In this document: positions 1 through 64,000 of the stretch, piece by piece
How positions within the stretch are numbered: the first letter of the stretch is position 1
Layout of the letters: every line of letters begins with the position of its first letter
Assembly: GCA_012813795.1 (NCBI GenBank)
Contig: GCA_012813795.1_4087.1
Origin: a phage
DNA: 64,000 bases
Direction: 5' to 3' (one strand)
The notes under the pieces: model-generated
Databases searched by the model: none
Told to the model about the DNA's origin: nothing
Seen by the model: only the letters and a program-made list of their open reading frames with translations
Translations under genes and position numbers: made by a program

Positions 1-1220
1 CAAGAATAATTGATGATGTTATCGATGCATGTACCGTTCGTGAAGGTGACAGTACTAGCGTTCGTCAATTTGTTAATATAATCCCACTTAAACAATATGT
101 TGGTTTTGATAATTTACGTAACACATCAGTATATAAAGTTATTTTTAATATTGTTCGTTTTCGTATTGGTGATGTTGTCCATGAATCCGATTTACAGCCA
201 GAAAACTTTAACTTCGAGACATTCCTAGAAAACTCTGAACGTTATCTTGACCCTAGAGATAATGAAGAAAAGTTAAGAATGAAAATATACAATTATCAAT
301 TCAGTGGATTGAATAATGAAATATTAGATTTGGATATGAATTTCGACCAACAATTTTATGTAGCTACTACACGTAACCCAGGCCCAATACAAGACCAAGG
401 TAACAGAAGTGGTACACATGCATCACAAGAATTGACCATACAAGGGGTTCAATATAGTAACCCGTTGGATGCTTGGAATAAAACTAGTGATATAAGAAAA
501 GCACGAAGTAAAGGTGAAATTATAACACAAGCCCAAACAGCTTTACTTAATGAAATAGATGAGCAATTAAAAAATGCAATGGGTGTGGGTAATCAAGCAG
601 AACAAGATGCTTATATGAATTATAAAGTTCATGTCCTTCCTGAATACATTGAAGATTATCGTAGTGTATATGAAGAAAATGATATGGGTGCTGATGGTAT
701 TGGCGACCGTAGAGGTGAAATATTCACTATACCAACTGAAGCAACAAATAACCATACAACCTTATCAGCATCTGATAACGATAATAGCAGTACATATGAA
801 ATGGACAGACGTAAAATACGCGACAACTATTATAACCGTCCATTTATGTGTAAGTTGGATATGCGTGTTATTGGTGACCCATATTGGTTGGGATGGGGTG
901 ATCATGCATATCTTCAATATTTGGATATGTTGGTGAATGGTGAAGCATTATATATAAATCCAGAGGATTTCAAATATGCAAATTATATTTCAACCGAAGC
1001 ATATTTGTTATTGAAATTGCAACCTGTAGTTTCAATTAATGATAATACTGGTATTTTGGATATAACCACACCAACTACATTCAACGAAACAATCTATCGC
1101 GTAAACAAAATAATTCATGATTTTGGTACAAACGGCACTTTCACACAACAAATTCAAGGTGCTATTGTCGCTCGTGCACTTAAACGTAAAGATAGTATAA
1201 TAAACCCAGGTGGTGAGTAA
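1..1220 (+). CDS. virion structural protein of the baseplate module, 5-prime truncated at window edge (function unassigned)
   Basis: Reading frame is open from the window start (frame 3) through 1220; ORF track shows only the first internal Met at 279. Stop TAA 1218-1220 overlaps ATG of the spike gene (TAATG). Confidence 0.5.
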   Translation, partial: RIIDDVIDACTVREGDSTSVRQFVNIIPLKQYVGFDNLRNTSVYKVIFNIVRFRIGDVVHESDLQPENFNFETFLENSERYLDPRDNEEKLRMKIYNYQFSGLNNEILDLDMNFDQQFYVATTRNPGPIQDQGNRSGTHASQELTIQGVQYSNPLDAWNKTSDIRKARSKGEIITQAQTALLNEIDEQLKNAMGVGNQAEQDAYMNYKVHVLPEYIEDYRSVYEENDMGADGIGDRRGEIFTIPTEATNNHTTLSASDNDNSSTYEMDRRKIRDNYYNRPFMCKLDMRVIGDPYWLGWGDHAYLQYLDMLVNGEALYINPEDFKYANYISTEAYLLLKLQPVVSINDNTGILDITTPTTFNETIYRVNKIIHDFGTNGTFTQQIQGAIVARALKRKDSIINPGGE

Positions 1221-3883
1221 TGGCAGATACAAGTAAAAAGTTTGCAAAGGAACAGTTGGGTCGTTTTGACCCATCTTATCCACAATTAGCAACCGTTATG
1301 GATAACCGAGATCCTACGAAATCTGGTAAGCTAAAAGTATGGATACAAGGTTCACAAAGTGATAAAAACTCTAAAGATTCATGGATTGAAGCTTCATATA
1401 TGGCCCCGTTTGCTGGTAAAACCCCAGGAATACCAAGTGCAGATAGTTATGGACAGTATCCAAAAGGTTATGGTTTTTGGGCCGTACCACCAGATGTGGG
1501 ATGTACAGTTGTTGTTATTTTTGCACAAGCACGTACATTCCAAGCTTACTGGATTGGGTGTGTTTATGACCAGCGTATGAATACGATGGTTCCTGGTATG
1601 GCAACTGCTGATACAAATTACAATGGCACAGATATGCCATTACCAGTAACTGACTATGATCGTAACACAATCACAACTGACATGCAAGACAAATATATTA
1701 ACGTTCCTGCTGTTGAAGGATTGAAAAAACAAAACTTATTATACGATGATGAAGCAGGTGTTGCAAACCGCAGCAGTACTCGTCAAACAACCAGTACTGT
1801 ATATGGTATGAGTACACCTCGTGGTAATAGTTTTATTCTTGATGATGGATATACAGAAGAAGAATTGACCAAGCCAACATGGGATCAAGACCCTGATGGA
1901 TACCAAGACACACAATTTAACAACCCAGTTAATGACACTCGTGTTGGTTCCCGAAAGAATGAAGGTATTGTTATTAAAACACGTAGTGGTGCACAACTTC
2001 TTATTTCTGAAACCACTGGTAATGTTTTATTAATTAACCGTGATGGTACGGCTCGTATTAAATTCACTGGCGATGGTGATATTGAAATGCACTGTGATAA
2101 AAACATAAACATTCGTGCAGGTCAAGATATTAACATGGTTGCAGGTCGTTCTTATAATATTGAAAGTGGGCAAGACTTCAATACTCGTGTTGGTGGAAAT
2201 ACCAAACTGGAATTGGTCGGTAATTTGGATGCTAAGGTCAATGGTCAGGTTGTAATTAATTCTGGTGCTGATCTTCGTTTGGTTACTGGTGCTTCATTAC
2301 GTCTTCAAAGTGGTAGCAGTACTGATATTACGGCTGGCTCAACAGCATCTGTTAAAGGTTCATCCTCTGCAAACGTTATTGGTGGCTCATCCGTTAACAT
2401 TAGTGGTGGTGGTCAAAACCTAACAGTTGATAGTGCTGGTAACAGTGGTAGTGCTGCATTCATGGCTCCTGATTTTAAAACACCATCAGTGGGTCTTAAT
2501 GATCACATTCATATGATTGCTAACTGGAAAGATGCAGAAAACCACGGTGATAGAGTTGATCCTGGTATAAGTGGTGGTGGTCAAGGTAGTACAACATCTC
2601 CAGTTGAGCCACAACCAGCAAATGATGTTCAACCTACACTTGCAGAGCAACAAGAAACAGACGCAATTCAATTTGTAAATTATGCCCCAGAGACAAGTGA
2701 AGTTCAAACACAAGATTTAATGGCGGCTGAACCAGGAATGACTGGTTATTCGCAGACATTTGAAGGTTTGCATATGCTTATGCCATGTAGCGGTACTATT
2801 CGCCAGAATGGTTATTGGGGTAAGGGTGTAACGACCGAGAATGGAACCAAGCGTGATAGTAGTGGATGGGAAATTCAAGCCCGTGGAAGTGTGGTTGCAC
2901 CAGATGGTGGGATTGTTGGTATCAGTGGTGATGCTCTTATTATTGAACATAAATCTGGTTATAAATCTGTTTTCTATGGTTTAACTTCTGACCTATTCAA
3001 TAAAGATGTTGTTGAAAAAGGACAAGTAATAGGAACTGCTAATGGTATATTACGATTTGAAATAAGAGTTCGCTCATCTAATATCTATGGTTTTAGTGGT
3101 TCAGTTGATCCTGGATTATTCTACACAACTGTAACTGGTCAGGGTTCTGCTGCGGCGAACAAAACATTAATTGGTGGTCAACCATCAACACAAAATAACC
3201 CTAAAGATGTGGTAAGACCATCTGCTGATAGTGATGAATTAGTAATATCAACTCGAATCCGAACAATTGGAACTGGATATTCACAACGTGGTTCACGACA
3301 TGTTCCGCGTCGTAGGGAACGTAAACCTCGAAATGCAGGAACTGCACCAAAAGCAGAACAAAATTATAACGTAGGTAATGTTGATAAAACAGCAGTTGGG
3401 TGGAAAGTTGCCCCAGGTGATTCACAGTTTGTATCTGAACTTAAAGAACATGAAGGTACGATCCAATATCAAACTGCACTTGGATATTTCAGAAATGGAA
3501 AATTCTGGCGTTATATTGATAGTCGTGGTTTTCCTACAATTGGATATGGACATCTTATTGATGGTGGTGAAGATTTCTCTGGTGGTATAACTGAAGCAGA
3601 AGCTGATGCAATGCTAGTACGAGACAGTACTCAAGCAATCAATGATGCAAAATCAATATATGCTGCATGGGATTTAAAAACACCAGTTATTGCTCAACAA
3701 GTACTATGTCAAATGGTATTCCAAATGGGCAAATACAAAGTACAAAAATTCAAGGGTATGCTTGGGTGTTTAGCTAAAGGTGATTATCGTGGTGCTGCTG
3801 CTCATATTCGAAGTTCCGCTTGGTATCGTCAAACAACTCGTCGTGCTGAGTTAATGGCACGTAGAATTGAGGCATGTCAATAA
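1220..3883 (+). CDS. baseplate central spike/hub protein (gp5/VgrG-like) with beta-helical repeats, degenerate M23-like domain and C-terminal T4-type (GH24) lysozyme domain
   Basis: 887 aa. N-terminal OB-like segment; G/S/N/V-rich beta-helix-like repeats (NINIRAGQDINMVAG...); M23-like pattern (APDGGIVG...LIIEHKSGYKSVFYGL...KGQVIGTANGILRFEI) lacking the HxH histidines; C-terminus from about 3390 matches T4 lysozyme motifs (EG...IDSRG...PTIGYGHL...MVFQMG...SAWYRQTTRRA). Confidence 0.75.
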   Translation: MADTSKKFAKEQLGRFDPSYPQLATVMDNRDPTKSGKLKVWIQGSQSDKNSKDSWIEASYMAPFAGKTPGIPSADSYGQYPKGYGFWAVPPDVGCTVVVIFAQARTFQAYWIGCVYDQRMNTMVPGMATADTNYNGTDMPLPVTDYDRNTITTDMQDKYINVPAVEGLKKQNLLYDDEAGVANRSSTRQTTSTVYGMSTPRGNSFILDDGYTEEELTKPTWDQDPDGYQDTQFNNPVNDTRVGSRKNEGIVIKTRSGAQLLISETTGNVLLINRDGTARIKFTGDGDIEMHCDKNINIRAGQDINMVAGRSYNIESGQDFNTRVGGNTKLELVGNLDAKVNGQVVINSGADLRLVTGASLRLQSGSSTDITAGSTASVKGSSSANVIGGSSVNISGGGQNLTVDSAGNSGSAAFMAPDFKTPSVGLNDHIHMIANWKDAENHGDRVDPGISGGGQGSTTSPVEPQPANDVQPTLAEQQETDAIQFVNYAPETSEVQTQDLMAAEPGMTGYSQTFEGLHMLMPCSGTIRQNGYWGKGVTTENGTKRDSSGWEIQARGSVVAPDGGIVGISGDALIIEHKSGYKSVFYGLTSDLFNKDVVEKGQVIGTANGILRFEIRVRSSNIYGFSGSVDPGLFYTTVTGQGSAAANKTLIGGQPSTQNNPKDVVRPSADSDELVISTRIRTIGTGYSQRGSRHVPRRRERKPRNAGTAPKAEQNYNVGNVDKTAVGWKVAPGDSQFVSELKEHEGTIQYQTALGYFRNGKFWRYIDSRGFPTIGYGHLIDGGEDFSGGITEAEADAMLVRDSTQAINDAKSIYAAWDLKTPVIAQQVLCQMVFQMGKYKVQKFKGMLGCLAKGDYRGAAAHIRSSAWYRQTTRRAELMARRIEACQ

Positions 3884-3917
3884 ATATTTTATCCAATAAA
3901 TATTATAGGAGAAGTAT

Positions 3918-4406
3918 ATGAGTAAATGGGAAATTAAACCTGATGATGCACAGTATTTGAAAGAAATTAAAGAGTTTGAAGGTACTATTGCTTTCCAAAC
4001 TAAATTAGGTTATTTCAAGAATGGTAAATTCAGAGTTTATAAAGATAGCCTAGGACTAGATACCATTGGTTACGGTCACTTAGTACTAAAAGGTGAAAAT
4101 TTCAGTGCAGGGCTAACTGAAGCAGAAGCAGAAGCACTACTTCAAAAAGATTCCCTAAATGCATACAGAGAAGCTAACGAGATTTATGATCAATTCGGTA
4201 TGTCTGCACCAATTCAGGTACAACGTGTACTTTGGATGATGATATTCCAAATGGGTAAATCTCGTGTATTGAACTTTAAGAAAGCGATGGCAGCATTGGG
4301 TTGTGGTGATTATAAAACCGCTGGCAAAGAAATGCGTGATTCCGCTTGGTATCGTCAAACAACTTCTCGTGCTGAAAAAATGGCAAGGATTGTTGAATCC
4401 GTATAA
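3918..4406 (+). CDS. T4-type lysozyme (glycoside hydrolase family 24), free paralog of the spike C-terminal domain
   Basis: 162 aa; EFEG...YKDSLG...DTIGYGHL catalytic Glu/Asp/Thr pattern, MIFQMG and SAWYRQTTSRA motifs; RBS AGGAGA 5-10 nt upstream; clearly alignable to residues about 725-887 of the spike protein. Confidence 0.85.
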   Translation: MSKWEIKPDDAQYLKEIKEFEGTIAFQTKLGYFKNGKFRVYKDSLGLDTIGYGHLVLKGENFSAGLTEAEAEALLQKDSLNAYREANEIYDQFGMSAPIQVQRVLWMMIFQMGKSRVLNFKKAMAALGCGDYKTAGKEMRDSAWYRQTTSRAEKMARIVESV

Positions 4407-4419
4407 ATGAGGAAAGTCT

Positions 4420-4815
4420 ATGGCAATAGTTTTTAAAGGTTTCTCTACTCCTGTTGTGGGTAAAACACAAACTCTGTATGATGCTGAGTTGGTGAGACAG
4501 GATTTGATGAACCACTTCAATACAAAGAAAGGTGAAAGAGCATTTGATGCTGATTATGGTTTCATTGCTTGGGATTTGATTTTTGAACTTGATGGTTATA
4601 ATACAAAAAATCTTTTAGAAGCTGACGCTCGTAGAATTATTTCATTAGACCCACGTTTGAATTTAAAAAATCTAACAGTTAGTAATGTTGAATATGGTTA
4701 TCGTTTGGACATAATTTTAGAGTATGTAATGCTTGATAAATTAGAACAACTTACTATAGTATTCGATGCCAGAAGTAATAATAGGATGGCAACGTTTACA
4801 ACATCTAAATTATAA
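4420..4815 (+). CDS. baseplate wedge protein, gp25/GPW-like
   Basis: 131 aa; size and pattern (KGERAFDADYGF...DLIFE) resemble T4 gp25 / P2 W family as recalled; sits between spike-lysozyme and gp6-like genes as in other contractile tails. Confidence 0.65.
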   Translation: MAIVFKGFSTPVVGKTQTLYDAELVRQDLMNHFNTKKGERAFDADYGFIAWDLIFELDGYNTKNLLEADARRIISLDPRLNLKNLTVSNVEYGYRLDIILEYVMLDKLEQLTIVFDARSNNRMATFTTSKL

Positions 4816-4822
4816 TTTACTA

Positions 4823-4848
4823 AGCACTCTTCGGAGTGCTTTTCTTTT
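4823..4848 (+). terminator. rho-independent terminator
   Basis: Hairpin AGCACTC-TTCG-GAGTGCT followed by TTTTCTTTT. Confidence 0.7.
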
Positions 4849-4849
4849 G

Positions 4850-4857
4850 GATAAATA
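4850..4857 (+). promoter_or_regulatory. late-promoter-like box GATAAATA (T4-type TATAAATA-like)
   Basis: Directly after the terminator hairpin and about 55 nt upstream of the gp6-like gene; similar ATAAATA boxes recur upstream of most structural genes. Confidence 0.4.
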
Positions 4858-4914
4858 TTTCTATATAAAATTTCAGTACTGACCCAGTACTTTATTGGCT
4901 TAAAGGATTAATAA

Positions 4915-7900
4915 ATGTCACAACAAAAAAGACAATCTAATTTATACGCGGGGGAAGACTGGACCCAGGTATATGAAAGTTTCTATAAAATCAATCTGAC
5001 AGCTTATGACTTCGACACTATACGTCAAAGTATGATTGATTATTTGCGTCAAACATATCCTGATTCATTCAATGACTGGATTGAGAATGACCAGTTTATC
5101 TTCATTTTAGATACTATTGCAATGCTAGGACAAAACTTAGCGTTTCGTATGGATTTAAACACGCGTGAAAACTTCCTAGATACTGCTAGTCGTCGTGCAT
5201 CTGTGCTTAAATTAGCTAAAATGATCTCCTATTCACCTCGTCGTGCATATCCAGGGCGAGCAACAGCAAAACTAACTGAAATTAAAACGAACCAAGACGT
5301 TCGCAACAGCTATAACGAATCACTTAAAGATAAAATTATCCGTTGGAATGACCCAATGGACTCTAACTGGTATGAGAACTTTATTCTGGTAATGAATAGT
5401 GCATTTGTCAGTACTAACCAGTTTGGTAACCCAGTAAAACGTTTGGATATTAATGGTGTATCTCGTCATTTATATAGAATGAACACTTTACCTATGTCTG
5501 CACCTAATTTACCATTCACGGCTACTGTAAATGGTGAATCCATGACATTTGAGGTCGTAAACCCTGATATTAACGTTATTGGTGTTGATGAAAGACACCC
5601 TGAGCCACAAGAACAGAAATATATTGTGTATCAGAATGATGGTAATGGTTTTAGTTCACCTAATACCGGATTCTTTGTTTATTTTATTCAAGGAACATTG
5701 CAATATCAGGATTTCCAGTACGATGTTAGACAAGAAAACCGTATTCAGGATATTAACGTAGATAATATTAACGAAACTGACGTATGGGTACAGGAAATCA
5801 CAGAAGATGGCATAGTTCGCACTAAATGGACTAAGGTTCCATCAATGGAAAGTATTGCATATAACACAGTAACACGTCAACTTAAAACAATTTATGCTGT
5901 AACTACCCGTGACCGTGACCAAATCAGTATTAAGTTCCCTGATTCACGTAGTGGTGTTGTTCCGCGTGGAACATATCGTGTTTGGTATCGTGTAAGTAAT
6001 GGTGAAACATACAATATCAAAACTGCTGACATTCAAAACAAAAGTGTTAAGTACATTTACAGAACTAAATCACAATCTAACTATGAAAATAGTACATTAG
6101 ATATTAAATTTAGTTTACAATTTGAATCCGACCGTGCACAAAGTGCCGAAACCCTTGAACAAATAAAAGCTCGTGCACCACAAATGTATTATACTCAAAA
6201 CCGTTTTGTGAATGGTGAAGATTATAACATTGCACCATTGAGTCAAGGCAACGCAGTACTGAAATCTAAGGCGATTAACAGGATTTATAGTGGACAATCA
6301 AGATTTATTGATATAAATGACCCAACAGGTAAGTATCAGAACACCGATGTGTTTAGTGATGATGGTGCAATGTACAAAAATGTCACCAAATACAATAAAT
6401 CTGTAAATTTACCAAGTACTAAATCTAATTCTAGTATTGTTATTGATGATATTCAACCATTAATTGGTGAAAATGCTGTTATTCAGAAGTATCAAGCATA
6501 TCCACAGAATACAGTACGTGTTGAATTACAACAAAACTGGGTTCCATCATATAGTTCAAGCTATGCAACTAACACTTATGGTCGTATTGTTGGGGCAACT
6601 GGTACAATTTATGGTGATTATAAAGTTGGTACATTGATTAAATTTGGTAGTAGCTCAAATAATATCGTATGGGCTAGTATTGTTAATGTGTTACCAAACG
6701 GTTTTTATGTTCTAAGTACACCAATTTCTTCCTCAATGCAGATCCAAGAGTATATTAGTCCATATAGAACTCGTTTCAACACTGTTGAAGTTCAAAATAT
6801 AGCTGCAATGTTAGATAAGAAAACAAACTTCATTCTAATTTATGATATTGTATCCACTGCATGGGTTCCTTTGGAGATTACAACTACTAGTGATACTATA
6901 ACATACAATGGTTCGTTGGTGCAGGTGATGGTTAACATCCAATATACTGCTGAAACATGGGAATTTGATTCCAACGGTGTTGAATATGTCTTTGTTGGTG
7001 GTGAAAAAGTTCGTTTTTACTTTGTAAGCTCTAAGAAAATCACTGATATTAGTTCTGGTTCAGTGCAAAGTGATAAAATTGAGATTCTTTCATCGAACTC
7101 TACTAGTACTAGTAACGTAGGTCTAACCAATAACATTGATTTCCAGATTCTGGATACAATAAAACAAGAAAATGGTTATTTGGATGGTTCCAGAGTTGTA
7201 ATTACATCTGAAAGTATGGATAGTAATGGTATTCCATTAAATCCTAACCAATTTCAATCTATCGTCCCTGATTGGACTGGTGAAGATTCTAGAAAGTATG
7301 GTGGTATCTTGGTATTCCAACAAAATGAAGATTTCACTATTTCTTCATTGCCATTACCAAATTCATCCTTCACTATAATGGATTCAACATGGAATTATAC
7401 AATGGATCAGGCATTAGCTGAAACTAATGCGTATAAGAGACAGGAATTCATTCGTAATAATGAAATTCGTTCAACTACATTGAGTGAAGTATATAGTAAA
7501 GGTACGGGTTTTATTATTGCATTCCAATACGAAGGACAATATTACTTCATAGAACAAACCGTTGGTAATAACAATGACCGTTTGGGTGTTCTAATTCAGA
7601 ATATGACTGAAGTTACTGATCCAAGTGCTGCTACACCAGAAACTGCATTCTATCGTTGTATTAAAAACATGGGTACAAGTGTTGACACTAATAAAAAGCT
7701 TAATTATTATGGTTATAAGGATATTACATCTGAACTTACTATAAAAACTAATGCTAGAACGTCCATTAACTTTCACTGGAAACACTATGCACCAGATGAT
7801 AACCGAATCGACCCAAGCAGAACCAACTTAATTGATATGTATGTTTTAACAAACTCATATAAGACTGAAGTTGATATTTGGTTGAAGAATGGTGCTAAGG

Positions 7901-8379
7901 GTGATATGCCGAAACCACCAACCTCTGTTGAATTACAAGATATCTTCAAAGATGTTGAGAAGAAAACAGTAATTAGTGATAGTTTGATATGGCATAGTGC
8001 TGAATACTTACCATTGTTTGGTAATAGTGCTGCACCGGATTATAAAGCTGATTTCAAAGTAGTGAAATTACCGAATAGTACAATGAGTGATGACGAAATT
8101 CGACAAAGTATAGTTTCATTAACTAACCAGTACTTTGCAGTTGAGAACTGGGATTTTGGAGAAAGCTTTTATTATACTGATTTGTGTACATACCTTCATA
8201 CACAACTTGGTAGACATATTAGTACTGTCGTAATTGTAGCTCAAAATCCTAATTCTAAGTTTGGTTCATTGTTCGAGATACCTTCTAGACCTGACCAAAT
8301 ATTCATTAGTACTGCAACAGTTGATAACGTACAAATCGTTAACTCTCTTGCGAAAAGTAATATTAATATTGGTTTTTAA
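4915..8379 (+). CDS. baseplate wedge protein, gp6 / Baseplate_J-like (extended, 1154 aa)
   Basis: N-terminal 120 aa follow the gp6/J-family pattern as recalled from T4 gp6 (YDFDTIRQSMIDYL...FILDTIAMLGQNLAFRMDLNTRENFLDTA); RBS AAAGGA upstream; follows the gp25-like gene. Confidence 0.55.
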   Translation: MSQQKRQSNLYAGEDWTQVYESFYKINLTAYDFDTIRQSMIDYLRQTYPDSFNDWIENDQFIFILDTIAMLGQNLAFRMDLNTRENFLDTASRRASVLKLAKMISYSPRRAYPGRATAKLTEIKTNQDVRNSYNESLKDKIIRWNDPMDSNWYENFILVMNSAFVSTNQFGNPVKRLDINGVSRHLYRMNTLPMSAPNLPFTATVNGESMTFEVVNPDINVIGVDERHPEPQEQKYIVYQNDGNGFSSPNTGFFVYFIQGTLQYQDFQYDVRQENRIQDINVDNINETDVWVQEITEDGIVRTKWTKVPSMESIAYNTVTRQLKTIYAVTTRDRDQISIKFPDSRSGVVPRGTYRVWYRVSNGETYNIKTADIQNKSVKYIYRTKSQSNYENSTLDIKFSLQFESDRAQSAETLEQIKARAPQMYYTQNRFVNGEDYNIAPLSQGNAVLKSKAINRIYSGQSRFIDINDPTGKYQNTDVFSDDGAMYKNVTKYNKSVNLPSTKSNSSIVIDDIQPLIGENAVIQKYQAYPQNTVRVELQQNWVPSYSSSYATNTYGRIVGATGTIYGDYKVGTLIKFGSSSNNIVWASIVNVLPNGFYVLSTPISSSMQIQEYISPYRTRFNTVEVQNIAAMLDKKTNFILIYDIVSTAWVPLEITTTSDTITYNGSLVQVMVNIQYTAETWEFDSNGVEYVFVGGEKVRFYFVSSKKITDISSGSVQSDKIEILSSNSTSTSNVGLTNNIDFQILDTIKQENGYLDGSRVVITSESMDSNGIPLNPNQFQSIVPDWTGEDSRKYGGILVFQQNEDFTISSLPLPNSSFTIMDSTWNYTMDQALAETNAYKRQEFIRNNEIRSTTLSEVYSKGTGFIIAFQYEGQYYFIEQTVGNNNDRLGVLIQNMTEVTDPSAATPETAFYRCIKNMGTSVDTNKKLNYYGYKDITSELTIKTNARTSINFHWKHYAPDDNRIDPSRTNLIDMYVLTNSYKTEVDIWLKNGAKGDMPKPPTSVELQDIFKDVEKKTVISDSLIWHSAEYLPLFGNSAAPDYKADFKVVKLPNSTMSDDEIRQSIVSLTNQYFAVENWDFGESFYYTDLCTYLHTQLGRHISTVVIVAQNPNSKFGSLFEIPSRPDQIFISTATVDNVQIVNSLAKSNINIGF

Positions 8380-8388
8380 TAAAATCGT

Positions 8389-8412
8389 GGCGGCCTTCGG
8401 GTCGCCTTTTTT
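8389..8412 (+). terminator. rho-independent terminator
   Basis: Hairpin GGCGGCC-TTCG-GGTCGCC followed by TTTTTT, after the gp6-like gene. Confidence 0.65.
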
Positions 8413-8460
8413 ATAGCATAAATAAATCAAATGAATGAACGAATTTATGGAGTCCTATAC

Positions 8461-11400
8461 ATGACTAATAATTTTAAGTTTCTACCAACTAAAACGGCAG
8501 AAGCAGTACAACAGAAGCTTTTCATTAAAAGATTACCTGAATGGATGCAAGGCTTAGAAGACATTCAAAAGGTTAGTGATGATGTAATTCAACAATGGTT
8601 CAATCCAGCGGATAATGAAATCGTTGATGGATATATTGGTGATATGGGTTCTCCTGCTGCATCTGCTAAGATTTTCCTTGACGAATCAACCGTTGAACGT
8701 CAGCTATATCAATTATCAACAGCATATGTGTCTCGTAATGATGACACAAGCATTCGTTCGCTTCAATTTTATGATGATTTGGTTGGCTACATGGAACACT
8801 ATGGCACGTTAACTTCAAACGAGAGCCGTCTATTTTCTGGTAAGTTCTATTCTTGGACACCACCAATTAACCCAAACAAAATGACCAACTATAGTTCTTA
8901 TTTGTGGGATAGTAAAAATAGTTTTGGTATCACATCACCTGACTTTATTGTTATGGAACGTGGTGCTGATAACGGTAACACTTGGTCACTACAGAACTTT
9001 TGGTATACTATTGGACAAACCCTAGAAGATGGTACAGTACTAACTGCTGACATGACGCAGGATACTCGTTTTATTCGTGCACAAGCACCAATCATCGAAT
9101 ATAATAAAAACATCGAATTAATCAACTACGGAACAAATTTCCGTGGTATTGTTGACCTATTCTCTGATACAGTTAAACCAGAAGATATCGTTCAAAAGGA
9201 CGTTAACGATGGTATTCGTATCGATGGTATCATTCCACAAGATGGTATGCGTATTCTATTCACCAGTATCGGTAACGTTGGTGAAAACAACCGCATTTAT
9301 AAAGTTTTTATAAAGAAAATGCAAGATGGTTCTCGTACCTATGGTTTGGCACTAGATCCTGACGAGGAATCAGAAGAACGCCCAAGTGGTGAACCCCATA
9401 ACGGTGATGTAATTTTGGTGCGTGATGGTAATGTATATAAAAATACATCCATGTACTGGAATGGTGTTGATTGGGTTAGAGCACAAACCAAATCTGGTAT
9501 CAACGTGTTCCCACAATTCCAATTGTATGACCGTGATGGTTTCAAATTAAACGACACTACTATGTATCCATCAAGTAATTTCGTTGGATCATCACTATTT
9601 GGTTTCAAAATTAACTATAATTATGGCACTGATAAAGTATACGGTTATAATATTGAATTAGGTAATTATAATTACTACATGTACGAAAACTTTCTTCAAA
9701 GTGTTCGTTATACATATGATCATTTGGGTGTTGAAACAGAAATTTCTGGATTATATTACTATAATGTAGTTGGTAAAGATAATGAACTTCACCTTAAGAC
9801 CGATTGGGTTCGCTCAAAGGAAGATTCAAAACAATTTGTTAAACAAACACCACAAATCGAACATACTGATATGTATCGTGTATTCAATACTGTATTTGAA
9901 ATGGAAAACTTCAAAACTCCATTAGAAGGTATGTATGCATATGTCATTGAAGTTGATCGTACCTATCAATATTACAAAGAAGAACGTCAAACCTATATGG
10001 ATTGGCATGTAATTAGTGGTGAAGGTATTCAAAGTGAACGTTTCAATCGCACATTTGAATTAGCCCAGAAAATTATTGATGGTAAGAGTACTGAAATCAT
10101 TGAAATTCAAGTTGATGGTGTGGATGTAACCGATTATACACGTCATGTATATAATAACAAGGTTCAAAGCATCACTTTAGGGGAAGACGTTACTCTTAAA
10201 GATGAATCAGTAATTCAAATTAGAACATATAGCAGTACGGAAGTACCAAATAAAGAGTTGGGTGCATATGAAATCCCAATTAACTTACAAAATAACCCAT
10301 ACAACGATAATATTCTTTATATCAACCAAAGTAATTTTACATTACATTTTAAAGATATCATTCAAAAGAATATTACCAGTGGTTCAGTTGATGATTTCAA
10401 TGACTACGAAGAGCGTTTGTCTAAAGGTTTAGTAGATAACTCTGTAGGTACTAAGATTATCCAAAACGAAGCATCTATGCTACCGTTAATGGCACATTCT
10501 GCAAATGAAGACATTGACCTATTTGAATCTGTATTGTTTATGCAATCAGAGTACTTTCGTTTTGTAAACAAGTTCAATACACAAATGATTCGTTTGTATA
10601 ATGAGAACCCAGCAAACTTCTTAGCTAATAATGCTTCTAATATTGTTGATGAAATTCTAACAATTATTAATATGGGTCATGATAATACATTCCCATTCTA
10701 TTATGACAACGTGGCAAGTACTTCTGGTTTCATTCGTGCTTTTGTACCACCAACTCCACAGTTCTTAGGTATTTTAAAAGCTCACGTTCCAGAAAAAGCA
10801 ACATTTTTGAATGCTGGTAGTAAGCAAAGCTGCTATAACATCAGCCATACTGGTGCAATCACCAAAGCATACCGTGTAATTAACGGTGTTGATAAAATGG
10901 ATGACGTTATATATGAATTAGAAAATCGAATCTTCAATAGTATTGATGTTATTTTCAAAGATGAAGATTACCAACCTAAGCTAGATGCTTCTGACCTTTT
11001 CCCTACTCCGTATTTTAGAGATACAGAGTATAATGATGAAGAGAAGAAGAACTTACTACTACGTGGTTACATTAACTTCATCGCAACCAATGGTATCAGT
11101 AACAGTTCGCATGATTATGATCCAAATAACTGGATGACTTGGAATTATACTGGAACTTATTACATTGTTAATGGTCAACAAACACAAATACCAGCACGTG
11201 GTTCATGGCGAGCAATCTACACTGACCAATTTGGTACATATCGCCCAGCAACCCATCCGTGGGAAATGTTTGGATTCTCCCAACGTCCGGTTTGGTGGAA
11301 CCAAGAGTACGAACCAACAGCAGTTCAAGTTGGTGAACGCGACAGTGATGTTGTTTATGTATATGAGGCATTGGTTCTCAACGAACAAGGTAACATGGTC

Positions 11401-14400
11401 CCTAGTGGGTTGTGGGATGTTGGTAATGAGAAAGGTGATAGCTCAACTGGAACTATCTTATTTGGTGCACGTAAAGGCCAATATGACAAGTATAAACGTT
11501 TTGGTACACAACCATTCAAGATCACCAAAACAGGCAAGCAGACTGCTTCTGGTGTTGATATTTGCGTTATTGAGTACATTGCACCTGAAGTATTAGGTCT
11601 TGTTTATGGTAGTTTGAATCATCGTGCTGAACCTTGGACCTATGGTGACATGGGTGACATGGAATTCACATACATGAACACCTCAATGTTCGCATATGAT
11701 GAATTAATGTTGTTATTCAAAGCTAAACCTGCACAATTCACCAACTATTTCTGGAATACTCGAAATAATACATTAAAAACTGTATCTGGTAACGAACCAC
11801 AGTTTTTATATGGTGATACTCGTTTACGTTTGAACTTTAACAGTGATACAATAGTACATGGTGAGAATAGCACTCGTGTTATTGGTTATCAAATGATTGT
11901 TAGTAACTATTTGATGTATCAAAACAAAAACATCACTACTAAGTACGGTGAAGTTGTTCGTTCTTCTCATATTAATGTTGGTCATAAACTAGGTGGATTC
12001 ACTAAAGCTGACCAATTAACATTTACGTCAGAAGCAACTGGTCTAATTTCACAAGAAAACCAATCTATCGGGTTAGTTCGTTCTAATAATATTAGAAATG
12101 AGCAAATGAGTGCAATTAAAATTACTTGGACTGGTAGTGCTTACCAAATTGATGGTTATGATTTAGTTTCTGCAACATTCAATTATAAATTGCCTGTTAA
12201 AAACGGTCATAAAGTAACTTTGAAAGTTGATAATCGTAATGTTGTTCATTATAATGAGTGGAAAAATGATGCATCAATCCCTTACGGAACTTTGATGAAT
12301 ACATTCCAAGAAGTTTACACATTTATTTGTGGTTATGGTGAGTATCTCAAACAACATGGTTGGATTTTTGAAGAAGTTGATGAATCTGGTATCCAACAGG
12401 ACTGGAATACAATTGCAAAAGACTTTTTAATCTGGAGTCAACAACAATTGAGTACTGGTGAATTCATTTCATGTACTCCATCTGCAATTAAAGCCAAATT
12501 TGGTACAGATTTTGGTTCAGTACAGTCAATTACACAAAATAGTGGTGGTGTTTGGTCACTATTAGATGATTCAAACCAAGGTATCCGTCAATTTGAGATT
12601 GAAACATCTCGTATTGGTAATATATTCACGGTGAGAACTACTGAAGAATCAAATAAACGCATGGCACTTATTCGTTTAAGTATCAGTTCATATGAACATG
12701 CTGTTATTTTTGATGATCAGACTATTTTCGGTGACTATATCTACGAACCAACCTATGGTGCAGTTCAAGAATTGATTAAATTGTATGGATATATCACTGG
12801 TTCATGGTCTGGTCGCTTACAAGCTCCTGGATTTATCATCCTAGAAGCTGGAACATTACCATCATTTGAAACATTGGTATCAAATTTCCAACAGTATTAT
12901 GATAATGAAACTCCAGTTAGTGATGTTCAATTGAATGAACTATCAAATCACTTAATTGGTTATCAGTCTCGCGATTACTTACAACGTATGATCACCAACG
13001 AGCCTGGTAGAATTGATTTCTATAAAGGTTTCATCCACGATAAAGGTACTAACCAAGTACTAGAAAAAGTACTACGTGTATCTAAATCATATAATACTGA
13101 TGAGTATAAAGCATTACAAGAATGGGCATTCCGAGTTGGTTCTTATGGTAACATTGATGGGGTTAAAAATCTTCAATTTAAACTAATTAATAATGAGTTT
13201 AAACAACAACCACAAATGATTTCGTTTGACCGCTATGCTGATAAGGTAGAGTCAGAGAATGAGATCGTATATTATGGTGAAATTGGTGAAGATTCACGCT
13301 GGATTAGTCGTCCTAAAGGTAAATTCTCATTACCTATGCGTAGTGGAAGAAGTGAGAACATCCAATTACCTAATATTGGCCCAGTAACCTTAGATGAAAT
13401 TGATTATACCACATTGAATTATGAAACGGCTAATCAAGATCGCATTAGTTACACGAATAACTTTGGCAAAATACCAACATCTGTTTGGATGTTCCAAGAT
13501 ATTAATAACGAATGGAATATATATGATTTGGTAGACACTGGTATTACAATGGTTTCCATTACACCAATAGAGAATAGCGACCCATATGCTGAGCAATATT
13601 GTAAAGTACTATTGTCTGATGACATCCCACTAATGGATGGTGATTATTACTATTTCGTTGATGAAACAAACTTTATGCCTGACGCACTACGTGAAGAAGG
13701 TCAATATTACACTTCTGGACTAAATCCAAAAGTTATGGTTGTGCCATTTGACACTTCTATCACTATTGACTTCTCAACTGTAGAATCAGCACCACGTTTG
13801 TATCGTTATGTTAGTAGATTCAGCACTCAACAAGAACGTGATGATTATATTGCTAAAAAATACAGTTACAGTGCACCTGAAAGTACTTTGTTTGACCGTC
13901 CTACTACGTATGATGAAAGAACAAACATCACTGCATTGTATTTGAATGTGTTTGACCCAATCAATGGTGTTATTCCTGGTGTAGCAATGCAAGATGTTGA
14001 TTTCATCTCCCCTGTTGATCCAGCACAATATAGCAGTAATGGTGAACTATTACAAGCATGGGGTGCTGAAAAGGTAGGTAAGGTATGGTGGAACACTAGT
14101 ACTGCATTCTATCTGGATTATACCCGTCCAATCTTTGATGAGGATGGAAACGTTGATGTAAAAGCAACTAATGAATATAAGCGTTATAATTGGGGTAAAT
14201 TATTACCACACAGTGTTATTGATGTTCTAGAATGGGTTAGTTCACCAGTAGAACCATACAACTGGGAAAAATATTGTGCAGAACAAGCCAATAAAAATAA
14301 AAACAACACCATGTATCTCCCAAGTGGGGTTGCGATGGATGATAACTATAGTTCATCTATGGAATATGATCCAATCACCGATACATATGTAGTTCGTTAT

Positions 14401-17400
14401 TATTTCTGGGTTCGTAATACAATTTATGTTCCACCAATGACTACTCGTAGTAAGTCTTGTACTGATATTGCACGTATTATTCAAGATCCAACACAATTGA
14501 ATGTTCCTTGGTTTGCACCTATTAACGAAAATAGTTTCATTCTAAGTAATATGCAATTTGAAGTTAATGATGATACAAGCATTTTGACAATTTCATATAG
14601 AAATGACAATATTGAAGTCCTGAAGCATGACCAATATCAACTTTGTAAAGAAGGTGATAGTTATGACTTTAACCCAGATATTTGGAATTCTCTATGGAAC
14701 TCACTAATTGGTCAAGAAACTACTTCAACTGGTGTTGTAAATGAAATAGTTTATCCTAAAGTTGAAACTGGTTTGGGTTCTAATAAAACTTGGTTCCAGA
14801 ATGTTATTGAAGCTCGTCGTGCGTTTGTTGAGAGTGCTAATAACTTTTACCGTTCACATAACATCACAACTAACAGTGTTGTTATGAATGATGTCTTTAA
14901 TGTTAAAACATTAAAAATGAACCCGAATGATATTACATTCCGTGTTCTATCATTTAACAATGAATTGGTAATTGCACCAGAAGACAACCGCTTCAAAGAG
15001 AATGATGCAGTATTTGTAAGTTCCATTGGAACATTACCAGCACCATTATCTTCAAGTTCTGTATATTTTGTTCACATTGATCCAAATGGATACATTCAAT
15101 TGATGAACAGTCCAAGCACAGTTGGTAGTACTGTCACAATCACTCTAGAAAATAGAGGCGAAGGTCAACACAAGATGATTAAACAAGCTGACTTCATTGA
15201 ATCACTTGGTACATCGTTGGATATGACACAGTACTGGAATCTAGCTGATTGGTACGATACTGGATACGATAGTAACACTGAATATACACAAGAAGTTAGT
15301 TTAGATGACGCAAACACTAAAAATTACCAAATTGGTGATATTATCCGTGTAACTGATAGTGATGGCGTTTGGACATTATACATCAAGACTGCATCTCGCA
15401 ATAATGTATACTGGAGAGCTATTGGACGTGAGAATAGTACTGTTGAATTGAATTCAATGTTATATTCTAGTTACAATGTTTATAATGATGATGGTTCTTT
15501 GAATTCTCATGAGGTTAACGTTCGTAATGCGTTAGCGTTGTTGAAAAATTCATTCGATTTATATCAAAGTAATATTGTATTTGATATGGTTAAGTACGTG
15601 CACACTGAACAAAGTGTTGTTGATTGGGTATTCAAAACCTCCTATATCTATATCGTAGGTTTGGAGCAATCACTAGTACAGAACTACTCAAATGACAACT
15701 TGATTAATCAAATTGTTGAGTACTTCGAGGAAGTTAAACCATACAGAACCAAAATCCGTTCTCAAATCGAACAGAAAACTTCTGATGATGATTTGATTAA
15801 TGGTATTAGTAATGACCTTGACCCAGATGGCTATATTTTAGTTGATGGTGTGTGGGTTAAGACTGAAAAAGACATTTGGGATTTAGAATATGCACAATTC
15901 AATGATGTAACTCAACGTTGGGAAAAGATTGGTTCACTACCAAGTGACTTTATCACACCTAATAGACGATTCCAAGAAATAGACGTTATTATGCATTATG
16001 ATAATATTCAATGTGAACAGTATGATAGTAATTATACAATTGATGAGTTGAAATCAACCAATAGTAAGTATCAATCCAACGAGGCTGATGTAGGTAATAA
16101 TTATGAATTACAGAGATATGTTTATACATTCCCTGAATATGATAATAATACCTTAATTTCACAAATTGGTATTGAAATGACTACCAAATATTCAGATTTG
16201 GATATTAGTAATGGTGTTATTAAAGGAATTGATGCATGGTATAAAGCACATTCAACTGATATCGCATCAACTGACCAATTTACTACTGATTTGGAGCAGG
16301 TAACTGCTGATACAAACAATAGTAATATTTTAGAAGATGTTAAAAAATATATTCAATATAATACATTAGCAACTCGTGTGAAAATGTTTAATAATATATC
16401 TGATGATATGGTTTCTAATGAGATTGGTTGTCCGTTTAAGGGTACAAACTATAATGATAATCCTAATACTCGCCTCCCATTCGGGTTTAGTGCAAGTAGT
16501 GATTATAACTATGGTTATTTTGAGATTAGTATTGAACTATATGAAAAATATGTCGATATGATCAAGAAAAATCACCCAGAGTTTACAAACGAAGACCAAA
16601 TTCGTAACATTCTTGAAATAGAATATGGTGTTTATTGCTACAAGTATGATACCACATTAAATGACCGTTATTATTCTGATACCGTTCATGTTTTATCTGC
16701 TATGCGACAAACATTTAATAAGAATATTCTAGATCATTATTATGTTGCTAGAGAAATCTTAAGTAATCGTTCAGTTGAGAAGTATGCTTTTGTTATGATG
16801 CCAAGAAAGTATGTGTATGTTGTGAATGCGGCGGGTGAATATCTACCGATTCCTGAAAGTTACAGCATATCTGATTTCATGGAAGACTTGTTCATAACAA
16901 CCGGAGAATCAGTTGTATTGGCTGAAATTGATTTAAATGATTTACCACAAGACCAGAATAATCCTATGTATTCTGCATACATTGAAGTACTGGAAAGTAT
17001 TAATACCGCGAAATATTTCAATGATATGAACGCATTCGATAACTTGGCATTGGAATCACAAACCAAGTCCATTAAATGGGAAGTTAAAGATAGTGAGATT
17101 GATCCTTATATCATCGACATTTCTGAACTAAACCCATCAGGAAGAACAATGGCACAATTGCGTTTCACTGTTGATGGTTATGGTTTCGATGAAGTTGCTC
17201 AAGAGCAATTAAAAGACACGAGTAGATTCCAAATTGAGGGTATGATCGTACAGAACCCTTACAATATGTCAGAAGCAATTGTAAGTATTCCATCATATGA
17301 TATTGTCATCGAGAATATGGGTAAAGATGTGTTTAAAGATTCAGAAAAATACTTCTTCCCAATTTCAGAAATTAAAACAATTACTGAAATCAAGGTTCAT

Positions 17401-18438
17401 GATGAAGGATTGAAAAATGGTGATAAGGTTGTGATTTTCACACCAGATGGTGAAGATTATGTACGATTCCAAGATGGTGAATGGGTAACTATACTAAGTG
17501 CTAGTAAAATCCAAACCTCCAAAAAACCAAAACTGTACACTGTGCGTGTATTGGGTAACGGAAACGTTGAGTTGGTTGATGGTAACGGTGTTGCATTGAT
17601 GTTTGATAGTGTAACTAAGCGTGAAAGTAATGAGCGTTTTTATACATTATCAATGAACTTAGTTAGAATCCGCACTTTCCAAGACCCTGAGTTTGATGAC
17701 AATGGCCTTAAACTATATGAAAATAATCGTCATTATAGTATACATGCATTGAACTATGAAGTATTCTATGACGAAACATTATATGGTGGTAAATTCAATG
17801 ATGGTATCACATCTGATGAGATTGATTTGTGGTTAGTTTCCAATGAGATTTTTGAAGTTGATGGTATTACAATTGATAATGGTTATAATCAACCAATCAC
17901 TGGTAAAGGTGTTCTAGGTGAACTAGTACGAGCTAAAATGACTGATGGTATTGAAATCACTGTATTTGAATACGATGTTGATGTTATTCAACCAGTACTA
18001 AGTTATGATCGCGTGTGGCAGTATGCACAACCAGTGGTCAATAACACGTTCATCAAAGAGGTAGGATGTAATGTTATTAACATTACAACTGTTGAAGATG
18101 AGGCAATCACTTATGTTGCTAAACCTCGTTCAATAAGCCCATATATCATTACTGATTCAGTACTGTCAGGTGCTGCGGCACAGAATGATGATATTATTGT
18201 GGTTGGATATGAGAAGGTTCAGGTAAGAAATACTGATCGTCTATTACGTGGTGTCATGTATAGTGCGGAGCATAATTTCACAAAAGGAACTTCTTATAGC
18301 TTCAATGGATTGAACTTAGGAAGCATTGATAAGTTTACTCAATATCAAAACTTCTATCCACCAATTCCATTAGAGACATTCAGAAATGGATTGTCAATTA
18401 CTGGAACCGATATCGAAAAACTTTTGAATATTCAATAA
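8461..18438 (+). CDS. giant virion-associated structural protein (about 3300 aa), function unassigned
   Basis: Single uninterrupted ORF; ORF track begins at ATG 8431 but ATG 8461 has a GGAG RBS and lies downstream of an ATAAATA late-promoter-like box (8418-8424). Last gene of the baseplate operon, followed by a strong terminator. Confidence 0.6.
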   Translation: MTNNFKFLPTKTAEAVQQKLFIKRLPEWMQGLEDIQKVSDDVIQQWFNPADNEIVDGYIGDMGSPAASAKIFLDESTVERQLYQLSTAYVSRNDDTSIRSLQFYDDLVGYMEHYGTLTSNESRLFSGKFYSWTPPINPNKMTNYSSYLWDSKNSFGITSPDFIVMERGADNGNTWSLQNFWYTIGQTLEDGTVLTADMTQDTRFIRAQAPIIEYNKNIELINYGTNFRGIVDLFSDTVKPEDIVQKDVNDGIRIDGIIPQDGMRILFTSIGNVGENNRIYKVFIKKMQDGSRTYGLALDPDEESEERPSGEPHNGDVILVRDGNVYKNTSMYWNGVDWVRAQTKSGINVFPQFQLYDRDGFKLNDTTMYPSSNFVGSSLFGFKINYNYGTDKVYGYNIELGNYNYYMYENFLQSVRYTYDHLGVETEISGLYYYNVVGKDNELHLKTDWVRSKEDSKQFVKQTPQIEHTDMYRVFNTVFEMENFKTPLEGMYAYVIEVDRTYQYYKEERQTYMDWHVISGEGIQSERFNRTFELAQKIIDGKSTEIIEIQVDGVDVTDYTRHVYNNKVQSITLGEDVTLKDESVIQIRTYSSTEVPNKELGAYEIPINLQNNPYNDNILYINQSNFTLHFKDIIQKNITSGSVDDFNDYEERLSKGLVDNSVGTKIIQNEASMLPLMAHSANEDIDLFESVLFMQSEYFRFVNKFNTQMIRLYNENPANFLANNASNIVDEILTIINMGHDNTFPFYYDNVASTSGFIRAFVPPTPQFLGILKAHVPEKATFLNAGSKQSCYNISHTGAITKAYRVINGVDKMDDVIYELENRIFNSIDVIFKDEDYQPKLDASDLFPTPYFRDTEYNDEEKKNLLLRGYINFIATNGISNSSHDYDPNNWMTWNYTGTYYIVNGQQTQIPARGSWRAIYTDQFGTYRPATHPWEMFGFSQRPVWWNQEYEPTAVQVGERDSDVVYVYEALVLNEQGNMVPSGLWDVGNEKGDSSTGTILFGARKGQYDKYKRFGTQPFKITKTGKQTASGVDICVIEYIAPEVLGLVYGSLNHRAEPWTYGDMGDMEFTYMNTSMFAYDELMLLFKAKPAQFTNYFWNTRNNTLKTVSGNEPQFLYGDTRLRLNFNSDTIVHGENSTRVIGYQMIVSNYLMYQNKNITTKYGEVVRSSHINVGHKLGGFTKADQLTFTSEATGLISQENQSIGLVRSNNIRNEQMSAIKITWTGSAYQIDGYDLVSATFNYKLPVKNGHKVTLKVDNRNVVHYNEWKNDASIPYGTLMNTFQEVYTFICGYGEYLKQHGWIFEEVDESGIQQDWNTIAKDFLIWSQQQLSTGEFISCTPSAIKAKFGTDFGSVQSITQNSGGVWSLLDDSNQGIRQFEIETSRIGNIFTVRTTEESNKRMALIRLSISSYEHAVIFDDQTIFGDYIYEPTYGAVQELIKLYGYITGSWSGRLQAPGFIILEAGTLPSFETLVSNFQQYYDNETPVSDVQLNELSNHLIGYQSRDYLQRMITNEPGRIDFYKGFIHDKGTNQVLEKVLRVSKSYNTDEYKALQEWAFRVGSYGNIDGVKNLQFKLINNEFKQQPQMISFDRYADKVESENEIVYYGEIGEDSRWISRPKGKFSLPMRSGRSENIQLPNIGPVTLDEIDYTTLNYETANQDRISYTNNFGKIPTSVWMFQDINNEWNIYDLVDTGITMVSITPIENSDPYAEQYCKVLLSDDIPLMDGDYYYFVDETNFMPDALREEGQYYTSGLNPKVMVVPFDTSITIDFSTVESAPRLYRYVSRFSTQQERDDYIAKKYSYSAPESTLFDRPTTYDERTNITALYLNVFDPINGVIPGVAMQDVDFISPVDPAQYSSNGELLQAWGAEKVGKVWWNTSTAFYLDYTRPIFDEDGNVDVKATNEYKRYNWGKLLPHSVIDVLEWVSSPVEPYNWEKYCAEQANKNKNNTMYLPSGVAMDDNYSSSMEYDPITDTYVVRYYFWVRNTIYVPPMTTRSKSCTDIARIIQDPTQLNVPWFAPINENSFILSNMQFEVNDDTSILTISYRNDNIEVLKHDQYQLCKEGDSYDFNPDIWNSLWNSLIGQETTSTGVVNEIVYPKVETGLGSNKTWFQNVIEARRAFVESANNFYRSHNITTNSVVMNDVFNVKTLKMNPNDITFRVLSFNNELVIAPEDNRFKENDAVFVSSIGTLPAPLSSSSVYFVHIDPNGYIQLMNSPSTVGSTVTITLENRGEGQHKMIKQADFIESLGTSLDMTQYWNLADWYDTGYDSNTEYTQEVSLDDANTKNYQIGDIIRVTDSDGVWTLYIKTASRNNVYWRAIGRENSTVELNSMLYSSYNVYNDDGSLNSHEVNVRNALALLKNSFDLYQSNIVFDMVKYVHTEQSVVDWVFKTSYIYIVGLEQSLVQNYSNDNLINQIVEYFEEVKPYRTKIRSQIEQKTSDDDLINGISNDLDPDGYILVDGVWVKTEKDIWDLEYAQFNDVTQRWEKIGSLPSDFITPNRRFQEIDVIMHYDNIQCEQYDSNYTIDELKSTNSKYQSNEADVGNNYELQRYVYTFPEYDNNTLISQIGIEMTTKYSDLDISNGVIKGIDAWYKAHSTDIASTDQFTTDLEQVTADTNNSNILEDVKKYIQYNTLATRVKMFNNISDDMVSNEIGCPFKGTNYNDNPNTRLPFGFSASSDYNYGYFEISIELYEKYVDMIKKNHPEFTNEDQIRNILEIEYGVYCYKYDTTLNDRYYSDTVHVLSAMRQTFNKNILDHYYVAREILSNRSVEKYAFVMMPRKYVYVVNAAGEYLPIPESYSISDFMEDLFITTGESVVLAEIDLNDLPQDQNNPMYSAYIEVLESINTAKYFNDMNAFDNLALESQTKSIKWEVKDSEIDPYIIDISELNPSGRTMAQLRFTVDGYGFDEVAQEQLKDTSRFQIEGMIVQNPYNMSEAIVSIPSYDIVIENMGKDVFKDSEKYFFPISEIKTITEIKVHDEGLKNGDKVVIFTPDGEDYVRFQDGEWVTILSASKIQTSKKPKLYTVRVLGNGNVELVDGNGVALMFDSVTKRESNERFYTLSMNLVRIRTFQDPEFDDNGLKLYENNRHYSIHALNYEVFYDETLYGGKFNDGITSDEIDLWLVSNEIFEVDGITIDNGYNQPITGKGVLGELVRAKMTDGIEITVFEYDVDVIQPVLSYDRVWQYAQPVVNNTFIKEVGCNVINITTVEDEAITYVAKPRSISPYIITDSVLSGAAAQNDDIIVVGYEKVQVRNTDRLLRGVMYSAEHNFTKGTSYSFNGLNLGSIDKFTQYQNFYPPIPLETFRNGLSITGTDIEKLLNIQ

Positions 18439-18440
18439 CA

Positions 18441-18476
18441 AAAAAGGAGAGCCAATGGCTCTCCTTTTCTTTTTCT
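18441..18476. terminator. bidirectional rho-independent terminator between convergent giant gene and clpA
   Basis: AAAAA GGAGAGCC-AAT-GGCTCTCC TTTTCTTTTTCT; A-run upstream and T-run downstream. Confidence 0.8.
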
Positions 18477-20761
18477 TACACTACAGATGGGGTTTTAACT
18501 TGACGCTTTGGTTTGATAGCCAATTTGCCGTTAATTACATCAAATGTTACGTTTCCACCATTTACCAGAGAACCACACAGCATTTCTTTAGCCAGAGGAA
18601 CACGGATATTTTGTTCAATGGTACGTTTCATTGGACGTGCACCCATTCCAGGCTGAACACCATTTGCTTCTAACCATTCACGGGCCGCTTTAGTAATAGT
18701 TACTTTCACGCCACGTTCTTTGATTTGTTCATTTAGACCAGCCATGAACTTATCGATAACACTTTGGATAGCTTCACTAGATAGCTCATTGAACTTCACG
18801 ATACTATCGATACGGTTTAGGAATTCAGGTGGTAGGAAAGCTTTCACTGCTTTCTCTTGTGCAGTTTCACCACCACTTAAACCCAGACTGCGTTTGTTTG
18901 CATCTGCTGCACCTAGGTTGGTAGTCATAATAACTGTTACGTTGTTAAAGTAAACAGTTTTACCTTGAGAACCAGTTAGATGACCTTCATCCAGAACCTG
19001 TAGGAAGGTTAGCAGTACTTTAGGGTGAGCTTTCTCAATTTCGTCCAGAAGTAGGACAGCATTTGGGAATTGCTCAATCTTATCCAACAGTAGACCATTA
19101 CCAGTGTCATGACCAACATAACCTGGAGGTGAACCAATTAGTTTTGCAACGGTATGTTCTTGTGAAAATTCAGACATATCGAAGCGAATCAGTTCAGACC
19201 CCATTGCATCTGCTAGTGCTTTGGTAATTTCAGTTTTACCAGTACCAGATGGACCGACAAACATGAATGCACCTTGAACACTTGCTTTCTCACGCAGACC
19301 TGCACGGGCAACCATTACGTTATCTACCAATTTCTCAACTGCTTCTTCTTGACCGAATACACGGCTACGAAGTGCTGCTGGTAGTGACTTCATGCGTTCA
19401 GTTTCAGTACATGCCACTACGTTGATATCCAAGTTTGCAATTCCAGAAACAACTTCTTGAATTGTGCGTAGTGAAATTACGTTATCAGAATCATCACGTG
19501 AACGTTTCTTAGCTGCTGCTGCATCCATCAGGTCGATTGCTTTGTCTGGGAAGTGCTTGTTCTTCAGGAACTTATCACTCAAAGACACAATCGCATCCAT
19601 TGCTTCAGCACTGAAAGTTACGTTATGGAATTTCTCATAAGTACCTTGTAGACCATTTACAATCGCACGAGTTTCTTCAATTGTTGGCTCAACTACGTCA
19701 ATTTTCATGAAACGACGAGTTAGTGCACTATCTTTCTCGATATTTTTACGGTATTCATCGTAAGTAGTTGCACCGATTACACGAATCTCACCACGAGATA
19801 GTGCTGGTTTCAACATATTACTCATGTCCATTGAGCCGTTGCTTGCAGAACCTGCACCAACCATGATATGGATTTCATCGATGAACACGATTGTATTTTC
19901 ACGCTTCTTCAGTTCTTTGAGAAGATTATCAATACGCTCTTCGAATTCACCACGGTACTTAGTTCCAGCAGTTAGTGCACCAACGTTGAGAGACAAAATC
20001 TCAATGTTTTGTAGATGTTCTGGTACATTACCATCAACGATTGCTTGTGCTAAACCATCAACAATCTGAGTTTTACCAACACCAGCTTCACCAGTAAGAA
20101 TAGCATTCTTTTTAGTTTTACGTGCTAATGTTTCAATCAGTGCGTCCAGTTCTTTTTGACGCCCAATCATTGGGTCCAGTTTGCCATCTTTAGCCAACTG
20201 TGTTAGGTTGGTCGTGTAATCTTCAATTGATTTCTGTTTTGATGCAGGTTGTTGTTGAGCCACCTTTTTCTCCCCAGTAGGTTCATCAGCGATGCTTTGT
20301 AGGTTAATTTCAGAATCAAGAGATTCTACATATTTCTGAAGAGTACGGGCCGCTTCAGTGCGAGTTACACCCTCTTCCAACAATGCTGCTTCTAATGCAG
20401 TGTTTGGGAATGACAAACATTCAAACAGTACAAAGAATGCATCAATTGAGAAATCGTCACGTTTGAGTTGTTCGATGACAGATTTCTTAGATAGTTCTTG
20501 CATTACACGATTGACGATTAGTGTAGTGCGATTAACTTCTTCCCCCATAGTGCTGCGTGGTGCGTGTGGAACATTGGTATTTTTCAGATATTCAATCAAG
20601 CGATCACGCACTTTCGTTGCGTCAACGTTCATTGTCCCAAATACATCAATAATGCTATCCACTGTCAGCACTGTAGCACTGATGTGATCGATTGTCAAGA
20701 AAGTATGACCCATAGAGGTTGCAAGGTCGTCGCTGCTTTTGAATAGCTGTGTTAAATTCAT
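18476..20761 (-). CDS. clpA: ATP-dependent Clp protease ATP-binding subunit ClpA homolog (two-ring AAA+ unfoldase)
   Basis: 761 aa; N-domain, D1 Walker A GEAGVGKT and Walker B IVFIDEIH, D2 Walker A GPSGTGKT and Walker B LLLDEIEKAH, and a hydrophobic-Gly-Leu tripeptide (KRSLGL) at the position of the ClpP-docking loop; alignable with bacterial ClpA over full length. RBS GGAGAG upstream. Confidence 0.9.
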   Translation of the reverse strand: MNLTQLFKSSDDLATSMGHTFLTIDHISATVLTVDSIIDVFGTMNVDATKVRDRLIEYLKNTNVPHAPRSTMGEEVNRTTLIVNRVMQELSKKSVIEQLKRDDFSIDAFFVLFECLSFPNTALEAALLEEGVTRTEAARTLQKYVESLDSEINLQSIADEPTGEKKVAQQQPASKQKSIEDYTTNLTQLAKDGKLDPMIGRQKELDALIETLARKTKKNAILTGEAGVGKTQIVDGLAQAIVDGNVPEHLQNIEILSLNVGALTAGTKYRGEFEERIDNLLKELKKRENTIVFIDEIHIMVGAGSASNGSMDMSNMLKPALSRGEIRVIGATTYDEYRKNIEKDSALTRRFMKIDVVEPTIEETRAIVNGLQGTYEKFHNVTFSAEAMDAIVSLSDKFLKNKHFPDKAIDLMDAAAAKKRSRDDSDNVISLRTIQEVVSGIANLDINVVACTETERMKSLPAALRSRVFGQEEAVEKLVDNVMVARAGLREKASVQGAFMFVGPSGTGKTEITKALADAMGSELIRFDMSEFSQEHTVAKLIGSPPGYVGHDTGNGLLLDKIEQFPNAVLLLDEIEKAHPKVLLTFLQVLDEGHLTGSQGKTVYFNNVTVIMTTNLGAADANKRSLGLSGGETAQEKAVKAFLPPEFLNRIDSIVKFNELSSEAIQSVIDKFMAGLNEQIKERGVKVTITKAAREWLEANGVQPGMGARPMKRTIEQNIRVPLAKEMLCGSLVNGGNVTFDVINGKLAIKPKRQVKTPSVV

Positions 20762-20800
20762 GTTCTCTCCTATGTGATTCTTCTCACTGTCATTAAAATC

Positions 20801-20828
20801 ATTATATCACATTCTTTCAGTTTGTCTA
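20801..20828 (-). promoter_or_regulatory. sigma70-like promoter upstream of clpA (TAGACA-N16-TGATATAAT)
   Basis: Minus strand reads TAGACA, 16-nt spacer, extended -10 TGATATAAT; about 35 nt upstream of the clpA RBS. Confidence 0.6.
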
Positions 20829-20869
20829 CCTAGTAAATACAGATATACCGATTTATTTTGGAGAACAAA

Positions 20870-22366
20870 ATGGCATACAGAATGTGGAAAAAAGGTAGAA
20901 CCAATGATTATAAATTCATAGATTCTGCCATTGCTGAACAATACAATATTGGTGGCGTAGACATGTGGCTTTATGCCTTTGTCGGTGCTAAACCATCAAC
21001 AACTCCTAACGACTATTCTTACGGTGGTGATTATATCACTGATGGTTCCGCTGCGTCAAGTATTGGTGACCTAATTTTTGGTGAAACCTCAAATCGTAGT
21101 TACAATCTAGAGGCTATCACACTTAGTTGTGTTTATCAAGTACAAGAAGCAACACCTGATTTAAAAATTCCTGGGTTGTTCTTTAACTTCAACACAATGG
21201 ACATTACAGTTCATTATAACACAATGATGCAGCGATTGGGAAGAAAAATTATGCCTGGTGATGTAATTGAACTTCCAAACCTTCGTGATTTCGATGTTGT
21301 TGGTAAAGATTCAGGTTTAAACCGTTTTTACGTAGTTCAGGACGGCTTTAGAACATCTGAAGGTTACTCTGCAACATGGCAACATCACATTTACAAAATT
21401 CGTGTCAAGCCTATTACCGATTCACCTGAGTACGCGGACTTACTTACTAATAATGATTATCCAGACAACCCAGATGACCCAAATAATGGTAATGGTAACA
21501 GTGGTTCTAATGGTTCTTCACCAAACAGCAGTTATGATAACGAAATGGATATCATGAACCGTATTATAATGCAAGCTGATGATGAAGTCCCTTATATCCA
21601 CTTCACAAATGAACATATATACGATGATAGACCAGATACAACCGATTTGTCAAAGTTTGTTCTTAATGGATATGACTTCCCAGAAGAACCAGCTAACAAA
21701 ATGTACTTCTTGAAGAAAACTTTACCAGTACTGAAAGAGAAAGTCAACAATTCATGGGAAAATGTTTCAGTACCATATGGAACAACGTTTCCACGTAAAC
21801 CATCTGATGGTGATTTCTTCTATAAAGAGAATGATTCAGATGTTACGGGATATTCCCTGTATCAATATGACAAATCTGTCAAAAAGTGGCTCAATTGTGA
21901 TGTAGAATACTCAACAGGTGATGTTCCACCTAAAAATGCTGAAGATTTTTACATTCAATATGAAAAACCAACAATGTACCAGTACTTAGATGGTACATGG
22001 CAAGTTCCACCAGATACACATGTTAACTTACCTTTCAGTTCTAACAGTGTATATGGTAACATAGACTCGCAACAAGATTCAAGACCTAAAATTCCACCTG
22101 CTCGCGGCACTGTGCAAGAAGGGGACACGTTCCCATCTGATCCTACTGATGGTGAATACTTCTATCGCACGGATTACAACCCTGTAACTCTTTGGGAATA
22201 CAGTGAAGTTAAAAAGTCTTGGGTAATCTTTGATTATGGTGGACGTAAACCGTGGGAAGGTGCTGATTTGGCCCTAACCGAGTTCGTTAACAGTCCTAAT
22301 CGTGTCCCATTACACGACGCGGCAAAACCAAACACTCTATACCGTGCAAAAGGGGATAAAGAATGA
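20870..22366 (+). CDS. putative tail fiber-associated protein with two tail-fibre-repeat-like modules
   Basis: ORF track start 20858 is TTG; ATG 20870 has a GGAG RBS. Two internal repeats (TFPRKPSDGDFFYKENDSD...KKW and TFPSDPTDGEYFYRTDYNP...KKSW) resemble the phage tail fibre repeat family. Confidence 0.5.
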   Translation: MAYRMWKKGRTNDYKFIDSAIAEQYNIGGVDMWLYAFVGAKPSTTPNDYSYGGDYITDGSAASSIGDLIFGETSNRSYNLEAITLSCVYQVQEATPDLKIPGLFFNFNTMDITVHYNTMMQRLGRKIMPGDVIELPNLRDFDVVGKDSGLNRFYVVQDGFRTSEGYSATWQHHIYKIRVKPITDSPEYADLLTNNDYPDNPDDPNNGNGNSGSNGSSPNSSYDNEMDIMNRIIMQADDEVPYIHFTNEHIYDDRPDTTDLSKFVLNGYDFPEEPANKMYFLKKTLPVLKEKVNNSWENVSVPYGTTFPRKPSDGDFFYKENDSDVTGYSLYQYDKSVKKWLNCDVEYSTGDVPPKNAEDFYIQYEKPTMYQYLDGTWQVPPDTHVNLPFSSNSVYGNIDSQQDSRPKIPPARGTVQEGDTFPSDPTDGEYFYRTDYNPVTLWEYSEVKKSWVIFDYGGRKPWEGADLALTEFVNSPNRVPLHDAAKPNTLYRAKGDKE

Positions 22367-23706
22367 AAGTAGAATACTACTATGATGGTCAATTTCGTCG
22401 AGTACTGAAACATCTTATCAGGATCTTTGGTGGATTTCAAGTACAAAATGGTGTTGATGACGAAGGTAAACCAAGATATAAACAAGTTCCATGCAGATAT
22501 GCAGATATTTCACGTTTAGCAGCAGCAGTTATTAATGGTAATAGTGAAAACGTAATGCCAACTGCTCCTATTATGACTATTAGTGTGAATCAATTGAAAT
22601 TGGATCGTAAAAGTATCCGTTCAAATGCGAACGAAACTATTATTATGGGGACAAATAAGTCCCCTGCACCAAATGAATTCACTCCTGAGTTGGATAAGCA
22701 GTATAAAATAACAAGACATAACCCTGTCCCTTGGACATTTACATTTGATTTAAACATATGGGTTACACAACTGCAAACAAAAATGGAATTATATGAGCAA
22801 ATCAGTACATTGTTTGCTCCAAGTGTTCAATTGCAACTATCTGATAACCCATTAGACTGGACGGCACAAAGTGATGTAGAATTAATTGACTGTCAATTCA
22901 GTACTCGTGGATTTCCACAAGGAACTGATACTGAACTTGATATTATGGTTCTTACATTTGAAACAACTATATGGTTATCATTACCTGCTATCGTTGAAAA
23001 GCCAAAGCTTATACAACAGATAACAACTAATATAGAAAGTGGTCGTGATGAATTGGATTTTGAAATAGGAAACTATCAGGATATAATTACTGATGTATTC
23101 ACTCCTAAAAATTTATGCATCAAAGTTGAAGAAATAACAGAAGCATCGGATAAAAACGCAGATACTTATGTCCTTACATTGGTAAGTCAAAGTATGAGTG
23201 AGAGAACATCCAACGGTGGTATATATTCTTGGGAGAAATATATTCAGTACTTAGAGCCTGAATACAAAGATAAGAAACTCGGTATTAAATTCCAACAAGC
23301 AATCGAAGAAAGTAATCCTTTGCGTGGAACTATAATATCAATGGGACACGAAGATAAGGCAAACAAGATTGTTGTTCAATTGGATAGTAGTAATTATGTT
23401 GTTGATTACTCAATCATAGCGTTGATATCCAAAGATGCAGAATTGTATTCAGCTATACCTGAACAATATTATGTAAATAATAGTGCAAGAGATTTAATTT
23501 ACAAAGACACAGTTATTCCACCAAATTATTTGTTCAAAATAACAAATGAAGGTGCTGAACTAATTGAACCGTCTTCAGTACTTAATTATGTTTACAATCG
23601 TCAAGACAGTCACTATTATAGATACAATGAAAAATTCAAATGGCATAAGAGTATTATGTCGCAATACCGTCAGGGATATTGGAAGATATCATTCACTGAC
23701 AAATAA
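22363..23706 (+). CDS. hypothetical protein, probably virion-associated
   Basis: 447 aa ORF, ATGA start/stop overlap with the upstream gene (translational coupling); no recognisable motif. Confidence 0.45.
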   Translation: MKVEYYYDGQFRRVLKHLIRIFGGFQVQNGVDDEGKPRYKQVPCRYADISRLAAAVINGNSENVMPTAPIMTISVNQLKLDRKSIRSNANETIIMGTNKSPAPNEFTPELDKQYKITRHNPVPWTFTFDLNIWVTQLQTKMELYEQISTLFAPSVQLQLSDNPLDWTAQSDVELIDCQFSTRGFPQGTDTELDIMVLTFETTIWLSLPAIVEKPKLIQQITTNIESGRDELDFEIGNYQDIITDVFTPKNLCIKVEEITEASDKNADTYVLTLVSQSMSERTSNGGIYSWEKYIQYLEPEYKDKKLGIKFQQAIEESNPLRGTIISMGHEDKANKIVVQLDSSNYVVDYSIIALISKDAELYSAIPEQYYVNNSARDLIYKDTVIPPNYLFKITNEGAELIEPSSVLNYVYNRQDSHYYRYNEKFKWHKSIMSQYRQGYWKISFTDK

Positions 23707-23715
23707 GGAGGATGT

Positions 23716-24180
23716 ATGAATGAGGCAGTAGGAGCAATATTTTTATCTAAAAGTACTGGTCATATGATGCTCAATCTTAGATCTGAAAGCAGTACCTATT
23801 CAAACAACTGGGCTTTTGTTGGTGGAAAACTCGAATACAACGAATCCCCTTTGCAAGCTTTACATCGTGAAATACGAGAAGAATTGGGAGATTCGTTACC
23901 TGATATAATTGATATTATACCCTTTGATGTATTTTGTACAAAGAATGGTAAGTTCAAATATTATTCTTTCGTTGTTGTTGTTGAAAATGAGTTTGTTCCT
24001 ATTCTCAATAAGGAAAGCTCTGGATATGCTTGGGTTAAAATTGGCTCATGGCCTAAACCACTACACCCTGGAGCTAAAAACACTTTATTAAATGTTAATT
24101 TGATGAAAGATTTTTATTCTTTGTGGGAAAGTATAAACGCTGGTACGCAATTTGTCAACAGCCTACCATATAGATATTAA
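23716..24180 (+). CDS. Nudix hydrolase
   Basis: Canonical Nudix box GGKLEYNESPLQALHREIREELG (G-x5-E-x7-REUxEExGU); RBS AAGGAGGA upstream; followed by a bidirectional terminator. Confidence 0.8.
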   Translation: MNEAVGAIFLSKSTGHMMLNLRSESSTYSNNWAFVGGKLEYNESPLQALHREIREELGDSLPDIIDIIPFDVFCTKNGKFKYYSFVVVVENEFVPILNKESSGYAWVKIGSWPKPLHPGAKNTLLNVNLMKDFYSLWESINAGTQFVNSLPYRY

Positions 24181-24200
24181 AAAAAGGAGCCAATGGCTCC
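24170..24200. terminator. bidirectional rho-independent terminator
   Basis: AAAAAA GGAGCC-AAT-GGCTCC TTTTTCTTTT between convergent Nudix (+) and minus-strand genes; same hairpin family as 18441-18476. Confidence 0.8.
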
Positions 24201-24213
24201 TTTTTCTTTTGTA

Positions 24214-25311
24214 TTACACACCAATGATTGGAATACCAGTAATGTTAAGAAGTACTGAAGCCTGAAGCTTAACACTTTGCCCAGTTCCTAAACCAGATAT
24301 TGAACCATCTATACGGAAACCTAAATGTTTACCAGTATTAAGGGAATTTATAACCCATGCTTCATAATCTGTTTTTGTCATTCCACCGGGATTTGGAATT
24401 GTAGGATCTACTCCATTAACTACCATATTAACATCCCATGTAGGTTGTGAACTGGTAATAACATCTTTAATAACTTCTAAACTTGTAATTCGACGTGGGT
24501 CTGGAATCTCACTACATGGTATAGAACCTGGCACAAAAGCACCTTCGTTGTCAATGTAGAATTGACCTTTGATGATAAATGTCTTGGAGTTGAATGGCAA
24601 TGAAACAACTTCACCAGTACTATCCTGTACTTCGCGAATCATAATTTTCAAATCATAGAAATAGTTACTTCCGAATTGGAAAACACCATTACCATTACTA
24701 AAGGATGTCCAGTTATCTGGATCTACCTTAGAACCACCACCTAAGTTGAAATATGCAAGTGTCTTAGTACTTTCAGTTTGGGTAAATTCAATATATTTCT
24801 TACCTAAATCATAGTTTATATCCAAAAGTGATGAATATTCTTTGTTTTCAGGACGAGATGTTTGAATTTCACGCCATTCTTTATTTTTCATCAAAACACG
24901 GAGTGAATCGCCGTTATTTGTCAAAACCATACGACCCATCACACTACTTTCACCATCAGGAATGGTGTTGAATATAGTGATCATTGGAATTGATGCCCAA
25001 TCTGACTCTGATGCAGTATCTATCGGTTGGCGTGCGTTATCTACTAGAGAAATAAGTAGTTCACCAATGTTACCAGTGTTTTTATACCAAATTTGTCCCT
25101 TAACACTACCACGAGGTGCAGATGGCCCACTAAAATGCTCAACTAAGTGTAGGAAGTTCTCGTTCCATGCCTGACCATAACCAACTTTATTACGACCAAC
25201 TAAGTTAATTGGGACTGGGTTGGTCCCTGGTTGATTAGGACCAAGGATGACGTTGTTTGGAATGGAAGCATAAATGCTCCCATCACTGCGATATATAGTA
25301 TAATTATTCAT
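24214..25311 (-). CDS. hypothetical protein (possibly fiber/baseplate-associated)
   Basis: 365 aa ORF on the opposite strand inside the fiber region; tight spacing with the next two minus-strand ORFs. Confidence 0.45.
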   Translation of the reverse strand: MNNYTIYRSDGSIYASIPNNVILGPNQPGTNPVPINLVGRNKVGYGQAWNENFLHLVEHFSGPSAPRGSVKGQIWYKNTGNIGELLISLVDNARQPIDTASESDWASIPMITIFNTIPDGESSVMGRMVLTNNGDSLRVLMKNKEWREIQTSRPENKEYSSLLDINYDLGKKYIEFTQTESTKTLAYFNLGGGSKVDPDNWTSFSNGNGVFQFGSNYFYDLKIMIREVQDSTGEVVSLPFNSKTFIIKGQFYIDNEGAFVPGSIPCSEIPDPRRITSLEVIKDVITSSQPTWDVNMVVNGVDPTIPNPGGMTKTDYEAWVINSLNTGKHLGFRIDGSISGLGTGQSVKLQASVLLNITGIPIIGV

Positions 25312-25321
25312 TTACCACTCC

Positions 25322-25936
25322 TTACTGTAGTTGTACACGAACAGTATATTTTATTTGTAAAACACGATTCGCACTTTTCTCTACTGGGTGGAAAATAATA
25401 TGAGATAACGGCATACCATTATCACCATCAGTATATAAACCCAATTCATCAAATACGTAAGTACCATCCATATTAGTACTGGAACTTGTATTCTGATCAA
25501 CTGGTTCACCTAGACCTAAAGTGCAAATACAGACGATATCGGTATATGCTTGGCCTGGAATGTGAACAGTTGTGATGTTATTATACTGTGAATCAATACT
25601 ACTTGAGATTCTAGGGTTTATTTTCTTCAAATATGTTTGTGAATATAGACCACCAAATGAGGTTACACGTGGTTTTTTATATGTTACACGACCAGTACTT
25701 AATACAACAGTACCACCGTTACCAAAACGCATTTCTGATATTGACCCAACTGGGATACCGGAACTATCTTGGTTGTATGCTAGTGCGTTAGCAATTGCAG
25801 TACTCATGTTTTCTGGGTGAATTGCGTTCGATTTATCGAGTACAATTTTTTCATTCGCAGGATCAGTAACGTCAGTAATTAGTACATGACCCTTAACGAA
25901 CAGTTTTGGTTGTTCTGTTTCTAATTTCATTTCCAA
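25322..25936 (-). CDS. hypothetical protein
   Basis: 204 aa ORF, 10 nt from the downstream gene; no motif recognised. Confidence 0.45.
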   Translation of the reverse strand: MEMKLETEQPKLFVKGHVLITDVTDPANEKIVLDKSNAIHPENMSTAIANALAYNQDSSGIPVGSISEMRFGNGGTVVLSTGRVTYKKPRVTSFGGLYSQTYLKKINPRISSSIDSQYNNITTVHIPGQAYTDIVCICTLGLGEPVDQNTSSSTNMDGTYVFDELGLYTDGDNGMPLSHIIFHPVEKSANRVLQIKYTVRVQLQ

Positions 25937-25939
25937 TCC

Positions 25940-26437
25940 TTAAAAGTTTATTAAAATTTCTTCAATTTTTCCAGCCATACTCTTTTGAACATCTGATGGA
26001 TTCTGACTGATGTAATTACGGTCAATACCAACTTTCAAATATGTAAAATTGCCTGTTAGCGTCTCTGCAAATGTCCCAGTTGTACCATGCTCAAGCATAC
26101 TATCACCATTATTTGGATTGTATATTCTGGTATCAGTAAATTCCAGATAATAATTACATGATTCTGTAAATTTAATTGGGAACCAATCATCATCGGTTGG
26201 ATTACTAGCTAATGTTGCCAAAACATAAATTCGTCCAATAAATTCACGTAATGTGAAGGAAATTGTATGTAGACCTGTAGTACTACCATAGTAACCACCA
26301 CTTGCCATTGGTAATGTCACTTCGTTCCAGTGATAATCGTCATTTGATGGATACCAACTATCAGAATCTGGAAAATCCTGAATAGCTCCATCTTTTCCTT
26401 TGCGTTTGAAAAGAAAATTCTTTGATCTTAAAGCCAT
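25940..26437 (-). CDS. hypothetical protein
   Basis: 165 aa ORF; AAGGG RBS; AATAAATA late-promoter-like box upstream on the minus strand. Confidence 0.45.
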   Translation of the reverse strand: MALRSKNFLFKRKGKDGAIQDFPDSDSWYPSNDDYHWNEVTLPMASGGYYGSTTGLHTISFTLREFIGRIYVLATLASNPTDDDWFPIKFTESCNYYLEFTDTRIYNPNNGDSMLEHGTTGTFAETLTGNFTYLKVGIDRNYISQNPSDVQKSMAGKIEEILINF

Positions 26438-26503
26438 TGTTAAGCCCTTTTGTGTAGTGAACTTTCATTTATTTATTATTGGTCTTCGTTGCTGCATTGA
26501 ACA

Positions 26504-26511
26504 GATAAATA
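26504..26511 (+). promoter_or_regulatory. late-promoter-like box GATAAATA
   Basis: About 35 nt upstream of the ATG at 26547 in a divergent intergenic region; minus strand carries AATAAATA at 26470-26477. Confidence 0.4.
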
Positions 26512-26546
26512 TTCCTATATGATAACAATTCATAAAGGGAATAATT

Positions 26547-27674
26547 ATGACAATTTCATTCAACAATGGGTCTGGCGGTTCATGTAACAATTCTGGTATT
26601 AAGAGTTTAGTAATTAACTCTGCTGGTCATTTGATTGTAACATTCGCTGATAATACAATACAAGATTTGGGTCTAGTCGTTGGACATGACGGTACTAATG
26701 GTAAAAATTTCTATCCTGATGATGTTGGTATGGAAATACCAGACGGTACATTTGCAGTTGATAAACCAGAAGGTTGGTGTTATTTAAGTCTAGCAAATGG
26801 AACTGCAAAACTATATTTTAAAACAAATGATGCTGGTGTAGAACCAAGTACTTGGAACACAGTAGAATTTGGTAAAGGTGATACTGGTGCACCAGGTAAA
26901 TCATTTAAAATTGATTCTTCTGGTCCTGTTTTTCCAACCACTGGTCTATTTGACCAATATACTTTCTATAATACTTCCGATGGTAAAGTGTATTTTTATA
27001 ATCAAAAAGCTGGTTCATGGAGTAATGGTATTGATTTCCGTGGTGAACAAGGTCCACGTGGTCGTTTCCATATTGACAGTGACGGTCCTGCTTTCCCAAG
27101 TATTGATAACTTACCAGAAGATTATTGCTTTTATAACACGACTGATGGAAAACTATATTACGTAGATATTAATAAGCAAACCACCCCTCCAACAAAAGAA
27201 TGGAGTGAAGGTATTGAGTTCCGTGGTAAAGATGGTGAACCTGGTCCAGAAGGTAAGCAAGGTGATACGGGTCAGAATGGTAAAGATTCAATTATCGTTG
27301 TAAACACGATTGATCATTCATGGACCAACGCAGTATTGGTAATCGGTACATGCCCAGCAGGTTATGTAGTAACTAATATTGAAGTTGATATCACCCAAGC
27401 TTATATTGACCCTGTAACTGAAATGCACATTCGTGTAGGTGGGGAAGCACAAGAAGATATCGGCGGTACTATTATTGCACCAGTTGATTATTTTGATATC
27501 AACCGTGCACTACGCTTTATCGTTAATGAAACAAACCATGAACCGTCAGCAGAAGATGAAATCATTGCTTGTGTTTTTAATGAATCAGTTAATAACAGTA
27601 ATTATGGTCAAATGAAAGTAATTTGTACTCTAGCATGGCAAGCACCAATCCAACCAATTGAAAACAACATCTAA
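26547..27674 (+). CDS. tail fiber-like protein with short collagen-like G-X-Y triplet runs and duplicated tail-fibre-repeat modules
   Basis: GKGDTGAPGK, GEQGPRG, GKDGEPGPEGKQGDTGQNGKD; two similar modules (SGPVFPT...FYNTSDGKVYFY...W and DGPAFPS...FYNTTDGKLYY...W); GATAAATA box at 26504-26511, RBS AAAGGGA. Confidence 0.6.
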   Translation: MTISFNNGSGGSCNNSGIKSLVINSAGHLIVTFADNTIQDLGLVVGHDGTNGKNFYPDDVGMEIPDGTFAVDKPEGWCYLSLANGTAKLYFKTNDAGVEPSTWNTVEFGKGDTGAPGKSFKIDSSGPVFPTTGLFDQYTFYNTSDGKVYFYNQKAGSWSNGIDFRGEQGPRGRFHIDSDGPAFPSIDNLPEDYCFYNTTDGKLYYVDINKQTTPPTKEWSEGIEFRGKDGEPGPEGKQGDTGQNGKDSIIVVNTIDHSWTNAVLVIGTCPAGYVVTNIEVDITQAYIDPVTEMHIRVGGEAQEDIGGTIIAPVDYFDINRALRFIVNETNHEPSAEDEIIACVFNESVNNSNYGQMKVICTLAWQAPIQPIENNI

Positions 27675-27687
27675 GGGGGATTGATTA

Positions 27688-28056
27688 ATGGCAGTTTTTT
27701 CTAACTTTGAAGGGACAATTTTACACAAACAATCTGGGGGTAAATATGTAGTAACAGTAGCTGGTGCATTCGTAGGAAAATATGAACAGCTTAAAGCAGC
27801 AGTAGTTGGTGCTAAAACTATTAGAACACATAACACTGCATGGGGTACAAACCAATATGCTAAAGCAGCAGGTACAAGAATTGTAATTCCTGGTGCTGGT
27901 GAAAATGGAACTGATCTCCACACTCATATAACACGAGCTACATACGTGGTCAACTCGGTATTTTGCATTGATATAGCAGACGAAATAAAAACTGCTTTCC
28001 CTGATGAGACTCCATTGTTAGCCGAATCCCCAATTACATACATTACACTTCCATAA
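27688..28056 (+). CDS. hypothetical protein sharing an N-terminal decapeptide with the next gene
   Basis: 122 aa; begins MAVFSNFEGT, next gene begins MAVFSNLEGT; RBS AAGGGGGA. Confidence 0.5.
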   Translation: MAVFSNFEGTILHKQSGGKYVVTVAGAFVGKYEQLKAAVVGAKTIRTHNTAWGTNQYAKAAGTRIVIPGAGENGTDLHTHITRATYVVNSVFCIDIADEIKTAFPDETPLLAESPITYITLP

Positions 28057-28073
28057 TAAGGAGATATTTCAAA

Positions 28074-28976
28074 ATGGCAGTTTTTTCTAATTTAGAAGGA
28101 ACTTTGAAGAAGAAATTTATTCTAGGTAAAAATGGTGCACAATTCACGACAAATGGTGATATTGTGCAAATCCAAGATTATTCTGGAACAAGACTTCTTC
28201 CAGTTTCTGCTGGTGACCCAACCGCAAACACACACCTAGTAACCTTAGCATATTTTAATGCTCATGGTGGTAGTGGTGCAAGTGGTATTTTGCGTGGTGA
28301 TATCGCTCCTGCTGATACACTAGGAACTGATGGTGATGTTTATTTTATGGTTGATGCAACCAACATCGTTCAAATATATATTAAAGACCTTGGGATTTGG
28401 AAACCATTTAATGGTGGTGGTCCAGTAACCGATAGTCCTTATGTAACTTCATTCTCGGTCCCTGTTGCAGCATTTGTTCTTATTCCTGGAACAGTCGATG
28501 AATATACATATACCATTCCTGAATCACAACATGACCGTGGTCGTGACATTTTAGTTCAAATGGAAGATACACCAACAGACGGTAATCCAAATATTCGTAG
28601 TGTGGTTAATTCCGAAATTACATTGTCTGGATTTGGGGATATTACAATTAAAATGCTTGGCCTCCCAGATGGTATTACTGAGGTTAAAGTTAATATTATA
28701 GGAGCAACCGCTATGACTACCCCATACGGAAAATTGATTAACAAAGCAGACTGGATTGCTGCTGCTGATAAATTCACTTACACTGTCACTGCTGATACAC
28801 ATAAACAAAGTCCTGATTCTTTGTACGTGGCAATCTATGGTAATGATGTACCTGGTTCAACAGCATCTGCACCGTTTGATTTGGTATTCGTTGATACACA
28901 AATTGATACAGATGGTAATGTTACTTTTGTATCTGATGAACAATTCAGTGGTAAGATTGTTATCGCTGGGAAATAA
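28074..28976 (+). CDS. putative tail fiber / receptor-binding protein
   Basis: 300 aa; N-terminus MAVFSNLEGT shared with the preceding ORF; RBS AAGGAGA; followed by a hairpin terminator. Confidence 0.5.
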   Translation: MAVFSNLEGTLKKKFILGKNGAQFTTNGDIVQIQDYSGTRLLPVSAGDPTANTHLVTLAYFNAHGGSGASGILRGDIAPADTLGTDGDVYFMVDATNIVQIYIKDLGIWKPFNGGGPVTDSPYVTSFSVPVAAFVLIPGTVDEYTYTIPESQHDRGRDILVQMEDTPTDGNPNIRSVVNSEITLSGFGDITIKMLGLPDGITEVKVNIIGATAMTTPYGKLINKADWIAAADKFTYTVTADTHKQSPDSLYVAIYGNDVPGSTASAPFDLVFVDTQIDTDGNVTFVSDEQFSGKIVIAGK

Positions 28977-28983
28977 GATTTAT

Positions 28984-29015
28984 GCCAGGTATGGTGTCTT
29001 AGTGCCTGGCTTTTT
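28984..29015 (+). terminator. hairpin terminator (large loop)
   Basis: GCCAGG ... CCTGGC stem followed by TTTTT. Confidence 0.45.
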
Positions 29016-29090
29016 CATATATACAAATAAATAATTACATATTAACACAGTTAATAAGTATTTTAATTTTACCCAAATGGAGGGAAATGA

Positions 29091-32000
29091 ATGTACTCGA
29101 TAAAAACAGATCTAGCAGTAACTGGTAATACTAATGTTGGTAAAGAATTATCAGTTAAAGGTAATGCGGTCTTCGATAAAAACGTAACCATTAAGGGGAC
29201 CGTTAGTTTCGCTGATGCTACCTTCACTGCAATTACAGTAGATCAAGCAACAATCAACACAACACTCGATGTTACAGGCAAAGCGTCACTGAAGGGTGGA
29301 ATGGATGTACTTGGTAATACAGTTATTGGTAATACTACTGCTGGTTCCGATACAGCAACTATTAATTCCAATGCTACTTTTAATGGCACTTCTACTTTTG
29401 CCAAAGATATTACACAAACATCAGGAAAAGCAATTTTTCAAGATACCACCACTTCTGCATTAGAAGTTAATGGTACAACAACATTAAATGGTAACCTCAC
29501 TGCTGCGGCAGCAACCACTGCAAGCTTTGATAAATTAACAGCTAATGAAGCAACCATTGCAACTGTATCAGCAACTGATATTACTGCAACTGGTGCAACC
29601 GTTGAGAATCTAACTGTAACTGGTAAATTAGATGGTGATTTCACACTAGGTGATGTAAACACTGACAATTTAGTTGTTAATAAATTATCAACACTAAAAG
29701 GTGCAGTAACTCTAGAATCAAACATCATTGGTACTAATTCCGTAGCCAACCTTAAAGCTGTATCTTTAGGTTCTAACGCTGCGGATACAACTACCCGTGT
29801 TGGTTTTGCATATACAGCACCAGGTCTACGCCCAACTGTAATTCTACAAAACGAAGTGCAGTCCGAGTTAATGACCCCAGCAAATCTAACAGTACTTAAA
29901 ACTGCTACATTTGGTGATGTATCAGCAGCAACCAATGGTATTACCGCAAAAGGCTTGAACTTATTTGATTACCTAACTCTTTCTGGTAACTCAATTCAAG
30001 ATCCAAATACACCTATTCTACGTGTAACTAAAGGTAAAACACAATTAACTGACCTACAAGTTGATGGAACTACTAATATTACTGGTAAAACTACTGTTGG
30101 TGATTTGGATATTACTGGAACACTATCAGGTAACTTTGTACTAAGTGATATTACTGCGGATAATTTAGTTGTTGAAAAACTAACTACACTAAAAGGTGCA
30201 TTAAACCTAGAATCTAATATTGTTGGTTCAACTGCGAATGCTAATTTAAAATCTGTCACTTTAGGTGGAAACGTAGCAGACACGAATGCTAAAGTTAACT
30301 TTACATATACTGCTCCTGGTTTACGTCCAACTGTAATTCTACAAAACGAAGTACAGTCCGAATTAATGACCCCAGCAAATCTAACAGTACTTAAAACTGC
30401 TACATTTGGTGATGTATCTGCATCTACCTACGGTATTACAGCAAAAGGTTTGAACCTATTTGATTATTTGAAAATAACTGGTAATGCGGTACAAGATCCG
30501 AATACCTTAACTCTCGATGTTGGTGGTAAAGCACAATTCAAAGACGTTAATTTCACTGGTACAGTTACTGGTTTTGTTCCAGACATTTCTGGTCAAGATA
30601 TTACACCTAAAGATGTTATTGCTTCTGGTAATATTAGTGGTGTTAATCTAGATGCTTCTGGTACACTAACAGTTGGTGGGGATTCCGTTCTAAAAGGCAC
30701 AACTATAACTGATTTGACTGTTACTGGAACTACAACTGGTATTACACTAGCTGGTCAAGACATTACTCCTAAAGATGTAACTGCATCTGGTAATGTTAAA
30801 GGTGTTGACGTAACTGCATCTGGAAACCTAAAAGTTAACGGTACTACCACATTGGCTGGTAACACGGTAGTTGATGGTTTATTTGAAGTTGTTGGTCAAA
30901 CAACCACTGTTAAAGATTTAAACGTTACTGGTACACTATCTGGTGCTGCAATTAAAGCAAACGTTGATGGTCTAGACATTCTACCTAATTCTGTAACCAC
31001 AACTGAAGAAGTTGCAGTGGGGACTAATCTAAGTGTTGGTGGAAACGCACTCTTTAGTGGCTTGAAAGTTGAAGTTACTGGTAAAGTTACTGGTGTTGGT
31101 TCTGATGCATTAGAAACTGGTTCAATTGAATCTGACGGTACTATCACTGCCCCAAATATCACAGCAACTACTAAAGTGACCGCAGCTTCCGCACAAATTA
31201 CCGGAACCGGAACTGGTCTAAGTGTAGATCATAATGCATCAGTTGGTGGTGATTTGAATGTTACTGGAACTTTAACTGCTGGCGTTATTGACCTACACGA
31301 TGCAGAAGTAACTGTTAAAAAACTTAATGTATCTGAAAGTGCACATGTTGGTGGTGACCTAACAGTTGACGGTACAGTTGACCTAAGTGCAGCTATTGTA
31401 ACTGTTAAATCTCTAACTAGTACTGGTCCAGTAATTAGTAAGGATACTACTGGAACTAACATTTTACCAAAATTACAAAGTACTGATATTACTACAACTA
31501 ACAGTACAACTGGTACAGCAACAGTAACTACAGCAAATATTTCTACATTAAATGTTACTGGTGAAAGTACATTGGCTGCTGTTTCTGCTGTTTCTGTTAC
31601 CACTCCTACTATTGTGAATACCGATGGTATTAATTTAGAAAATGACACAATTGCACATGGTAACCTAACTGTTAAAGGTACATTTACCCCTGAAGGTGGA
31701 TTAGATTTAAGCCCAGTTGATATCAGTTCTAAATCATTAACAACAACTGAAGGTGCAACCATTGGTGGAAGCTTAACTGTTGATGGTGCAATTAATGCTG
31801 CTGCGGCAGATCTAACTGTTAAATCACTAACATCTTCTGGTGTTATCACTGTTACTGAAAATACTGAACCAAGTATTCTACCAAAACTAACAAGTACTGA
31901 AGCAACCGCTGGTAAATTGAATGTTACTGGTGATGCAACAGTCGGTGGTAAAGCGACCGTTTCTGGTGCACTTGAAGTTACTGGTGCTTCAACATTTGGT

Positions 32001-34634
32001 AACGCAGTAACTGTAAACGTCGGTGGTATTACTGCTAAAGGTGGCTTGACTGTTGCTTCTGGAAACTTGAAAGTTGCTGCTGCGGCAGTGGTTGATGGTT
32101 CAGTAAGTGCTGGTTCATACACAAGTGCTGGAGATAAAATAACACTAGCTAAACCAACAGATGTTACTGGTGATTTGCACGTTGAAGGTGCTTTCACTGC
32201 AACTTCCGTTGATTTTAGTGATACTAATTTGACTGTTAAATCACTACAAGTTAATAATGACGTTACTATTGATGGTAACTTAACTATCAAAAATGCTGAG
32301 TTGGAAACTAACACATTAGCAAGTACTACAAGTACTACTGTTGGTACTGACCTAATTCTAACTACTGGTACAATTACTGGTGCTCCAATAATTTCTGGTG
32401 CTACTACACTAAGTTCAACACTACATACAGTGGGTGCTGCAACTTTTGATAGTACTGTTGATGTTGGTGGTAAAATTACTTCTAAATCAATCCAAGTAAG
32501 TGATACTGGTGTTGGTGTAGCTGTTGATAATGATGCAACTGTTGGTGGTTATTTGACAATTGGTGAAACATTAGGTGTTACTGGGTTAAGTACTCTATCT
32601 GGTGGGGTTGATGCAGGTTCTGCATTAATTAAAACTACTGGTGAAGTTCAATCCGCAACTCTTCAAACTTCTGGTAAAGCAACACTAGCAAGTGTTGATG
32701 TTTCAGGTGATGCAGTTGTTACTGGTGACCTAACTGTTAAAGGTGCATTTACACCTGAAGGTAGCCTAAACATAGGTTCTGCTGTTCTAAACGTTGAAGG
32801 TATTGATGCAAGTGCTAACTTAACTGCACTCGGTTCTGTAACTGCTGGTACTACACTAACTGTTACTGGTGTTTCAACTCTAAATGGTGGTACTAACACT
32901 ACTACTCTTTCAACAAGTGGTAAAGCTACATTAAGTAGTGCGGAAGTTACTGGTGCTCTAAGTGCTGGTGGTGCTTTAACTGTTACTGGCACTACAAATC
33001 TAACTGGAAAACTAACCGCTGGTGAAGCTGCTCTCAGTTCACTAACAGTTTCTGGTGATGTTACCATTAATGGAACACTAAACCCTGGAACATTGGATCT
33101 ATCTACTACTCCAGTTGATGCGAAAAGCTTGAAATCCAGAGAAACACTAGAAGTTACTGGCCTAAGCACACTAACTGGTGGTTTGGCTGTTAGTGCAAAT
33201 GCCGCAATCACTGCTGCTGGTGACATTACAGGTACGACAATTACCACAACTGGTAAAGGTACATTTGGTAGTGCAGAAGTAACTACTGGTTTGACTGTTG
33301 GTGGTGCTTTGGTTGTTAATGGTGCATCCGTGAACATCTCTGATGCTTCTACTGTGACTATGCCTAAAGCTGATATTTCTGCGAAAGGTATTATCATCGG
33401 TACTAAAGTTAGTTCAAGATCGGAAACTATCCAATTTGTTGGTGATACTTATATTGGTAATGACCTATTTGTTGCTGGTAATATTAACGGTTCAGTAGAT
33501 TTGGATGGTCAGGATATTTCCCTGAACTCATTAACTTCTAATACCACAATTCACGCAGTTGAGGATATTACTACTGATGAAGATATGCACGCACGTGCTG
33601 CAACATTCGGTGCAAAAGGTTCAACATCTAACAGCCTAACTGTTAATGGTAACGCAGTAACTACTGGCGACTTTACGGTTACTGGTAAGATTATTGGTAC
33701 ACTGGACCAATCTGCAAGTGCAGTCGAAGTTAAATCTCTAACTTCTACAACCTTTATCGCTGCTAACACAACCCTTACCGTTGGTTCAACAATCACTGCT
33801 GAAGGTTTGAGTACATTGAAAGGTGGTATTGTAACTAATGGTGCTACAATCAACGCTGGTGCTGGTGCTATCACCACAACTGGTGATGTTTCTGGTGCAA
33901 ACGTTAATGTATCTGGTGCAGTATCAACTGCAACTATTACAACTTCTGGCCTAGCAACTATGGCAAGTGCTAAGATTAACACTACTCTAGCAGTTACTGG
34001 TGCAACTACACTATCTGATGTTGTTACTATCGGTAAGAAACTAACTGTTAGTACTGGTGGTATCGAAATCACTGCGGGTGGCTTCAATGTAGTTGCGGGT
34101 GGTGCAGCAATTACTGGTGCTACTAACCTTAAAGGTGCTGTAACACTAGGTTCTGCGTCTGCTGATGCAATCACAGTTACTGGTACATCTTCATTTGCTG
34201 AAAATGCAACATTTGCTAAAGATGTAACTATTGAAGGTACACTACATACTGATATTGCTGATTTAGTAACTGAAAGTGTAACTACTAAAAAGTATGCTGT
34301 TACACCTGCTGCTAAAGTTACTGCTTCTGGTGTGGCTCCGTCTGAAGGGACATGGACACCTGATGGTCAATCAAATGTGTATTATATCACACTTGACCAA
34401 GCAACAACTACTCTTGGTCCAATTAACGGATTGATTGGAAGTGGGAAGGCTGGTTCTTACTATATCTACGTACAACAAGATGCAACTGGTGGACGTGAAT
34501 TTACCACTGATGGTACTTATGCAGTAGTAGGTGGTGAGATTAATAAAACACAAAATACAGTTAGTATCATTCAGTTGATTTATGATGGATACAGCCCAGT
34601 AGTAGATATGTTTATAGCTCAACGTACTGCTTAA
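29091..34634 (+). CDS. long tail fiber-like protein, highly repetitive (1847 aa)
   Basis: T/G/A/V/L-rich fibrous composition with recurring TVTG / LTV / TGxT motifs; internal tandem duplication of about 165 aa; RBS GGAGGG; AATAAATA box at 29025-29032. Confidence 0.7.
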   Translation: MYSIKTDLAVTGNTNVGKELSVKGNAVFDKNVTIKGTVSFADATFTAITVDQATINTTLDVTGKASLKGGMDVLGNTVIGNTTAGSDTATINSNATFNGTSTFAKDITQTSGKAIFQDTTTSALEVNGTTTLNGNLTAAAATTASFDKLTANEATIATVSATDITATGATVENLTVTGKLDGDFTLGDVNTDNLVVNKLSTLKGAVTLESNIIGTNSVANLKAVSLGSNAADTTTRVGFAYTAPGLRPTVILQNEVQSELMTPANLTVLKTATFGDVSAATNGITAKGLNLFDYLTLSGNSIQDPNTPILRVTKGKTQLTDLQVDGTTNITGKTTVGDLDITGTLSGNFVLSDITADNLVVEKLTTLKGALNLESNIVGSTANANLKSVTLGGNVADTNAKVNFTYTAPGLRPTVILQNEVQSELMTPANLTVLKTATFGDVSASTYGITAKGLNLFDYLKITGNAVQDPNTLTLDVGGKAQFKDVNFTGTVTGFVPDISGQDITPKDVIASGNISGVNLDASGTLTVGGDSVLKGTTITDLTVTGTTTGITLAGQDITPKDVTASGNVKGVDVTASGNLKVNGTTTLAGNTVVDGLFEVVGQTTTVKDLNVTGTLSGAAIKANVDGLDILPNSVTTTEEVAVGTNLSVGGNALFSGLKVEVTGKVTGVGSDALETGSIESDGTITAPNITATTKVTAASAQITGTGTGLSVDHNASVGGDLNVTGTLTAGVIDLHDAEVTVKKLNVSESAHVGGDLTVDGTVDLSAAIVTVKSLTSTGPVISKDTTGTNILPKLQSTDITTTNSTTGTATVTTANISTLNVTGESTLAAVSAVSVTTPTIVNTDGINLENDTIAHGNLTVKGTFTPEGGLDLSPVDISSKSLTTTEGATIGGSLTVDGAINAAAADLTVKSLTSSGVITVTENTEPSILPKLTSTEATAGKLNVTGDATVGGKATVSGALEVTGASTFGNAVTVNVGGITAKGGLTVASGNLKVAAAAVVDGSVSAGSYTSAGDKITLAKPTDVTGDLHVEGAFTATSVDFSDTNLTVKSLQVNNDVTIDGNLTIKNAELETNTLASTTSTTVGTDLILTTGTITGAPIISGATTLSSTLHTVGAATFDSTVDVGGKITSKSIQVSDTGVGVAVDNDATVGGYLTIGETLGVTGLSTLSGGVDAGSALIKTTGEVQSATLQTSGKATLASVDVSGDAVVTGDLTVKGAFTPEGSLNIGSAVLNVEGIDASANLTALGSVTAGTTLTVTGVSTLNGGTNTTTLSTSGKATLSSAEVTGALSAGGALTVTGTTNLTGKLTAGEAALSSLTVSGDVTINGTLNPGTLDLSTTPVDAKSLKSRETLEVTGLSTLTGGLAVSANAAITAAGDITGTTITTTGKGTFGSAEVTTGLTVGGALVVNGASVNISDASTVTMPKADISAKGIIIGTKVSSRSETIQFVGDTYIGNDLFVAGNINGSVDLDGQDISLNSLTSNTTIHAVEDITTDEDMHARAATFGAKGSTSNSLTVNGNAVTTGDFTVTGKIIGTLDQSASAVEVKSLTSTTFIAANTTLTVGSTITAEGLSTLKGGIVTNGATINAGAGAITTTGDVSGANVNVSGAVSTATITTSGLATMASAKINTTLAVTGATTLSDVVTIGKKLTVSTGGIEITAGGFNVVAGGAAITGATNLKGAVTLGSASADAITVTGTSSFAENATFAKDVTIEGTLHTDIADLVTESVTTKKYAVTPAAKVTASGVAPSEGTWTPDGQSNVYYITLDQATTTLGPINGLIGSGKAGSYYIYVQQDATGGREFTTDGTYAVVGGEINKTQNTVSIIQLIYDGYSPVVDMFIAQRTA
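29622..30525 (+). repeat. intragenic tandem duplication (period 495 bp, about 165 aa) inside the long fiber gene
   Basis: Protein segments GKLDGDF...QDPNT and GTLSGNF...QDPNT are collinear; a core of about 95 nt (29832-29926 vs 30327-30421) is identical except for two substitutions, while the flanks are clearly more divergent. Confidence 0.85.
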
Positions 34635-34702
34635 TATATATGGTGCGGGGATTTTCCCCGCACTGTATTGTAAATAATTTAATTTTTTAATGAGGTAATA
34701 TT

Positions 34703-35479
34703 ATGGCTCAATTTACATATGTAAGTGGTAGTTCACCTACTGATTATAAACTAGGAAATATAATTTCAAATCCAATAAATGTAAAAGGTCTTTCATTAAG
34801 TCCACCACCACCCAATGATCCTACTGGTGAATATCATTATACCTACAGCGATATTAGACCATTGTATGGTATAAAAACATCACCCGATGCAGTACTACCA
34901 ATAAAAACTGATGAAGTTCGTAAACTTGAAGGTTTTTGGTGGTTGGATTATGCATCAATTGGAGACAAAAACACCAAAGGTGAATATCTAGAATATCGTA
35001 AACCAAAAGGTGATGCAGTAGTTACATTTAACGAAACCGAAGTAGCACCATATGCAGCATTAACAGCAGTAAAAACACAAACCTACATTGATATGGATTT
35101 GGCTGATGTTAAAGCTGATTTGAAGCAAAGAACCGCATCTGAACGAGATAATTTAATTAATAGTGGTTATCATTACGGAACAGTTGATGTAACATTCCCT
35201 AGTGATGTTAATGGTCGTCAGATGTTAAACAACTATTATACACAAGCGATTAATGGTTCCCAAACTATTAATATCTATCTAGATAGTGGTGAGATTGTAA
35301 CAGTTGATGGTGATGAGATGGTTGAAATTTTCAATGGTCTATTGGCACAAATCGACGGTTACTTTGATGCAGCAACTGCACAACAAACTGCAATTGATGC
35401 AGCAACTACAATCATTGATGCACAAAAAGCAGCAACTTTTGTATATCCAGATCAATCTAAGATCCCAGTACGTGATTAA
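34703..35479 (+). CDS. hypothetical protein (possible fiber accessory or assembly factor)
   Basis: 258 aa ORF immediately after the long fiber gene and before another fiber gene; no motif recognised. Confidence 0.45.
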   Translation: MAQFTYVSGSSPTDYKLGNIISNPINVKGLSLSPPPPNDPTGEYHYTYSDIRPLYGIKTSPDAVLPIKTDEVRKLEGFWWLDYASIGDKNTKGEYLEYRKPKGDAVVTFNETEVAPYAALTAVKTQTYIDMDLADVKADLKQRTASERDNLINSGYHYGTVDVTFPSDVNGRQMLNNYYTQAINGSQTINIYLDSGEIVTVDGDEMVEIFNGLLAQIDGYFDAATAQQTAIDAATTIIDAQKAATFVYPDQSKIPVRD

Positions 35480-35489
35480 TAAACACTAA

Positions 35490-35519
35490 GGTCAACTATG
35501 GTTGGCCTTTTCTTTTTCT
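35490..35519 (+). terminator. rho-independent terminator
   Basis: GGTCAAC-TATG-GTTGGCC (one G-U pair) followed by TTTTCTTTTTCT. Confidence 0.65.
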
Positions 35520-35560
35520 TAAAATAAATACTTGATATAATTGTATGAGGATAGTCAATA

Positions 35561-37534
35561 ATGTCAATTAATAGAATTCGTGGTGATGGTGGTGTTATCA
35601 TAGATAGCAAAGCTTTCCTTGAACTACCAAAAGCCCCAACGATAGTAACAGCAGACCAAATGCGTACAGGTATGATTCGATACAACACTGAATGGAAAGC
35701 ATTCGAAGGTGTTCTCGAATTTGAAGATGGTTCAGTTGCGTATAGACGTTTTGCAAACCTAGATGCAAATGGCAAACTATTGTCATCTCAATTACCAGAT
35801 TCTGTAACAAGTGGATTGCAATTCCTTGGTACATATGATGCTATTGAAGATGATACAAATCCACCAGCATCCTATACAGCATTACCTGCACCATCTGTTT
35901 CCTTAAATGGTGATTATTATGTTGTTCGTGGTGTTATGGATGCAGCACAAGAGCACTATACACAAAATACCCCCACAACAAGCCCAGTTAAATTCACACC
36001 AGTGAATCCAACTGGTCAAGGTGATTGGATTGAAATTCTATATTATATAGATCAAAACCCAATTGAACCAACTAAAAAATTGGTAAGTTATGCGTTTGCT
36101 CGTATTATAACAACTGCAATCCCAGCAAGTGGTCATGAAGGTCTTGTGAATTTGGCACAAGATGAATCGATCACTACACCTTTTGATACATCTTTGACAC
36201 CACAAGGCCAAACTGCATTAGCTGATAGTGACTGGATTATCATCACTGAAACTAAAAACATTCGCCTACGTCAGTCAAGAGCTAGTATTTCAGCTTCTTC
36301 AGTACTGTATGATAACACTATCATGGTTGGTAGTCAACGTCAATTTAGTACCAACGCAGGTACAGTTCAAACTACCTTAGATAACCTCGTATTAGAGGGC
36401 TTACGCCGCACTGGTGACTCTATGGTTGATGATGGACTGATAGGCAAAGGAAGACTAGGGGTAACTTATGGTAGTGCTACAGAGCCAGCTATAGGCTTTA
36501 ATAACGCACCATATGACCCAAACACTAACCCAGGAAACGATCCAAGTAAATGGACTGACACAAAAACTGGTATTTTCCACCCAGCAGATGCCGCTATTGG
36601 TTTAACCACAGCAGGTGTTGAACGTGTGCGAGTAACAAATGGTTCTTTGAATTTATATCAAAGCACTACTACCCCCGCATCTGCACCAACATTACGTTTT
36701 GCTAATGCTTCCAACACAAACGTAGGCATTAGTGGTGAAAATAATATTTTGTCATTTAGTTCTATGAACAAAGTACAAGTTGAAATACAAAATGGTGTAA
36801 CCAAATTACATGGAAACTTAGAAGTTGATGGTATTAGTACTTTAACGGGTGATGTTACGGCGGTTTCAAATGTTACAACTAATGGTAATTTGAACGTTAA
36901 AGGGAATACTATATTAGGAACTGGTAGTTCAACTAATTTATTAACAGTTAACTCGGTGTCCACGTTTAATAAAGAAACTAATTTTATCAATGCTAATAAT
37001 AATTTTAATGGAATCCTGCTAACCAGTGGTAATTCATTTAGATTTGCACACGTTACCAACGATATTAATATGAAACTACTAAACGGTGAATTGCGTATGG
37101 ATGTTCGTGGTTATGCGGATTTATCTGTATATGACAGTAATGTGTTGCGTACACGTATTAACCGTTATGGTATCCAATTACCAGTACTGACAACTGTTAA
37201 TGACAGTGAAGGTGTTGATGGTATGATTGCGTACTCTGAACAGAATAGAACATCAATGCAGAAAGTTGATGGTAAATGGGTTCCGATTGGTTCTGGTACA
37301 GTAAGAACTACATTATTCACTGTTGATAATTGGGTACTTGATGGTGCATATTACAGACTGACAGTTCCAGAAACTGATATAGTTAATGCTGAAATTCAAG
37401 AACAAGTAGCAACTGATGAATTTGTTAAAGTTGATGTTGATAGTGTTAAGTTTACATTAACTGGTGTAGTTTATAGTATTCCTTCTTCTCCTGATGTTCG
37501 TTTTGCAGGAAGAACATTAGTAACCGTGAAATAA
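35561..37534 (+). CDS. tail fiber protein
   Basis: 657 aa; N-terminal conserved-looking segment (GMIRYNTEWKAFEGV), fibrous middle and distinct C-terminus; RBS GAGGA; both ATAAATA and TGATATAAT boxes upstream. Confidence 0.55.
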   Translation: MSINRIRGDGGVIIDSKAFLELPKAPTIVTADQMRTGMIRYNTEWKAFEGVLEFEDGSVAYRRFANLDANGKLLSSQLPDSVTSGLQFLGTYDAIEDDTNPPASYTALPAPSVSLNGDYYVVRGVMDAAQEHYTQNTPTTSPVKFTPVNPTGQGDWIEILYYIDQNPIEPTKKLVSYAFARIITTAIPASGHEGLVNLAQDESITTPFDTSLTPQGQTALADSDWIIITETKNIRLRQSRASISASSVLYDNTIMVGSQRQFSTNAGTVQTTLDNLVLEGLRRTGDSMVDDGLIGKGRLGVTYGSATEPAIGFNNAPYDPNTNPGNDPSKWTDTKTGIFHPADAAIGLTTAGVERVRVTNGSLNLYQSTTTPASAPTLRFANASNTNVGISGENNILSFSSMNKVQVEIQNGVTKLHGNLEVDGISTLTGDVTAVSNVTTNGNLNVKGNTILGTGSSTNLLTVNSVSTFNKETNFINANNNFNGILLTSGNSFRFAHVTNDINMKLLNGELRMDVRGYADLSVYDSNVLRTRINRYGIQLPVLTTVNDSEGVDGMIAYSEQNRTSMQKVDGKWVPIGSGTVRTTLFTVDNWVLDGAYYRLTVPETDIVNAEIQEQVATDEFVKVDVDSVKFTLTGVVYSIPSSPDVRFAGRTLVTVK

Positions 37535-37562
37535 AAAAAGGGAGACAAATGTCTCCCTTTTC
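37533..37562. terminator. bidirectional rho-independent terminator between fiber gene (+) and thyA (-)
   Basis: AAAAAAA GGGAGACA-AA-TGTCTCCC TTTTCT. Confidence 0.75.
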
Positions 37563-37564
37563 TA

Positions 37565-38494
37565 TTATACAGCCATTGGTGCTTTGATTGTTGGCATTGG
37601 ATTGTAATTCAAAAGTTTGAAAGAATCCATTGTAAAATCTTCAATATCGGTAATTGAAGGATCTAGCCATAGTTCTGGTAATTCACGTGGTTCACGTTGA
37701 AGTTGTTCTTTTACTTGTTCAACGTGGTTTTTGTAAATGTGACAATCACCACCATTCCAAATAAACTCACCAACCTCAAGTCCAGTGATTTGTGCAATCA
37801 TATGGGTTAGTAGTGAATAGCTACTAATATTAAATGGTACTCCCAAAAATAGATCCGCACTGCGTTGATGTAGAATACAGCTTAGCTTGCCCTGTACGAC
37901 ACAAAACTGTACAAAGCTATGGCAGGGTGGTAAAGTCATATCATCAAGCTCACCGACGTTCCAGGCACTTAGAATGTGACGGCGACCATATGGGTCGGCT
38001 TTAATACCCTCAATAACTTGTTTTAGCTGGTCAGTAACTCGACGCATAACAACACCATGAGCACCAGTATAATCAATAACTTTATAACCTTTATCTTTCA
38101 ATTCTTGAATTTCTTCAGTACTGGTACTGAATTTATAATCTTCCCATTCACGCCATTGCTTACCATAAACTGGTCCAAGCTCACCATTAGAATATCCAAG
38201 AGCTACACCTTGATTAAGGTAGTTATCTGTCCAAATTGTTTTCTTTTCCCAATCACGAGTGCCGTGTAGAATTTCACACAAGCGACGCTCATCATGAGAA
38301 CCTTCAATGAACCATAATAATTCTGAAGTCATTGCTTTCCAAGCTAAACGTTTGGTTGTCACTGCTGGAAAGCCTTGTTGAAGGTCAAAACGCATTTGTT
38401 GACCGATTAGTTTGATAGTACCTACACCTGTACGATCAGTACTTTCTACGCCTTCATCCAGAATTTTTTGATATAGTTCTTGTAGTTGTTTCAT
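37565..38494 (-). CDS. thyA: thymidylate synthase (ThyA family, with a small-domain insert)
   Basis: 309 aa; DRTGVGT, LAWKAMTSELLWF, ILSAWNVGELD, catalytic PCH and the dUMP-specifying Asn in GVPFNISSY; alignable along its length with bacterial ThyA apart from an insert of about 35 aa. Confidence 0.9.
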   Translation of the reverse strand: MKQLQELYQKILDEGVESTDRTGVGTIKLIGQQMRFDLQQGFPAVTTKRLAWKAMTSELLWFIEGSHDERRLCEILHGTRDWEKKTIWTDNYLNQGVALGYSNGELGPVYGKQWREWEDYKFSTSTEEIQELKDKGYKVIDYTGAHGVVMRRVTDQLKQVIEGIKADPYGRRHILSAWNVGELDDMTLPPCHSFVQFCVVQGKLSCILHQRSADLFLGVPFNISSYSLLTHMIAQITGLEVGEFIWNGGDCHIYKNHVEQVKEQLQREPRELPELWLDPSITDIEDFTMDSFKLLNYNPMPTIKAPMAV

Positions 38495-38497
38495 TGT

Positions 38498-39088
38498 TCA
38501 TCCTTGAAAAAATGTTGTAAAGTGCATCATATGCTTTTCTTGTGCATTTCTTGAGCCTATTCCCGTCCAATTTCCATGTGGCTTAGGTACTGATGCGGTT
38601 TCTTCGAATTCTTTTAGTACTGGATTATATGAATATACTTTTCTGTCATTAATGTCATAGCAGTATATTTCAGGATTATCAGTACTGTCAATATACATTT
38701 GTACAGCCCATGCAGTACCACCACTGACTTGAGTAGGTGAAACCAGTGATGCCATACAATAAACTCTCTCTGTGTTTAAAATTTGATATCTATTACGTGC
38801 TAATAGATTATAAACATATGAGCCAGGTTTAGGAACACGGCGTTGTAATGAATAACATGCCATGTTTAGTTGGTGTAGAATAGAACTATCATTCAAAATA
38901 TAAGATGGGATTTCTAATATAGTACTTTCATCAACACTATGATTATGATTTTTGAATGAAAAGTTAATTACATTAAAACCATTTTCCATAGCATATAAAG
39001 TAAAAAAGCGGTCTGCACCTTGTGCACCACCGCTATAAAATGTATTAGTTAATCCCTTGATTGCTTCATCAAGTTCATTTATCGTCAT
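38498..39088 (-). CDS. hypothetical protein with GGAQGAD Rossmann-like motif (possible SLOG/DprA-like nucleotide-binding fold)
   Basis: 196 aa; N-terminal FYSGGAQGADRF motif is reminiscent of SLOG/LOG/DprA-type Rossmann proteins; lies directly upstream of thyA in the same operon. Confidence 0.4.
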   Translation of the reverse strand: MTINELDEAIKGLTNTFYSGGAQGADRFFTLYAMENGFNVINFSFKNHNHSVDESTILEIPSYILNDSSILHQLNMACYSLQRRVPKPGSYVYNLLARNRYQILNTERVYCMASLVSPTQVSGGTAWAVQMYIDSTDNPEIYCYDINDRKVYSYNPVLKEFEETASVPKPHGNWTGIGSRNAQEKHMMHFTTFFQG

Positions 39089-39380
39089 TCTTATGTTCCA
39101 AAGCAGACATTAATTCTTGTAAATTCTCATCCTCTAATGCGAAACTGGTTTCAAGGGCTGCCAAAATGACAGCACCAGCTTTGATTAAGGACTCTCTAAA
39201 TTCATCGAATGATACATGCTTATCGGGGCGAGTTGCCCCTTCGAAGAGATAATAGGCACATAAGGAAGCCCAATCATTCTTTGTTTTAAGTGTATCAGAT
39301 AATGTATTTGGATTATCTATTTGTTTCTGTCTTTCTTCAGTTATTTTGAGAATGATATCTTCTCTAGTAACTTTAGCCAT
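39075..39380 (-). CDS. hypothetical small protein
   Basis: ORF track start 39401; ATG at 39380 overlaps the upstream stop (AATGGCTAA), suggesting translational coupling; 101 aa from that start. Confidence 0.4.
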   Translation of the reverse strand: MAKVTREDIILKITEERQKQIDNPNTLSDTLKTKNDWASLCAYYLFEGATRPDKHVSFDEFRESLIKAGAVILAALETSFALEDENLQELMSALEHKNDDK

Positions 39381-40029
39381 TCTTACGCTCTGCAAAAACA
39401 AGTTTTAGTTTCTCAATTGCTTTGGTTTGAGAAATACCTTCTGGGAGTTCAATGTAAAAAACTTTCTTATCAGAATCAGTTTTCACATTCGTTTCGTTGG
39501 GACGAAGAGAAGGTTCTAGGTTATAAGCACGCTCATAATGCTCTTTAGATAATTGATCATATTTTGCAGCAGTTTTTAGTAGTTCATCAACAATAGTTTC
39601 ATCTTCGACTTTTGTATCTTGAACTTGTGGATTGAATGGGTTGTAATCTTTTACTTTACCATCTTCATGTTTTTTACTTTCATTACCGTCGATTGCATCA
39701 TTCAGTACATCAAGTGAAATCTTGTTGTTACCGCCAGTGTGCATGTCAATATCACAAGTACGGACCTTACGTAGATATTGTAGATTGTGAAGAACATCTA
39801 GCATTTTACGACCATCGAGATAACCTACTTGATGCATAACTTCCCAAAGTTCAACAGAAGCTTGTCCACGACCCATAACTAAATCGGTTACAGCAGATAC
39901 ATATGCTTCTGGAAGTGAGTCACGATACACCACTAGACAATGATCATGATCATCTGGAAGTGAACGCCAAACAACGAAAACACGAGAACCAGTATTACGA
40001 ATTACACCTGTGTGACGAATAGCAGCCAT
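39373..40029 (-). CDS. hypothetical protein
   Basis: 218 aa ORF with ATG/stop overlap with the upstream gene; no motif recognised. Confidence 0.5.
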   Translation of the reverse strand: MAAIRHTGVIRNTGSRVFVVWRSLPDDHDHCLVVYRDSLPEAYVSAVTDLVMGRGQASVELWEVMHQVGYLDGRKMLDVLHNLQYLRKVRTCDIDMHTGGNNKISLDVLNDAIDGNESKKHEDGKVKDYNPFNPQVQDTKVEDETIVDELLKTAAKYDQLSKEHYERAYNLEPSLRPNETNVKTDSDKKVFYIELPEGISQTKAIEKLKLVFAERKNG

Positions 40030-40271
40030 TATTCTTCCCCTTCTGTACCAGCGGTATCTTGTGCTTGAGCAGCAGCTTCTTCACGTTCTTTGATATCAGC
40101 AAGTGCTTTATCAGCAAATTTAACGAACTTAGAAACAATTGGTGCTACGTTCACTAGTTCATCAACTTGAAACGCATTACGTGCAACCGCAGATTCCATA
40201 ATACGAGCAGCGTTGATTAGGTCAACTAGGTCTAGGATTACTTCGTCTTGTGCATTGTTTTCAGTACTCAT
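40029..40271 (-). CDS. hypothetical small acidic protein
   Basis: 80 aa; first gene after the promoter at 40305-40332. Confidence 0.45.
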   Translation of the reverse strand: MSTENNAQDEVILDLVDLINAARIMESAVARNAFQVDELVNVAPIVSKFVKFADKALADIKEREEAAAQAQDTAGTEGEE

Positions 40272-40304
40272 ATATTACTCTCCATGTATGTTATTACAAT
40301 TTCC

Positions 40305-40332
40305 ATTATATCATAGTTAATTGGGTTGTCCC
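40305..40332 (-). promoter_or_regulatory. sigma70-like promoter (GGGACA-N16-TGATATAAT)
   Basis: Extended -10 TGATATAAT with GGGACA at -35 on the minus strand, just downstream of the vWA terminator and upstream of the 80-aa gene. Confidence 0.5.
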
Positions 40333-40337
40333 AATTA

Positions 40338-40368
40338 TAAAATAAAAGAGAACGACGAATCGTTCTCT
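40338..40368 (-). terminator. rho-independent terminator after the vWA gene
   Basis: Perfect 8-bp stem AGAGAACG / CGTTCTCT with a T-rich tail on the minus strand. Confidence 0.65.
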
Positions 40369-40378
40369 ATATTTATTT

Positions 40379-41854
40379 TTACGAACGTTGGCGTTTTTTG
40401 TCCGCTTCATATTCGTAGTGAACAGTTTCACCAAATGGTGCTACTTTGTTCGGGTTACTGTGGATTACAAACAGTGTTTTACAGTAGTTAGGATCACCCC
40501 ATGACTGCCACGGTTCACCATCGGTAAACATGATAAGCTGCTTAGGCTTATAATTGTCATGCTTCATGTGAACCCAAACTGCTTCAAAGTCAGTACCGCC
40601 ACCACCTTTAACTGGATATTCAAGAATCTTACGTTCTTCACCAGTTTTATAATCCATCACAGTATAAACTTCAGTATCAAATGTCATGATACGAATTTTA
40701 AACTGCTTGAATTGTTTAGTGATGCCTAGTACTTCACTGATGAAATCGCGAAGCATATCTTCACTGATAGAGCCTGATGCATCGAGTGCAATTGCAATAT
40801 CAATATCGTCATCTGGTTTCATGCCTGGGAAGATTGGATTCCCATAGAATGAACCGTTAGAACCAAAACCAGCACCCCACGAACGGCGGCTTGGGCTTTG
40901 ATAGGTCGCATCGGACTTCAACCAACTACGAAGAGTACGTTGAAGTTTAGAACGCCAGTCAATTTTTGGTTCTTTAAAGTTATTGATCATACGAGCGATT
41001 TCAGCAGGAGTACCACCTGCACGAGCAGCATTCATCATTGCTGTTTTGAAATCGTCCATGTATTCACGTTTTTGTGCTTCAGATGCACCACCTTCACCAC
41101 CTTCACCATCTTGTGGTACATCGTGTTGGTCAATGGTAGTGCCTTTGCCTTTACCATTTTGGATATCACCAAAAGTACCGCGTGATTTACCTTCACCTTC
41201 ACCACTACCAGATTGTGGCTGACCTTCACCTTCATCTTGATCTTGTTTATCTTCTTCTTCTAGAAGAATATAAATCTCTTCGGCGGTCATACCATCATAC
41301 TTCTTATCATACAACCATTGACTTTGAATCTTACCAATTTTTTCACGAACAATAATTTGGTTGATTGCGTAGTCTGCTGCACGGTTGTAGCGTTGTGGGT
41401 CACGCATACCACGACGAAGGAAGTGATCGTATGCACAGTGAAGAATTTCATGACAGATAACTGCAATCAGGTTTTCATCAGTCAAACCTTCGGTCATTTC
41501 TTTCAATTGTTCTTCAGTTACTTCAGGATGCTTCTCACGAATTGCTTCTTCGTATGCTTCTTTCTTGCTTGGGTCTTGAATACCCATGATAAATTCTACG
41601 TTATAGAATAAATGTTTACCATCTACTGCTAAGGTACGACACCATGTATTGTTTGCAACTGGACGCAGACGTGAAGCCAGTACACCAAAGAATGGAGCAG
41701 TTAACATCAGAGAAGTACGAGCAAGAATCAAACGGTCTTGGCATTCTTTCTGGAGTTGTGGTGTTACGTCGCTAAATTTCTTATCGGACATGATATTTCC
41801 TCGTTTAGTTAAGATAAAAGAAGGATACCATGTGGCATCCTTCTTGTCAAACAT
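40379..41854 (-). CDS. von Willebrand factor A (vWA) domain protein with N-terminal HExxH metallopeptidase-like domain
   Basis: 491 aa; HEILH zincin-like motif (VICHEILHCAYDH) in the N-terminal half; MIDAS-type DxSxS motif (ALDASGSIS) in the C-terminal half; Gly/Glu/Gln-rich linker; RBS AGGAAA. Confidence 0.75.
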   Translation of the reverse strand: MFDKKDATWYPSFILTKRGNIMSDKKFSDVTPQLQKECQDRLILARTSLMLTAPFFGVLASRLRPVANNTWCRTLAVDGKHLFYNVEFIMGIQDPSKKEAYEEAIREKHPEVTEEQLKEMTEGLTDENLIAVICHEILHCAYDHFLRRGMRDPQRYNRAADYAINQIIVREKIGKIQSQWLYDKKYDGMTAEEIYILLEEEDKQDQDEGEGQPQSGSGEGEGKSRGTFGDIQNGKGKGTTIDQHDVPQDGEGGEGGASEAQKREYMDDFKTAMMNAARAGGTPAEIARMINNFKEPKIDWRSKLQRTLRSWLKSDATYQSPSRRSWGAGFGSNGSFYGNPIFPGMKPDDDIDIAIALDASGSISEDMLRDFISEVLGITKQFKQFKIRIMTFDTEVYTVMDYKTGEERKILEYPVKGGGGTDFEAVWVHMKHDNYKPKQLIMFTDGEPWQSWGDPNYCKTLFVIHSNPNKVAPFGETVHYEYEADKKRQRS

Positions 41855-41865
41855 TCTTTTAGTTA

Positions 41866-43191
41866 TTAACCAAGAGAACGTGCTTTGCGTACTAGGTCAG
41901 AGTACTTCATAACGAAGTCTTTGAACGCTGGAACATCTTTGTACGCAATCGCTACCTTATGTTGAGTGATGGTACGAATTGCTAGTACTGCCAGTTCTGC
42001 CTGAGTTTCGGAGAAGTTACGGTCCAGGAAGGTGATGAAGTTGTTGCACAGCTTGCCCCACTCTTCAACTGGAAGACGTTGTTCTTGCTTCTCATTGTAC
42101 AGGTCGATAATTTTATAAACCAGATTCAGAGAGATGAAGTAGTTCGCAGAAATATCCAGCGTTGCATCAATCTCTTTAATCTCACCCTGTAGGATGGACA
42201 TAGTATCTGGTAGTTTAGATACGTTTTCTACGTATTCGATATATTCAGTTGCTACACCTTCACCAACACGACCAGCGATTAGAGCACGGAACACTTCTTT
42301 ATCAATGTTGTTGCCTTTCTTCAGGTCTTCGTAGCGTGCTACTGCTTCCCATGAACGTGGAGAAGTACCACCACTGTGAGAAGGATCTTGTGGGCTAAGG
42401 GTGTTGAAGTACTTAGCACCAGTGTTGTTGATGAACGCAACAGTACCTGGGTTCAAACGCTTAGCAATCGCGTAATCGTCAATCCAATCTTGATGGTAAG
42501 GAACCATTTCGATGTGGGTCATACGGTCACGTAGTGGCGTTGCCAGAGAGAACGTTACGCCGCCATCAGTTTCACGGTTACCTGCTGCGAGAATCAGTGC
42601 AGTCTTAGGTAGCTTCATCTCACCAACACAACGGTCGAGGATTAGCTGATAAGACGCTGCCTGTACAATCGGCATAGCAGAGTTAATTTCGTCAAACAGG
42701 ATAACACCTTTCCAATCTGGAGACAGTTTCAGTACTTTAGGTGCTGCCCATACAACTGCTGTTTCAGCAATGTAATCTTTAGCTGTTTCCAGTTCAGATT
42801 CAATCAGTTGTTTGCCATCCATATCCAGGAACACTTTTTCAGGGACTGGGATACCACGTAGGTCACTTGGTTCAATCTGTGACAAACGGAAGTCGATGAA
42901 GTTAGTGTCTTGGTCAATCAGTTTTGCTTCAAACGCTGCCAGTTCGCGGCGAAGTGCATCAGCATTTTCAGCATCAACTTCAATTTGTTGTTTCATGAAC
43001 TCGATTTTAGCCAAGTTATCCTTACGAAGAGGATAGTTCTCGTCAGCGTATTGACGTGCAATCGCAGACTTACCGATACCAGGGCTACCCCAAATCATCA
43101 GACTGTCCTGAATTTTATCTGCCAGAGCCATAGCCATTTTTGCTTTCTTAGGAGTCAGTTTTACGTTCAGGATATCTTGTTGTTCGCTCAT
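41866..43191 (-). CDS. AAA+ ATPase, MoxR/CobS-like
   Basis: 441 aa; Walker A GSPGIGKS, Walker B ILFDEINSA, sensor region LILAAGNRETDG; immediately upstream of the vWA gene (the classical MoxR-vWA pairing). Confidence 0.8.
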   Translation of the reverse strand: MSEQQDILNVKLTPKKAKMAMALADKIQDSLMIWGSPGIGKSAIARQYADENYPLRKDNLAKIEFMKQQIEVDAENADALRRELAAFEAKLIDQDTNFIDFRLSQIEPSDLRGIPVPEKVFLDMDGKQLIESELETAKDYIAETAVVWAAPKVLKLSPDWKGVILFDEINSAMPIVQAASYQLILDRCVGEMKLPKTALILAAGNRETDGGVTFSLATPLRDRMTHIEMVPYHQDWIDDYAIAKRLNPGTVAFINNTGAKYFNTLSPQDPSHSGGTSPRSWEAVARYEDLKKGNNIDKEVFRALIAGRVGEGVATEYIEYVENVSKLPDTMSILQGEIKEIDATLDISANYFISLNLVYKIIDLYNEKQEQRLPVEEWGKLCNNFITFLDRNFSETQAELAVLAIRTITQHKVAIAYKDVPAFKDFVMKYSDLVRKARSLG

Positions 43192-43357
43192 GTGTATTTT
43201 CCTTTTGTTGGATAAAAAACTAGGTTTATATTATAACCAATCCGTTGGCAAAAGTAAAGGAACTGTGTTAAAAGTATTTTAACTTATCAGTTCCTTATCT
43301 TCAGTGAATCATCCGTGTGTTTAAAAAGGTCAATCTTGTTTGCCGTCTTGATGTGGT

Positions 43358-43385
43358 CATTATATCACATCGTTCAGGCTTGTCA
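43358..43385 (-). promoter_or_regulatory. consensus sigma70-like promoter (TTGACA-N16-TGATATAAT), proximal copy
   Basis: Minus strand reads TTGACA AGCCTGAACGATGTGA TATAAT; upstream of the AAA-ATPase/vWA operon. Confidence 0.65.
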
Positions 43386-43451
43386 ACAACTTTTTTTTCT
43401 TTCTTTTTCAATCTCACATCTTGTGATTTTGAAATCTTGCTTCGTGACGTT

Positions 43452-43479
43452 CATTATATCACGTTAATCTGTACTGTCA
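43452..43479 (-). promoter_or_regulatory. consensus sigma70-like promoter (TTGACA-N16-TGATATAAT), distal copy
   Basis: Minus strand reads TTGACA GTACAGATTAACGTGA TATAAT; in tandem about 94 bp upstream of the proximal copy. Confidence 0.65.
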
Positions 43480-43544
43480 ACATCTTTTTCATTTTTATTT
43501 TCGAAGCGTTCTACATATGCATCGAAAATAACTGCTTGAAATCA

Positions 43545-43889
43545 TCACCGACACAATGTTAATTCAGTAACTACCATTGCGTCGGAGAGATATATGTAGT
43601 AGCCATCAACATAATAAGGACTTCTACATATTCTATCAAGCGATGTAAATATTATAGAGCTTTTGAACTCTCTTAGCAAGGGGATTTTTGTAAATTCATA
43701 AAGATTATTTTCTTCACAAATCATAAATCCATACTTACTAAGCCTCAAACCACCACCAGTTCTGAAGTTTTCAAAAATAGACATCAGAAGCATTCTGTCA
43801 GTGATTTCAGCGTCCGATTCATGTACTTCTTTAACTTTTATAAGTACTTCATTTTGAAATTCAGTGCTGTTAGTGGGTTGTGGTATCAT
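43545..43889 (-). CDS. hypothetical protein
   Basis: 114 aa ORF, tightly packed with upstream ORFs. Confidence 0.4.
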   Translation of the reverse strand: MIPQPTNSTEFQNEVLIKVKEVHESDAEITDRMLLMSIFENFRTGGGLRLSKYGFMICEENNLYEFTKIPLLREFKSSIIFTSLDRICRSPYYVDGYYIYLSDAMVVTELTLCR

Positions 43890-43891
43890 AA

Positions 43892-44293
43892 TTACATCCC
43901 CACAAAACCTTGTCTGGCAGCATAAGAAGGAGCATCTTTAACTTTATAGCTACGATGACCTTCACTGTCAACTTTAGGAGCCATATCTTCAGTACCGAAA
44001 TCTTCTTCAATTTCTTTAGTACTGTCTTTTGCTTCTAAGTCATCATTATATTCCACATCTGCCAAAATGTCACATGCTTTTTTAAGTTTTTCTGCGATTT
44101 CTTTATGGTCAGAACCTTCTTCTTTTGCTTTATCAACTAAAGCAACTAAAGATGTAGTGATTTCCTTTAGTAAATCAACGATAACGTTGTCCGAATCTTC
44201 TTGGACAACGATACCATTTTCTTCTTGAGGAACTTCTTCTTCTGCCATAATCGCATCTAGTGATTCCACTAGTTCACGATAGTTATATGACAT
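43892..44293 (-). CDS. hypothetical acidic protein
   Basis: 133 aa, Glu/Asp-rich. Confidence 0.45.
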   Translation of the reverse strand: MSYNYRELVESLDAIMAEEEVPQEENGIVVQEDSDNVIVDLLKEITTSLVALVDKAKEEGSDHKEIAEKLKKACDILADVEYNDDLEAKDSTKEIEEDFGTEDMAPKVDSEGHRSYKVKDAPSYAARQGFVGM

Positions 44294-44294
44294 A

Positions 44295-45233
44295 TTACTT
44301 ATCTCCTAGAAACTTATTGTACTTACTTTGGAGACTTTCAAAAATGTCTTCTACAGATTCGTCTTCTTCAGACTCTTCTTCTTCAGCTTCGTAAACATTA
44401 AGTGGGTTATCACCTAGAGCAGTACCAGGTGCTTTTGGCTTGAATTCATGTACACGATGTACATTGCCTTCATTATCATATTCTTCTGGATTTGGAACAT
44501 TGTCAAGTTCTTCTTGAACAACACGTCTCCAGTAGAATTGGTTTCCTTTAGGAACTACGATGAAGTTATCACCTTCAACACCATTGGTTTTAGCTTGACC
44601 ATCTTGAACAGCATCGTATTCAGAACGGAAAGGACCAAAATCAGTTGTGTCAAGTGCTGGACTCTCTTCTTCTAGACTTAGGTCAGGAAGGATTTGAGAT
44701 TCAGTAACTTCTTCTTCATCTTCATCTACTGCTTCAGTAACAGGAAGACCAGCTAGAGACATCATACGACCGAAATCGAATTCTTCTTCAATAACTTCTT
44801 CGTCTTCATCTGATAGAGTAGATTCTAGCTTAGGTTGACCACTCATGTCAAGAGAAAGTTCATCTTCTTCACCAGGAGCTTCAACATCGATAACTGGAAT
44901 GTCAGCTTCACCTTCTGCATCAGCACCGAAATCAGTTACTGAACCAGATAGATCATCAACAGCTTGTGCTAGTGGGTCTTCTTCACCAATTTCTGGAACA
45001 GGTGCTACATCAGCACCCATTTCTGGAGCAACAACTTCTGGTTCTTCCGCTGAACCACCAAAAGAACCGAAGTCAAGTGGAGCGATTGGAGAAACAGTAG
45101 GTGCTACGGATGATTGCTTTTCAGCTTGACCAGCTAGTGCAAGCATACGGGATAGTGCTTCTAGATCAGCAGATTCTAGACCAGCAATATCAATTTTAAC
45201 CTGTGCTTCATTAATTTTTTTTGCCATTTTCAA
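44295..45233 (-). CDS. hypothetical highly acidic protein
   Basis: 312 aa, long Glu/Asp-rich stretches (EEEESEEDESVED at C-terminus); function not inferable. Confidence 0.5.
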   Translation of the reverse strand: MKMAKKINEAQVKIDIAGLESADLEALSRMLALAGQAEKQSSVAPTVSPIAPLDFGSFGGSAEEPEVVAPEMGADVAPVPEIGEEDPLAQAVDDLSGSVTDFGADAEGEADIPVIDVEAPGEEDELSLDMSGQPKLESTLSDEDEEVIEEEFDFGRMMSLAGLPVTEAVDEDEEEVTESQILPDLSLEEESPALDTTDFGPFRSEYDAVQDGQAKTNGVEGDNFIVVPKGNQFYWRRVVQEELDNVPNPEEYDNEGNVHRVHEFKPKAPGTALGDNPLNVYEAEEEESEEDESVEDIFESLQSKYNKFLGDK

Positions 45234-45246
45234 TAAATCCTTTTAG

Positions 45247-46719
45247 TTATTCATCATTATTATTTAATGATTTTAAAATCTGCACTACTTCATCTTTATT
45301 ACCAGCCAATAGAATGTCAGCGGCTAGTAAAGAAACCTTATCACCACGGGTTAGCAGTACTGTAATCTTTTTCGCATAAGGAGAAGATTTAATTTGTGAT
45401 GCAAGTGCTTCCATACCATTCCCTTGCTCAACTTCTGGTTCAGGGGTCGGTTCTGGTTTAGGCTCTTCCTTTGGTTCTTCTTTCGGTTCAGCCTGTGCTT
45501 CAGGTTTAGGTTCTTCTTGTGCTTTTGGTTCTTCTTGTGGTGCGTCATTTGGTTTAGGTTCATTCTCTGATTTAGAAGATTCAAAACGATCCAGAATAGC
45601 TTGTGCAGCACTTTTTGGAATCATTTTACCATCTGGACCAATGAATCGATCACCACCAACGTATACATATTCTTTGCCTTTCTTAGAAGTAACTTTTGTT
45701 CCGATTTTCATTGCACCAGATTCGTTATGTTTAAGAATGGCTTGTTGTGCAGCACGCTCAATACTTTGTGCAGCACCTGAATTTAGTTGTTTTTTAGTTT
45801 CAACATCAAACCAAGCACCACGTTGTTTAGCATAAGTTTTGTTTTTACCAGAAGTAAAACGGTATCCATCTGGTACACCAACTGCTGGTTCATCTTCAGC
45901 TTCGGTAACTTTTTCTGGCTTCGGTACAGAACCAAAACGTTGTTCTTCACCAGTACTAGCACCAGTTAAAGAAGGAAAATCTTCAGGATTTGCCTTAACG
46001 AACTGTGAATATGCTTGGAAAATAGCTTTCGAGCCTTGTTCAGATACTACCACATTACCGTCATTATCGCAAAATTCTTTACCGTTCCATTCAGAACGAA
46101 CATTACCTTGAATCAATACAGATTTCAATGGGATTAGTTTATTGTTTGTAGATAATTGGCGAGCAATGCGAAGACCTTCTTCACTTAGTTTACGTGTCAT
46201 TTCTGGGCTTACAGGGCGACCGCTTTTTAGTTCAACAAAGCGATGACTGTTAGGAATAAACTTATATCCTTGAACTACAATACCTGCTGGGATAGAAATA
46301 TCTTGTGCATGTGGGGGTAGAATATAAAATTTCAAAGTACTCCACTCTTTTTGTAGAGTTTCTTTGGAAACTTGATATACACGTTGTTCATCACCCATTA
46401 GTTCTGTAATCACTTCACTTTCAGAAAGAATAGTACCGTCATCACTATGGAAGCGGCTTTCACCGATGAACGTACACTCTTTTCCATTGTGAAGATAGTT
46501 TTCGCCAATTTTAAATGCAGTGTTTGATTTATTGTTGTGCTCAACAATTTGTTGTCGAGCACAAGCATACATATTTGGATATTTTTGTGGATCAACCATC
46601 ATCATATTACTATCATTGAACCACATACCTTCTAAGAAGACATATTTTGCTCCAGTATGGGAAGTATAGATATACCCATTAGGAACTACCGTACTTTCAG
46701 TACTGAATAATTTAAGCAT
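45247..46719 (-). CDS. hypothetical protein with internal repeats and a PE/K-rich low-complexity linker
   Basis: 490 aa; repeated KIGxxYxxxGKExxFxGxxRFxxxDG modules; EEPKAQEEPKPEAQAEPKEEPKEEPKPEP tract. Confidence 0.5.
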   Translation of the reverse strand: MLKLFSTESTVVPNGYIYTSHTGAKYVFLEGMWFNDSNMMMVDPQKYPNMYACARQQIVEHNNKSNTAFKIGENYLHNGKECTFIGESRFHSDDGTILSESEVITELMGDEQRVYQVSKETLQKEWSTLKFYILPPHAQDISIPAGIVVQGYKFIPNSHRFVELKSGRPVSPEMTRKLSEEGLRIARQLSTNNKLIPLKSVLIQGNVRSEWNGKEFCDNDGNVVVSEQGSKAIFQAYSQFVKANPEDFPSLTGASTGEEQRFGSVPKPEKVTEAEDEPAVGVPDGYRFTSGKNKTYAKQRGAWFDVETKKQLNSGAAQSIERAAQQAILKHNESGAMKIGTKVTSKKGKEYVYVGGDRFIGPDGKMIPKSAAQAILDRFESSKSENEPKPNDAPQEEPKAQEEPKPEAQAEPKEEPKEEPKPEPTPEPEVEQGNGMEALASQIKSSPYAKKITVLLTRGDKVSLLAADILLAGNKDEVVQILKSLNNNDE

Positions 46720-46731
46720 TGTATTATCCCC

Positions 46732-47289
46732 TTACGAAATCATTCGAAGTAGTTGCTCACGTTCAGCAGGACTTAGACCTTGTAGAATACCAGCAATACC
46801 TTGTGATTGGGTAGATGGATTCGCCGCTGGTTGTGGTGGTTCATTTGAAGCTTGTGGTGCTGCTGCTGGTTCACTTTGTGGTTTAGCTGGTGCTGGTGCT
46901 GGCTCTTCTTGATCACGATATGTGTTCATGTATTCACGAGAAGCCTGTAGTAGAGCGTTACCAACATCTTTAGGTGTGAAAGAACGGCGTTGGTTATTAC
47001 CAAGGAATTTCACATCCAATTGATTACCTTTGAAGAATTGTGCAACATCAGCATATGGAACAGAGCTTTGTGCTTTACCATATTTTTTACCAATATATCG
47101 TTTAAATTCAGCCCATAGGCGGTTAGCTTCTGCACCAACTTCCTGTGCACCTTGCTCAATCTGCCCACTACCGAACATACCTTTTACTTTCCCTTTAGCA
47201 CTATCAATAGCACTTTGAGAACGACTATAAGGACGAGCTTCATTCAGTTCATTGTCCTCATACTCAAACATTTCATTAAGTATACTCAT
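46732..47289 (-). CDS. hypothetical protein with Pro/Ala-rich C-terminal region
   Basis: 185 aa ORF; PAPAPAKPQSEPAAAPQ tract. Confidence 0.45.
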   Translation of the reverse strand: MSILNEMFEYEDNELNEARPYSRSQSAIDSAKGKVKGMFGSGQIEQGAQEVGAEANRLWAEFKRYIGKKYGKAQSSVPYADVAQFFKGNQLDVKFLGNNQRRSFTPKDVGNALLQASREYMNTYRDQEEPAPAPAKPQSEPAAAPQASNEPPQPAANPSTQSQGIAGILQGLSPAEREQLLRMIS

Positions 47290-47292
47290 CGT

Positions 47293-47823
47293 TTATTCCT
47301 TTTTACCAAAACCAGCACTCATATATTGAGAGTATTTATTATCACGTTTAATCTCTTCTTTTGCGTCTTCAACTGCTTTGTCAGCACGTTCTTGACCAGA
47401 AATACCAGTACTATCTACTGCATCACCGAAATCTTTTCCGATAACACGAATTTCGTCAAAATCAACGTCATCTTCACTGATTGACATTTCAATTTGACGT
47501 GGTTCATCTTTACCGCGAACACGAATAAGTGCTTCAGTAACAGATAGAAGGTTTCCAATTTCATACATTAGTACATTAGACTGTACACCACGATTGCATT
47601 TGAAATCAAACATCCAGATTTCACCACAATCTAGTTCATAAAAGTCTAGTGGTTTTTCCATGAAAATAGTTTTCTTCAGAGCACCAACTTCGAAAGCATC
47701 ATAGCGATCTACTAGACGTTGGGTAACTTTACTCAATTGTTCAGTACTAGGTTCAAATGCAAATTTGACACGATATTCATATACAGGTTTATTTTCTGTT
47801 AGAATTTGTTGTAGTTTGTTCAT
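47293..47823 (-). CDS. hypothetical protein
   Basis: 176 aa ORF. Confidence 0.45.
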   Translation of the reverse strand: MNKLQQILTENKPVYEYRVKFAFEPSTEQLSKVTQRLVDRYDAFEVGALKKTIFMEKPLDFYELDCGEIWMFDFKCNRGVQSNVLMYEIGNLLSVTEALIRVRGKDEPRQIEMSISEDDVDFDEIRVIGKDFGDAVDSTGISGQERADKAVEDAKEEIKRDNKYSQYMSAGFGKKE

Positions 47824-47851
47824 TTAATAACTCCATTAATGGTCGTTTAAG

Positions 47852-49965
<2,114 letters not shown>

Positions 49966-49975
49966 AGTACTCTCC

Positions 49976-50752
49976 TTAAAAACCTATATTACCGAATACA
50001 CGGTCAATGATATCTAGTCCTTGGTTTACTTTTTCTGGTAGTAATGAATTAATGCGAGTACTATACATTTCTTCAATATTATCAAATTGAATACAATTAT
50101 CAGGTTTAATTGTAATATCCATAGTTACTGGTGCACTAGAGCTATATTCCAATGTATCGTAACTAATATTGGTGATGATACACCCTGTAAGAACAAAGTA
50201 TTCCATTACACCAGCACTGTTATAGTTTGAGCCACCAATGAACTGATCTACTGCATTAACCAACCCACCATTATTTGTCACAGCGGTAGCAGCAGAAACA
50301 GCAGTATTTCTTGCTAAATCTTCAATGCTGTCATCAGTATTACGTCCATTTAGCATTTGAATAACCATACCAAATTTATATGAACCATAGTCCTGATCAC
50401 TTCTGGATGTAATTCGTCGTTGAAAATCTAATTGTTTTTGTAACTGTCTTGACAATGCTTTAGCACTTTCATTACCGATTGAATCACGAATTGTTAGTGT
50501 GATGGGTTCCCAGTTATGATTACCAATATATGTAGTATTGGTAGTAAAATGGTTCAACTTATGAGTACTGAATGTTACTGTTGGTCTATCAACTTTATCA
50601 ACATCTAATGCGATGTGATCACGCTCATCAATATCAGTACCGAAATTATAAACAATAACTCTAAATTTATACTTAGCTTTAGGTTGTAGCATTGTTTTAT
50701 TTCTTCCCGATGGTAATGGAACGCCATATTTACTAATCATGTTTTTTGCCAT
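49976..50752 (-). CDS. tail tube protein paralog
   Basis: 258 aa; N-terminus YGVPLPSG...QPKAKYKFRVI closely parallels the adjacent 227-aa protein (YGVPLAGG...QPKAKYKFRVI). Confidence 0.55.
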   Translation of the reverse strand: MAKNMISKYGVPLPSGRNKTMLQPKAKYKFRVIVYNFGTDIDERDHIALDVDKVDRPTVTFSTHKLNHFTTNTTYIGNHNWEPITLTIRDSIGNESAKALSRQLQKQLDFQRRITSRSDQDYGSYKFGMVIQMLNGRNTDDSIEDLARNTAVSAATAVTNNGGLVNAVDQFIGGSNYNSAGVMEYFVLTGCIITNISYDTLEYSSSAPVTMDITIKPDNCIQFDNIEEMYSTRINSLLPEKVNQGLDIIDRVFGNIGF

Positions 50753-50800
50753 AGCAACCTCTTTTAATTTAAGGTATTATACTTTATTTAGCATAAAAAA

Positions 50801-50832
50801 AGCCCCGAAATAGTTTCGAGGCTTTAGAAGTA
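50801..50832 (-). terminator. rho-independent terminator between the two tail tube paralogs
   Basis: Minus strand hairpin (one mismatch) followed by TTTTTTTAT. Confidence 0.6.
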
Positions 50833-50839
50833 TCTTTAA

Positions 50840-51523
50840 TTAATCAAAGAAGTTTGTATCAGGTAGTGTAGTACTACTAATGTTGGTTTGTGCACCACTA
50901 ATAGAAGATGCAGTACTTGGGTTACCGAAACCAGTAACTTCATCACCGAATGCTTCACCGTTTGGACCCAACTTAGCACAACCATCTGGTTGAACACTCA
51001 TTGTAATAACTTGTGCTTCGCTTGAAGAGTAATCCCAATCACCAAAGTTGCTGGATTCAATAAAGCAACCCTGACAAACCCAAGTACTTAGAGTACCTTC
51101 AAAAAGGTTTGTTGCATTTTCGCTGTTAGAACCATCTAGTTCTTGAATCCACATTTCAAATTTAAACTGGGAATCAGTCATACGAGATTCTTGACTATAG
51201 TAGTTGAATTCTTTACGCATTTGGTTGTAAAGTGCTTTTGCTGAAGCATTACCAACTGAATCACGGAAAGCAACTTCAATCGCATCCCAAGTATATTTGC
51301 CTTTATAGTGTGCGGAACTGTTATAACTATGAACAGTTACGTTTTCATGCGATACTGATACTGCACCAACAGTGTTAGTATCTAGTGTAATCATGTTGCC
51401 ATCATCATTGGCACCAAAACCAAAGAAAATTACACGGAATTTATATTTTGCTTTTGGTTGTTTCATTGAAATACGACCACCACCAGCAAGCGGAACGCCA
51501 TATCGATCTAGCATAGTAGCCAT
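50840..51523 (-). CDS. tail tube protein
   Basis: 227 aa; T4 gp19-like pattern as recalled (W..I.V.F.D..GN.SAKALY); directly downstream of sheath on the same strand; RBS AGGAGA. Confidence 0.6.
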   Translation of the reverse strand: MATMLDRYGVPLAGGGRISMKQPKAKYKFRVIFFGFGANDDGNMITLDTNTVGAVSVSHENVTVHSYNSSAHYKGKYTWDAIEVAFRDSVGNASAKALYNQMRKEFNYYSQESRMTDSQFKFEMWIQELDGSNSENATNLFEGTLSTWVCQGCFIESSNFGDWDYSSSEAQVITMSVQPDGCAKLGPNGEAFGDEVTGFGNPSTASSISGAQTNISSTTLPDTNFFD

Positions 51524-51558
51524 TTATATTCTCCTGTTATGGAATGACATCTTTATAT

Positions 51559-51566
51559 TATTTATC
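51559..51566 (-). promoter_or_regulatory. late-promoter-like box GATAAATA upstream of tail tube gene
   Basis: Minus strand GATAAATAA about 35 nt upstream of the tube ATG (51523). Confidence 0.4.
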
Positions 51567-51865
51567 TATTACTTACACTTTTATTGAAGTATCTCATCAA
51601 CAGGAAACCAATCTATATTCACACAATACAAGTACTTTTTTTCTTGTTTATGATCTGTATAGTTTACACCAACCGACCATTTACCATTTGTGTAAACATT
51701 GTATTCTCGAATTATACCGACAATGTTCCAAATTTTGTATAAAAGCTTTAAGGATTTTTACGGCATCGTCCTGTGTTGTTACAGTTTTACTTACATCTTG
51801 TAATGTTTTTTTAAGTATTTCTTCCATATTATTCCTGATCGTTGAATTAATAACATAACGTATTT

Positions 51866-51892
51866 AATTTTAAACAATAAAAAAGGGAACCA
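51866..51892 (-). terminator. rho-independent terminator after tail sheath gene
   Basis: GGGAACC-ATAT-GGTTCCC followed by a T-run on the minus strand, 20 nt past the sheath stop. Confidence 0.75.
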
Positions 51893-51910
51893 TATGGTTC
51901 CCTTAGTGTG

Positions 51911-61497: not shown

Positions 61498-61900
61498 TTA
61501 CGTAATCCTCATACTGTTCGTATACACGCATTATACTCTGATATGTCACAAAGTCAATACCAAAGGTATCATCAATGAACTGATATTGCATAAACTCTTC
61601 CTCGGTAGCACCAATAGGAAGTGTGCCGTTTCGTTGATCGTTTGATTGAACATCTTCAATGTACATCAAACCTATACTTTCATCTAAAGTGATATCTATC
61701 ATAAAAACATCTTCACTATAAAACATGTTATATGAACGGATGAAAAGATTACCAGTTCTATCAAAACTTGATACATGTGTTTCAACGTAGGTTCTATCTA
61801 AACTAAAGAATAAACCAGTACCATCGGGTTTTCGTTGGTCTTTCAATTTAATTTCGATAGCATCAAATATCGGTTTAATATTAAACTTTTTCATAAGCAA
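61484..61900 (-). CDS. hypothetical protein, tandem paralog B
   Basis: 138 aa; C-terminal half (QYQFIDDTFGIDFVTYQSIMRVYEQYE) parallels paralog A. Confidence 0.45.
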   Translation of the reverse strand: MLMKKFNIKPIFDAIEIKLKDQRKPDGTGLFFSLDRTYVETHVSSFDRTGNLFIRSYNMFYSEDVFMIDITLDESIGLMYIEDVQSNDQRNGTLPIGATEEEFMQYQFIDDTFGIDFVTYQSIMRVYEQYEDYVIGRY

Positions 61901-62076
61901 ATCACATACTTATTACTATGTGGATCGTAACAGTAAGAGTCGTTCACCTTAATGCCAGGTTTGAGTTCCAGGGTTGTACCCATTTCAGTACTGGGTTCTG
62001 CATCACAATAAATCATCACACCAATGCCACCGAGTAAGGCTATGATACATATAACTGCACCTATTGTATATTCCAT
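61891..62076 (-). CDS. small predicted membrane protein
   Basis: ORF track start 62079 is GTG; ATG at 62076 has an AGAGGT RBS. One hydrophobic segment (AVICIIALLGGIGVMIY). Confidence 0.4.
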   Translation of the reverse strand: MEYTIGAVICIIALLGGIGVMIYCDAEPSTEMGTTLELKPGIKVNDSYCYDPHSNKYVICL

Positions 62077-62093
62077 CACTATACCTCTGTTAT

Positions 62094-62179
62094 AAAAAGT
62101 AATTATACATTTTATTGTACAATATAAAAAGGTCTTAAAAAGTAATTATACATTTTATTGTACAATATAAAAAGGTCTT
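62094..62179. repeat. perfect 43-bp tandem direct repeat, two copies
   Basis: AAAAAGTAATTATACATTTTATTGTACAATATAAAAAGGTCTT at 62094-62136 and again at 62137-62179; spans the 3-prime end of ORF 62112-62525 and the region upstream of the small membrane protein gene. Confidence 0.9.
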
Positions 62180-62525
62180 TCACATTATCATAAGTAATGT
62201 TAGATAGATCATAAATCAATGATAACTGAAAAAATGAAGCTTCGTCTATATCTACTGGGATTATAACATCATCATCTTCTGCCATTTTATTATCGTAGTA
62301 TTTTATGTGGTCTTCATTAAACTCAATAGAGATTGATACTGCGTTGGATTTCATATCTTCAATTAATCCAATCAAATTAGATTTATCATTAATAAAAAAT
62401 CCAATTCCAACCCTACGGTCATCTGGATATGGATAGTACCATCTATTAAATACTAGACTATCTGGTAAATCAACATCATGTGTTGATACGAGAGATTTTA
62501 CAATTTCCATCCAAGCATAATTCAT
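62112..62525 (-). CDS. hypothetical acidic protein
   Basis: 137 aa; 3-prime end overlaps the 43-bp tandem repeat; RBS GGAG. Confidence 0.45.
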   Translation of the reverse strand: MNYAWMEIVKSLVSTHDVDLPDSLVFNRWYYPYPDDRRVGIGFFINDKSNLIGLIEDMKSNAVSISIEFNEDHIKYYDNKMAEDDDVIIPVDIDEASFFQLSLIYDLSNITYDNVKDLFILYNKMYNYFLRPFYIVQ

Positions 62526-62540
62526 AATTAAAACTCCATA

Positions 62541-62567
62541 AGAAAAGGGACAGAAATAATCTGTCCC
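62541..62567 (-). terminator. hairpin terminator after hpf
   Basis: GGGACAG-AAATAAT-CTGTCCC followed by TTTTCT on the minus strand. Confidence 0.55.
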
Positions 62568-62576
62568 TTTGTTATA

Positions 62577-62909
62577 TTACTCTTCTTCGTCAGTTACATC
62601 AACTACAACTGGACGGTCTGGATGGTTTCGGTGGTGCAATTTAATGCTTTTGTCTTTACTGAATACAGTTTCCATTTTTTCGAATGAATCGACAATCGCC
62701 TTGTATAAATCTGCATCATCGGCAGTAACAGACTTACCACCTGATGTTAAAGTTACTGCGTACTGTGTCTTATGCTCTTTTTTCACATGAACACCAATAT
62801 TCAGTACTGAAGAATCACTAAATTTATTTAGAGTGTTTGCTTCTTGATGAATTGCGTCATGGATTGCTGGAGTAATATCAACATTACCTTGAATAACTAG
62901 ATTTAGCAT
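62577..62909 (-). CDS. hpf: ribosome hibernation promoting factor / RaiA-family homolog
   Basis: 110 aa; LNLVIQGNVDITPAI...VHVKKE...VTLTSGGKSVTADDADLYKAIDSF...KLHH follows the HPF/YfiA pattern as recalled from E. coli HPF; followed by a hairpin terminator. Confidence 0.75.
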   Translation of the reverse strand: MLNLVIQGNVDITPAIHDAIHQEANTLNKFSDSSVLNIGVHVKKEHKTQYAVTLTSGGKSVTADDADLYKAIVDSFEKMETVFSKDKSIKLHHRNHPDRPVVVDVTDEEE

Positions 62910-62923
62910 ACTTCACCTTCCTT

Positions 62924-63853
62924 TTATATTGAGCTTAACAAAGTATCCGCTCTGTTTGTTACTTGCCTATACCATAAGGAATTTTTGATTTCTCTTTTAA
63001 ACTTCTTATGATTTTCAGCTTCAGCACTTCTCCATAGTTTATTAAATGAGGCCAACTTATCAACACCCATCGTGTAAGCCATGTCAAAGAGAATACGTTG
63101 TTGGTCTTTTGTAAGATTTACTGCATTTTTTTTCTTCATTAGAGTTGTAAAGTCATTATATGTCCTTTTCAAATCTTGAAGTAATAGTTTATGTGCTTGT
63201 GCTTTGGTAATACCGTTTCTGTACTTAATTGCATCAGATTCACGTGGACCGAGGTAGTGACCATATGCGATTGTGTAGTTACCTTTCATATCCTTATAAG
63301 GATGAAATTTTGAATTGTAGAAAGGAACTCCAACTTTTCCCCCAAGTAAACGTCTTTTGTTCTTGGACTGAAATTCAATTGAACCTTCAGCTTCTTTGAT
63401 GTGTGCTACTATTTCAGGATCATTATAATCGAAAAGTACTACCACATCAGGTAACAGTACGTCTTTCAAATCCTCTTTTGTTGGGATAAAGATACCCTGC
63501 GATGTATGAAGTTTAGCATTAAGATTGATATTCTTCAATACTGTAACGTAATCATCTAACAACACATTATGCGGTTTAAACTTCTTAGCTATCGAATGAT
63601 AACTATCACCGTATTCAACAGTATAATGTTTCTCGCTGCCCGGAACTACTTTAGGTGTATACCCTTTGGGTAATTCCTGCTTTTGAATTTGTGTAACTTG
63701 CGGTTTTAAATTGTGCACCTGACTTTCGCCCGATGATGATGCACGACCATGATGAGAAAAACCATAAAAAAATCCAAACGCAGCGATGATAACAAGTGAA
63801 ACTAATAAGCCTATGGCTGTCTTAGTTTTAGGTGTTTGTATCGCTATTGTCAA
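62924..63853 (-). CDS. membrane-anchored LysM + T4-type (GH24) lysozyme (candidate signal-anchor endolysin)
   Basis: 309 aa; N-terminal hydrophobic segment (AIGLLVSLVIIAAFGFFYGF), LysM-like YTVEYGDSYHSIAKKF, C-terminal lysozyme motifs (EAEGS...YKDMKG...YTIAYGH...LWYRQVTNRA). Start is TTG with a GGAGG RBS 5 nt upstream. Confidence 0.7.
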   Translation of the reverse strand: MTIAIQTPKTKTAIGLLVSLVIIAAFGFFYGFSHHGRASSSGESQVHNLKPQVTQIQKQELPKGYTPKVVPGSEKHYTVEYGDSYHSIAKKFKPHNVLLDDYVTVLKNINLNAKLHTSQGIFIPTKEDLKDVLLPDVVVLFDYNDPEIVAHIKEAEGSIEFQSKNKRRLLGGKVGVPFYNSKFHPYKDMKGNYTIAYGHYLGPRESDAIKYRNGITKAQAHKLLLQDLKRTYNDFTTLMKKKNAVNLTKDQQRILFDMAYTMGVDKLASFNKLWRSAEAENHKKFKREIKNSLWYRQVTNRADTLLSSI

Positions 63854-63972
63854 AAACGCCTCCTTTGTTTGCGTGTTATGATGAGCAATTACAAAGAGGG
63901 CTTATGAGGCCATTTGCAAAAGCCTCATCGGACTTTCTACAATACTGAACTGTTCTTACTGAACATTTAAGT

Positions 63973-64000
63973 AGTATAGCATACTTTTTTGTTATATCAA
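63973..64000 (-). promoter_or_regulatory. sigma70-like promoter (TTGATA-N16-TGCTATACT) at window edge
   Basis: Minus strand reads TTGATA, 16-nt spacer, TGCTATACT; upstream of the LysM-lysozyme gene. Confidence 0.45.

Follow-up and report, generated by a model that had tools for sequence, protein, structure and literature searches.

This locus raises the question of how RaK2-like jumbo phages bring about host lysis, given that the group has no validated holin and that three lysozyme paralogs compete for the role of endolysin. The question also has a practical side, as several RaK2-like members are under therapy development against E. coli, Klebsiella and Salmonella. The stretch of DNA analysed here (64,000 nucleotides, hereafter the window) belongs to an Asteriusvirus and is 97.8% identical to phage A4 across this stretch. 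Our preferred explanation, held with moderate confidence, is that the lysozyme encoded at the far end of the window is a membrane-targeted enzyme of a RaK2-like Asteriusvirus, restrained by its leader RNA, that would degrade the cell wall without a large-hole holin.

The gene (positions 62924-63853, minus strand) encodes a protein of 309 aa. As a first-pass annotation of the same DNA had proposed, it starts at a TTG codon (63853-63851) preceded by a strong ribosome binding site, GGAGG at 63863-63859 (AAGGAGG), with a spacer of 5 nt. The protein matched phrog_15410 across its full length (E = 9e-150) and was 97% identical to A4_528; its orthologs include 121Q gp532, CBB_187, GAP32 gp180, RaK2 gp506 and phAPEC6 gp293, and roughly 70 phage records carry an ortholog in all. 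The analysis confirmed that the gene is real and codes for a predicted membrane-anchored, cell-wall-binding phage lysozyme. As a membrane-anchored LysM-GH24 protein has been a published endolysin candidate since 2017, this confirmation adds little by itself.

The catalytic part was assigned to residues 146-309 (62927-63418, minus strand). Pfam Phage_lysozyme (PF00959) scored 44.8 bits (cut-off 22.3; E = 1.9e-11) over residues 184-289 and was matched in 37/37 family members. In the AF2 model the pLDDT was above 90 for residues 73-309, and the best Foldseek matches of the model were T4 lysozyme (probability 1.00, TM about 0.65), so that the T4-type domain expected from the letters was recovered both as profile and as fold. 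D188 (63292-63290) and T194 (63274-63272) aligned with D20 and T26 of T4 lysozyme, and E156 (63388-63386, motif KEAEG) with E11; all three residues were invariant in 37 sequences and are retained even in the remotest members of the family. The spacing of the triad is E-X31-D-X5-T, as compared to E-X8-D-X5-T in T4 lysozyme, and a shorter insertion between E and D is common to both GH24 paralogs in the window. Profile, fold and catalytic residues place the protein in GH24, and muramidase activity is predicted from them.

Between the N-terminus and the catalytic domain lies a LysM-like domain (residues 76-124; 63482-63628, minus strand), which had been suspected from the translation and was upheld mainly by structure and by the relatives. 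Pfam LysM (PF01476) gave a partial match of 15.5 bits in the window protein, under the cut-off of 20.9, and was matched in 31 of the 37 family members (E ≤ 0.1; best E 1e-4). The AF2 model has a beta-alpha-alpha-beta unit at residues 76-122 (strand 76-78, helices 85-92 and 99-109, strand 120-122; pLDDT 90 or more), and the pattern YxVxxGDS..IA...P.NV..Y..VL..N is conserved in this region of the family alignment. The domain is a predicted peptidoglycan binder.

The N-terminal hydrophobic segment that had also been pointed out was recovered as a candidate transmembrane or signal-anchor segment at residues 13-32 (AIGLLVSLVIIAAFGFFYGF; 63758-63817, minus strand). It forms the single Kyte-Doolittle peak of the protein (2.36, residues 14-32), with a dGapp of -1.39 kcal/mol on the Hessa scale, and a hydrophobic N-terminal segment was present in 37/37 aligned members and persists even in the most divergent representatives of the family. 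In the window protein K9 and K11 flank the segment N-terminally, and across the family this flank carries 2-7 K/R versus 0-2 D/E. From the positive-inside rule we infer an N-in/C-out topology. For residues 1-72 the AF2 model contained no helix and was of low confidence, so it is uninformative on the anchor.

Could the segment instead be a cleavable Sec signal peptide, the mature protein being a soluble periplasmic LysM-lysozyme? Small residues past the core (G31-F-S33 and G36-R-A38, then SSS) offer possible -3/-1 sites, and a short signal peptide of typical form is present in the distant member P0076. However, no -3/-1 site is shared across the family alignment, the hydrophobic core of 19-22 residues has the length of a transmembrane segment, and in three distant members about 90 residues precede the segment, which points to an internal anchor. 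We therefore regard cleavage as improbable and retain the membrane-targeted form.

The protein had further been likened to signal-anchor-release (SAR) endolysins. In a SAR transmembrane segment hydrophobicity is weak, and Gly, Ala, Ser and Thr make up roughly half of the residues or more (Chamblee et al. 2022). Kyte-Doolittle values were dropped as a discriminator between SAR and ordinary transmembrane segments, R21 having 2.11 and the lysozyme family a mean of 2.14, and the comparison was therefore based on G/A/S/T content and on the insertion free-energy scale. The G/A/S/T content of the window segment was 35-41%, below the SAR range, versus 65% in R21 (verified against PDB 3hde), and its dGapp contrasts with +0.78 for R21 on the same scale. 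Values across the lysozyme family ranged from -2.5 to +3.5, so that the SAR range is reached by some orthologs. The window segment is thus too hydrophobic for a typical SAR domain, and a release mechanism is not evident. The protein has no cysteines and hence no disulfide switch of the P1 type. [quoted passage not shown] 2022).

The earlier count of three GH24 copies in different contexts was reproduced by tblastn and Pfam, the contexts being virion spike, free and membrane-targeted. The first paralog is a baseplate hub/spike protein of 887 aa (1220-3883, plus strand) with Pfam Phage_base_V, an M23-like region and a C-terminal GH24 domain (Phage_lysozyme, 765-882). The second is a free GH24 protein of 162 aa, identified by Pfam (3918-4406, plus strand), encoded between the spike and gp25 genes and sharing 53% identity with the GH24 domain of the spike. 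Mass spectrometry has placed orthologs of the spike protein, CBB_240 and phAPEC6 gp241, in virions (CBB: PMC5259590).

These proteomes also bear on the idea that the 309-aa protein is itself carried in the virion, or ejected, and, like the spike lysozyme, breaks down the wall during infection. Its ortholog is annotated as 'tail lysozyme' in the Salmonella phages Munch and SE_PL, and the PHROG matches over the GH24 domain include tail-lysozyme families, but these annotations rest on domain similarity only. The phAPEC6 ortholog gp293 was undetected by mass spectrometry in virions in which the spike lysozyme was detected, and CBB_187 is absent from the list of CBB structural proteins (PMC5259590). 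In addition, the structural modules do not include the gene, and a Sec-type anchor at the N-terminus is ill-suited to packaging, which makes a virion role very improbable.

The free copy is a more serious competitor. LysUE1, an ortholog of the 162-aa protein, has muralytic activity in vitro in the presence of EDTA (PMC12805682), and the soluble protein could be the real endolysin. A search for a neighbouring holin had been recommended. Among the genes up to 20 kb on either side of the lysozyme gene, none is annotated as holin, pinholin or releasin, and a holin that the fEgEco12 paper mentions is not encoded within that distance either. Two small membrane proteins, both unannotated, are the only candidates for such a partner: one of 62 aa at 61891-62079, and A4_522/g268, which has two transmembrane segments and lies about 2.2 kb upstream.

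The promoter previously placed at 63973-64000 (minus strand) was supported. It is of the sigma70 type, with a -35 hexamer TTGATA (64000-63995), a 16-nt spacer, a TG extended -10 and a -10 hexamer TATACT (63978-63973), which gives 10/12 consensus matches in addition to the extended -10; the edge of the window coincides with the -35 hexamer. Consensus matches in the upstream region were no more frequent than in shuffled sequence (10 found versus 10.8 expected), and the support for the promoter therefore rests on its conservation in relatives. A4, 121Q and fEgEco12 share this promoter at the corresponding position, and the CBB/GAP32 clade has a near-consensus TTGACA-17-TAAAAT (11/12) at about -195.

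Downstream, only 14 nt past the lysozyme stop, starts a gene for the ribosome hibernation factor HPF/RaiA (62577-62909, minus strand; 110 aa; Pfam Ribosomal_S30AE, E = 3.8e-10; TIGR00741), which directly follows the lysozyme gene in three clades. A palindrome scan found a terminator-like hairpin with an 11-bp stem at 62544-62570 (reported on the plus strand), followed by UUUUCUUAU on the minus strand, and this would be the terminator of the two genes. Judged from the sequence, lysozyme and HPF form a conserved, probably co-transcribed unit between the sigma70-type promoter and this predicted terminator.

The late motif ATAAATA(A), found ahead of at least 9 of the structural genes in the window, is absent before the lysozyme gene. 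The T4-type TATAAATA was rejected as a late motif (1 found versus 13 expected in the window), leaving ATAAATA(A) as the relevant one. A sigma70-type promoter without a late motif counts against a role in terminal lysis, as genes with that role are more usually late. A literature search found no Asteriusvirus transcriptomics, and the PA5oct transcriptome was discarded as a proxy for timing since the predicted peptidoglycan-degrading proteins of that phage include no TM-LysM-GH24 protein.

The promoter type and the link to HPF, a host-physiology gene, are what would be expected if the anchored protein were an accessory periplasmic enzyme that remodels the wall in early or mid infection, the soluble 162-aa lysozyme carrying out lysis, probably with a holin encoded elsewhere. 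Peptidoglycan would then be cut locally, for example to allow enlargement or filamentation of the cell, and a stable anchor with a tether of about 40 residues would limit the reach of the enzyme accordingly. Cells infected with phage Sharanji do filament before lysis (PMC11895373), LysUE1 can lyse cells in vitro when EDTA is present (PMC12805682), and the free copy is unconfirmed in RaK2-like virions (PMC5259590). On the other hand, an early periplasmic muramidase should be lethal unless tightly limited, as indicated by the toxicity of CBB_187 (PMC5259590), and the location of the free copy inside the baseplate module, together with its similarity to the spike domain, suggests a tail-associated origin. 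Nor does promoter type fix the time of translation. T4 gene e, too, has early transcripts. An accessory function is in our view possible but rather unlikely, and a leader-restrained lytic enzyme remains the preferred explanation.

Restraint is suggested by the leader, which comprises about 113 nt ahead of the lysozyme and is gene-specific and structured (all elements on the minus strand). Hairpin P0 (UGUUC-AGUAA-GAACA, 63951-63965) occupies a position at which a hairpin was found in all lineages despite unrelated stem sequences, and as helix 1 of the leader alignment it showed compensatory changes in 5/7 pairs. It is followed by an invariant block, UUGUAGAAAGUCC (63930-63942; the UGUAGAAAGUCC block), which was unchanged among about 20 unique leaders whose encoded proteins are only about 50% identical and which occurs once in the 64-kb window. 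The block is the 5' strand of an alternative helix A, formed with 63924-63916, whose pairing was kept at 100% in 19 sequences with no covariation. GTAGAAAGTCC was ruled out as a recurring promoter or operator, there being one exact copy in the 64-kb window. Short leader uORFs in the window and A4, ending at a TAG in the invariant block, were considered a coincidence, since neither 121Q nor the other clades have them.

Hairpin B (GAUGAGGC ... GCCUCAU, 63904-63929) has a conserved apex U-GCAA-A, that is, a GNRA cap, on a stem that covaries (GAGGC/GCCUC, GCGAC/GUCGC, GUGGC/GCCAC). In the alignment this helix 2 had 93.7% of cells paired and compensatory changes in 2 pairs, and the leader covariance model matched the window at 63903-63970 (26.2 bits, E = 2e-4). 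The 5' strand of hairpin B overlaps the 3' strand of helix A, so the two helices are mutually exclusive.

Closer to the gene, both the MFE and centroid structures contain a predicted helix that would sequester the Shine-Dalgarno (SD) sequence (63859-63900), in which the anti-SD CCCUCUUUGU (63900-63891) pairs with ACAAAGGAGG (63868-63859), with 10/11 pairs by inspection. In the window's own clade this pairing was not significantly above that of shuffled upstream sequence; in the CBB clade an analogous SD helix of 12-13 bp covaries and is significant against shuffles in a few members only. In the Munch-like clade the 3' strand of hairpin B pairs with the start-codon region instead, and a simple switch formulated for the CBB clade (1:2 + 3:4 on, 2:3 + 4:5 off) fails there.

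Rfam 15, searched with permissive thresholds, gave no family at gathering score for the leader and no minus-strand match up to E = 10; the sole match overlapping it was snoZ118 on the plus strand (63870-63969; 22.4 bits, cut-off 48). When viral and metagenome contigs were scanned with the leader motif, 68 matches were returned, 26 of them upstream of the lysozyme. The others were generic GC-clamped hairpins or unrelated high-GC sequence with marginal covariance scores, and the scan gave no evidence for the element in another gene context.

Given the non-ATG start, the covarying leader and an SD that is mostly paired in predictions, the structured leader probably restrains translation of the lysozyme. 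Together with the HPF co-transcription, the leader and the weak start codon suggest that production of the enzyme is under tight post-transcriptional restraint. A more speculative proposal, and one that we consider unlikely as it stands, is that the leader is an undescribed cis-regulatory RNA switch in which P0, UGUAGAAAGUCC and the exclusive helices A and GNRA-capped B are coupled to SD or start-codon pairing and thereby gate both the tethered muramidase and HPF. If true, RaK2-like jumbo phages would time wall degradation and translational shut-off by RNA and not by a classical holin clock.

In the preferred explanation, host sigma70 RNA polymerase would produce a two-gene mRNA for lysozyme and HPF from the extended -10 promoter, and the leader with its paired SD would keep synthesis low or conditional, the non-ATG start adding to the effect. 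Sec would insert the protein into the membrane in the type II (N-in/C-out) orientation, and a linker of about 40 residues would tether the LysM domain and the GH24 muramidase in the periplasm. At the end of infection the wall would be degraded without a large-hole holin, by enzyme still tethered or released from the membrane, and it is in this step that the protein would act as the true endolysin. Sharanji-infected cells filament, bulge and burst at the bulges (PMC11895373), which fits gradual degradation of the wall from the periplasmic side.

Several known systems share parts of this arrangement. The endolysins KZ144 and EL188 likewise carry a peptidoglycan-binding module N-terminal to the catalytic domain, and an N-terminal wall-binding module is unusual among phages of Gram-negative hosts (PMC5259590). 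They combine a PG_binding_1-type module with a transglycosylase and have no anchor, whereas the window protein combines LysM, GH24 and a predicted anchor.

T4 lysozyme (gp e) and gp5 have the same fold and the same catalytic Glu, Asp and Thr as the window lysozyme, and T4, like the window phage, has both virion-borne and free lysozyme paralogs. Unlike the window protein, with its predicted transmembrane segment and LysM domain, gp e is soluble, cytoplasmic and holin-dependent and has neither. The early mRNA of T4 e is reportedly untranslatable, a hairpin hiding its ribosome binding site (McPheeters et al. 1986), and this hairpin is a possible analogy for the window leader; in T4 the switch depends on a late promoter within the hairpin, whereas the window lysozyme has no late motif.

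The SAR endolysins (P1 Lyz, phage 21 R21, Mu gp22 and phiKMV gp45) also have an N-terminal segment with a basic cytoplasmic side and export a GH24-type muramidase by Sec (here predicted), and they are toxic alone, as is the ortholog CBB_187. The SAR resemblance first proposed is a reasonable one and had been drawn before for the orthologs (PMC5259590). The N-terminal anchor and its basic flank agree with it; the hydrophobicity, the separation of anchor and enzyme and the triad spacing do not. The SAR domain abuts or forms part of the catalytic domain, whereas in the window protein a linker of about 40 residues and the LysM domain lie between them (about 110 residues in all), and the triad has E-X31-D in place of E-X8-D. 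Nor does the gene belong to a late lysis cassette that includes a pinholin. Given the hydrophobicity of the segment and the separation of about 110 residues, the relation to SAR endolysins is one of resemblance and not of membership.

The closest system is the CBB_187 family, and the TM-LysM-lysozyme family is in this sense already known from RaK2-like phages (Buttimer et al. 2017). CBB_187 was described in 2017 as a predicted endolysin with a transmembrane segment, a weak LysM and a lysozyme domain, SAR-like and toxic on cloning, and its induction inhibited growth of E. coli (data not shown in that paper; PMC5259590). CBB_187, 121Q gp532, GAP32 gp180 and RaK2 gp506 are 52-80% identical to the window lysozyme over the full length and share its three-part architecture and genomic neighbourhood, and a TTG start is annotated for CBB_187. 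There is no essential difference, the window gene being the ortholog in an A4-like Asteriusvirus. What appears to be new here, beyond the description by Buttimer et al. 2017, is the conserved leader RNA and the conservation of the non-ATG start, found with a strong SD in 18/19 loci; the promoter at about -195 and the link to HPF were likewise unreported there. The leader, the weak start codon and the HPF link together provide concrete handles, such as leader mutants and reporter fusions, on the timing of lysis in the RaK2-like phage group.

By megablast the window belongs to Asteriusvirus, the 121Q/PBECO4 group of RaK2-like jumbo myophages, with 97.8% identity to Escherichia phage A4 over the 64-kb stretch and 81-83% identity to about 30 further E. 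coli and Salmonella jumbo phages. The anchored lysozyme is encoded on the minus strand at 62924-63853 (309 codons) and corresponds to A4_528 ('lysozyme') and to 121Q gp532, which RefSeq names 'LysM peptidoglycan-binding domain-containing protein'. The first-pass annotation had it initiated at TTG behind a strong ribosome-binding site and this held: the TTG lies at 63853-63851, with AAAGGAGG 5 nt 5' of it, and a TTG or GTG start with a strong Shine-Dalgarno (SD) sequence was kept in 18 of the 19 orthologous loci (L001-L019), the RaK2-type locus alone having ATG. Given that the first internal Met is residue 189 at the earliest, no downstream ATG start retains the catalytic Glu. The proteins behind these conserved non-ATG starts are only about 50% identical, and the conservation suggests that low initiation of a toxic product may be under selection.

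A T4-type lysozyme domain, an N-terminal hydrophobic segment and a LysM-like motif had been proposed for this protein and all three were recovered. The catalytic domain scored 44.8 bits against Pfam PF00959, T4 lysozyme (T4L) structures were matched by phmmer, and the predicted structure aligned with T4L in Foldseek with probability 1.00 and a TM score of about 0.65. E156, D188 and T194, the equivalents of T4L E11, D20 and T26, were invariant in 37 sequences. The spacing of the first two is E-X31-D because of an insertion C-terminal to the catalytic Glu, compared with E-X8-D in T4L and R21; both paralogs in the window have E-X21-D. The LysM domain scored 15.5 bits in Pfam, below the threshold of 20.9, but was matched in 31 of the 37 family members, and AF2 placed a beta-alpha-alpha-beta unit at residues 76-122 with pLDDT of at least 90. 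A single, strongly hydrophobic membrane segment was found at residues 13-32 (Kyte-Doolittle peak 2.36), preceded by K9 and K11, and the protein has no cysteines. The intervening linker (residues 33-72) is of low complexity and low AF2 confidence. Within this otherwise variable stretch the motif PQVTQIQKQ (residues 51-59; 63677-63703, minus strand) was conserved in the family alignment, with I56 invariant, and may mark a site of processing or interaction.

A cleavable signal peptide in place of an anchor is argued against by the length of the hydrophobic core (19-22 residues), by a -3/-1 cleavage site that is not conserved in the family alignment and by three distant members in which about 90 residues precede the segment. 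The proposed comparison of the anchored protein with signal-anchor-release (SAR) endolysins is reasonable as a resemblance. It shares with them a predicted Sec-type N-terminal targeting segment and a membrane tether, but the segment is more hydrophobic than that of R21 and lies about 110 residues from the catalytic domain. Its G/A/S/T content is 35-41%, compared with 65% in the R21 SAR domain (R21 sequence checked against PDB 3hde). The summed insertion free energy, calculated with scale values that are reportedly those of Hessa et al. 2005, was -1.39 kcal/mol as against +0.78 kcal/mol for R21. Within the anchored-lysozyme family the values lay between -2.5 and +3.5 (mean 0.13), and those of some orthologs therefore fall in the range of SAR domains. 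SAR domains are weakly hydrophobic, with Gly, Ala or Thr making up about half of the residues, are often missed by hydropathy programs and usually belong to a muramidase with E-X8-D-X5-T; release triggered by a pinholin is the definitive test (Chamblee et al. 2022, PMC9239132). Based on hydrophobicity, G/A/S/T content and the separation of about 110 residues, we did not class the anchored lysozyme as a SAR endolysin.

When 1.84 billion representative proteins were searched with a profile of the whole TM-LysM-GH24 architecture (E <= 1e-30), only 12 clusters at 50% identity were obtained; below them the scores dropped sharply and matches covered GH24 or LysM alone. Distant members retained the catalytic residues as well as the LysM domain and the hydrophobic segment. 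Many of the closer homologs were found on contigs of about 350 kb, and the family looks restricted to RaK2-like jumbo phages. In three distant members (P0075, P0078 and P0080) the membrane segment is preceded by about 90 extra N-terminal residues, perhaps a cytoplasmic domain with a potential regulatory effect on the anchor. On an unrelated viral contig (L021, 2877-3539) a 220-aa GH24 protein with a Gly/Ala-rich, SAR-like N-terminal signal and without LysM has the same post-Glu insertion, and is a putative exported relative of this insertion-bearing GH24 subfamily outside the RaK2-like phages.

Three GH24 copies in different contexts had been described in the window, and tblastn and Pfam found all of them. 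Besides the anchored copy, these are the C-terminus of an 887-aa baseplate hub/spike protein (1220-3883, plus strand) and a free 162-aa lysozyme directly 5' of a gp25 homolog (3918-4406, plus strand). The latter two are 53% identical in the GH24 domain, whereas the anchored copy shares only 30-32% identity with each of them. The spike protein also contains Phage_base_V, a gp5-like OB domain, and an M23 peptidase-like region (below threshold); its GH24 domain is C-terminal and not central as in T4 gp5.

In phage CBB, CBB_187 was predicted as the endolysin, with GAP32 gp180, 121Q gp532 and RaK2 gp506 named as homologs, and its N-terminal domain was likened to the signal-arrest system of P1 Lyz and phiKMV gp45; the same study lists three baseplate-region proteins, orthologs of window 4420-4815, 3918-4406 and 1220-3883, and in its supplement CBB_187 is given a TTG start (Buttimer et al. 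2017, PMC5259590). The first-pass finding is thus correct and matches a description already made in silico: the observation is confirmed, its interpretation is supported, and the anchored lysozyme had been predicted in the literature before. The start-codon, promoter, HPF-link and leader anatomy is new in this analysis. In virions of phAPEC6 the spike lysozyme gp241 was detected and gp293 was not (Wagemans et al. 2020, PMC7247149); gp293c is the anchored-lysozyme ortholog. No functional study of the anchored lysozyme was found in a literature search.

The promoter claimed for the gene, TTGATA-16-(TG)TATACT at 64000-63973 (minus strand), was found at the same position in A4, 121Q and fEgEco12. 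In the CBB/GAP32 clade the sequence is TTGACA-17-TAAAAT (at about -195, with 11/12 matches), and in phages of the Munch-like clade it is TTGCAC-18-TATAAT. A late-type motif, ATAAATA(A), also reported for CBB and GAP32, is located upstream of at least nine structural genes in the window (e.g. upstream of 8431, 25940 (-), 29091, 35561, 50840 (-) and 51911 (-)) and was absent upstream of the anchored lysozyme in the window and ten relatives. The sequence TATAAATA occurs once in the whole window, compared with about 13 occurrences expected from composition. An HPF/RaiA ribosome hibernation factor gene (62577-62909, minus strand) starts 14 nt past the lysozyme stop and is followed by a terminator-like hairpin (62544-62570, minus strand). 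HPF directly 3' of the lysozyme was also found in the CBB/Yersinia-phage and Munch-like clades, three clades in total, and the two genes are apparently on one transcript.

Between promoter and start codon lies a structured 5' leader of about 113 nt (63854-63972, minus strand) consisting of a 5' hairpin (P0), an invariant block, hairpin B or the alternative helix A, and a predicted SD-pairing helix. The block, UGUAGAAAGUCC ... CUUUGUGCAAA, is near-invariant in all clades and unique in the 64-kb window. The P0 stems directly 5' of it are unrelated between lineages (GUAGUA/UACUAU, UUAACUC/GAGUUAA, GGAGCG/CGCUCC, CAGUAUU/AAUACUG and, in the window, UGUUC/GAACA), and hairpin B, 3' of it, is capped by a GCAA tetraloop and covaries at its base. 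The leader matched no family in Rfam. Among about 20 unique leader sequences, 12 were used to train a covariance model, which recovered every lysozyme-linked leader (E 1e-20 to 2e-4; in the window 63903-63970, 26.2 bits), unrelated motif matches giving only marginal scores. In a structure-fitted alignment of 19 sequences, which favours pairing, 92.4% of cells were paired as against 82.8% after shuffling (0/500 shuffles reached the observed value) and 35-56% with slid partners; compensatory changes in 7 pairs were equalled by 1/500 shuffles. Helix A, in which GUAGAAAGUC pairs with GRCUUU(G)UGC, was paired in 100% of cells with no two-sided variation, and this invariance neither proves nor refutes it; A and B share a strand and are therefore mutually exclusive.

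Predicted structures pair the SD in the window (CCCUCUUUGU with ACAAAGGAGG) and in the CBB clade (12-13 bp, CCUUAUUACGCA with UGUGUAAUAAGG, some compensatory changes); for the Munch-like clade they pair the start codon and not the SD. Against shuffled upstream sequence, SD sequestration was significant in a few CBB-clade members only and not significant in the window's clade, so we claim a structured leader and commit to no particular switch logic. The leader, which probably limits translation, looks on sequence comparison to be specific to the anchored-lysozyme gene in RaK2-like phages. It is probably a new, if modest, side result, and it renders the question of lysis timing testable.

On balance we lean towards an endolysin of LysM-GH24 type: the protein would be exported via Sec and stay tethered to the membrane, and the weak start codon together with the structured leader would keep its synthesis down. 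In the main rival reading, rather unlikely in our judgement, the protein remodels the wall as an accessory enzyme, is made at an earlier stage of infection, and leaves the role of true endolysin to the soluble paralog of 162 aa; an ortholog of that paralog, LysUE1, has been purified and lyses cells with EDTA (Niaz et al. 2025, PMC12805682).

In the search for a holin or spanin beyond the window edge, the annotation of fEgEco12 showed no holin within +-20 kb of the ortholog; three sets of unannotated candidates were found. About 2.2 kb upstream of the lysozyme, past the window edge, A4_522 (L001, the A4 locus, 9399-9632) and fEgEco12 g268 (L056, 23644-23868) encode a holin-like protein of 74-77 aa, which has two TM segments and is charged at its C-terminus. 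About 9.4 kb upstream, the overlapping genes g251 and g252 of fEgEco12 (L056, 30555-31240) look like an i-spanin/o-spanin pair from their sequences, g251 (annotated 'FtsB') having an N-terminal TM segment and a coiled coil and g252 the lipobox LISGC. The third candidate (phrog_4189; 61891-62079, minus strand), a protein of 62 aa encoded three genes downstream of the lysozyme, has its TM segment at the N-terminus and is a possible small membrane protein accessory to lysis. The lysis genes thus appear dispersed, as they are in T4. Further along the same strand are overlapping tandem paralogs, both phrog_20693 (61075-61497 and 61484-61900), and a 208-aa HNH endonuclease fragment (60313-60939; phrog_953, profile positions 198-402 of 420), likely a mobile homing-endonuclease remnant. 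Its site is variable, with a different 355-aa ORF in A4 and none in 121Q, and in GAP32 (L005) a similar ORF immediately follows the lysozyme.
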